From the NCBI RefSeq assembly GCF_002310835.1, contig NZ_CP011042.1, forward strand, positions 360,001-392,000: a stretch of DNA of 32,000 nucleotides, written 5' to 3'. The translations under genes and the position numbers were made by a program. How positions within the stretch are numbered: the stretch's first letter is position 1; the number at the start of each line of letters is the position of its first letter. The notes beneath the pieces were generated by a model. It ran no database searches and had not been told where the DNA came from. It was given only the letters and a program-made list of their open reading frames with translations. Origin of the DNA: Pseudoalteromonas tetraodonis (GTDB lineage Bacteria; Pseudomonadota; Gammaproteobacteria; Enterobacterales; Alteromonadaceae). This document shows, piece by piece, positions 1-32,000 of this stretch.

Positions 1-370
1 AAACAATATTACCAGCGACTATTTCGCGTCAATTAACGCAAAAAGAACACGACGAATATCGTAGACCCTTTATAAATCCGGGGAGGATCGCCGTGCAATT
101 TTAGCAGGGCCTCGCCAACTTCCCATTGCCGGAGAGGCTGCCGATACTGTCGCTTTAGTAAAAAGCTATGCGAGTTATTTAGCCAACTCTCATGATATTC
201 CAAAGCTATTTATTAATGCAGAACCAGGTGCTTTTTTAGTTGGTTACGCAAGAGACTTTGTGCGCACATGGCCAAACCTAGCTGAGGTAACCGTGAGCGG
301 TATCCACTATCTTCAAGAAGATTCGCCGAATGAAATAGGCGAGGCTATTTCTAATTGGTTATCAAAATAA
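1..370 (+). pseudogene. Haloalkane dehalogenase-family alpha/beta hydrolase, 3' portion (5' end outside the window). The reading frame is interrupted at a GGGG run (80-83).
   Basis: Codons in phase with nt 3 read ..TILPATISRQLTQKEHDEYRRPFINPG and then hit TAG at 102-104. Codons in phase with nt 83 read EDRRAILAGPRQLPIAGEAADTVALVKSYASYLANSHDIPKLFINAEPGAFLVGYARDFVRTWPNLAEVTVSGIHYLQEDSPNEIGEAISNWLSK, with the stop at 368-370. Joined at the G run, the two pieces are colinear with the C-terminal third of HLD-type dehalogenases (YRxPF ... LPIAGE ... HYLQEDxPxxIG). The second piece has no start codon, which explains its absence from the ORF track. Confidence 0.6.
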
Positions 371-488
371 AAACGGCGTGTATAAATTAATCTGAATTGC
401 AGATATTGAATTCATCCCAAGAAGTTATTTTAAGCGTTAACTACTCTATAGGTAACGCTTTTATAAAATTAAAAGCGTTATTCTTTAA

Positions 489-3056
489 CTATTTCAGTAA
501 AAATGGTGCTGTTTTACTCGCTTTTACATTTGCCACTTTTTCAGGTTTACCTTGTGCAACTATATGCCCGCCTTCGTCGCCGGCTCCTGGGCCAATATCA
601 ATAACCCAATCACTGTTGCTGGCTACTTGCATATCGTGCTCGACCATAATAACGGTATTGCCAGCATCAACTAAGCCATTTAACTGCGTCATTAACATGG
701 CCACATCTTTAGGATGTAGACCAGTGGTTGGTTCATCTAAAACATAAAGCGTATCGCCGCGCTGAGCACGTTGTAGTTCAGTGGCCAGTTTTATACGCTG
801 GGCTTCGCCACCTGAAAGCTCAGTAGCGGGTTGCCCTAAACGTAAATAGCCAAGGCCTACCTGTAGCAGTGTATTTAGCGCGCGTTCAATAGCGGGCTCA
901 TCGTCAAAAAATGTATGCGCCGACTCAACCGTTAAATTAAGCACATCGGCAATGGTTTTATCTTTATATGTAATCTCGAGTGTTTTCTGGTTGTAGCGCT
1001 TAGCATTACACACAGGGCAGGGTGAATAGACACTAGGTAAAAATAACAGCTCTATACTAACAAAGCCTACACCTTCGCAGTTTTCGCAGCGGCCTTTTTT
1101 AACATTAAACGAAAAACGACCGGCATCGTACTTACGCGCTTTTGCTTCATTGGTATTAGCAAACAATTTTCGTACATGATCGAATAAGCCTGTGTAAGTT
1201 GCAAGGTTTGAACGAGGTGTGCGGCCAATGGCTTTTTGATCAACCGTGATAAGGCGTTTTATATGCTCAATGCCTTGCGTTATTTGTCCTTCGGTTGTTA
1301 TGTCGAGCTCTTGCTCGAGCAGCTCAGCGTTGTCTGTTGGTATTTGTGGCTGCGATTTTTGCCCAAGTGCATCGTAAACCAGTTCAACAAGCGCTTGGCT
1401 TACTAAGCTCGATTTACCTGAGCCAGATACCCCCGTAACACTTGTAATAACCCCAAGTGGAAATTCTACATCGAGTTTTTGTAAGTTATTACGCTCAATA
1501 TTTTTAAGCGATAGCCATGCTTTTGGTCGGCGTTGTTTGTGTTGTTTGTGTTGTATGTGAGCTAGGTGATTTTCTTCATTTTTAAATAAATACTGGCTAG
1601 TATGTGAGCTGCTAATTTGTTTTAAACCCTCAACAGGGCCGCTGTAAACAATATTACCGCCGTGTGTGCTAGCATTTGGCCCTACATCGACCACCCAATC
1701 GGCATGGCGAATAACGCTTACGTCGTGTTCAACCACAAAAACCGAGTTACCAGCGGCTATTAGTTCATCTAATGCGGCTAATAAGGCTTGCGTATCTGCA
1801 GGGTGTAAACCTGCCGATGGCTCATCTAACACATAAACTACACCAAATAACTTTGAGCGAATTTGCGTTGCAAGCCTTAGGCGTTGTAATTCCCCTAGCG
1901 ATAACGATGGGGTTGTGCGCTCCAGTGATAAATACCCTAAACCAAGCTTAGTTAACGCTTCAACGCGTTTAAGAATATCGCCTGCTATACGCTTTGCCAC
2001 TATAGCTTTTTCTGGATTTGCAGCGTTACTTTTAGCAGGCTTGCTAGCGGCAATACTTAATGTTTGCGCAAGTTCGCTAAGTGTTAACTGCGAAATTTCA
2101 CCAATATCAAAGCCTGCGACTTTAACCGATAACGACTTTTTTTTGAGTTTTTTACCATCACACTGTGGGCACGATGATACTTGCATATACTGCGACACGC
2201 GCTTTTTAGTACGCGGGCTTTGAGTGCTTGCAAACGATTGTAAAACAAAGCGTTTAGCACTCGAAAACGTACCCATGTAACTAGGATTTTCTTCATTTTT
2301 AATAGCAGCTTGGGTTTGCTTAAGCGTGTACTCGGGAAACACTGGCACTGTAGGGGTTTCGTCGGTAAACAAAATCCAATCTCGGGCTTTTTTAGGCAGG
2401 GTATTCCAAGGTTTATCAATATCGTAACCTAAAGAGGTAAGTATACGGCTTAGGTTTTTACCTTGCCAAGCCGGTGGCCATGCGGCAATGGCGCGATCCC
2501 TAATTGATTTAGTGGGGTCGGGCACCAGTAGCTCTTCGGTTACGTTAAATACGCGGCCAATACCATGGCACTCTGGGCATGCCCCTTGTGGCGTATTTGG
2601 CGAAAACGCATCGGCATAAAGAATGCCTTGCCCTTTGGGGTATTCGCCTGCGCGCGAATATAACATTCGCAGTGCGTTAGAAATAGTGGTTACGCTACCC
2701 ACGGATGAACGCACCGATGGCGCACCACGCTGTTGCTGGAGTGCGACCGCTGGTGGCAGGCCTTCAATTGAATCGACATCAGGCTCGTCTACCTGATCTA
2801 TTAATCTGCGCGCATAAGGCGATACCGAATCAAGGTAACGATGTTGCGACTCGGCAAATAACGTTCCAAAGGCAAGAGATGATTTACCAGAGCCAGATAT
2901 ACCGGTAAATACAACGAGTGAGTTACGGGGGAGGTTTAAATCCACATCTTTTAAGTTATGAACACGTGCGCCTCTTACTTCAATACTGTGCTCAGGGTTC
3001 AATAAAGCCGATTTCGCATTAGTAACCGCGTAAGTACTTTTAGGTGTAGCTGCCAT
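489..3056 (-). CDS. UvrA-like ABC ATPase paralog (class II type, lacking the UvrB-binding insert)
   Basis: 855-aa ORF with AAGGAG upstream of the ATG at 3056. It has two ABC halves: Walker A GISGSGKSS and GVSGSGKSS, signatures LSLGELQR and LSGGEAQR, Walker B VYVLDEPS and LYVLDEPT. Zn modules are CPECHG, CPQCDG and CENCEG..CPVC. The sequence runs from ..RMLYSRAGEYPKG almost directly into FSPNTPQGACPECHG, so the roughly 120-aa UvrB-binding domain of canonical ~940-aa UvrA is absent. Confidence 0.9.
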   Translation of the reverse strand: MAATPKSTYAVTNAKSALLNPEHSIEVRGARVHNLKDVDLNLPRNSLVVFTGISGSGKSSLAFGTLFAESQHRYLDSVSPYARRLIDQVDEPDVDSIEGLPPAVALQQQRGAPSVRSSVGSVTTISNALRMLYSRAGEYPKGQGILYADAFSPNTPQGACPECHGIGRVFNVTEELLVPDPTKSIRDRAIAAWPPAWQGKNLSRILTSLGYDIDKPWNTLPKKARDWILFTDETPTVPVFPEYTLKQTQAAIKNEENPSYMGTFSSAKRFVLQSFASTQSPRTKKRVSQYMQVSSCPQCDGKKLKKKSLSVKVAGFDIGEISQLTLSELAQTLSIAASKPAKSNAANPEKAIVAKRIAGDILKRVEALTKLGLGYLSLERTTPSLSLGELQRLRLATQIRSKLFGVVYVLDEPSAGLHPADTQALLAALDELIAAGNSVFVVEHDVSVIRHADWVVDVGPNASTHGGNIVYSGPVEGLKQISSSHTSQYLFKNEENHLAHIQHKQHKQRRPKAWLSLKNIERNNLQKLDVEFPLGVITSVTGVSGSGKSSLVSQALVELVYDALGQKSQPQIPTDNAELLEQELDITTEGQITQGIEHIKRLITVDQKAIGRTPRSNLATYTGLFDHVRKLFANTNEAKARKYDAGRFSFNVKKGRCENCEGVGFVSIELLFLPSVYSPCPVCNAKRYNQKTLEITYKDKTIADVLNLTVESAHTFFDDEPAIERALNTLLQVGLGYLRLGQPATELSGGEAQRIKLATELQRAQRGDTLYVLDEPTTGLHPKDVAMLMTQLNGLVDAGNTVIMVEHDMQVASNSDWVIDIGPGAGDEGGHIVAQGKPEKVANVKASKTAPFLLK

Positions 3057-3395
3057 GTAACTTACTCCTTTTTGATAACCTTATATTTATTAAAGTTCAA
3101 GGGTGTGAATACTACCGTGGTAAAGCTGAATAAGCGCTTAGTATATGTTACAAAGCGAATATGCAACCATGTCGCTATTTTTCTATATTGAGAAACTTAA
3201 TGAATCAACGCTAATGAACCACGGCCAAGAAGTGCCTAATTCTGTAATATGAGCCCCATGCAATATGAATCAATAAATTAAAACCCCGTGTCTCCTGTAT
3301 CGGGTCAGATCATTTGTCTTTAATCTTTGCTCTTTTCATTTACCCTCTGGGATGAACCTATCACGACTTTATTTTTAACTTATTGCGAGCTTTAA

Positions 3396-4013
3396 ATGAT
3401 TGATGTAGCTGCACTTGCGGTATTTATTCCTACCTTCTTTTTTGTATCAATTACACCCGGTATGTGTATGACACTGGCCATGACTTTAGGCATGAGTATT
3501 GGCGTGCGACGAACTTTATGGATGATGATAGGTGAACTACTCGGTGTAGCAACAGTTGCGGTAGCCGCGGTGCTTGGTGTAGCCAGTGTTATGCTTAATT
3601 ACCCCAGTGCATTTGATATTTTAAAATGGCTAGGTGGCGCTTATTTAATTTACATTGGCATTAATATGTGGCGTGCAAAAGGAAAAATGTCGGTTGATAC
3701 GCATAACACAACAGCCGTGAGCCGATATTCATTATTTTCACAGGGGTTTGTAACCGGCATTGCCAATCCAAAGGGATGGGCGTTTATGATTTCCTTATTA
3801 CCTCCTTTTATTAACGTGCAATACAGTGTTGCGCCGCAATTAGCGGTGCTGGTGGCCATTATTTTGCTCTCAGAGTTTATCTGTATGATGATTTACGCAA
3901 CAGGTGGTAAAAGCCTGCGGTTATTTTTAACTAAAGGCAATAACATCAAGTGGATGAACCGAATTGCGGGGAGTTTAATGGTGCTAGTAGGAGTTTGGCT
4001 TGCAATTAGTTAA
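3396..4013 (+). CDS. LysE/RhtB-family amino-acid exporter
   Basis: 205 aa with about six hydrophobic spans. It has the LysE-type N-terminus (..FFFVSITPGMCM..), a family-typical length and a central loop. Confidence 0.8.
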   Translation: MIDVAALAVFIPTFFFVSITPGMCMTLAMTLGMSIGVRRTLWMMIGELLGVATVAVAAVLGVASVMLNYPSAFDILKWLGGAYLIYIGINMWRAKGKMSVDTHNTTAVSRYSLFSQGFVTGIANPKGWAFMISLLPPFINVQYSVAPQLAVLVAIILLSEFICMMIYATGGKSLRLFLTKGNNIKWMNRIAGSLMVLVGVWLAIS

Positions 4014-4088
4014 CTATAAACAAGCCTTAACCTGAACTTAGGTTATTTAAATAGCTGAAAATGATGCGTTAAGTGCCTTCACTGCAGC

Positions 4089-4931
4089 TTATGTTTTTGC
4101 TGCTAACGTGTCGCGTGCAGGCGTTAGAGCAAATACATCGTAATGGGGAAGTTGCCAATCAGTGCATATTTCTAAAAGTTCTCCTGTAGCTAAGAAATTG
4201 CGTACTTCAGGCTCAGGCAAAATAGCATAGCCTAACTCGTCGAGAACAAATTGAATCACAGTTTGCATATTATTAATGGTAATACGCGCTTTTGGTAGTG
4301 TTGTACTTACGCCGCGAGTAAGGTGTGTAAGCGTCGGATCAACAGCTATATGCGCAATGCGGTTATGCGCTTTTAGGTCATCCAGTGTGATTTTTGGTTG
4401 CTGTGCTAGTGCATGATTTTTATGAACACACAGTATTAATGGCCAACTAGCGAGCTGGCGTGCAATTAAGTTTGAGTCTTCGAGAGGGCCAATCGCCAGC
4501 ACTAAATCTATACCTGTTCTGATCATATCAATCGGCTCGTCAGAAAGCGTTAAGTGCACATCTATATCACTAAATTGGCTAATTAAATGCTTTACAGGCT
4601 CGCTTAATAACCCACCACCAAAACCAACAGGGGCGGCTAGTTTTAATTGCCCACTCGGACAATTTTGTAAATGCTGTAATTGTTCTGATGTAGCTGTTGC
4701 AACGGCAAGCATTTGTAAACAACTTTGATAATACAGTTCACCCGCCTCGGTAAGCGTTAATTCTCGAGGGCTGCGATTAAATAAACTCAAACCTACATCT
4801 AGCTCTATTTGTTTTATTTGCTGGCTAATTGCAGAGGTTGTCATTAAAAGGTCTGCGGCAGCTTTACTCATACTTCCCGTTTGTACTGTGCGAACAAATA
4901 TATTCAGGGTTTTAGTCAACTTATCACTCAT
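4089..4931 (-). CDS. LysR-family transcriptional regulator
   Basis: 280 aa. It has an N-terminal wHTH (FVRTVQTGSMSKAAADLLMTTSAISQQIKQIELDVGLSLFNRSPRELTLTEAG) followed by a substrate-binding domain. It is divergent from the TonB-dependent receptor gene. Confidence 0.9.
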   Translation of the reverse strand: MSDKLTKTLNIFVRTVQTGSMSKAAADLLMTTSAISQQIKQIELDVGLSLFNRSPRELTLTEAGELYYQSCLQMLAVATATSEQLQHLQNCPSGQLKLAAPVGFGGGLLSEPVKHLISQFSDIDVHLTLSDEPIDMIRTGIDLVLAIGPLEDSNLIARQLASWPLILCVHKNHALAQQPKITLDDLKAHNRIAHIAVDPTLTHLTRGVSTTLPKARITINNMQTVIQFVLDELGYAILPEPEVRNFLATGELLEICTDWQLPHYDVFALTPARDTLAAKT

Positions 4932-5008
4932 ACCGTTAAGCCTTACTTAAATTAGCTTTAATAAAAATAGCGTTGAGAAGAAGGGAACTTCTCACTATTA
5001 TCGCAAAC

Positions 5009-5027
5009 GCTAATTATTATCATTTAC
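5009..5027. promoter_or_regulatory. Candidate Fur box upstream of the TonB-dependent receptor
   Basis: GCTAATTATTATCATTTAC matches the 19-bp Fur consensus GATAATGATAATCATTATC at 14/19 by hand alignment. It lies 26 nt upstream of the preferred start at 5053. Confidence 0.45.
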
Positions 5028-5052
5028 ATGCTAAATGTCACGGAGAAATATC

Positions 5053-7038
5053 ATGAACACGGTAAGTTGTAAGTTAAGGCCGGTAACTGCATTTATTTTA
5101 AGTACTTTTGCAATTGCTAACCCTGCTTTTGCTGATGAAAAAAAACAAGATATGGAAGTAATGGTTGTCACTGCTTCTGGTTACGTACAAATGCTCAAAG
5201 AGGCACCTGCAAGTATTAGTGTTATCGACAGAGCGCAGCTAGAAAAACGCTTTTATCGTGACTTAACTGACGCAATGGCTGATATTCCGGGTGTAATAGT
5301 GACTGGCGGAGGTGACAGAAAAGATATTAGCTTGCGTGGTATGGCAAGCCAATACACGCTTATTTTAATTGATGGACAACGCCAAAGTTCAAGAGAAACA
5401 CGACCAAATAGTGATGGCCCGGGCGTAGAAGGTGCTTGGACGCCGCCAATTTCAGCGATTGAACGTATTGAAGTAATACGTGGCCCTATGTCGTCGCTAT
5501 ATGGCTCTGATGCTATTGGTGGTGTGATCAATATTATTACCCGTAAAGCGCCAGAGCAGTGGTATGGAGAACTGCGTTTAGACAGCACCATTCAAGAGCA
5601 AAGCCAGTCAGGTGATATAAACCAAGCCAGCTTTTTCACTTCTGGTGGCATTATTCCAGATCTATTGGGCGTGCAATTATACGGTCAATTTTCAAAGCGA
5701 AATGAAGATGATTTTACTGCAGGATTTCGAGGCAAAGAACAAAGTAACGTAAAAGCTAAGTTCACATTAACACCTAATGATAGTCACGAATTAATGTTTG
5801 AACTTGGCTCGGCAAAACAAACATTAGATGAAACCCTCGGCAAAACAGTTGCCGAGCTTGCGCCAGGAGAAAGCTGTGGTCGACGTGGCTGTCCTGAATC
5901 AGCAACTACTGAGTATGAGCAACAAACATACTCTATGTCACACAATGGTTTTTATGACTTTGGATCGTCGCGTAGTTACATTAAATACGATAAGTTTGAT
6001 AATAACTCACGTGAAATGTTTGTCGAAAATACCGACATTCAAACAACTTGGAGTTTACCGCTATTTAGTGATCATAACTCTACGTTTGGTGCGACCTATT
6101 TAAAAGAGTCATTGGATGATTATACAAGTAATAAAATTAGCGACTTAACCCATGTAGAAAACGAGCAATGGTCAGTTTTTGGTGAAAACGAGTGGGCAGC
6201 AACGGATGACTTTAAGCTTACCGCAGGCCTACGTTACGATCATGATGGCAACTTTGCCGGTCATTGGAGTCCACGTTTATACGGTGTTTATAGCGCATCT
6301 AAAGCGATCACCATCAAAGGCGGCATATCAACGGGTTTCCGTGCGCCAAATATTCGCCAATCTACTGCACAGTGGGGACAAGTGAGTCGTGGCGGTAATA
6401 TTTATGGTAACCCTGACTTAAAGCCTGAGCAATCAGTCAACTATGAAATGGGTGTTTACTATGATTCTGGACGCGATTTAAGCATATCGACAACCGTTTT
6501 TTATAATGAATTTGATGACAAAATAACCCGTATAGCATGCCCATTAACGCAGTGCACAGATGGTCCAAATCAGTTCGGCTCCATGCCAACTACGTACATT
6601 AATGTGGATGAAGCCATAACCCAAGGTGTTGAGCTATCAGTAGATTACGATATTTCAACTGAGATTGATGTGAGTGCCAGTTATACCTACACCGACTCAG
6701 AGCAAAAAACTGGTCAATATAAGGGGAGCCCACTTAATCAGCTACCAAAACACAGTTTACAAACGTCTTTAAATTGGCGTCCAACAGATAAGTTAGGCGG
6801 ATGGTTACGTGTGCAATATCGTGGAGAAGAAAGCCAGCCTACCACAGGGCCTTCACAAAGTAGTTTAATTGCTCCTGATTATACCATTGCCAATTTAGGC
6901 GCTAATTATCAGCTAAGTGACAGCGTTAAACTTGGTGCTGGAATTTACAACTTGCTTGATAAAGAGATCACAGAGCAAGAGTATGGCTATGTTGAAGATG
7001 GCCGTCGCTATTGGGCGTCTTTAGTGTGGCAGTTCTAA
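5053..7038 (+). CDS. TonB-dependent outer-membrane receptor (siderophore/CirA-like size class)
   Basis: The ORF track starts at 5035. I prefer the ATG at 5053 (GGAG 7 nt upstream), which gives the signal peptide MNTVSCKLRPVTAFILSTFAIANPAFA. There is a TonB-box-like MEVMVVTA, plug motifs (IERIEVIRGPMSSLYGSDAIGGVINIITR) and a C-terminal barrel ending ..YWASLVWQF. Confidence 0.9.
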   Translation: MNTVSCKLRPVTAFILSTFAIANPAFADEKKQDMEVMVVTASGYVQMLKEAPASISVIDRAQLEKRFYRDLTDAMADIPGVIVTGGGDRKDISLRGMASQYTLILIDGQRQSSRETRPNSDGPGVEGAWTPPISAIERIEVIRGPMSSLYGSDAIGGVINIITRKAPEQWYGELRLDSTIQEQSQSGDINQASFFTSGGIIPDLLGVQLYGQFSKRNEDDFTAGFRGKEQSNVKAKFTLTPNDSHELMFELGSAKQTLDETLGKTVAELAPGESCGRRGCPESATTEYEQQTYSMSHNGFYDFGSSRSYIKYDKFDNNSREMFVENTDIQTTWSLPLFSDHNSTFGATYLKESLDDYTSNKISDLTHVENEQWSVFGENEWAATDDFKLTAGLRYDHDGNFAGHWSPRLYGVYSASKAITIKGGISTGFRAPNIRQSTAQWGQVSRGGNIYGNPDLKPEQSVNYEMGVYYDSGRDLSISTTVFYNEFDDKITRIACPLTQCTDGPNQFGSMPTTYINVDEAITQGVELSVDYDISTEIDVSASYTYTDSEQKTGQYKGSPLNQLPKHSLQTSLNWRPTDKLGGWLRVQYRGEESQPTTGPSQSSLIAPDYTIANLGANYQLSDSVKLGAGIYNLLDKEITEQEYGYVEDGRRYWASLVWQF

Positions 7039-7062
7039 ACACTTTTTAATAATATAAAGTAA

Positions 7063-7092
7063 ACGAGTACGCTAAACCGTGCTCGTTTTTTT
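7063..7092 (+). terminator. Rho-independent terminator of the receptor gene
   Basis: ACGAGTAC / GTGCTCGT stem (7 of 8 complementary, 1 mismatch), 8-nt loop, then a T7 run. Confidence 0.7.
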
Positions 7093-7113
7093 GGTTTTAT
7101 TTAGGTTCTTGTT

Positions 7114-7184
7114 CAATAATGTTTAAAAAGCAAAAAAGGCGGTTGGCTTTTTAGCTGTAGTCGCTTATTCTAGCTGCGTATTTA
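7114..7184 (+). repeat. Element Y: a degenerate copy of the attC-like repeat found at 12785-12870
   Basis: Hand alignment to element X gives about 54 matches over 71 nt with gaps. Shared blocks are ATAA, GTT(T/A)AAAAAG, CAAAAAA, GTTGGCTTTT, GTCGCT, ATT..TAGC and GT(A/T)TTTA. Confidence 0.5.
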
Positions 7185-7307
7185 GTCATTAAATGTAACT
7201 TTAAAGTTTACTAATAATTTATAACTTTCTTCAATCCCCAAAGGTATGCCTCGTTTGAACCACATAGCAAAACAAAAAGCCAACCCTGTATTTTTAGTAG
7301 GTGTCGT

Positions 7308-8162
7308 TTGAAAATACCTAAACGCTTACAGCCATTAGTTGATGATGGTTTTATTGATGAAGTGATCAGCCGTTTAATGAGCGGTAAAGAGGCCGATGTA
7401 TTTGTGGTGGCCTGTGGCGATGACATTCGCTGCGCTAAAGTATACAAAGATGCCAGTAAGCGCAGTTTTAAAAAAGCTGCACAGTACCAAGAAGGACGAA
7501 AAGTACGTGGTGGCCGCCAAGCCCGTGCTATGGGTAAACGTTCAAGTTACGGCCGTCAATTAGAAGAAGAAATTTGGCAAAATGCCGAGGTTGACGCACT
7601 CTCGCGTTTATCCTCAGCAGGTGTTCGGGTACCGCAAACTTACGGCTGCATTGACGGTGTATTGTTAATGGAACTTGTAAGTGATGACGAAGGCGATGTT
7701 GCACCACAACTTGGCGCGGTTGATTTAACTGAGCAACAAGCCATTGAGCAACATATATTAATGATGCACTACATTAAACTAATGCTATGCGCTGGGATTA
7801 TTCACGGTGACTTATCGGAGTTTAACGTACTTGTAGATAGTAACGGCCCAGTAATTATTGATTTACCCCAAGCGGTTAATGCCTCTGCTAATAATAGCGC
7901 CGAAGCTATGTTTGCCCGTGATGTAAATAATATGCGCCGCTATTATGGCCAATTTGCACCGGCGTTATTACACACGCAATACGCCAAAGAAATGTGGGCA
8001 CTGTTTGAAGATGCTAACTTAACTCCGCACTCAGTGCTAAGTGGCGAATTTGAAGACGATGGCGAAGCTGCGGATGTTGATTCAGTACTTGACGAAATTC
8101 AAGCCGCCTTTGATGAAGAGCAAGAACGTAAAGAACGCATTCGCGACGCTGATGAGCAATAA
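7308..8162 (+). CDS. RIO1-like atypical serine protein kinase (PA4780-type bacterial RIO)
   Basis: 284 aa with a TTG start at 7308 and AGGTG 4 nt upstream. RIO motifs are SGKEADVF (ATP-binding loop), IHGDLSEFNVLV (catalytic loop) and IIDLPQAV (metal-binding Asp). The C-terminal tail is acidic. Confidence 0.85.
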   Translation: MKIPKRLQPLVDDGFIDEVISRLMSGKEADVFVVACGDDIRCAKVYKDASKRSFKKAAQYQEGRKVRGGRQARAMGKRSSYGRQLEEEIWQNAEVDALSRLSSAGVRVPQTYGCIDGVLLMELVSDDEGDVAPQLGAVDLTEQQAIEQHILMMHYIKLMLCAGIIHGDLSEFNVLVDSNGPVIIDLPQAVNASANNSAEAMFARDVNNMRRYYGQFAPALLHTQYAKEMWALFEDANLTPHSVLSGEFEDDGEAADVDSVLDEIQAAFDEEQERKERIRDADEQ

Positions 8163-8342
8163 CCCTTAATTTACGTGCTGAGTTTTATATAGTTTTAACT
8201 ATTAGATCAAAACTTAGCATGTAGGTATGAGCCATAAGGGATGAGTTTAGCTCGTCACTGCAAAATCTAAGTTAGTTCTGTCATTACTATCAACGGGAAC
8301 CGACAGGTGTGCATTTAACTAAAAGCAGCTTGATACTATCCA

Positions 8343-8777
8343 TTAATTAAATGCCATTGAGCCTGCAAACACATATTCATTATCAATGTAATAGCTGATA
8401 AATTCTTCCTCATTAAAATCACATTTATAAAAAAAAGACGTTGTGACAATCTTTTTATTATTTATGGTTATTTCGAATTCAGCCTGTGATGCTTTATTAA
8501 ATAAAACACTACACTTAGTATTTAAGCCTAACGAATAAACCTTACCATCAATTTCGATACTGTTGTTGCCTAAAGTAATTTCATTGGGAGTTGTTAATAA
8601 ATGCAAAAAGTAATAGAGCCCTGTCAAATAGAAAAAAGGAGAAACAAACAAAGCAGCCTTTATCTTTACAGACTCAGAGTCATGTAAATAATAGGTAGAG
8701 ATCATGGATATTATTGAGAACAAAACAACCATAACAAAATTTGGAGAGAGCCAGTTTTTGGTAAATTTAAATATCAT
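8343..8777 (-). CDS. Hypothetical membrane protein (island gene, minus strand)
   Basis: The track ORF 8343-8825 starts at a TTG. The first ATG (MIFKFTKNW..) is at 8777. It has two predicted TM helices followed by a roughly 80-aa soluble domain. It is low in GC and I recognise no motif. Confidence 0.5.
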   Translation of the reverse strand: MIFKFTKNWLSPNFVMVVLFSIISMISTYYLHDSESVKIKAALFVSPFFYLTGLYYFLHLLTTPNEITLGNNSIEIDGKVYSLGLNTKCSVLFNKASQAEFEITINNKKIVTTSFFYKCDFNEEEFISYYIDNEYVFAGSMAFN

Positions 8778-9278
8778 CTTCGATCGCAGAGGTAAGAGTG
8801 ACGGTCGACTCAATAATTTAAGCAAACAGAAACTAAGGTTCTAAATTTGTAGCCTATCTTATTAAATTAACAATGGTATTTCTATATTTAAGCGCCTGAA
8901 TAAAATATGCACTTCGCCCATTCCCTTGTTTGCCTGCTAATCTTTTTGAACACTTTATTGTGATATCGTACAAAGCCCACCTTGTCGTATTTTCGACAAC
9001 TTTTTAAGCATAAACGAGAGAGTCCTTAATGACTAAAGTTGACACTTATGCGAAGTTAGACAAAGAGCGAGAAGCTGTTAGTCAGAGCTTTTCTGTATGA
9101 CGTGAAGTTTTATCCGCTTGTTGGCAGTTTTTTCAATCCATTCTTAAAATTTATTTTGTTGTTATTTTCGAGTAGTTATCGTTTAATAACATGATGTTTT
9201 TTAAAGATAACTACTAGCGAATCTTCATCTCTTTAGTGAAAGCTAATGTCGGACCACACATAAGGAAATAGGTATAAA

Positions 9279-9773
9279 ATGGACACTACAATACGAAAAG
9301 CTGAATCAACCGATATCGCTGCAATAAAAATGCTGTGGCAGTTTTACCAATATCATCAGAGTATATTTGATTTAGAAGATGTTGGTTTAGATGGTTGCTA
9401 TGATATTGATGAAGAATATTTAGAATGTGTAGTGCGTGGTGAGGAAGACTGCATTATTTATCTTGTACTCGTTTCTAACCAAATTGCTGGTTTTGCTACC
9501 GTAGAACCAACTGAGATCGTTGGCAAAGAAATACCTGAGTTGGCTGATATTTTTATTCTACCCAAATATCGAAAACAGGGCATTGCCAAATTTGTTATTC
9601 AAAACTTGATGCCTGTTGAAACAAATCAGTGGCATGTAGCAGTTCATTTAAACGATAGTTCAGCGTTGAAATTTTGGAATAGTTTGTTTGCTAAATTAAA
9701 CGTTGTGCGTGTTGATAAAGTTGATCCCCCTGAAACAGAAGGCTACCACGAGTTTGTTATCACAAATAACTAG
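9279..9773 (+). CDS. GNAT-family N-acetyltransferase
   Basis: 164 aa. The acetyl-CoA motif A is ILPKYRKQGIAKFVI (R/Q-x-x-G-x-A/G). Confidence 0.85.
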   Translation: MDTTIRKAESTDIAAIKMLWQFYQYHQSIFDLEDVGLDGCYDIDEEYLECVVRGEEDCIIYLVLVSNQIAGFATVEPTEIVGKEIPELADIFILPKYRKQGIAKFVIQNLMPVETNQWHVAVHLNDSSALKFWNSLFAKLNVVRVDKVDPPETEGYHEFVITNN

Positions 9774-9862
9774 CAAGATTAACGTCTTCTGCGCTTAAGT
9801 AAAATTTGGTAAAGAGCGATAATAGGATATTCAGGTGAGTCGTCATTAAAATAGTGAGAATA

Positions 9863-9885
9863 AGAGGGAAACCTTCCTCTTTTTT
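9863..9885 (+). terminator. Rho-independent terminator after the GNAT gene
   Basis: AGAGGGAA-ACC-TTCCTCT hairpin (7 bp, one bulged G) followed by TTTTT. Confidence 0.6.
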
Positions 9886-10015
9886 GCATGTTTAAATAAG
9901 CTACAGTAAGCATAATATTTATAGCTGGTAATAACTTACACTATTTGTTATTAATATACGTTCACAAAATAAGGACGTTTTCGCGCTAAAATAGTGAAAG
10001 TGTCGTCTGATAAAG

Positions 10016-10029
10016 TTGTTATAAGCCGT
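10016..10029. repeat. Left copy of a perfect 14-bp inverted repeat (TTGTTATAAGCCGT). It contains a core-site-like GTT at 10018-10020.
   Basis: It is the exact reverse complement of 12780-12793 and ends 40 nt upstream of the nuclease gene start. Confidence 0.9.
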
Positions 10030-10069
10030 AAATTGGCATGGAGTATACCTGTGATTCTTGTAAAGGATT

Positions 10070-11140
10070 ATGATGGAATTAGCTAAAAGCCTTATTGATG
10101 TGCCTCAAACAGAACGAGGTGGTGAAATAGCTCAAAGAGGGTTTGACTTTCAAGCCTGTTGGGCTCTTTCTCATATGTTTGAATATGAATTACAAGATAA
10201 AGAATACGTTTTTGTTTTTGAATATCACGATGACGTACTTATTCTTGATTCAGAGAACCTTCCAAAAAAAGCTACGTTTGCCCAAGTTAAAACTAATGAG
10301 AAACCGTGGACATTAAGTAAATTAATTACGGCTACAAAGAAAAAGCCTATTTCATTTATTGGTAAGTTATTTGAGCAGAAAAGCAAATTTGACAATTCAG
10401 ATATTGAATTATTGTTTGTTTCTAATGCTTACTTTAGTTTTGATAAAAGAAACAAGTTTAAGGCAGATGAAATTAAGGAAGAAGATCAAAAAATTGTACT
10501 AGATAAAGTATCTAAGCAATTATCTAGTGAGGATGCCTTGGAACTCTCAAAGTTAACATTCTTAACATCTGATTTGAGTTTAGAAGATCACTCTGCACAC
10601 TTAAAAGGTAAAATTTGTGACTTCTTTGAAAGCTATTTCGACGATAGTATTGAAATTAATCCTACATCATTTGCTAGAACTCTAGAAAGTGCATGTAGAG
10701 ACAGAGCGAAAGTAAGATCATCAGATATTCGAAGCTTCGATGAGCTCATCAGAAGGAAAGGTTTTACTTCTTCATTTGTAAAAGACACGCTTAATAATAT
10801 TTGCGCAACAAAGAGCTTACAACCTGATTGGGAAAATGCTCGCTCGATATTCGCTGATATGGGTAAAAGCCCTATTCAATTACTGTCATTGCAATCGACT
10901 TTTACGCGTATAAGTATCTCAGTAAAGTCATCTACAAGTGTCGAGAAATTGTACTTGGAAAAAGCTGACTTGTTATTCGATAAGCAAGCAGTAGAAAAAT
11001 CTATGACTATGTATATCTTTGAATCAATTAAATTATTAGAAGTATCTCTTCCTGATTATTCTTTAGCCCTAACTGACCCTAAAAAAGAGTGCATCATTGT
11101 TTATTCAGTAATAAAAAATATTATAGGAGGCGAGGAATAA
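10070..11140 (+). CDS. Cap4/DUF4297-type PD-(D/E)xK dsDNA nuclease domain protein (Lamassu LmuA-like effector)
   Basis: 356 aa. The N-terminus reads ERGGEIAQRGFDFQACWALSHM ... FVFE51YHD54D55VLILD ... FAQ72VK74, the GG-x5-G-[FY]-x-[FY]-Q plus E..DD..QxK pattern of the Cap4 nuclease fold. The C-terminal ~220 aa are helical with no named motif. AAGGA precedes the start, and the stop overlaps the next gene's ATG. Confidence 0.6.
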   Translation: MMELAKSLIDVPQTERGGEIAQRGFDFQACWALSHMFEYELQDKEYVFVFEYHDDVLILDSENLPKKATFAQVKTNEKPWTLSKLITATKKKPISFIGKLFEQKSKFDNSDIELLFVSNAYFSFDKRNKFKADEIKEEDQKIVLDKVSKQLSSEDALELSKLTFLTSDLSLEDHSAHLKGKICDFFESYFDDSIEINPTSFARTLESACRDRAKVRSSDIRSFDELIRRKGFTSSFVKDTLNNICATKSLQPDWENARSIFADMGKSPIQLLSLQSTFTRISISVKSSTSVEKLYLEKADLLFDKQAVEKSMTMYIFESIKLLEVSLPDYSLALTDPKKECIIVYSVIKNIIGGEE

Positions 11141-12780
11141 TGAGTCTCATACATTTTAAAGATATATCTATCCTTTCTCGTAGAGATAAAAAAGGTTTTA
11201 GCTTTGATTTTTCACCTACTGTTAATATGATTTTTGGTGAAAATGATACAGGTAAATCTAGTTTAATAAAGGCGTTATACTTCACGCTTGGAGGCGATTG
11301 TCGGATTGATAAAGATTGGAAAGATGATGATATTATTACCAAGGTTGGCATAAGCGTTAAAGGAAAAAGTTATTCATTTATTAGGCATAATAAAAGGATT
11401 TCAATATTCCTAAACTCTGACGATGCAAAACCAATAGTAGCGTCTAGCCACATGAGTGCTATTGCAGATAAAGTTCGGGAAATTTTCGATTTTAATTTAC
11501 AGCTATCTTTCAAGAAAACAGGCAAACAAAGCCAAGCTAATCCTGCATGTTTATATCTACCGTTTTATATTGACCAAGATAATGGTTGGCATACTGTTTT
11601 ATCATCATTTCTAGGTTTAGCGATGTATGATGATTGGCAAAAAAACTCTTTACAGTTTCACTCAGGGATGAAACCAAAAGAATATTATGAACTGGTTGGT
11701 GAAATAAAAACAATACAGCTTGAGTTAGAAGAACTTAGCGCAACACTCACCGTAGTTCTTGCAGCTAAGAAAAGATTTGAAGAGTCATTCGGCAGAGTCT
11801 TATTTGATATAGATATTGAATATTATCAAGATTTGCTGAATAAGTTTTTAGCAAAATGTCAGGAACTAAACGAAGAAGAATCAGAGTTTAGATTAAAACT
11901 ATTAAGCTTACTCTCTGGTAGAGACTCAATAGCCAGTGAAATTGATGTATGCAGAAACCTCATAGAAAACTTTGATGACCATACGACTAGTGATGCTGCA
12001 GAAAAATATCACATGTTCGAAAATAGGGAGCAAATTTTAGAAATTCTTCCTCAAATGTATGACGAAAAACAAGCTCTAGACGACCAAATAAACTCAATTA
12101 AAGAAGAGTTGCGTCAGTCGAAAACATTGAGTTCAGAGCTAAACTCAATGATGCAAGAGGTTAGAGGTGAATTGACATTACAGGACGTGATTAAGTCTCA
12201 AGCGAGTAAAGAAGTAGAGTTTACTTTTGATGAACAAATAAAAAGCCTTCATGAAAAAATTGGTGCTCAAACGACAGCTTTAGAAGCGTTGATTAAAAAA
12301 CAAAATGAGTTTACTGATAAAAAACGTACCCAAAGTATTAACGATGATTTCAAATCTTATCTATCGATCGCACAGGAGAAGTTAGGTATAGGTTCGCCTA
12401 TTATTGCTCCCTTAATCCAGTATGGGAAAATAACAAAGAGTAAGACAGGAAGCAGAAGCCCAAGATCTATTTTTGCTTATCATTATGGTTTACTCAAAAC
12501 AATGGAAAAACACTCTTCAGTAAGTATGCTACCTATTGTAATAGATTCACCTAAACAGCAAGATCTTGATACTGAAGGTACCGAGAAGCTAATTGCTTTA
12601 TGTACTGAAGATCTAGGGAAGAATAATCAAGTAATTATTGGAGCTGTATCACTCGAAAGTAATATGCATGGTTACCACCAAATAGAACTTACAGAAAAGT
12701 ATAGTTTATTAAAATCAGAGGGGTATGAAGAAGCTTATAACCAAATTATGCCTTTTTATGAAAGAGGTATGTGCTATTAA
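11140..12780 (+). CDS. Coiled-coil Rad50/SMC-like ABC ATPase (Lamassu LmuB / DUF3732-like)
   Basis: I prefer the ATG at 11140 (GGAGG at 11126-11130, TAATG overlap with the upstream stop) over the track start at 11089. This gives 546 aa. The P-loop is GENDTGKSS (nt 11236-11259) in the context TGKSSLIKALYFTLGG, and a Q-loop-like YIDQD is present. Residues ~180-415 are E/K/L/Q-rich and heptad-like. The C-terminus has the signature-like TGSRSPRSIFAYHYGLL followed by MLPIVID469SPKQQDLD (Walker B / D-loop). Confidence 0.6.
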   Translation: MSLIHFKDISILSRRDKKGFSFDFSPTVNMIFGENDTGKSSLIKALYFTLGGDCRIDKDWKDDDIITKVGISVKGKSYSFIRHNKRISIFLNSDDAKPIVASSHMSAIADKVREIFDFNLQLSFKKTGKQSQANPACLYLPFYIDQDNGWHTVLSSFLGLAMYDDWQKNSLQFHSGMKPKEYYELVGEIKTIQLELEELSATLTVVLAAKKRFEESFGRVLFDIDIEYYQDLLNKFLAKCQELNEEESEFRLKLLSLLSGRDSIASEIDVCRNLIENFDDHTTSDAAEKYHMFENREQILEILPQMYDEKQALDDQINSIKEELRQSKTLSSELNSMMQEVRGELTLQDVIKSQASKEVEFTFDEQIKSLHEKIGAQTTALEALIKKQNEFTDKKRTQSINDDFKSYLSIAQEKLGIGSPIIAPLIQYGKITKSKTGSRSPRSIFAYHYGLLKTMEKHSSVSMLPIVIDSPKQQDLDTEGTEKLIALCTEDLGKNNQVIIGAVSLESNMHGYHQIELTEKYSLLKSEGYEEAYNQIMPFYERGMCY

Positions 12781-12793
12781 CGGCTTATAACAA
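12780..12793. repeat. Right copy of the 14-bp inverted repeat (ACGGCTTATAACAA)
   Basis: It is the exact reverse complement of 10016-10029 and starts on the last base of the ATPase stop codon. Confidence 0.9.
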
Positions 12794-12870
12794 GTCGTTA
12801 AAAAAGGACAAAAAACAGTTGGCTTTTGCCACTTCGTCGCTATTTATAGCCGCTTAACGAGGCGTTTTTA
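12785..12870 (+). repeat. Element X: an attC-like imperfect palindrome (candidate integron cassette recombination site)
   Basis: The layout is TTATAAC(R''-like)-AAG-TCGTTAA(L'') ... TTAACGA(L')-GGC-GTTTTTA(R'-like). The L boxes pair over 7 bp, the 3-nt spacers are unpaired, and the AAC/GTT triplets pair. A central hairpin (AGTTGGC-TTTT-GCCACT) has one bulged T. If G12864 is joined to 10019 onward, as in a circular cassette, the R box becomes a perfect 12-bp helix. Confidence 0.45.
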
Positions 12871-12875
12871 ATCGA

Positions 12876-13181
12876 ATGGATTTACATATGAAGAAATGGG
12901 TGCTTAAGAAAAGAATTTTTATGATAGGTTTTTTACCTTTCATGGGGGTATTCGTCGCACTTCTTTTAAATTTTATTGCAGGCTCTGCTTATACAACGTC
13001 ACTAAATCAAAGTGCAATTCGCGTATATTTTATGGGGTCTGCCATGTGGTCGGTACTTGCGCTTTTTTCAGGGGTATATATGTATTCCAAATGTAGTTCT
13101 ATGAATCATCTAAAGTTTATCCTTGGGGTATCGTCGGTCAGTTTAGGTATTACTATACCTTGGATAATAGGTATGTCGTAG
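12876..13181 (+). CDS. Hypothetical small membrane protein
   Basis: 101 aa with three hydrophobic spans (alternative start 12888, MKKWV..). No recognisable motif. Confidence 0.5.
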   Translation: MDLHMKKWVLKKRIFMIGFLPFMGVFVALLLNFIAGSAYTTSLNQSAIRVYFMGSAMWSVLALFSGVYMYSKCSSMNHLKFILGVSSVSLGITIPWIIGMS

Positions 13182-13243
13182 TAACTAAAACATAAAAAGT
13201 GGCTATGGTGCTCGATATCCGCTTTTGGCACTTTGCAGACAAT

Positions 13244-13298
13244 CGATAATGTAAGTCGAAATTAGTGTGTTGATTTAACGCGCTTAATTCGGTTTAAT
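13244..13298 (+). repeat. Element W: a short relative of element X (hairpin repeat)
   Basis: It shares CGATAAT-GT-AAGTCG at the 5' end and CGCTTAAT-TCG-GTTTAAT at the 3' end with X. TAAGTCGAAATTA (13252-13264) pairs with TAATTCGGTTTA (13285-13296): 12 pairs including 2 G-U, with one bulged A. Confidence 0.4.
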
Positions 13299-13484
13299 AT
13301 CAGCTAATAAATATGCTGAGTAATGCAGGGACAGCTTAGGGCAGCGCATTTCATTAACTTGGCCTGATGTTACATAGGTCACTAAAAGCCCCCCCTTTAT
13401 CAAGTAAAGCCCATTGTATAAATAGTTCCCACGCTGACACCCATACAGGGAGTGCTTCAGCTAATATGTGCCAAGGATAGCTCA

Positions 13485-13994
13485 TTGAAAAAATTAAGGT
13501 TTCTACTTGTTCTACTTAATGCCGCTTTCCTTGTAGGGATGATTATACCAGATGAAACTGTTATTCCTGTTGAGGGTGCAACACCCAACGATTGGAACCA
13601 TAATACTTTTTGGTATGAGCCATGGGGAAGCTCTGTGGTCCATAAGGGAATTAATATATTTGGTAAAAAAGGAACTACCACACTTTCTTCTAGTAAAGGC
13701 TTAGTCATTTATACGGGCACAATAAGTAAATGCGGGAATGTAGTGGCAGTTTTAGGGCCTAAATGGCGTATTCACTATTATGCGCATATGGACAGTTACT
13801 CTGTTACAACGGTTACTGTTGTTAAGACTGGCTCAGTTATTGGTGTTTTGGGGGATTCAGGTAATGCCCAAGGAAAACAGCAACACATTCATTACTCAAT
13901 CTTATCAATAATTCCAATTCCTTGGTTAGCTACAACACAGACTCAGGGTTGGAAAAGAATGTTTTTTTTAAACCCTCACGAAATGTTTATATAA
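13485..13994 (+). CDS. Secreted M23 (LytM-type) metallopeptidase-family protein with Asn in place of the HxxxD aspartate
   Basis: The track ORF starts at GTG 13452. I prefer TTG 13485 (AAGGA 7 nt upstream), which gives the signal-like MKKLRFLLVLLNAAFLVG. M23 motifs are HKGINIF (canonical HxGxDI), HYYAHM and GDSGNAQGKQQHIHYSI (HxH). Confidence 0.7.
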   Translation: MKKLRFLLVLLNAAFLVGMIIPDETVIPVEGATPNDWNHNTFWYEPWGSSVVHKGINIFGKKGTTTLSSSKGLVIYTGTISKCGNVVAVLGPKWRIHYYAHMDSYSVTTVTVVKTGSVIGVLGDSGNAQGKQQHIHYSILSIIPIPWLATTQTQGWKRMFFLNPHEMFI

Positions 13995-14097
13995 GTTGTA
14001 TTGAAAAAAGTGTTTAAGACAGGTATCGATATGAATCTCATTCACAAGTAAGGTGCTGTAAAACATTTACATCAGCGATTAATATTAAGGAGAATAT

Positions 14098-14442
14098 ATG
14101 CCTCATTTTATAATGGACTGTTCTGAAAGTTTTTTTGGGGAACATGATGAGGAATACAATATTGAACAAATTCATTTTGTAGCTCACACTACAGGTTTAT
14201 TCGATGAAGGTGATATAAAAGTTAGAATAAATCCATTTAATACTTTCTCTGTAGGGAATAAGCGTGAAGACTTTATCCATGTGTTTGCCCATATAATGCA
14301 AGGAAGAACAACAGAGCAAAAAGCGAACCTCTCACGAGTAATTGTTAGTAAGCTTGTTACTTTATTTCCTGAAATTTCTAACATTGCAATAAACATTAGT
14401 GATTTTGAAAAAGCGACATATTGCAATCGCACGATGCTTTAG
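14098..14442 (+). CDS. Tautomerase-superfamily protein (5-carboxymethyl-2-hydroxymuconate isomerase-like)
   Basis: 114 aa starting MPHFIMDCS. Pro-1 after Met removal and this length class are typical of CHMI-type tautomerases. AGGAG precedes the ATG. Confidence 0.6.
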   Translation: MPHFIMDCSESFFGEHDEEYNIEQIHFVAHTTGLFDEGDIKVRINPFNTFSVGNKREDFIHVFAHIMQGRTTEQKANLSRVIVSKLVTLFPEISNIAINISDFEKATYCNRTML

Positions 14443-14475
14443 CCAGCTATTATCTGCTATTTAACATAGTTTTGG

Positions 14476-14892
14476 ATGTTTATAAAACGTATGAGTAACT
14501 CTCAACTACAAAATCTAATATCTCTTTATACTGCTTTTGCTTTTGTACCTACGTTATTGCTTTATTTGATTTATAGTATATTTGGTTGGGTTGTATTTTC
14601 ACTTACATTAAACCCTTTTTTGGGTTATTTTTTGGTGGGTGGTGCTTATGGTTTATGGTCACTCCATTCATTAATAAAAACGATGAAAAACTTAACGGTA
14701 TTAAAGCATCCTATTATTGTGATAGTTGGATTGTTATTAGGTTGTAGTTTTTGTCCTGTCGTTTTAACAACGACTGAATTTAGTACGATGAAACCACAAG
14801 AATATATTTTTATGTATATTATTATTGCACCCTTTATAGCGACTTTACATTTGTTTTATTTATATAAAAAACAGTTGGCTAGCGTCTCTTGA
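14476..14892 (+). CDS. Hypothetical integral membrane protein
   Basis: 138 aa with about four TM helices (alternative start ATG 14491). No recognisable motif. Confidence 0.5.
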   Translation: MFIKRMSNSQLQNLISLYTAFAFVPTLLLYLIYSIFGWVVFSLTLNPFLGYFLVGGAYGLWSLHSLIKTMKNLTVLKHPIIVIVGLLLGCSFCPVVLTTTEFSTMKPQEYIFMYIIIAPFIATLHLFYLYKKQLASVS

Positions 14893-14946
14893 ACGATTAC
14901 TTTAACTATTTCTCAGTGGGCTTTATTAAACAAGGAGAACACAGGT

Positions 14947-15423
14947 ATGGAACCAAATTATTCAGAATATTCAATTTCAGAGCTAGAAGAGTCATTACGT
15001 GCTATCGATCAAGAAGCGTATCCTGAAAGAACAAATGAACTAAAGAAAGAGTTAAATAATCGCCTTGTAAACCCAACAACGAGTTATGAAGTTGAGGATG
15101 GTTTTGAGGCGAATGAACAATTTTATAAATGTCCTCATTGTGAAGAAAAAATTGGATTTTTTTCTAAAGCGTTACAAAGTTGGAGCAAGATAAGAGAGTG
15201 CCCGCAATGCAAAAAACCATTTGCAGTAACCTTTAATATAAAAGTGTTTTTCGTTGCGCTTTTACCTATGGTTATTTTTAATTATTTTATGATAAAACCT
15301 GTTTTAGGATCACTGGGATTAAGTAAGTCCATTGGTTTGGGGATAGTTTGTGGTGTGTTAATTATTATATCAACCCGCTTGATCAGAGTTGGTAGCGAAA
15401 GTAACACTACAAAAGAGGTTTAA
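14947..15423 (+). CDS. Zinc-ribbon protein with C-terminal transmembrane helices
   Basis: 158 aa with AAGGAG upstream. It has CPHC-x21-CPQC followed by two hydrophobic helices. Confidence 0.55.
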   Translation: MEPNYSEYSISELEESLRAIDQEAYPERTNELKKELNNRLVNPTTSYEVEDGFEANEQFYKCPHCEEKIGFFSKALQSWSKIRECPQCKKPFAVTFNIKVFFVALLPMVIFNYFMIKPVLGSLGLSKSIGLGIVCGVLIIISTRLIRVGSESNTTKEV

Positions 15424-15455
15424 GATAAATTTTGAAATGTTTTGTCTAGGTTTAT

Positions 15456-15479
15456 ACGCTTTATAGAAAAGCGTTTTTT
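15456..15479 (+). terminator. Rho-independent terminator
   Basis: ACGCTTT-ATAGA-AAAGCGT stem-loop followed by a T run. Confidence 0.7.
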
Positions 15480-15579
15480 GTTGGGAGTATTTTAGTAAGT
15501 TCGTTTAGTGTTGCTGCACACCTTGGTAAACTTAAACACTAGTTGTTCATTTTACTGAGCATATTTTTAGGAGTAGTCT

Positions 15580-15945
15580 TTGAAGTACATAACTATATTT
15601 TTAGTCCTTTTACTGGTTGGTTGTAATAGTATTAATGAAGCGGCAAATTCAAGTACTGTGTATATCAATGCGCAAACAGATTCACCTGCTAAATGGGTTG
15701 TGAAGATTGAACCAAAATATCCTGAAGATGCGGCTAAAAAAAGCGTAGAGGGCTACTTAAAGTTCAAAGCAATAGTTAATGAAGTTGGAGCGTTAGAAAG
15801 AGTTGAAGTAATTGAATCTGCCCCAAATGGTGTATTTGAAAAGGAAGGTTTACGGGCTTTAAAGCTATGGAGATTTAAGCCTGCGTTATTAAATGGTAGG
15901 CTGGTTAAGGTTGAGTACGCTGGTACTCTCGAGTGGAAGTTATAA
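15580..15945 (+). CDS. Stand-alone TonB C-terminal-domain lipoprotein
   Basis: 121 aa with a TTG start behind AGGAG. The signal and lipobox read MKYITIFLVLLLVGC. The TonB_C motif string is PKYPEDAAKKSVEGYLKFKAIVNEVGALERVEVIESAPNGVFEKEGLRALKLWRFKPALLNGRLV. Confidence 0.75.
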   Translation: MKYITIFLVLLLVGCNSINEAANSSTVYINAQTDSPAKWVVKIEPKYPEDAAKKSVEGYLKFKAIVNEVGALERVEVIESAPNGVFEKEGLRALKLWRFKPALLNGRLVKVEYAGTLEWKL

Positions 15946-16193
15946 TGTCTCTAGGGATGAGCATATCATGGAGATCTAAGCAACCTAAACAAAAACGATG
16001 TGATAGGTGTGAACTGTATTATTCTGAATTTTTGGATAAATGTACGCATTGTTCCGATTTAAACGAAGCACAATTACTTATGCTTAAGGCTAAACACCAA
16101 GAATCTCTTAAACAAAATGCTAAGCTTGGTAAATACTTATTTATAGCTGCTGTTGTAATTGGTGTATTACTTTTTGTTAGTTTTTTATGGTAG
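15945..16193 (+). CDS. Small zinc-ribbon protein with a C-terminal TM anchor
   Basis: The ATG at 15945 overlaps the upstream stop (TAATG); the track start is 15933. It has CDRC-x12-CTHC, a helical linker and a C-terminal TM segment (YLFIAAVVIGVLLFVSFLW). Confidence 0.5.
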   Translation: MSLGMSISWRSKQPKQKRCDRCELYYSEFLDKCTHCSDLNEAQLLMLKAKHQESLKQNAKLGKYLFIAAVVIGVLLFVSFLW

Positions 16194-16330
16194 CGTTGGG
16201 TTTTTCCTTAAGTGGAAGAGGGTAAGTTAACAGAGAAAAACCCCCAAATACATTCAGCTTAAAAACTCATATCCATCCGGTAACTTTAAAATTTATCACA
16301 CTGAACTATCCGTCCAACTAACAGTTGTTG

Positions 16331-17920
16331 TTATTTAATTAAACCTAAAACTCCTTGATTAACTAAATAAGTCTGCGCTTCATCAGTATGGGGCTTAAAC
16401 TTTTTCCAGCGGCCTATGGCCTTGTTGTTAAGCGGTTGGCGCACTTGCATTTTGCTGGCGGTTGAAACTGGTGCGGTGTTTAAATGAAAATCAAGGCACT
16501 GTGGTTGCCAGTCTAAGTCGCAATAGCTCACTAATTCTTTTATTTTTTGCTCTGGTGCGGCGATGAGCTCTTCGTATTTTACTAGTTTAATATTGCTGTG
16601 CAGGGTGCTGAAGTGCTGCATCAGTTTATAAAAGCGGCTGTAAAATTTAGCGGTGTCGAGTAAGTCTAAGGAGTACGCGTAGTAGGGGTTATTAATAGTA
16701 AATAGCTGGCGATAGTTACCAATACAGGTGTCCATGGGGTCGCGAAGTAGGCAAATTATTTTAGCATTAGGCAGGGCTTTGGTAATTAAATCGATATAAA
16801 AAAAGTTAAACGGTAGCTTATCAATAAAGTGTTTATGGCTGCCGGTTACAACACGGGTTGCTTCAAGGTAAGTGCTGCCAAGTTTTGCAAAATCAAGCTG
16901 GTAAGCCTGGCTTAAGGTATCTGTATCGAGTACTTGAGGCGTGTGCGTTTGGCTAAGTTTTTTTACACTTAGGCCAAAGTCTTGCAGTTCTCCCGCTGAT
17001 TGTACGTCGCTGTGGCTTGATAAAATGCGTTCAACTAATGTGGTGCCAGAGCGCGGCATGCCTAATACAAAAATTGGCTCACTGCTTTGGTTGCCAGCCG
17101 TTTGTTGGTTTTTGTATTTATCACTGAGCTGTTTTATATGTGCAAATAAAGCCTCAGACGCTTGGTTATCAAACGCCTTATTAGCAAGTTTTGCTGCTTT
17201 ACCTTGTTGTAACGCGGCAAAGGCTGCTGAAAACTCTCCTAAGTCTTGATATTCTTTTGCTAGCGCATGACCTATATGTAGTTTAGCGTCGGGATGATTG
17301 ACCTGTTCGAATACATTTTTTAATCGCGCTATGTGGTTATTATGTTCGGTGACTTTAGTTAAATCGGCTAAGGCAAAATGACTTTGATGATGAAGCGGGT
17401 TCAGTGCAATGGCATTTTCAAACGCTTGCTGTGCTTTATCAAACTGGCCTAAAAATTTAGCACACACCCCATAGTTATAATAAAACTGCGGCTGACGAGT
17501 ATTACTCGCCTCAGCTAAACTTAATGCGCATATAAAGTAGTCAGCAGCATGCTGATGTAAACCCGCTTGGGTGAGCGCGACGCCTAATGTATCGGCATCA
17601 AGTGCTTTACTAATATGTTCAATCTTAACGCTGAGGGCGGTGTTTTTTGCTTTTTGTAAATTGCCGGTAAGGGCGTAACACTTGGCAAGTTGCGCTGTAT
17701 ATTCAATAGACTGGGTAAAGCTTAATGCTTTTTCAATTAGCTTTATCGCTTTATAAATTTGACCAACCTGTAAATTAACCATAGCGAGCAAAAAGTAGCC
17801 ATCAGCAAAGTCTGGTTTTTGTGTTACCAGCTCAACCAGTGCTTTATGCGCTTGCTGAATGTTGCCTTGGTTTAAGTTGTTGATAGCGCTTTGGTGTAGT
17901 TGCTTTAAGTTTGGCTGCAT
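16331..17920 (-). CDS. TPR-repeat-containing sulfotransferase-family protein
   Basis: 529 aa. The N-terminal ~270 aa are TPR-like. The C-terminal domain has the PAPS-binding 5'-PSB motif GMPRSGTTLVERIL and the 3'-PB-like LLRDPMDTCIG. Confidence 0.85.
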   Translation of the reverse strand: MQPNLKQLHQSAINNLNQGNIQQAHKALVELVTQKPDFADGYFLLAMVNLQVGQIYKAIKLIEKALSFTQSIEYTAQLAKCYALTGNLQKAKNTALSVKIEHISKALDADTLGVALTQAGLHQHAADYFICALSLAEASNTRQPQFYYNYGVCAKFLGQFDKAQQAFENAIALNPLHHQSHFALADLTKVTEHNNHIARLKNVFEQVNHPDAKLHIGHALAKEYQDLGEFSAAFAALQQGKAAKLANKAFDNQASEALFAHIKQLSDKYKNQQTAGNQSSEPIFVLGMPRSGTTLVERILSSHSDVQSAGELQDFGLSVKKLSQTHTPQVLDTDTLSQAYQLDFAKLGSTYLEATRVVTGSHKHFIDKLPFNFFYIDLITKALPNAKIICLLRDPMDTCIGNYRQLFTINNPYYAYSLDLLDTAKFYSRFYKLMQHFSTLHSNIKLVKYEELIAAPEQKIKELVSYCDLDWQPQCLDFHLNTAPVSTASKMQVRQPLNNKAIGRWKKFKPHTDEAQTYLVNQGVLGLIK

Positions 17921-17952
17921 GAATACTCTTATAAATAATGTACTTACAAAAT

Positions 17953-17982
17953 AAAAAGGCTCAAATTAATTTGAGCCTTTTT
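17953..17982. terminator. Bidirectional terminator (perfect palindrome)
   Basis: AAAAAGGCTCAAATTAATTTGAGCCTTTTT lies between the receptor gene end and the sulfotransferase start. Confidence 0.7.
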
Positions 17983-18030
17983 ATTGTACTTAAACTTATC
18001 GCTTAATTATATTCCCAACGTATCGTTTAA

Positions 18031-20445
18031 TTATATTTCAAACTTATAGTTAAATTTAATGCCAACAGTAAGCGGGCGATTAATAAAGTAACCATAGTTA
18101 CGTTGTATGTCTGCGCCATTGGCTGTTGTAATATCCGCATCTGAGCGACGAACAGAAGTCACCGCATATTTATTAAATAGGTTATCTACATATAAAGTAG
18201 TCGACCACGCATCGGTGGTTAATTTAGCTGAAATATTACTTAAGCTATAACCCGGGAGTACTTCACCGTTGTCACGTAGGCCTACTTTTGAAATTACATC
18301 ACTTTGTGCAGTTAAACCATAGTTAATATCAAGGGTTTTGTCGTTAAACACTTCTGTTTGGTAGTTAATACCCATAGAGAACTGGTGCTCAGGTGAGCCC
18401 GGTAAACGGTCGCCATCTTTTGCGCCATCAGTGCCATCGGCATTAAATAAATACGGAGCGTCTGAGGTTAGTTCTGCTTTTGTATAGGCATAAGTTGCAT
18501 AGGCTGTAAATGAGTCTGATAAAATTGCACGCGTGGCAATTTCAATCCCTTTCGCATTTGCGCTACCAGCATTTGATAAGTAAGGTAATTGGCCTACTGT
18601 TGTTGCACCGGCAATTTGTGCGTTATCCCAATCTACATTGAATAGCGCAGCATTAAAGTGTAATTGGCTTCTCATCCAGGTACTTTTAAAACCTAGCTCA
18701 TAGTTAGTGGTTGTATCGGCATCGTATAGCATTTCATCAGGTGTACCACAGCCTGTTTGTTGGTCTTCAGGTAGAGGTGTAGGGCAAGGCACTAAGCCAT
18801 TTGAGCCACCAATTCTAAATCCTTCACTTATAGTTGCATACGCCATCACTGAATCTGTAAATTGGTATTTAGCATTAAATTTGAACAGATTACCGTTGTC
18901 ACCGGCTTCGTTCTCTTCAAAGTTAACTGAAACCTCATCAGGTGCAGCACCTTCATACAAGGTATTTGCTAATGGGAAATCAAAAGCCGCTTTTGATTCT
19001 ACGTCGTATTCGTAAAAACGCGCGCCAATGGTAATGTCGAGTTTATCGGTTACCTGGTAACCCACTTCACCAAAAAGTGCTGATTCAGTGACTTTGCTAC
19101 CAGTAATTTCTAAATATTCTAAAGAGTCTGGTCTAAGTTGTGCGCCATCGAAATTATCAACCGCGAATTGATCAAACCCTGGTGTGTACTCTCTGCTTGA
19201 TGCATCGGTGTCAGTTTTGTTGTAAAAACCACCAACAATCCAGCTTAAATCGCTATCGCTTTGTGAGACTAAACGCAGTTCTTGGGTAAACGTGTCTTTT
19301 TCGTCAATTTCACGGGTATAGGCTGAAAACGAGGGAAACTCTTCGTAGCCATAGTCTAAGCGAATTAAAAGATCTGTTTGGTCACGTTGCCCATCGGCGT
19401 CAAATTGTGAAATACCGGTGGCTGATACTAGCTCGGCAAAACCTAAGTCGGCTTTAAGTTCAAGGCTCAGTAATTGGTCTTCTTTTATCCGTGGCTCTTC
19501 ATAACGGTACGCTGACTCGTATTTGCCAATGCGATCACTTAAGCCATTGTTAGCATTAAGGCTGTTGTGATGAACAATGGAACGACCCTCAGTATCTTGC
19601 TTTTGATAGAAGTAGTTTAATGTGCCTTCGAATGACTCGTTTGCCTTGTAACGTAATGAAATACGCCCAGTTGTGGTGGTTTCACCGTTGGCGTCTTTTA
19701 CATTTTTAAGATTGCTGTTTACTGCATCAAGGTTTGTCCAATCAGGGTCGGTAATCGAAACACCTAGTTCACGAACGGTGTAGGCGTAGTCAATAAACCC
19801 TGGGTCTTCATAAATATTTAAGCTGGTACGAACAGCAAGTTTGTCTTCAATTAATGGTAAATTGAAGATAAAGCCCGCTTCACCACCGACCGAATCACTT
19901 TCTTGAGTTTGAAAAACATCACCAAATACTTCACCTGAGGTGAAATCAAGCTCTGGTTCTTTAAGCATGTAACGAATAGCGCCACCAAGTGTGCCTGCCC
20001 CATATAATGTGCCTTGCGGCCCAATAAGCACTTCCACACGCTCTATATCAACTAAACGCATATCAACTGAGACAGGAATTTCATTAATATAAGTGGCAAC
20101 AGTGCCACCATCTGATGAAGGCCCTGATGAATTAGTATTTAAACCACGGACTATAATAGGTGAACTGGCACGGCCACCTTGATCTGTAATTGTTAAGCCC
20201 GGTACCCAACGTGCTACATCGGCCAGCTCACTGATGTTTTGATCTTTCATTACATCAGCATCGAGCGCGGTAATGTTAAGAGGCGCAGCTTGAATTGAGC
20301 CACTTCGGCGCGTTGCTGTAACCTCAATAACTTCAAGCGATTTGTTCTTTTCAATAACTTGCTCTTGAGCCACTGCATTACTGCTAAATAATACACCGCT
20401 CAGTGCGCTTGATACAGCCAAGGTTAACAGGCTTGGTTTAAACAT
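18031..20445 (-). CDS. TonB-dependent outer-membrane receptor (804 aa)
   Basis: It has a signal peptide (MFKPSLLTLAVSSALSGVLFSSNAVA), a TonB-box-like LEVIEVTA, a plug (IERVEVLIGPQGTLYGAGTLGGAIRY) and a long beta-barrel. Confidence 0.9.
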   Translation of the reverse strand: MFKPSLLTLAVSSALSGVLFSSNAVAQEQVIEKNKSLEVIEVTATRRSGSIQAAPLNITALDADVMKDQNISELADVARWVPGLTITDQGGRASSPIIVRGLNTNSSGPSSDGGTVATYINEIPVSVDMRLVDIERVEVLIGPQGTLYGAGTLGGAIRYMLKEPELDFTSGEVFGDVFQTQESDSVGGEAGFIFNLPLIEDKLAVRTSLNIYEDPGFIDYAYTVRELGVSITDPDWTNLDAVNSNLKNVKDANGETTTTGRISLRYKANESFEGTLNYFYQKQDTEGRSIVHHNSLNANNGLSDRIGKYESAYRYEEPRIKEDQLLSLELKADLGFAELVSATGISQFDADGQRDQTDLLIRLDYGYEEFPSFSAYTREIDEKDTFTQELRLVSQSDSDLSWIVGGFYNKTDTDASSREYTPGFDQFAVDNFDGAQLRPDSLEYLEITGSKVTESALFGEVGYQVTDKLDITIGARFYEYDVESKAAFDFPLANTLYEGAAPDEVSVNFEENEAGDNGNLFKFNAKYQFTDSVMAYATISEGFRIGGSNGLVPCPTPLPEDQQTGCGTPDEMLYDADTTTNYELGFKSTWMRSQLHFNAALFNVDWDNAQIAGATTVGQLPYLSNAGSANAKGIEIATRAILSDSFTAYATYAYTKAELTSDAPYLFNADGTDGAKDGDRLPGSPEHQFSMGINYQTEVFNDKTLDINYGLTAQSDVISKVGLRDNGEVLPGYSLSNISAKLTTDAWSTTLYVDNLFNKYAVTSVRRSDADITTANGADIQRNYGYFINRPLTVGIKFNYKFEI

Positions 20446-20819
20446 AAAAAGTGATCCTAGTTCAATAAAATGTGTTTATAAATGAGCGGTAATAGTATCA
20501 GGGTGTTTTAGTGATGGAAATAAAAATATGAATTTTAATTCACTTTTTTAGAATAAAAATATAAAAGTGAGTTTGAGTGTTTCGCGCTGTATATTAAATA
20601 AACAAAGGCGTTGCTTTAAAATCAACCAAAATAATAATTGTGCCTAATATAGATAAAAACTGGATAATGAATAGTTTAAAACGACATTACTTATATTTTT
20701 ATAAACACTATAAAAATGAATATTCCCCCCCATAACCTTTATAAATACATGTTTAATTATTGATAACACCAACAGCACAGTTTAGCTGTGGCTGTGAGTC
20801 AGTTATATGAGGATTTATA

Positions 20820-21914
20820 ATGTCAAAGCTGTTTTCACCATTGTCACTTGGTAAATTAAGCCTAGAGAATAGAATTATTATTGCACCCATGTGCCAGTAC
20901 TCGGCCAACAATGGGGCTGCAAGTGACTGGCATACCATTCATTTAGGGCAATTGAGTTTAAGTGGAGCGGGTTTACTTATTTTAGAAGCGACGGCCGTTA
21001 ATCCCGAAGGGCGAATTAGTTACGCCGATTTAGGATTATGGGATGATACTACCCAAGCTGCATTAGCAAAAAGTTTAACGGCCGTAAGACAATACAGCCC
21101 AATGCCTATTGGTATTCAATTAGCCCATGCAGGTCGAAAAGCGTCAACCGATAAACCATGGGATGGCGGTGGGGCACTTATGCCCGATCACCTCAATGGT
21201 TGGCAAACGGTTGCGCCATCAGCCATTGCCTATGATGAAAACAGCCCCACTCCCAAAGCGATGAACCAAGATGATATAGATTCGCTCATAAGTGACTTTG
21301 TTAATGCGGCAAAGCGCGCTGACGAGTTGGGCCTTGATTTAATAGAAATACATGGCGCGCACGGTTATTTGCTACACCAGTTCTTATCGCCGCTGGCAAA
21401 CAAACGTGATGATCAATACGGTGGTAGCCTAGAAAATAGAATGCGATTATTACTCGACGTATTTAAAGCTGTAAGATCGGCATTTCCAAGCAATAAAGCG
21501 GTGGGTGTACGTATTTCAGCAACCGATTGGGTTGATGATGGTTGGGATTTACCGCAATCAATTGAACTGGCAAAAGTGCTTGACGCGTTAGGGTGTGACT
21601 TTATTCATGTAAGCACTGCGGGTTTAAGCCCTGAGCAAAATATACCTGTTGCTAAGAATTTTCAGGTGCCGTTTGCAACCGCCATTAAACAGGTTGTGAA
21701 TATGCCAGTGATAGCGGTGGGTTTAATTACCGAGGCACAGCAAGCTGAAAGTATTATTAGTGATGAACGTGCTGATGGTGTCGCTTTAGCGCGGGGTATT
21801 TTATATAACCCACATTGGCCTTGGCATGCTGCGGCCGAGTTGGGCGCGCAAGTGCAGGCACCAAAGCAATATTTGCGCTCAAGCCCACATGGCAAGCCAT
21901 CCCCTATAAAATAG
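20820..21914 (+). CDS. NADH:flavin oxidoreductase, Old Yellow Enzyme family
   Basis: 364 aa. Motifs are NRIIIAPMCQY and IEIHGAHGYLLHQFLSPLANKRDDQYGGSLENR. Confidence 0.9.
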   Translation: MSKLFSPLSLGKLSLENRIIIAPMCQYSANNGAASDWHTIHLGQLSLSGAGLLILEATAVNPEGRISYADLGLWDDTTQAALAKSLTAVRQYSPMPIGIQLAHAGRKASTDKPWDGGGALMPDHLNGWQTVAPSAIAYDENSPTPKAMNQDDIDSLISDFVNAAKRADELGLDLIEIHGAHGYLLHQFLSPLANKRDDQYGGSLENRMRLLLDVFKAVRSAFPSNKAVGVRISATDWVDDGWDLPQSIELAKVLDALGCDFIHVSTAGLSPEQNIPVAKNFQVPFATAIKQVVNMPVIAVGLITEAQQAESIISDERADGVALARGILYNPHWPWHAAAELGAQVQAPKQYLRSSPHGKPSPIK

Positions 21915-21928
21915 TGAATGACTTAACT

Positions 21929-21959
21929 ACAAAACCCAAGCAAATAGCGTGGGTTTTGT
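21929..21959. terminator. Stem-loop terminator between convergent genes
   Basis: ACAAAACCCA ... TGGGTTTTGT: a 10-bp stem with an 11-nt loop. Confidence 0.6.
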
Positions 21960-21990
21960 GTGTCTCGGTAGCTTAATATTTAATTAAATA

Positions 21991-22857
21991 TTAAGCAGCG
22001 GGCTGCTTTTTACTGTTTGACGTTGAGCTGCCAACCGAGGCAATAATAACTAATAAAATAGCAAGCCACTGCCAAATGCTAAGTAGTTCACCTAAAATAA
22101 CTAAGCCAGCGAGTGCTGCAATAGCGGGTTCAAGGCTCATCATAATGCTAAACCCTTGCGGCGACATATTCCGCAATGTGATCATTTCTAAAGTGTAAGG
22201 TAGGGCACTTGAAAGTACCGCAATGGCAATACCTAACGGAATAATATCCCAAGTAAATGCGGCACTTTGTGATATGCCTCCATAAGGTACAAGCACAATA
22301 GCTGAAATGGTCATGCCCATCGCTACCGTTGCGCCACCAGAGCTTTGGCTGCCGGTTTTTTTACCAAATAAAATATAACCTGCCCAACACGCACCCGCTG
22401 CTAGAGCTAAAAATACGCCAATTGGATCTAAACTTTCTTGGCCTTTCATATCGGGTAACAGTAATAATATTCCGGTTATTGCGCAAGCAACCCAAAATAA
22501 ATCACGCTTTCGTCTTGATGAAAATAACGCAACGGCAAGGGGCCCTGTAAATTCAAGCGCAACACCAATACCCAGTGGAATACGTTCAATGGCGTAATAA
22601 AATAGAATGTTCATGCCGCCTAGGCTCAAACCATAAATTAAGATGGGTAAACGCTGGCTTGCAACCGGAAAGTGTCTCCAAGGTTTAAAAATTAAACAAA
22701 GAATAGCGGCAGAAAAACCTAAACGTAAGGCCGTTGTGCCCTCAGGGCCAACAATAGGGAAAAGCTGCTTAGCCAGTGAAGCCCCAGACTGAATAGTGAT
22801 CATTGCAAGCAATATGCATAAAATAGCCAGTAATAGCTCTTTGGTTGATTTTTGCAT
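21991..22857 (-). CDS. rhtA: EamA/DMT-family threonine/homoserine exporter
   Basis: 288 aa with 10 TM helices. There are long colinear matches to E. coli RhtA as I recall it: IQSGASLAKQLFP, TALRL, FKPWR, YGLSLGGMN.LFY, PLGI.VALEFTGPLAVALFSSRR, GAGACWA.YI, ALPY.LEMI.L. Confidence 0.75.
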   Translation of the reverse strand: MQKSTKELLLAILCILLAMITIQSGASLAKQLFPIVGPEGTTALRLGFSAAILCLIFKPWRHFPVASQRLPILIYGLSLGGMNILFYYAIERIPLGIGVALEFTGPLAVALFSSRRKRDLFWVACAITGILLLLPDMKGQESLDPIGVFLALAAGACWAGYILFGKKTGSQSSGGATVAMGMTISAIVLVPYGGISQSAAFTWDIIPLGIAIAVLSSALPYTLEMITLRNMSPQGFSIMMSLEPAIAALAGLVILGELLSIWQWLAILLVIIASVGSSTSNSKKQPAA

Positions 22858-23049
22858 GGTCGTCCTTAAATATTGCCATTTAATTGCGGCGCATATTACC
22901 TGCTTTTACCTACGCAGGTAAATGTAAATTAACGTTTTACATGGAGTCCCCAGTGATGAGAGGCTATCACTGGGCTGAATGAAAAATAAGCGTTACTCTT
23001 TTTAAGATTGAGGTGGCGGGTAATGAGGGCTGACTGATTGAGTAAAAAT

Positions 23050-24051
23050 TTATAGCTCAGCTTTACTATCGGCAGGGTATATAACGCCCAATTGTGCGCG
23101 GGCGGTATCGAGTACCGTCATCACATCGCGTGAAAGCTGGTGGTTGTTAATATGTGACTCTAATGCATTTTGCTCAATCATCTCAATAAAGTGCGCCACT
23201 TCATACTTCATAAAATGCTCATCAAAATCTGCACTTATTGTTTCTTTTTGGCCATTATTAGCGATGAATTCCACTTTTTTAAGTTGCGATACAGCTTCAA
23301 TACGAATACGGCCTAACTCACCTTGTATTTCGGTGATGTTCTCGCCTTGCGATATTTTTGAATAACTAATTACCGCTTGTTTATCTGCATAATTTAAAAG
23401 TACATCGCCGGCACCATCAACACCGGTTTCTAGTAATACGCCACTGGCGTGCACACTGTTTGGTGCGCCCCACAGTGCTATAAGTAAATAAAGTGGGTAA
23501 ATACCCAAGTCTACTAATGCGCCATTTGCAAATTCAGGCAAAAAGGTATTAGGGCGCTCGCCGTTTTTGAGCTTATCGTAACGTGACGAATATTGGCTAA
23601 ATTGGCCAATAAATTTACGCGGTGTACCGATTCTTTTTAATGCGTTTTTTAAAACAGCAAAGTTAGGTAAATGCGTTGTCATCATCGCTTCCATGTACAA
23701 ACGTTGATGTTTTTGAGCAGCCGTTAAAATAGCAGTAAGCTCATGACTATTTGCTGCTGAGGGTTTTTCGCCAAGTACGTGTTTGCCCGCAGCTAAACAT
23801 TGCACTGCATAGTCTTTATGCAGGCTATTTGGTGCGGCAATATATACTGCCTCTACAAGCTCGTCTTGGCAAACAGCGTCAATGGAGGTAAATATTTTTG
23901 CTTGAGAATGAGTGGGGTGATTAGCTAAAAATCGCTCAGCGCTACTTTCTGCCCGAGAACACACACCGTATAAATTAAAATTACTCAGAGTACTTGCCGC
24001 ATCAAGTAGGGTGTCGCTAATAAAATTGGTACCTACAATCACAAAATTCAT
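23050..24051 (-). CDS. Gfo/Idh/MocA-family NAD(P)-dependent oxidoreductase
   Basis: 333 aa with an N-terminal Rossmann fold and the EKP motif (HVLGEKP). It lies 37 nt downstream of the AraC-type gene on the same strand. Confidence 0.8.
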   Translation of the reverse strand: MNFVIVGTNFISDTLLDAASTLSNFNLYGVCSRAESSAERFLANHPTHSQAKIFTSIDAVCQDELVEAVYIAAPNSLHKDYAVQCLAAGKHVLGEKPSAANSHELTAILTAAQKHQRLYMEAMMTTHLPNFAVLKNALKRIGTPRKFIGQFSQYSSRYDKLKNGERPNTFLPEFANGALVDLGIYPLYLLIALWGAPNSVHASGVLLETGVDGAGDVLLNYADKQAVISYSKISQGENITEIQGELGRIRIEAVSQLKKVEFIANNGQKETISADFDEHFMKYEVAHFIEMIEQNALESHINNHQLSRDVMTVLDTARAQLGVIYPADSKAEL

Positions 24052-24088
24052 GTTTAGCCTTTTTATGTATTTTACACAGCTTTGCAGT

Positions 24089-25090
24089 TTAACAATATTT
24101 TGCTCTAAATGCGCGGGCAGAGCAGTTAAACCAGCGTTTTACACTGGCACTTAATGTGGCTTGTTCTTGATAACCTAACAGCTCGGATATTTGTGAAATA
24201 GAAAATTGGTTTTGCATTAAATAGTGTTCACATAATGCGCGGCGAGTGGCATCTTTTAGTTTTACAAAGCTGGTGTTATGTTTTTTAAGTTCACGATGCA
24301 AGGTGCGAGGATGCAGATTAAGTGCCGTTGCTATCGTTTGGTTTGAGCATTGAAAAAGGGGCAGCATGGGTCGAATAAGTGCACTTACTTGCGAAGGTAA
24401 CGACTGAGTATGCGCATTATTAGCGGCTAAAAAGTTTAATGCGGCTTGTACTTTGTGTTGTTCAGAAACATTAAGTGGCAATAATAAATCGTTTTTGGCG
24501 ATTAAAATACCGGCGCTATTTCTGTGTTCAATAACGTTACAGCCAAAGTGTTGATGATAAGCCCGTATATTTGCATCAATCTTTTGCGGTAAAAATACCT
24601 TAATGGGTTTACATTGATTTTGGCTCACTTTTTTTAAGGTAGCGAGCGCCAGTGCAATTGTTAATTCAATAACTTGATTTATAACAGGTAAAGGCTTGAG
24701 TTTTATTTCGAATGATAAAAATATATTTTGGTCATCTTCAAGTGTATGCGTGGTTAAATTAAGTGCGGGTGTATGTAAGTGCAGGTATTTAATTACCCAT
24801 GTAAGCGCTTCACCTAAATCAGTTCCACTTTTAGCGGCGATAGCGATATGCCCTAAAATATCAAAACTTTGTTTGCTAGCGAGTTTAAGGCCAAAACTTG
24901 GGCAGTTTAAGCTATGAGCGCAGTATTCTAAAAGTTCGGCATAATGGCGATAAGTTAAGCTTTGGGTTTCAAGGGAGTTTAACGTTACCTCAATGGCGCA
25001 ATGGCGCATGATGCATGCTGTATCACCACCTAGTTCGGTAATTAATGTATCAATTCCCTGTAAAGAAGTGGCTTTAATTAGGCTGCTCAT
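24089..25090 (-). CDS. AraC-family transcriptional regulator
   Basis: 333 aa with a C-terminal double HTH (..FSISQISELLGYQEQATLSASVKRWFNCSARAFR). It is divergent from the GMC oxidoreductase gene. Confidence 0.85.
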   Translation of the reverse strand: MSSLIKATSLQGIDTLITELGGDTACIMRHCAIEVTLNSLETQSLTYRHYAELLEYCAHSLNCPSFGLKLASKQSFDILGHIAIAAKSGTDLGEALTWVIKYLHLHTPALNLTTHTLEDDQNIFLSFEIKLKPLPVINQVIELTIALALATLKKVSQNQCKPIKVFLPQKIDANIRAYHQHFGCNVIEHRNSAGILIAKNDLLLPLNVSEQHKVQAALNFLAANNAHTQSLPSQVSALIRPMLPLFQCSNQTIATALNLHPRTLHRELKKHNTSFVKLKDATRRALCEHYLMQNQFSISQISELLGYQEQATLSASVKRWFNCSARAFRAKYC

Positions 25091-25179
25091 AACAATTGCA
25101 TTAGTGAAGAGGTGTCTAAAAATATCAAGTTTTTAGTAGATAATCCATGCAAAGTAGTTTTTTTAATGGGAGATATTTT

Positions 25180-26790
25180 ATGCATACCACCTCATTTGAT
25201 TACATTGTGATTGGCGCAGGCAGTGCTGGCTGTGTTGTTGCCTCGCGATTATCTGAAAATAAAAATGTGAGTGTGTGTTTAATTGAAGCCGGCGGCCGTG
25301 ACCAAAGTGCCATGGTGCAAATGCCTGCGGGAGTTGCAGCTAGTGTGCCTTATGGCATTAATAGCTGGCATTACAACACGGTGCCACAAAAAGAGCTTAA
25401 TAACCGCTGTGGGTTTATGCCCAGAGGTAAAGTGCTTGGTGGTTCAAGTTCAATCAATGCCATGGTGTACATAAGAGGGAATAAAAAAGACTACGACAAC
25501 TGGGCCGCTATGGGAAATACCGGCTGGGATTATACCAGTTTGCTGCCTTATTTTATCAAAGCTGAAAACAACAAAACCTTTACCAACAGCCCATATCATG
25601 GTGTAAATGGCCCCTTACATGTGCAAGAGCTAAGTTTACCAAGCCCAGTTAATCAGCTGTTTTTAAAAGCATGCCAAGAGCAAGGCGTAGCCCTTAATGA
25701 CGATATTAATGCGCAGCAACAGCTAGGTGCGCGGTTATCGCAGGTCACTCAACATAAAGGGGAGCGTTGCAGTGCGGCAAAAGCGTACTTAACACCTAAT
25801 TTAGCTCGTAAAAACTTAACCGTGCTCACTGATGCGCAGATAAATAAAATTAATTTTTGCGGGAGAGCTGCAACTGGTGTAACAGTTGCCGTTAATAATA
25901 AAAGCTATGTGCTAAATGCCCATAAAGAAGTTATTTTAAGTGCCGGTGCGATTAACTCTCCCCAACTTTTAATGTTATCGGGAGTGGGGCCTGCAGATCA
26001 TTTAAAGCAGCATAACATTGAGCTTGTAACGCCATTAGAAGGTGTAGGCAGTAATTTGCACGATCACTTAACCGTTGTGCCATTATACAAAGCAAAATAT
26101 TCGCAAGGCACATTTGGAATAAGTGCCAGCGGTGCGTTTAATATTGCAAAAGGATGCGTTGATTGGTTTGCCAAACGCGAAGGAAAGCTGACCAGTAACT
26201 TTGCCGAGTCGCATGCGTTTGTAAACTTATTTACAGATTCTATTGTGCCCGATGTGCAACTTGAATTTGTTATTGGGCTGGTGGACGATCACAGCCGTAA
26301 ACTGCATTATGGCCATGGATACAGTATTCATAGCAGCATAATGCACCCTAAAAGCCGCGGCACTATTCGTTTAGCGGATGCCAACCCTGTAAGTGCGCCA
26401 CTCATTGATCCTAATTATTTAAGCCACCCCGATGATTTACAGGTTATGCTACTTGGGCTTAAAAAAACATTGAGCATAATGCAAAGCAAAGCGTTTGATA
26501 CTATTCGTGCAGATATGGTGTATCCGCTTGATATTAATGATGATGCGCAGCTTATTGAGTTTATTAGGCAAACAGCCGATACAGAATATCACCCCGTAGG
26601 AACCTGCAAAATGGGCCAAGACGATATGGCTGTGGTTGATAGCGAATTACGTGTTCACGGTGTGCAAAATTTACGGGTGGTAGACGCCTCTATTATGCCC
26701 AGTATTATTACCGGAAATACCAATGCTGGGGTAATAGCAATTGCAGAAAAAGCAGCTGACTTAATAAAGCAAGCTGCACTTTGTGACTAA
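25180..26790 (+). CDS. GMC-family FAD oxidoreductase (choline/alcohol dehydrogenase-like)
   Basis: I prefer the ATG at 25180 (GGGAG upstream) over the track start at 25147. It has FDYIVIGAGSAGCVVASRLSE (GxGxxG), the GMC signature GGSSSINAMVYIRG and the C-terminal active-site region EYHPVGTCKMG. Confidence 0.9.
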   Translation: MHTTSFDYIVIGAGSAGCVVASRLSENKNVSVCLIEAGGRDQSAMVQMPAGVAASVPYGINSWHYNTVPQKELNNRCGFMPRGKVLGGSSSINAMVYIRGNKKDYDNWAAMGNTGWDYTSLLPYFIKAENNKTFTNSPYHGVNGPLHVQELSLPSPVNQLFLKACQEQGVALNDDINAQQQLGARLSQVTQHKGERCSAAKAYLTPNLARKNLTVLTDAQINKINFCGRAATGVTVAVNNKSYVLNAHKEVILSAGAINSPQLLMLSGVGPADHLKQHNIELVTPLEGVGSNLHDHLTVVPLYKAKYSQGTFGISASGAFNIAKGCVDWFAKREGKLTSNFAESHAFVNLFTDSIVPDVQLEFVIGLVDDHSRKLHYGHGYSIHSSIMHPKSRGTIRLADANPVSAPLIDPNYLSHPDDLQVMLLGLKKTLSIMQSKAFDTIRADMVYPLDINDDAQLIEFIRQTADTEYHPVGTCKMGQDDMAVVDSELRVHGVQNLRVVDASIMPSIITGNTNAGVIAIAEKAADLIKQAALCD

Positions 26791-27596
26791 CTTGACTTAT
26801 AAAACGCTGTTAACCATTGCTGCCAGTCTTGCTCTAGTTTGAGCATTTGCTGGTGCTTTTTAGCGGAAAAATGTTTGTTTTTATCTTCATCCGCTAAAAA
26901 CGGCCCCACACGACAAAGCGGGCAATAATCATCAGTTAGATAATTAGGGGTTGTTAACATATCACTTAGTTCGGGTAGTGTATTTTCACTAAATACATAA
27001 GTAATACCGCTGGTGTCTTTGACGTGTTTGTCACGGTCGACATTGCGAATTTTATAGCCATCAAAGCGACTGATATCGAATGACATTTGTCCTTGATATT
27101 GTGCGTTTAAATGGGTATTTAAACTCCCCTCAATATTCCACTCACGATACGGTTTAACATCTTTTGAGGTTATATAGCATAACCCAGGGCCTTGTGGGTT
27201 CAAGGCAAACTCATTGGCATATTTTATAAATTGATGCAGTAACGCACGGTTAAGCACGTTCATGCTGTTATTACGTGTATTTTTCTCAAATGCGTCGCGA
27301 CCAATAAACGCAGGAATAAGTGGAAATTGAAAAATCACTACATCAAAGCTGTTTAGGTGCTCGGCTAGTTGTTGCCAACATTGTGTGTTGGTGACATCAA
27401 ATTCATTAAGCACATCAATTTTATGTGCTTTAAGTGAGGCAAGCGCGTTATCGGGATATTTTTCTGTAAGAGTTGCAGCTGCATCATAGGTTGAGGCAAC
27501 TAACTTTTGCGGTTTAATGTGGTTGTAAAGCGCGTTTGAAAACGATAAGTCGCCATCACCTACCGTGAGTATGTTCCAATTTGGGTTTAAATACAT
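26787..27596 (-). CDS. DUF2431 (Bmt5-like) SAM-dependent methyltransferase fused to a C-terminal U1/JAZ-like C2H2 zinc finger
   Basis: 269 aa. The N-terminal ILTVGDGDLSFS is the DUF2431/Bmt5 hallmark. The C-terminus reads CPLC-x13-H-x5-H (CPLCRVGPFLADEDKNKHFSAKKH, nt ~26853-26924). Its stop (26787-26789) overlaps the stop of the convergent GMC gene. Confidence 0.65.
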   Translation of the reverse strand: MYLNPNWNILTVGDGDLSFSNALYNHIKPQKLVASTYDAAATLTEKYPDNALASLKAHKIDVLNEFDVTNTQCWQQLAEHLNSFDVVIFQFPLIPAFIGRDAFEKNTRNNSMNVLNRALLHQFIKYANEFALNPQGPGLCYITSKDVKPYREWNIEGSLNTHLNAQYQGQMSFDISRFDGYKIRNVDRDKHVKDTSGITYVFSENTLPELSDMLTTPNYLTDDYCPLCRVGPFLADEDKNKHFSAKKHQQMLKLEQDWQQWLTAFYKSS

Positions 27597-27602
27597 ATTA
27601 AA

Positions 27603-28001
27603 TTATATGTTTTTATTAGTAACAGGCGATGTGTCAGGATGCGGTGTATTAATCAGCTGTTGATGCAACCTATACATAGCTAAACGCGTTTTTAACCCTT
27701 CAATGGCAACTTGTTTAAGAATTAAGTTAAAGGTAATCAAAATAGCAAACACAATATGAATAGGGCCATGAGTAAAACCGGCTTGAGGGTCGTAAATGGC
27801 TAAGCCAAATAAAACAAACAACACCACCATAAATATTTCAATGAGCTGATTTGAATAAAAAGAAAGACGCCCCTCACTTTTATGATCTTTTTTTATGCTA
27901 ATAGCGCAAAAAAACGGGATAACTTTAATTTTAAAAGCCGCGTTTTTTTCTACAAAATTCTCACCAAGGTCAGTAAGCTGTTGGCGTAATTGGTCTATCA
28001 T
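27603..28001 (-). CDS. Hypothetical membrane protein
   Basis: The track ORF runs to 28016. The ATG at 28001 (MIDQLRQQL) has a GAGAGGA upstream. It has two or three TM helices and lies 6 nt upstream of the methyltransferase gene. Confidence 0.5.
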   Translation of the reverse strand: MIDQLRQQLTDLGENFVEKNAAFKIKVIPFFCAISIKKDHKSEGRLSFYSNQLIEIFMVVLFVLFGLAIYDPQAGFTHGPIHIVFAILITFNLILKQVAIEGLKTRLAMYRLHQQLINTPHPDTSPVTNKNI

Positions 28002-28068
28002 GGTGTGTCCTCTCAATACAGTGCGCGGATGTTACCCTATTACAGACCAATGGTTAAGCCATGGCGTG

Positions 28069-28488
28069 TTATTTAGGGTAAATACTCATACCAATAATTA
28101 AGATATGACACACAAATACCACTGATGTGAGCACAAAACGCATTTTTTGATAATCTTTATGATAACCCTGCCACTGTATTGTGGCCTTTTCAAAAATCAG
28201 TACTAACCAAAAACTCGCGCCTAACCAAGCAAGCATCCACTCAATCGGTAAGAATGATAAAAACGGAATAGGAATGACCGGTAGCACTGCTTTAATCGCA
28301 TCAGCAAAGCTCTGCTGGCCTGCATGCCATAAGTTACCCGCCATAAACGCTAAAATAGCAATGCTGTAAAAACTAAAAAACTCTAAATTTACACTGTTAC
28401 TGCCAAACATGAGCGGCCAGCCCACACAGCCTAAAAATGGCAATAAGCCTAAATAGCCAAGTTGAATGTGATTGACGAATTTTTCCAT
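28069..28488 (-). CDS. DUF3429-like integral membrane protein
   Basis: 139 aa with four TM helices. The N-terminal LGYLGLLPF is typical of DUF3429 as I recall it. Confidence 0.55.
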   Translation of the reverse strand: MEKFVNHIQLGYLGLLPFLGCVGWPLMFGSNSVNLEFFSFYSIAILAFMAGNLWHAGQQSFADAIKAVLPVIPIPFLSFLPIEWMLAWLGASFWLVLIFEKATIQWQGYHKDYQKMRFVLTSVVFVCHILIIGMSIYPK

Positions 28489-28667
28489 AAATGAAATGCC
28501 TTTGAAGGTTGTGTAATGTAAACCACGTTATTGTAGCAAGGATGTGCAGTGTAATCTTATTAAAATCTATATAGCGCAACTGACTATGAGTGGTAGTTGA
28601 GTTGTAACTGCTTTAACGCTTAAAAGTAAGCAGTAGATCACTCCTTGGGTTTGCAATCTTAAAAATC

Positions 28668-28689
28668 GATTGTTTTAATCTAAACAATC
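28668..28689. promoter_or_regulatory. Palindromic candidate operator upstream of ahpC
   Basis: GATTGTTT-N6-AAACAATC is a perfect 8-bp inverted repeat about 100 nt upstream of the ahpC start. OxyR is the usual ahpCF regulator, but this is not a clean match to its motif. Confidence 0.3.
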
Positions 28690-28787
28690 AATTTTATTTA
28701 ATTTCTCAATGGCCTTATTGTATTAATCAAGCCAACGCATACAGCGTTAACTTTTTATAAATACACTAAACATAAATGAGGAATACT

Positions 28788-29357
28788 ATGAGCACTTCAT
28801 TGATTAACACAAAATTACAACCTTTCAATGCAACAGCTTACCACAATGGTGACTTTGTAGAACTCACTGAAAAAGACGTATTAGGTAAGTGGTCTATCTT
28901 TTTCTTTTACCCAGCTGACTTTACGTTTGTATGCCCTACAGAGCTAGGTGACCTTGCAGATCATTACGCACAGTTACAAGAAATGGGCGTTGAAGTTTAT
29001 TCAGTATCAACAGATACACACTTTACGCACAAAGCATGGCATGACACGTCAGACACAATCGGTAAAATTACTTACCCCATGATTGGTGACCCAACAGGGC
29101 GCATTACACGTAACTTTGGTGTAATGATTGAAGATGATGGTTTAGCACTTCGCGGTACATTTGTAATGAACCCTGAGGGCGAAATTAAAGTTGTTGAAAC
29201 ACATGACTTAGGCATTGGTCGTAGTGCTAAAGAGTTAGTTCGTAAAGTGCAAGCAGCCCAATACATTGCAACACACGATGGCGAAGTTTGTCCTGCATCT
29301 TGGCAGCCAGGTGAAGACACATTAGCACCTTCACTAGACCTAGTTGGTAAGATTTAA
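28788..29357 (+). CDS. ahpC: Alkyl hydroperoxide reductase subunit C (2-Cys peroxiredoxin)
   Basis: ATG at 28788 with GAGGA 5 nt upstream (track start 28776). It has the FFFYPADFTFVCPTEL peroxidatic Cys motif and the resolving Cys in EVCPA. Confidence 0.95.
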   Translation: MSTSLINTKLQPFNATAYHNGDFVELTEKDVLGKWSIFFFYPADFTFVCPTELGDLADHYAQLQEMGVEVYSVSTDTHFTHKAWHDTSDTIGKITYPMIGDPTGRITRNFGVMIEDDGLALRGTFVMNPEGEIKVVETHDLGIGRSAKELVRKVQAAQYIATHDGEVCPASWQPGEDTLAPSLDLVGKI

Positions 29358-29400
29358 ACCTTACCACTAACTAAATTTAGAGTAGAACATGACTCTAATA

Positions 29401-29484
29401 CCAGTGAGCCTGTATAGGTTCACTGGGCACTCTCCCACGCCATCACACGTTTCTAAAATTTCGCACATGCACTGATGGCATGGG
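29401..29484 (+). promoter_or_regulatory. Two stem-loops in the ahpC-ahpF spacer (candidate attenuator or processing structure)
   Basis: CCAGTGA (29401-29407) pairs with TCACTGG (29420-29426). CCCACGCCATCA (29434-29445) pairs with TGATGGCATGGG (29473-29484) at 11 of 12 positions. Confidence 0.45.
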
Positions 29485-29521
29485 AACCTTGCTGTTTTAA
29501 TTTTCCTTAAGGGGCTAAGCA

Positions 29522-31099
29522 ATGTTAGACAACAACATAAAGAACCAACTAAAAAGCCATTTTGAATCGCTGACTCAGCCTGTTGAGCTGCTTATCGCCT
29601 TGGACGACAGCAAAAAATCAACAGAAGTAGAAAGTCTAGCAAACGATTTAGCGTCACTAAGCGATAAGTTTAGTGTAATAAATAATCCCGATACTAGCGC
29701 CCGCAGGCCTTCTATGGTGGTGCATTCACCAGAAAAAAACACCCATATTACCTTTGCAGGTGTTCCTATGGGACACGAATTTACTAGTTTAGTGTTAGCG
29801 CTATTACATACGGGTGGTCACCCTAGTAAAGCAAGTAAAGATGACATTGAACAAATACAAACACTTGAACAAACACTTAATTTTGAAGTGTATATTAGCT
29901 TGAGTTGCCAAACCTGCCCGCAAGTTGTGCAGGCACTTAATACTATGGCAGCAACAAATAGTAATATTAAAGCCACCATGATTGATGGGGCATTATTTCA
30001 AGATGAAGTTGAGCAAAGAAACATACTGGCGGTACCCGCTGTTTATTTAAATGGTGAACCTTTTAGCCAAGGGGCCATGAGCCTCACTGATATTTTAAAT
30101 AAAGTGGATAGCAAAGGTGCACAGCGCCAAGCAGCATCACTCAATGAAAAGTCGGTGTTTGATGTACTTGTCGTCGGTGGTGGGCCAGCTGGTGCTTCGG
30201 CAGCTATTTATTCAGCACGTAAAGGGCTCAATACTGGGGTTGTAGCAGAGCGATTTGGCGGTCAAGTTGCTGATACATTAGCGATTGAAAACTTTATTTC
30301 AATAAAAGCAACGCAAGGGCCAAAAATGGTGGCTCAGTTGGAAGAACACGTTAAAGAATACGATGTTGATGTTATGCACAACCAACGCGCGGCAAACCTG
30401 CAAAAAGGCAGTAATGGGTATGATATTACGCTAGAAAATGGCGCTGTATTAAAAGCAAAATCACTCGTGCTAGCAACCGGTGCACGCTGGCGCGAAATGA
30501 ATGTACCCGGTGAGCAACAATATAAAGGCCATGGCGTTGCATACTGCCCGCACTGTGATGGGCCTCTATTTAAAGGTAAACCGGTTGCGGTTATTGGTGG
30601 TGGTAATTCAGGTATTGAGGCGGCAATTGATTTAGCCAATATAGTTGAACACGTTACTGTACTTGAATTTGCTGATACGTTACGCGCCGATGAGGTACTT
30701 ATTCGTAAAGCTAATAGCTTAAAAAACATCACTATTATTAAAAACGCCCAAACCACGGAAGTACTTGGTGATGGCAAAAAAGTAACGGGGTTAAGTTATA
30801 CCGACCGCCTTAGCGGCGAGAGTAAACAGTTGAACTTAGCCGGTATATTTGTACAAATTGGTTTAATACCTAATACCGAATGGTTGAAAGACAGCGAGCT
30901 TGAACTGAGCCAATTTGGTGAAATACTCATTGATGCCAAAGGCGCAACATCGTTACAAGGCGTTTATGCTGCAGGTGATGCAACCACTACGCCATTTAAG
31001 CAAATTATTATTGCGATGGGGGCGGGCGCAACAGCAAGCCTAGGTGCGTTTGACTATTTAATTCGTCAAACGCCCGATGCAGAGCAAAGCGCTGCTTAA
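29522..31099 (+). CDS. ahpF: Alkyl hydroperoxide reductase subunit F
   Basis: 525 aa. It has an N-terminal thioredoxin-like domain with CQTCP, a FAD/NAD(P)H domain with GGGPAG and a redox CPHCDG. Confidence 0.95.
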
Positions 31100-31160
31100 T
31101 AGTGTTTTAGCTTAAAGTCTCTTGATATAACAGCTCTCACCCATAGCTGTTTGTTCACCC

Positions 31161-31189
31161 AAGCCGCCCTCTCCAAAGGCGGCTTTTTT
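31161..31189. terminator. Rho-independent terminator after ahpF
   Basis: AAGCCGCC-N9-GGCGGCTT followed by TTTTT. Confidence 0.8.
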
Positions 31190-31194
31190 GAGCG

Positions 31195-31386
31195 CTATTT
31201 AAGTCGGGTAATACCCACTAAAATACAGACTGCGCCACCAATAAAGCCAAGCCAGGCTTCCATAGGTGTTTCGCCGTTTAATGCGCGGGTAACCTGAGAG
31301 GCTGCTGAGTCATAAACGTCATAGCCCCATATTGCCAGTGCGATACCAATAACAATAAGTACAATACCAATAATTTTATTTGTCAT
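31195..31386 (-). CDS. DUF3185-family small membrane protein
   Basis: I prefer the ATG at 31386 (MTNKIIGIVLIVIGIALAIWGY...GGAVCILVGI), giving 63 aa and two TM helices. The track ORF extends to 31428. Confidence 0.6.
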   Translation of the reverse strand: MTNKIIGIVLIVIGIALAIWGYDVYDSAASQVTRALNGETPMEAWLGFIGGAVCILVGITRLK

Positions 31387-31434
31387 AATGATCCTTTGTT
31401 TTCTAGTGCAAGTTAATCTGAGCGACACTCGTTA

Positions 31435-32000
31435 TTATAATGTGGCTACGCTCAGCCTTTTTAATGTATTTGTAATTGCTTCTTCTATTGCTGGAAGCTT
31501 AAATGGTTTGGCTATAAACATATCCATGCCCGCTTGTTTACAGCTTAGTTTATCTTGGGAAGAAGCATTAGCCGTCAGAGCGACGATATATGTGCTTTTG
31601 GGGCTACAAATGTTACTAGATCTTAATTGTTTGGTAGCTTCAAAACCATCAAGTATTGGCATAATACAATCCATAAAAATAAGATCGTAATGCTTTTGTT
31701 TGCACTTTAAAATTGCGTCTTGGCCGTCTATGGCAAAGTCTGATTTTATATTAAACTTATCCAGCGCAGCTTCTAATACAAGGCGGTTTATTTCGTTATC
31801 ATCAACCACCAGTACTGATAATTTGGCACCATGATTATTAATCAATTTAAGACTCGGTGTCTGTATTTGTTGTTTGCCAAGTTCAATCGGGATAGTTAAG
31901 GTAAAACACGTACCCACATTAACCTCACTCGTTACTTCAATTTTGCCATTCATAAAACCAACGAGTTCTTTAACAATTGCTAAACCTAATCCGGTGCCGC
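31435..32000 (-). CDS. Hybrid sensor histidine kinase/response regulator, 3' part (5' end outside the window)
   Basis: The reading frame stays open to the window edge (..GTGLGLAIVKELVGFMNGKIEVTSEVNVGTCFTLTIP, the HATPase_c G2 box). A receiver domain follows: VLVVDDNEINR, FMDCIMPILDG, ALTANA, KPF. Confidence 0.85.
   Translation of the reverse strand, partial: GTGLGLAIVKELVGFMNGKIEVTSEVNVGTCFTLTIPIELGKQQIQTPSLKLINNHGAKLSVLVVDDNEINRLVLEAALDKFNIKSDFAIDGQDAILKCKQKHYDLIFMDCIMPILDGFEATKQLRSSNICSPKSTYIVALTANASSQDKLSCKQAGMDMFIAKPFKLPAIEEAITNTLKRLSVATL

What the first reader, a model, noticed from the sequence alone, without database searches (positions are those of the whole stretch)
10016..12870. 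A perfect 14-bp inverted repeat brackets the module, and the 3' copy opens an attC-like site, so the system looks like one integron-type cassette
**The repeat.** TTGTTATAAGCCGT (10016-10029) is the exact reverse complement of ACGGCTTATAACAA (12780-12793). The left copy lies 40 nt before the first start codon. The right copy begins on the last base of the second gene's stop codon. A 14-mer match confined to these two roughly 100-nt flanks is very unlikely by chance.

**The attC-like site.** The right copy is the 5' arm of an 86-nt imperfect palindrome (12785-12870). It has paired 7-bp L boxes (TCGTTAA/TTAACGA), unpaired 3-nt spacers and AAC...GTT R boxes.

**Cassette logic.** In integron cassettes the R'' box is complementary to the first bases of the same cassette, because recombination occurs at G|TT. 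Joining G12864 to 10019 onward gives a perfect 12-bp R helix. That predicts a 2,846-bp cassette (10019-12864) carrying the whole two-gene system.

**Weaker boxes around neighbours.**
- GNAT unit: GTTATTT at 9161 versus AAATAAC at 9764-9770.
- Small membrane ORF: GTTTTTA at 12864 versus CTAAAAC at 13185-13191.

**Significance.** Defence systems carried as integron cassettes have been reported only recently. A two-gene Lamassu-like cassette would be notable.
Basis: partly seen in the sequence, partly recalled or inferred. Interest (0 to 1): 0.72.

Follow-up and report, generated by a model that had tools for sequence, protein, structure and literature searches.

The report
Lamassu defence genes as integron cassette
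A two-gene Lamassu anti-phage system in a marine Pseudoalteromonas is packaged as one integron gene cassette next to an integrase-less attI-like site, which adds a clean example to the recently described class of defence-system cassettes rather than a new kind of element.

Summary

**The attC site.** The site at 12785-12870 belongs to a ~103-nt attC family. The family forms dense arrays next to integron integrases in marine Gammaproteobacteria. A covariance model built here scores the window site 62.2 bits (E = 2.9e-13). This copy has lost about 15 nt of its inner stem.

**The 5' end.** The 14-bp inverted repeat is the cassette's extended R box. Across 314 adjacent attC pairs in arrays of this family, cassette start and R'' flank usually match for 8-12 nt. 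The window matches for 12.

**The upstream site.** Positions 9811-10018 form a conserved ~210-bp leader, called Y here. Its right half is homologous to attI regions lying next to intI. In 33 metagenomic contigs, sequence diverges exactly after G|TT.

**The same cassette elsewhere.** It occurs with the same ends beside a different attI type in P. luteoviolacea, and inside an attC array in Microbulbifer.

**Limits.** The window holds no intI, and the genomic attC folds poorly, so current mobility is doubtful. The neighbouring "weak boxes" are unsupported.

**Novelty.** Defence cassettes, including a Lamassu type 1-like one, are already published. This is a new member of a known kind.

The parts
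9811..10018 (+). Leader 'Y': attI-like site at the head of the cassette row. The right ~100-158 nt is homologous to attI regions next to intI. It ends at the crossover ...GATAAAGTTG|TTA.
   Evidence: The Y HMM hits 9811-10021 at 202.5 bits, E = 1e-61, and this is the only copy in the window. Thirty-three metagenomic contigs and L124 share it and diverge right after G|TT. Homologous regions lie 228-260 nt from the intI start in L131 and L153.
9862..9887 (+). Terminator-like hairpin plus T-run inside the leader (AAGAGGGAAACCTTCCTCTT TTTTG)
   Evidence: Terminator scan: 2 sites found against 0.2 expected. The hairpin is conserved in the Y alignment.
10016..10029 (+). Left copy of the 14-bp inverted repeat. 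Bases 10019-10029 are the first bases of the cassette.
10019..12864 (+). Predicted gene cassette, 2,846 bp, bounded by G10018|T10019 and G12864|T12865
   Evidence: A 12-nt complement between cassette start and R'' flank matches the family rule. Homology to L164 starts at 10022 and to L167 at 10018. Y homology in 33 contigs ends at 10020-10027.
10070..11140 (+). lmuA, the Lamassu effector with a Cap4 dsDNA nuclease (DUF4297) domain, 356 aa
   Evidence: PADLOC LmuA PDLC00243, E = 1.8e-153, profile positions 1-360 of 361. Pfam PF14130, E = 3.9e-40.
11140..12780 (+). lmuB, an SMC/Rad50-like ATPase, 546 aa. Its start overlaps the lmuA stop (TAATG).
   Evidence: PADLOC LmuB PDLC00255, E = 5.9e-264, profile positions 1-549 of 550. 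Pfam AAA_23 above its cut-off; SMC_N below its cut-off.
12780..12793 (+). Right copy of the 14-bp inverted repeat: the extended R'' flank of the attC
12785..12870 (+). attC site. R'' TTATAAC 12785-12791; AAG; L'' TCGTTAA 12795-12801; inner region with a ~15-nt deletion of the 3' stem arm; L' TTAACGA 12854-12860; GGC; R' GTTTTTA 12864-12870.
   Evidence: Covariance model R1: 12780-12878, 62.2 bits, E = 2.9e-13.
7104..7214 (+). Decayed relic of the same attC family. It has no AAC/GTT boxes. It lies upstream of the RIO1 kinase gene.
   Evidence: R1 gives 23.8 bits, E = 0.0016. It is 70% identical to the 12797-12856 core. Orthologous relics are in L067 and L001.
12865..16200 (+). Row of small same-strand ORFs (101 aa, M23 peptidase, CHMI-like, 138 aa, 158 aa, TonB_C, 86 aa). 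These are possibly former cassettes, but none has a recognisable attC.
   Evidence: No R1 hit. The 158-aa ORF has a 52% identical homologue inside the intI-linked array of L113. CHMI homologues lie in L065 and L087, two loci fetched by the attC pattern. Positions 13255-15502 are absent in sister strains.

Best explanation
lmuA-lmuB is an integron gene cassette (10019-12864). It sits as the first cassette at an attI-like site (leader Y, 9811-10018) in an integrase-less integron remnant. The host is Pseudoalteromonas tetraodonis GFC or a near-identical strain, probably on its second chromosome.

**Shown**
- The 3' site is a member of a structured attC family used by chromosomal integrons of marine Gammaproteobacteria.
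- The cassette ends obey that family's R-box rule.
- The same cassette, with the same 5' end and the same R'' flank, is joined to a different attI type in another species and lies in an attC array in another genus.

**Inferred**
- An integron integrase excised the cassette as a circle by recombining folded bottom-strand attC sites at G|TT. It then inserted the circle at the attI-like site by attI x attC recombination.
- The first position next to the leader gives transcription from a leader promoter.
- The genes act as a type I Lamassu. The SMC-like LmuB senses phage DNA or replication structures and releases the Cap4-type nuclease LmuA, giving abortive infection.
- In this lineage the cassette is now probably fixed. 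There is no intI in 32 kb, the attC has an internal deletion, and its genomic R' half (GTTTTTA) pairs poorly.
For: **The attC family is real and the window site belongs to it.**
- A 21-base pattern from the site hits more than 120 loci in many marine genera.
- In the 114-sequence alignment, 87.9% of cells pair, against 50% or less when the partner columns are slid. There are 239 double-sided changes against 102 in shuffles. The L-box pairs covary: UA 50 / CG 32; CG 50 / UA 29 / AU 19; GC 72 / AU 34.
- The window site scores 62.2 bits, E = 2.9e-13. Array members score 55-129 bits.

**The family belongs to integrons.**
- IntI homologues at 41-50% identity to IntI1 lie in at least 8 of these loci.
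- The one next to leader Y in L131 scores 456.8 bits on TIGR02249, whose cut-off is 265.

**The cassette ends fit the rule.**
- In 314 adjacent attC pairs the perfect complement run is mostly 8-12 nt. In controls the mode is 4, and runs of 11 or more occur in 0.2%. The window run is 12.
- First cassettes after Y give runs of 9-12 nt in at least 10 contigs.

**Y behaves as an attI.**
- Thirty-three contigs diverge exactly after AAAGTTG|TT.
- Pairs of contigs share the same left flank but carry different first cassettes: L143/L163, L151/L154, L141/L150.

**The same cassette occurs elsewhere with the same ends.**
- L164 (P. luteoviolacea) is 90% identical in nucleotides from window 10022 to 12827. 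It is preceded by the attI of complete Pseudoalteromonas integrons...GGGTCGATGTTAAATTG|TTATAAGCCGT.
- L167 (Microbulbifer) is homologous from 10018 to 12794. Its ends carry a compensatory change (TTATAAGCCC / GGGCTTATAA). It has weak attC hits on both sides and an IS110-family insertion sequence inside the attC.

**Folding.** The circularised junction folds canonically at -20.4 kcal/mol, z = -4.97.

**Gene identity.**
Against: - No intI or intI remnant lies anywhere in the 32-kb window.
- I could not establish whether strain GFC has an intI elsewhere. An integron integrase exists in another P. tetraodonis assembly.
- The genomic attC does not adopt the canonical fold and is no more stable than shuffles (z = -0.44).
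- Only one good attC is present. All 23 contigs that encode the identical LmuB protein show the same context, so there is no sign of recent movement.
- Most copies of leader Y type a have no adjacent intI and share a sharp left boundary that I cannot explain.
- The sigma-70 scan found no plus-strand promoter in the leader.
Confidence: 0.85

Rival explanations
1. The cassette is a fossil. It arrived by integron recombination but can no longer be excised. It is now a fixed chromosomal defence locus, and the repeats are historical scars.
For: - No intI in the window.
- The attC lacks about 15 nt of its 3' stem arm, and its bottom strand folds no better than shuffles.
- R' is GTTTTTA, so only GTT continues the R helix.
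- All 23 contigs with the identical LmuB protein share one context.
- The P. luteoviolacea copy has an even shorter attC, with GCT in place of GTT.
Against: - The R and L boxes and the AAC/GTT triplets are intact in the window.
- 18% of family members (81 of 441) also have an own-R' run of 3 or less.
- The inner part of attC sites is known to be tolerant of variation (own knowledge).
- First cassettes after intI-less copies of Y differ between related contigs. That fits recombination by an integrase acting in trans.
Confidence: 0.55
2. The X-like element is a dispersed REP/MITE-type intergenic repeat, and the inverted repeat is incidental.
For: - A second, degraded copy lies at an unrelated intergenic site, 7104-7214.
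- A true MITE sits beside that copy in a sister strain.
Against: - Elsewhere the element forms same-strand arrays spaced 250-900 bp apart, with one ORF per unit, next to integron integrases.
- Its pairing covaries like an attC.
- Its flanks follow the cassette-specific R-box rule.
- A 14-mer match appeared in 0 of 20,000 shuffles.
Confidence: 0.02
3. The 14-bp inverted repeats are terminal inverted repeats of a small transposon that carries lmuAB.
For: - Perfect inverted repeats bracket the two genes.
- The Microbulbifer copy keeps complementary ends through a paired change.
- IS elements flank that copy.
Against: - No transposase lies inside the unit, and no target-site duplication is visible.
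- Another lmuAB relative (L166) has quite different complementary ends, TTAGCAAA / TTTGCTAAC. That is expected for cassettes, not for one transposon family.
- The left junction coincides with the crossover point of two different attI types.
Confidence: 0.03

Closest known systems
brc128 (gcu128), a two-ORF Lamassu type 1-like cassette of mobile integrons (Kieffer et al., bioRxiv 10.1101/2024.07.02.601719)
   Same: Both are two-gene Lamassu-like systems carried as a single integron cassette.
   Different: - brc128 is on mobile integrons. This cassette is chromosomal, in an integrase-less remnant of a marine Pseudoalteromonas.
- Here LmuA is a Cap4/DUF4297 nuclease.
- Sequence relatedness to brc128 was not tested, because no brc128 sequence was at hand.
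Defence cassettes of sedentary chromosomal integrons (Darracq et al., bioRxiv 10.1101/2024.07.02.601686)
   Same: - Anti-phage systems stored as cassettes behind species-typical attC sites in marine Gammaproteobacteria.
- That study counted cassettes of both complete integrons and CALINs.
   Different: - That paper stresses small, streamlined systems. This cassette is 2.85 kb with full-length LmuA and LmuB.
- Its main text mentions Lamassu only in passing, and Pseudoalteromonas not at all.
CALIN / SALIN elements: attC sites lacking an integron integrase (IntegronFinder classes; quoted, otherwise own knowledge)
   Same: An attC-bearing cassette with no intI nearby.
   Different: Here the cassette is also preceded by a recognisable attI-like leader, which those classes do not consider. 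Only one good attC is present, so the locus is SALIN-like rather than CALIN-like.
Original two-gene Lamassu (LmuA DUF4297 + LmuB) and DdmABC of Vibrio cholerae (own knowledge; DdmABC is mentioned)
   Same: A Cap4/DUF4297 effector plus an SMC-like ATPase. Both match the PADLOC LmuA and LmuB models over their full length.
   Different: There is no LmuC/DdmB-like third gene in the cassette. Function was not tested.

Membership tests
Integron gene cassette | A 3' attC site with R''-L''...L'-R' boxes and conserved AAC / GTT triplets | tested here: met
   Boxes read directly at 12785-12870. The layout is the same as in the 114-member family alignment.
Integron gene cassette | The attC is recognised by a covariance model of attC sites | tested here: met
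   The family-specific model R1 gives 62.2 bits, E = 2.9e-13. Array members score 55-129 bits. The generic IntegronFinder model was not available.
Integron gene cassette | The bottom strand folds into the attC hairpin | tested here: inconclusive
   The genomic form does not take the canonical fold (z = -0.44). The circular-junction form does (-20.4 kcal/mol, z = -4.97). A canonical family member gives z = -4.07.
Integron gene cassette | The first bases of the cassette are complementary to its own R'' flank, with the crossover at G|TT | tested here: met
   The window run is 12 nt. The family norm is 8-12 nt across 314 adjacent pairs, and the control mode is 4.
Integron gene cassette | The same unit occurs in other contexts with the same boundaries | tested here: met
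   L164 (homology from window 10022, R'' flank kept) lies beside another attI type. L167 (homology from 10018 to 12794) lies in an attC array.
Integron gene cassette | Excision and insertion by IntI | not testable with these tools
   This needs recombination assays.
Complete integron | An intI gene adjacent to the attI and divergent from the cassettes | tested here: not met
   No Phage_integrase hit was found among 30 of the window's ORFs. tblastn with IntI1 and with two Pseudoalteromonas-type IntI proteins found nothing.
Complete integron | An attI site at the head of the cassette row | tested here: met
   Leader Y is homologous to the regions next to intI in L131 and L153. Junctions diverge at G|TT in 33 contigs. 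Function as a recombination site is inferred.
Complete integron | A Pc promoter reading into the cassettes | tested here: inconclusive
   The consensus scan finds no plus-strand sigma-70 match in 9700-10120.
Lamassu (type I, two-gene) | An LmuA effector with a Cap4/DUF4297 nuclease domain | tested here: met
   PADLOC E = 1.8e-153, full length. Pfam PF14130 at 138.6 bits against a cut-off of 26.2.
Lamassu (type I, two-gene) | An adjacent LmuB SMC-like ATPase | tested here: met
   PADLOC E = 5.9e-264, full length. The genes overlap by one base.
Lamassu (three-gene, DdmABC-like) | An LmuC / kleisin-like third gene | tested here: not met
   No third ORF lies in the cassette. The next ORF (101 aa) has no PADLOC, Pfam or NCBIfam hit.
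Lamassu | Protection against phage or plasmids | not testable with these tools
   This needs an experiment.
REP/MITE-type dispersed repeat | Solitary copies at unrelated intergenic sites, with no link to integrases | tested here: not met
   Copies form arrays with intI. The one solitary copy in the window is a decayed relic.

The most novel reading that the evidence does not exclude
Leader Y type a may be an 'orphan attI'. It is an integrase-less attI-type landing pad present at several chromosomal loci, and sometimes twice per genome, in Pseudoalteromonas. Each copy heads a short cassette row whose first cassette is exchanged by an integrase acting in trans. In that reading, lmuAB sits in the expressed first slot of such a satellite site.

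The evidence is suggestive:
- All 18 type-a copies share one sharp left boundary with unrelated left flanks.
- None has an adjacent intI.
- They carry at least 14 different first cassettes, which obey the R-box rule.
- Two pairs of contigs share the left flank but differ in the first cassette.

Replacement of the first cassette by homologous recombination, using Y and a downstream attC as anchors, would look the same.
Probability: 0.35. Interest if true: 0.6.

Novelty: new member of a known kind. Interest (0 to 1): 0.45.

Why it matters
**What it adds.** This is a well-delimited natural example of a full-size, two-gene Lamassu system moving as one integron cassette. Its ends are confirmed by comparison across three genera. 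This supports the view that integrons circulate complete defence systems among marine bacteria, not only streamlined single genes.

**Resources produced along the way.**
- A covariance model and alignment of an attC family shared across many marine genera.
- Two Pseudoalteromonas attI types with exact crossover points.

Both would let cassette contents, including further defence systems, be mined from these genomes and from metagenomes.

**Open question.** The integrase-less attI-like leaders raise a testable question about integrase activity in trans.

Tried and rejected
- **Rfam.** No known RNA family matches the window at gathering thresholds. None matches 9700-10100 at E <= 1.
- **More copies of the element.** Aligning candidate copies at 3110-3220 and 13175-13290 gave nothing convincing.
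- **The GNAT and 101-aa 'cassettes'.**
  - Neither the attC model (filters off) nor the Y model finds a site around them.
  - GTTATTT / AAATAAC is only a 7-nt run and GTTTTTA / CTAAAAC a 5-nt run. Both are below the family norm.
- **Y as a giant attC.** The tandem pair of Y copies in L162 shows no R'' complement to the start of the intervening cassette, so this idea was dropped.
- **A second model hit at 20065-20137.** It scores 22.7 bits but lies inside a TonB-dependent receptor gene, and only the structure matches. I treated it as a false positive.
- **The strain indel at 13255-15502.** Its left breakpoint is not at a G|TT and no attC is recognisable there.
- **intI in the same genome.**
  - An integron integrase annotated as P. 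tetraodonis turned out to be in a different assembly.
  - Contigs encoding a multispecies Pseudoalteromonas IntI did not include strain GFC.
- **Supplement of Darracq et al.** The file held as text contains neither 'Lamassu' nor 'Pseudoalteromonas'.
Full report
**1. Observation**

The 14-mer TTGTTATAAGCCGT (10016-10029) is the exact reverse complement of ACGGCTTATAACAA (12780-12793). The left copy ends 40 nt before the ATG at 10070. The right copy begins on the last base of the stop codon at 12778-12780.

I shuffled the two flanks (9774-10069 and 12778-12875) 20,000 times. A 14-mer inverted match never appeared, and a 12-mer appeared 46 times.

- AAC, 12789-12791
- spacer AAG, 12792-12794
- TCGTTAA, 12795-12801
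- TTAACGA, 12854-12860
- spacer GGC, 12861-12863
- G|TT, 12864|12865

**2. The genes**

ORF 10070-11140 matches PADLOC LmuA over its full length (E = 1.8e-153) and carries the Pfam Cap4 nuclease domain. ORF 11140-12780 matches PADLOC LmuB over its full length (E = 5.9e-264). The two genes overlap by one base. No third Lamassu gene is present.

The LmuB protein is identical to PTE01_34160 of Pseudoalteromonas tetraodonis GFC. The window is 99.98% identical to that assembly's 728-kb contig. An orthologous stretch lies on chromosome 2 of another Pseudoalteromonas (L067).

**3. What the 3' site is**

The core of the site recurs once in the window, at 7121-7180, with 70% identity. I took a 21-base pattern from it and searched one genome per species.

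- The genera include Colwellia, Shewanella, Pseudoalteromonas, Vibrio, Marinomonas, Alteromonas and Thalassotalea. A few metagenome-assembled genomes (MAGs) from other phyla also match.

The copies share a ~103-nt consensus: CTAAC-AAG-TCGTTAA-...-GGACAAATAACAGTTGGC-loop-GCCAACATATTATTTGCC-..-TTAACGA-GGC-GTTA. Their flanks diverge right outside TAAC and GTTA.

For an attC-type structure on the 114-sequence alignment:
- 87.9% of cells pair, against 50% or less when the partner columns are slid.
- There are 239 double-sided changes, against 102 in shuffles.
- The L box covaries strongly: UA 50 / CG 32; CG 50 / UA 29 / AU 19; GC 72 / AU 34.

I built a covariance model from this alignment and ran it over the window with filters off:

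| Position | Score | E-value | Reading |
|---|---|---|---|
| 12780-12878 | 62.2 bits | 2.9e-13 | attC, family member |
| 7104-7214 | 23.8 bits | 0.0016 | decayed relic |
| 20065-20137 | 22.7 bits | 0.003 | inside a gene; false positive |

In other genomes the same model finds dense same-strand arrays. There are about 20 sites in 8 kb of L014, and members score 55-129 bits.

Full-length IntI homologues lie in at least eight of these loci. One of them scores 456.8 bits on the NCBIfam integron-integrase model, whose cut-off is 265. The element is therefore an attC family, not a REP or MITE.

Compared with the consensus, the window copy lacks about 15 nt of the 3' arm of the inner stem. Its R' is GTTTTTA.

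**4. The 5' boundary**

In arrays of this family I measured the perfect complement run between the bases after G|TT of one attC and the R'' flank of the next attC.

- Across 314 adjacent pairs the run is mostly 8-12 nt, with a mode of 11-12.
- Controls, using an attC's own downstream sequence or random pairs, have a mode of 4. Runs of 11 or more occur in 0.2% of random pairs.

The window gives 12 (GTTATAAGCCGT against ACGGCTTATAAC).

Folding agrees:

| Bottom-strand sequence | Energy (kcal/mol) | z-score | Canonical fold? |
|---|---|---|---|
| Genomic attC | -9.5 | -0.44 | no |
| Circular junction (G12864 joined to 10019 onward) | -20.4 | -4.97 | yes: 13-bp R helix, bulged spacers, 7-bp L box |
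| Canonical family member | -19.2 | -4.07 | yes |

**5. What lies upstream**

The spacer between the GNAT gene and lmuA is itself a repeated element. It recurs in L067 (twice) and in L124.

I scanned metagenomes with its last 22 bases and recovered 33 contigs. All share a ~210-bp element, called Y here. In the window it spans 9811-10018 (HMM 202.5 bits, single copy). All of them diverge exactly after ...GATAAAGTTG|TT, giving at least 25 different continuations.

Downstream of Y come one or two ORFs and then a family attC. In at least ten contigs the first cassette shows a 9-12 nt R-box complement.

In L131 an intact integron integrase lies divergently. Its ATG is about 228 nt from the crossover, behind a LexA-like box. 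In L153 the same arrangement holds, but the integrase has lost its catalytic tyrosine region. L124 keeps only a frameshifted start. The window shares the right ~100-158 nt of Y with these.

Complete Pseudoalteromonas integrons (L169-L175) have a second attI type...CGACCCATTGGGTCGATATTAAATTG|TT. Six different first cassettes follow it, and they diverge at the same point. Y is therefore best read as an attI-type site.

In the window, and in all 18 'type a' copies, the left ~50 nt differ from the intI-linked relatives. No intI is adjacent, and the genes to the left are ordinary chromosomal genes.

Pairs of contigs share the same left flank but carry different first cassettes: L143/L163, L151/L154 and L141/L150. 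L154 shares the window's downstream sulfotransferase gene but has other cassettes after Y.

**6. The same cassette elsewhere**

LmuB relatives at 84-95% identity are mostly on ~3-kb contigs. That is what assembly breaks at repeats would produce.

- **P. luteoviolacea (L164).** The cassette is 90% identical in nucleotides from window 10022 to 12827, in an unrelated neighbourhood. It is joined at ...GGGTCGATGTTAAATTG|TTATAAGCCGT to the second attI type. Its attC is cut down further.
- **Microbulbifer sp. HZ11 (L167).** Homology runs from 10018 to 12794. The ends changed together (TTATAAGCCC / GGGCTTATAA). Weak attC hits flank the unit on both sides. An IS110-family insertion sequence lies immediately after the R'' box, inside the attC. 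By my own knowledge this resembles the IS1111-attC group.
- **L166.** A more distant relative has different but again complementary ends, TTAGCAAA / TTTGCTAAC.

One cassette joined at one G|TT to two unrelated attI types, and sitting in an attC array in a third genus, is what integrase-mediated insertion predicts.

**7. What is not supported**

- The window holds no intI and no remnant of one.
- I could not show an intI in strain GFC. A P. tetraodonis integrase exists in another assembly.
No attC or Y hit accompanies them.
- The strain indel at 13255-15502 lacks clear attC boundaries.
- The small ORFs from 12865 to 16200 may be old cassettes. The 158-aa ORF has a 52% identical homologue in the intI-linked array of L113. 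This remains inference.

**8. Mechanism and status**

Shown:
- attC membership of the 3' site
- the cassette ends
- the attI-like junction
- recurrence of the cassette in other contexts

Inferred:
- excision as a circle and insertion at attI by IntI
- expression from the leader
- Lamassu abortive-infection function

Current mobility is doubtful. The attC carries a deletion and folds poorly, no intI is nearby, and all 23 contigs with the identical protein share one context.

**9. Comparison with what is known**

Defence systems in integron cassettes were reported in 2024-2025. One of them is brc128, a two-ORF Lamassu type 1-like cassette of mobile integrons.

This locus is a new member of that kind. 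It is chromosomal, in Pseudoalteromonas, full-size, and in an integrase-less remnant that still has a recognisable attI-like leader. The most novel reading still open is that such leaders are orphan attI sites served in trans.

Noticed in passing
window 7104-7214: A decayed relic of the same attC family, with its AAC/GTT boxes lost. It lies between a TonB-dependent receptor gene and the RIO1 kinase gene. It is conserved at the same place in L067 and L001.
   Followed up: partly
L001 5684-5953 (insertion relative to window ~7105): A ~260-270-bp MITE-like insertion with terminal inverted repeats CTAGGGTCTGTTGACCTTT...AAAGGTCAACAGACCCTAG. It is present in a sister strain and absent from the window, right beside the relic attC.
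   Followed up: no
window 13255-15502: A block of four genes (M23 peptidase, CHMI-like tautomerase, and 138-aa and 158-aa ORFs) is replaced by 97 bp in sister strains (L001, L004-L006, L008, L010). The right breakpoint is at G|TTT(A/C)GTG. The left breakpoint is not at a G|TT.
   Followed up: partly
window 9811-9860; L164 ~4625-4650: The left ~50 nt of leader Y type a contains a small hairpin with a GAGCGA loop. It has a sharp, conserved left boundary in 17 metagenomic copies whose left flanks are unrelated. A similar motif (CTGCTTTGAGCGAAAAGTGGAC) lies left of the other attI type in P. luteoviolacea. Its origin is unexplained.
   Followed up: partly
alignment A2, columns 27-31 / 55-59 (corresponds to window ~12803-12807 / 12829-12833): The attC family carries a second covarying helix (CAGGA/TCCTG against AAGGA/TCCTT; pair types AU 66, CG 32). 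It excludes the long stem, which also covaries. These are two mutually exclusive conserved pairings.
   Followed up: no
L125 2918-3240; also L024, L097, L104 left flanks: Four genomes share the flank ...CATGCCCATGCTGGGCGTAC, joined inside the R'' box of a family attC. In L125, Rfam finds a group II intron (RF02001, 98 bits) on the opposite strand there. This points to attC-targeting group II introns.
   Followed up: partly
L167 7655-8800: An IS110-family transposase element is inserted in the lmuAB attC of Microbulbifer, directly after the R'' box. The rest of the attC appears to follow at 8810-8894. This looks like the attC-targeting IS1111 group.
   Followed up: partly
L170 2994-3743; L157 148-1882; L164 7751-10075; L166 3215-6514: Other likely defence cargo sits next to these sites. 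There is a Bro-N/BstA_C protein as first cassette beside an intact intI (L170). L157 has a two-ORF first cassette (353 + 234 aa). ABC-ATPase gene pairs follow lmuAB in L164 and L166, and the L166 pair comes with a reverse transcriptase gene.
   Followed up: no
window 20065-20137: The attC model gives 22.7 bits (E = 0.003) to a hairpin inside the TonB-dependent receptor gene on the opposite coding strand. Only the structure matches, so it is probably a false positive.
   Followed up: no
L162 8346-8556 and 9408-9618; L067 2441-2628 and 3868-3992: Leader Y occurs twice within about 1-1.4 kb in two Pseudoalteromonas contigs, so a genome can hold several copies.
   Followed up: no

Follow-up and report, generated by a model that had tools for sequence, protein, structure and literature searches.

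A probable type I Lamassu anti-phage system with a Cap4-nuclease effector in a variable region of Pseudoalteromonas tetraodonis chromosome 2

Two overlapping genes in a variable region of chromosome 2 of Pseudoalteromonas tetraodonis very probably (roughly 0.9 in our estimate) form an intact, horizontally gained type I Lamassu anti-phage system, i.e., the two-gene, LmuC-less or "short" form, with a Cap4 nuclease as its effector. What is established here for the pair is its gene content and domain architecture, the conservation of its catalytic and ATPase motifs, its fold likeness to a solved type I LmuAB complex, the absence of LmuC, and a patchy mobile spread. Within the window, meaning the whole stretch of 32,000 nucleotides that was analysed, the two ORFs lie where the initial annotation had placed them:

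10070 to 11140, plus strand: lmuA, the effector gene, an ORF of 356 aa.
11140 to 12780, plus strand: lmuB, a short SMC/Rad50-like ABC ATPase of 546 aa, in the ORF 11089–12780 with its ATG at 11140.

The core proposal of that annotation, a Lamassu type I pair of a Cap4 nuclease and an SMC/Rad50-like ATPase in A-B order, was borne out by full-length PADLOC matches, a profile match to PDB chain 9ux7_A, and Foldseek.

LmuA matched the PADLOC LmuA model PDLC00243 over its full length (509 bits, E 1.8e-153, profile positions 1–360 of 361). Its N-terminal domain is a Cap4-type PD-(D/E)xK dsDNA endonuclease (Pfam Cap4_nuclease, E 3.9e-40, residues 16–213), followed by a C-terminal helical bundle at approximately residues 214–356. 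The helical domain, expected earlier at about 220 aa, is therefore closer to 140 aa, as the Pfam domain already spans 16–213. An alignment of 36 homologues revealed that Glu-51, His-53, Asp-54, and Asp-55 are invariant and that Gln-72, Val-73, and Lys-74 are at least 90% conserved; the motifs read from the sequence at the outset (E51-Y-H53-D54-D55 and Q72-V-K74) are thus present and conserved, and they supply the acidic residues and the (Q/E)xK lysine expected of a Cap4/PD-(D/E)xK enzyme (D54/D55...Q72-x-K74). The published catalytic lysines are K57/K59 of Vc/BcLmuA and K74 of EcCap4 (7yia), to which Lys-74 of LmuA likely corresponds, judging from its position in the motif. Encoded immediately upstream of lmuB, LmuA joins an N-terminal effector domain to a family-specific C-terminal domain, the arrangement of a Lamassu effector. 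When the C-terminal domain alone was used as a query, only 11 cluster representatives were retrieved, all of the same architecture and none with the domain fused to another effector, so that there was no sign of modular reuse at that search sensitivity.

A single-sequence phmmer search of the PDB with LmuA gave no match, and the LmuA sequence profile reached no solved LmuA in the PDB; for this reason, we turned to structure prediction and Foldseek. The AF2 model (pLDDT 89.9) had as its best match the LmuA chain 9ux7_C of the type I LmuAB complex (E 9e-9, 343 columns), with the C-terminal helical bundle aligning with LmuA of 9ux7, and next came HamA (8zue_A), Cap4 (6vm6), and HerA-DUF (9c1m). 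The Cap4 fold anticipated for gene A is therefore retained. These secondary matches, together with weak PADLOC matches of LmuA to HamA (E 2.5e-7) and of LmuB to GajA and AbiLi, would suit a Cap4/DUF4297 nuclease of some other defence family (a CBASS effector, Hachiman HamA, or HerA-DUF4297) that happens to lie beside an ABC ATPase unrelated to it and similar to those of Gabija, PARIS, or AbiL. However, the LmuA and LmuB matches are stronger than the HamA, GajA, and AbiLi matches by 100–250 orders of magnitude, a gap that already refutes this extremely improbable reading. CBASS Cap4 effectors (PF14130) share the nuclease fold and the D...QxK active site, and presumably activation by oligomerisation, but they are fused to a SAVED sensor and triggered by cyclic oligonucleotides, whereas the lmuAB neighbourhood contains no SAVED domain, cyclase, HamB helicase, or HerA. 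In addition, lmuA and lmuB are translationally coupled and co-inherited across taxa.

LmuB likewise matched its PADLOC model, PDLC00255, over the full length (875 bits, E 5.9e-264, profile positions 1–549 of 550). The P-loop, the TGSR signature-like motif, and the stretch downstream of it, all pointed out in the initial annotation, were found and are conserved in 35 homologues. The Walker A motif is G33-E-N-D-T-G-K39-S40 (G33..K39-S40 invariant), the Q-loop residue is Gln-146, the signature-like motif is T436-G-S-R, and V467-I-D469-S470-P-K-Q-Q-D-L-D477 follows; these motifs are invariant or nearly so. Walker B is deviant (P-I-V-I-D469-S470), with Asp-469 and Ser-470 invariant in the 35 homologues. 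The insert estimated earlier at about 235 aa appeared in the AlphaFold model as a coiled coil of unbroken helices at approximately residues 180–414, about 235 aa, and no CxxC zinc hook was found in the sequence. LmuB hence displays the split ABC head, Walker A, and coiled-coil insert of a Lamassu ATPase, and its 546 aa and deviant Walker B (D469-S470) agree with the published description of short Lamassu, which lists a Gx4GKS Walker A, an hhhhD[Q/S/T/E] Walker B, zero zinc hooks, and an LmuB of about 550–600 aa (PMC12663957). Pfam matches at E ≤ 1 comprised only AAA_23, SMC_N, and AAA_15. DUF3732, with which LmuB had been equated, was not detected at that threshold, and this absence is a property of one Pfam model rather than of the family as PADLOC/DefenseFinder now define it.

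A single-sequence phmmer search of the PDB with LmuB retrieved Rad50 P-loops only, and a profile was needed to reach a solved LmuB. The profile of 35 homologues matched "Lamassu protein LmuB" (9ux7_A, E 1.2e-28, residues 9–535); its Rad50 match was restricted to the P-loop, and type II LmuB in the PDB was not reached at E ≤ 0.01. Foldseek with the AF2 model (pLDDT 83.1) ranked type I LmuB 9ux7_A first (E 3e-23), followed by type II LmuB (8e-16), YydD, Salmonella LmuB, and then Rad50/SMC proteins. LmuB resembles SbcCD and Mre11-Rad50 in its ABC head split by an antiparallel coiled coil and, by analogy, in DNA-end recognition; SbcCD is the proposed ancestor from which Lamassu is thought to descend (PMC12663957), and the P-loop region of LmuB weakly matches Rad50, RecF, and SMC models of NCBIfam (E 1e-4 to 1e-10). 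Such similarities could indicate a housekeeping DNA-repair module, a RecF/RecN/SbcC-like ATPase with a nuclease acting on host DNA damage, yet this explanation is largely refuted and most improbable. The NCBIfam scores are 19–38 bits against curated cut-offs of 172–1087 bits and cover only about 60 residues; NCBIfam has no model for LmuA or LmuB. In the structural ranking, Lamassu LmuB precedes Rad50, RecN, and RecF, which together with the NCBIfam scores places gene B outside the RecF/RecN/SbcC clades, as initially supposed. Unlike LmuB, SbcCD and Mre11-Rad50 combine a much longer coiled coil that carries a zinc hook with a canonical glutamate in Walker B and a histidine in the H-loop; they work with a phosphoesterase nuclease that binds at the heads, they belong to core-genome housekeeping, and their sequence likeness to LmuB is confined to the P-loop region.

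The junction between the genes and the limits of the operon involve the following features:

11126 to 11142, plus strand: translational-coupling junction, with GGAGG within the end of lmuA and then a TAATG stop/start overlap.
9862 to 9881, plus strand: terminator-like hairpin with T-run after the upstream GNAT gene (consensus scan, pattern match only).
12851 to 12864, plus strand: terminator-like hairpin with T-run, 70 nt past the lmuB stop (consensus scan, pattern match only).

The lmuA stop TAA (11138–11140) and the lmuB ATG (11140–11142) overlap by one base, the GGAGG lies about 10 nt upstream, and the junction sequence ends ...GGAGGCGAGGAATAATGAGT, confirming the coupling proposed for the pair. 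The homologous pairs of five other taxa overlap in an equivalent way (ATGA or TAATG behind GAGG/GGAGG). As in type I systems, the overlap leaves no intervening room for lmuC; a PADLOC scan of nine proteins encoded nearby detected no LmuC, and lmuAB has no third gene conserved beside it in the five other taxa. LmuB is also nearer to its characterised counterpart from an LmuC-less system than to those of type II (profile E 1e-28; Foldseek 3e-23 vs 8e-16). LmuC proteins are small and very divergent, and HMMs can therefore miss them, and every P. tetraodonis-like contig has a 101-aa ORF 3' of lmuB that is oriented alike. A three-gene, type II Lamassu with an LmuC that escaped recognition, for example the product of this downstream gene (12876–13181), nevertheless seems highly improbable. 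In type II systems, lmuC sits between lmuA and lmuB, the very genes that overlap here. The 101-aa protein appears from its sequence to be hydrophobic and membrane-like, with no PADLOC or Pfam match, and its gene lies beyond the terminator-like hairpin and lacks a counterpart beside the lmuAB pair in the five other taxa. The closeness of LmuB to the LmuC-less Bacillus protein, seen with both the profile and Foldseek, argues against it as well.

The hairpin at 9862–9881 would bound the lmuAB transcription unit on its 5' side and that at 12851–12864 is likely its 3' limit, with the promoter presumed within 9882–10069. A promoter scan returned fewer matches than shuffled sequence and none 5' of lmuA on the plus strand. 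A conserved element of about 190 nt upstream of lmuA (9802–9990) also flanks a different single-gene cassette at the RIO1-adjacent spot of a sister strain; copies were found in that one sister strain only, and the element had no Rfam match at E ≤ 1. The lack of a promoter match, and the position of lmuAB as a solitary system in a non-defence island, are compatible with a decaying or silent remnant that has lost protection, although we regard this as very unlikely. Both genes are full length relative to the PADLOC models, and the catalytic and ATPase motifs are all intact. Moreover, the LmuA and LmuB protein sequences are 100% identical in 10 contigs from independent samples, and the three nucleotide differences from the L001 lineage in lmuAB are all synonymous.

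The intact pair is located in a region that differs from its surroundings in composition:

8171 to 16355, no strand: low-GC variable region with the lmuAB cassette, between a RIO1-kinase gene and a sulfotransferase/TPR gene (GC profile).

GC is 0.33–0.35 over 8000–13000 versus 0.40–0.46 in the flanks, in line with the low GC reported initially, and L012 carries about 0.9 kb with one GFA-like ORF in place of the 8171–16355 stretch. The accessory island is genuine, but a Pfam/PADLOC scan of the island ORFs disclosed no other recognisable defence genes. The same scan matched no mobility genes, no integrase or transposase domain was present among the called genes of the matching L002 contig, and the window contained no tRNA or Rfam family. 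The pair was absent from the RIO1 locus in 80 of 80 related-species genomes and so has no conserved core synteny, and elsewhere it occurs on prophages, plasmids, and defence islands; both observations speak against the housekeeping module considered above. Specifically, the lmuA-overlaps-lmuB pair is kept in V. cholerae, Photorhabdus, a Cronobacter lambdoid prophage, a P. luteoviolacea defence island, and a Halomonas element, loci that have no neighbouring gene in common besides lmuA and lmuB. Homologues are present on 12 Klebsiella phage records and 40 plasmids, and marine members of Vibrio, Pseudoalteromonas, Aeromonas, and Photobacterium widely carry the subfamily. In other Gammaproteobacteria, the lmuAB pair moves by itself, entering defence islands, prophages, and plasmids.

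Only one type I system has been characterised, LmuAB of Bacillus cellulasensis NIO-1130 (Doron 2018, as cited in bioRxiv 10.1101/2025.06.23.660979). Its structures are PDB 9ux7/9ux8, and it belongs to "clade S" of short Lamassu (PMC12663957). It shares with the P. tetraodonis pair an A-then-B two-gene operon without LmuC, an LmuA composed of a Cap4 nuclease and a helical C-terminal domain, and an LmuB of about 550 aa with a D-S Walker B, a short coiled coil, and no H-loop histidine at the aligned position. It was the best profile match for LmuB and the best Foldseek match for both models. Identity in the Foldseek alignments is low (about 20% for LmuB, 14% for LmuA), the LmuA sequence profile does not reach Bacillus LmuA, and TM-scores reach only about 0.5, owing to differences in the coiled coil and in the angle between domains. 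In the signature region, P. tetraodonis LmuB has TGSRxPR where Bacillus LmuB has SGMDKNK, and the hosts differ, a gammaproteobacterium here and a Firmicute there. Type II Lamassu (DdmABC of V. cholerae and LmuACB of Salmonella enterica; PDB 9uxh, 9nyg, 9hqu, 9hqx) also combines a Cap4-nuclease LmuA with a short SMC-like LmuB bearing a deviant Walker B, and the logic of sequestering, DNA-end sensing, release, and tetramerising is presumed to be shared. In contrast to lmuAB, these systems carry lmuC as the middle gene, and their LmuB is longer (about 630–650 aa), with Foldseek E values of 1e-11 to 1e-16 versus 3e-23 for type I LmuB.

A likely mechanism for P. tetraodonis LmuAB can be proposed by analogy with published work on B. 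cellulasensis LmuAB and on Vibrio and Salmonella LmuACB (10.1101/2025.06.23.660979, 10.1101/2025.03.14.643221, PMC12663957). An LmuB dimer would keep one LmuA monomer inactive by gripping the LmuA C-terminal domain on the folded coiled coil; by homology, the C-terminal bundle may be both the module sequestered by LmuB and the one mediating tetramerisation. The LmuB head would bind DNA ends, or end-like replication intermediates, of phages or plasmids, and ATP hydrolysis at the deviant-Walker-B head would free LmuA. Free LmuA would then tetramerise via its C-terminal domain, pairing two Cap4 domains into one active site that would degrade dsDNA indiscriminately, such that the infection is aborted and the infected cell dies.

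The pair is an ordinary, standard copy of a well-described system. PADLOC models already detect it, and it is therefore not a new family; the suggestion of a distinct, undescribed family falls, since the subfamily is covered by models in PADLOC-DB v2 (2023), and cryo-EM structures and a mechanism for type I Lamassu are already published (bioRxiv 10.1101/2025.06.23.660979; PMC12663957). There is a slim chance that the gammaproteobacterial LmuAB subfamily lost LmuC independently, or that it differs from Bacillus LmuAB in sequestration or tetramerisation geometry or in its trigger; separately, the upstream element could mark a cassette-swapping recombination hotspot. In the GenBank annotation of P. 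tetraodonis GFC, the pair is named "hypothetical protein / Rad50-SbcC-type AAA"; the names lmuA and lmuB (Lamassu type I, Cap4 nuclease) could replace these labels. Beyond annotation, the significance of the locus is small and no long-standing question is opened, yet it is a clean case of a minimal defence cassette inserted alone at a chromosomal variable spot. To our knowledge, structural work on type I Lamassu has so far been confined to one Bacillus system. Being widespread in marine genera and on Klebsiella phages and plasmids, the gammaproteobacterial lmuAB subfamily could offer a Gram-negative system in which to study type I Lamassu.

We read the A-B pair as a type I Lamassu system, with a probability of roughly 90%. 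Among the PADLOC profiles, gene A matched LmuA PDLC00243 (E 1.8e-153, 509 bits; protein residues 2-356 on profile positions 1-360 of 361) and gene B matched LmuB PDLC00255 (E 5.9e-264, 875 bits; residues 1-545 on positions 1-549 of 550). Numerous other PADLOC LmuA and LmuB models followed, and the HamA, GajA, and AbiLi matches were at least 100 orders of magnitude weaker than those to LmuA and LmuB. In Pfam, gene A is a Cap4_nuclease (E 3.9e-40); because this model spans residues 16-213, the region after the nuclease measures ~140 aa instead of the ~220 aa of the initial annotation. Gene B matched AAA_23, SMC_N, and AAA_15, while its proposed membership of DUF3732 found no Pfam match at E <= 1. 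NCBIfam matches to Rad50, RecF, and SMC were at P-loop level only (19-38 bits versus cut-offs of 172-1087 bits). The pair and its surroundings are laid out as follows.

8171-16355: variable low-GC region, flanked by the RIO1-kinase gene and a sulfotransferase/TPR gene
9802-9990: ~190-nt intergenic element upstream of lmuA, with a terminator-like hairpin and a conserved AT-rich block
9862-9881: terminator-like hairpin and T-run, 3' of the upstream GNAT gene
10070-11140, forward strand: gene A (lmuA), ORF of 356 aa
11089-12780, forward strand: gene B (lmuB), ORF with ATG at 11140, 546 aa from that ATG
12851-12864: terminator-like hairpin and T-run, 70 nt 3' of gene B

The two co-directional genes meet at GGAGGCGAGGAATAATGAGT, where the gene A stop TAA and the gene B ATG have one base in common and GGAGG lies ~10 nt upstream. 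GC content is 0.33-0.35 across 8000-13000 compared with 0.40-0.46 in the flanks. The ORF, junction, and GC data bear out the original description of two coupled ORFs in a low-GC stretch, and since hairpins bound the pair on both sides, it has the appearance of a stand-alone operon. A database entry with 100% identity to gene B is 'hypothetical protein PTE01_34160 [Pseudoalteromonas tetraodonis GFC]', and the window runs collinear with contig BSNE01000020.1 of GCA_030159815.1 (comparison locus L002).

No middle gene lies between lmuA and lmuB, whose overlap leaves no space for one, and LmuC models matched none of nine neighbouring proteins. The 101-aa downstream ORF is unlikely to be LmuC; it resembles a membrane protein, it lies past the terminator-like hairpin, and nothing equivalent to it adjoins the pair elsewhere. 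With no LmuC and overlapping genes, the pair therefore has the arrangement of 'type I' Lamassu, the form with two genes. According to Haudiquet et al., one short-Lamassu clade has lost LmuC (PMC12663957), and the type I system of Bacillus cellulasensis has demonstrated defence against phage T1 and a cryo-EM structure (10.1101/2025.06.23.660979).

Alignment of 36 LmuA homologues revealed invariant E15, G18, Q28, E51, H53, D54, and D55, with Q72-V73-K74 at least 90% conserved. Judged by sequence, this pattern is the D...QxK signature of Cap4-type PD-(D/E)xK nucleases, and its lysine matches by motif position K57/K59, the published catalytic mutants of Vibrio and Bacillus LmuA (10.1101/2025.06.23.660979). 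Across 35 LmuB homologues, the invariant residues comprised Walker A (G33, N35, D36, G38, K39, S40), a Q-loop block (P141, I144, D145, Q146, D147, G149, W150), a signature-like block (T436-G-S-R-x-P-R), and Walker B with the D-loop (V467, D469-S470-P, Q473-Q474, D477). A serine, instead of glutamate, directly follows the Walker B aspartate, the invariant valine V503 aligns with the Rad50 H-loop histidine, and a search of LmuB for CxxC found none. These features agree with the description of 'short' Lamassu LmuB, namely Gx4GK[S/T], hhhhD[Q/S/T/E], and zero to two zinc hooks (PMC12663957, section 5).

In the predicted LmuA structure (pLDDT 89.9), an alpha/beta nuclease core precedes a helical bundle that spans residues 223-353. 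Among PDB entries, Foldseek ranked 9ux7 chain C first, 'CryoEM structure of LmuAB-DNA complex' (E 9e-9, alignment of 343 columns), and next came Hachiman HamA, CBASS Cap4, HerA-DUF4297, and the Avs3 nuclease domain. The LmuB model (pLDDT 83.1), an ABC head split by helices 180-414, matched type I LmuB 9ux7_A first (E 3e-23, 20% identity), then type II LmuB 9uxh_F (E 8e-16), B. subtilis YydD, and Salmonella LmuB (9hqu, 9hqx) with 9nyg_B; Rad50, SMC, SbcC, JetC, RecN, and RecF all ranked below the LmuB/YydD matches. TM-scores were modest (~0.5), in line with expectation for flexible coiled-coil and two-domain proteins. A sequence profile from the 35 LmuB homologues reached 9ux7_A in the PDB along almost its full length (E 1.2e-28) and no type II LmuB at E <= 0.01. 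When tested, gene A fell within the PD-(D/E)xK fold and gene B outside the housekeeping clade, as initially proposed.

Going by homologous systems (type I in Bacillus, type II in Vibrio and Salmonella), a folded-coiled-coil LmuB dimer would hold one inactive LmuA monomer via the LmuA C-terminal domain. Double-stranded DNA ends, or end-like structures from phage or plasmid replication, would bind an LmuB head, and ATP hydrolysis would free LmuA to form a tetramer via its C-terminal domain. Two paired Cap4 domains would then make up one active site, and indiscriminate DNA degradation would kill the infected cell. Because identity to characterised type I proteins is 14-20% and the LmuA sequence profile reaches no solved LmuA in the PDB, our confidence that every step would transfer to this LmuAB is somewhat lower than in the type I identification.

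We compared the locus with 80 loci from other species, each taken around an orthologue of the adjacent RIO1-kinase gene, and neither lmuA nor lmuB occurred within 10 kb in any of them. The two closest, with RIO1 identities of 97% and 94%, were no exception, in keeping with the earlier expectation that the pair is not present in all relatives. In comparison locus L012, ~0.9 kb containing just one GFA-like ORF takes the place of 8171-16355. In the window, the region 8171-16355 encodes, in addition to lmuAB, membrane proteins of 160 and 101 aa, a GNAT acetyltransferase, an M23 peptidase, a CHMI-like isomerase, two hypotheticals, and a TonB_C protein; no scanned ORF matched a mobility gene. The 160-aa predicted membrane protein (8343-8825, reverse strand) had a weak PADLOC '4TM effector' match (E 4.7e-5), which may reflect transmembrane composition alone, and no Pfam match. 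At the left window edge, an 855-aa UvrA-like paralogue (489-3056, reverse strand), for which the L002 gene table lists UvrA_DNA-bind and ABC domains, adjoins LysE/LysR genes.

The sub-block 13254-15503 is absent from the lineage of another comparison locus, L001. Over 9750-13000, the window and L001 differ at 5 of ~3250 positions (~99.85% identical), with all three differences within lmuAB synonymous, whereas flanking genes differ by 2-6%. This disparity between the two lineages compared suggests, and is compatible with, recent exchange of the ~3.2-kb lmuAB module alone. The AT-rich block of the ~190-nt element upstream reads TAAGCATAATATTTATAGCTGGTAATAACTTACAC. In the sister strain Pseudoalteromonas sp. 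RW-H-Ap-1, two copies of the element (~74% identity; L011 10910-11087 and 12329-12468) enclose one LD-carboxypeptidase-like gene at the equivalent spot directly 3' of the RIO1 gene. The element had no Rfam match; it may act as a shared promoter/terminator module, or it may delimit a cassette.

Overlapping A-B pairs are flanked by housekeeping genes in V. cholerae and Photorhabdus, and lie between replication and Q-antiterminator genes in a Cronobacter lambdoid prophage. In P. luteoviolacea the pair lies on an island that also has a further ABC-ATPase pair, a SIR2 protein, a resolvase, and Tn7 genes, and in Halomonas it adjoins a TIR protein on an element with ERF and YqaJ genes; no other gene is common to these five contexts. 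By domain, these P. luteoviolacea neighbours (L096, 9751-12075 and 15758-16882) are an AAA_15/AAA_21 ABC ATPase, its 279-aa partner, and a SIR2_2 protein, and the Halomonas neighbour (L097, 9727-10641) is a CAP12-PCTIR TIR-domain protein. In both, they are likely other defence genes. A further 12 Klebsiella phage records and 40 plasmids carry homologues.

In every comparison of homologue pairs (loci L091-L097), LmuA had diverged more than LmuB, with respective identities to the window proteins of 89 vs 95%, 69 vs 73%, 46 vs 59%, and 35 vs 43%. The LmuA C-terminal domain had 11 representatives at 50% clustering and one architecture throughout, a narrow spread that is the sole feature hinting at subfamily-specific detail.

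A full-text search for Lamassu and Pseudoalteromonas returned no work about this locus, by titles and abstracts. Knowledge of type I Lamassu dates from 2018, and structures now exist. The initial alternative of an undescribed family gives way to the dedicated PADLOC models that the subfamily already has (2023 release). The LmuAB of P. tetraodonis is an uncharacterised example of a described system, and not a new family.
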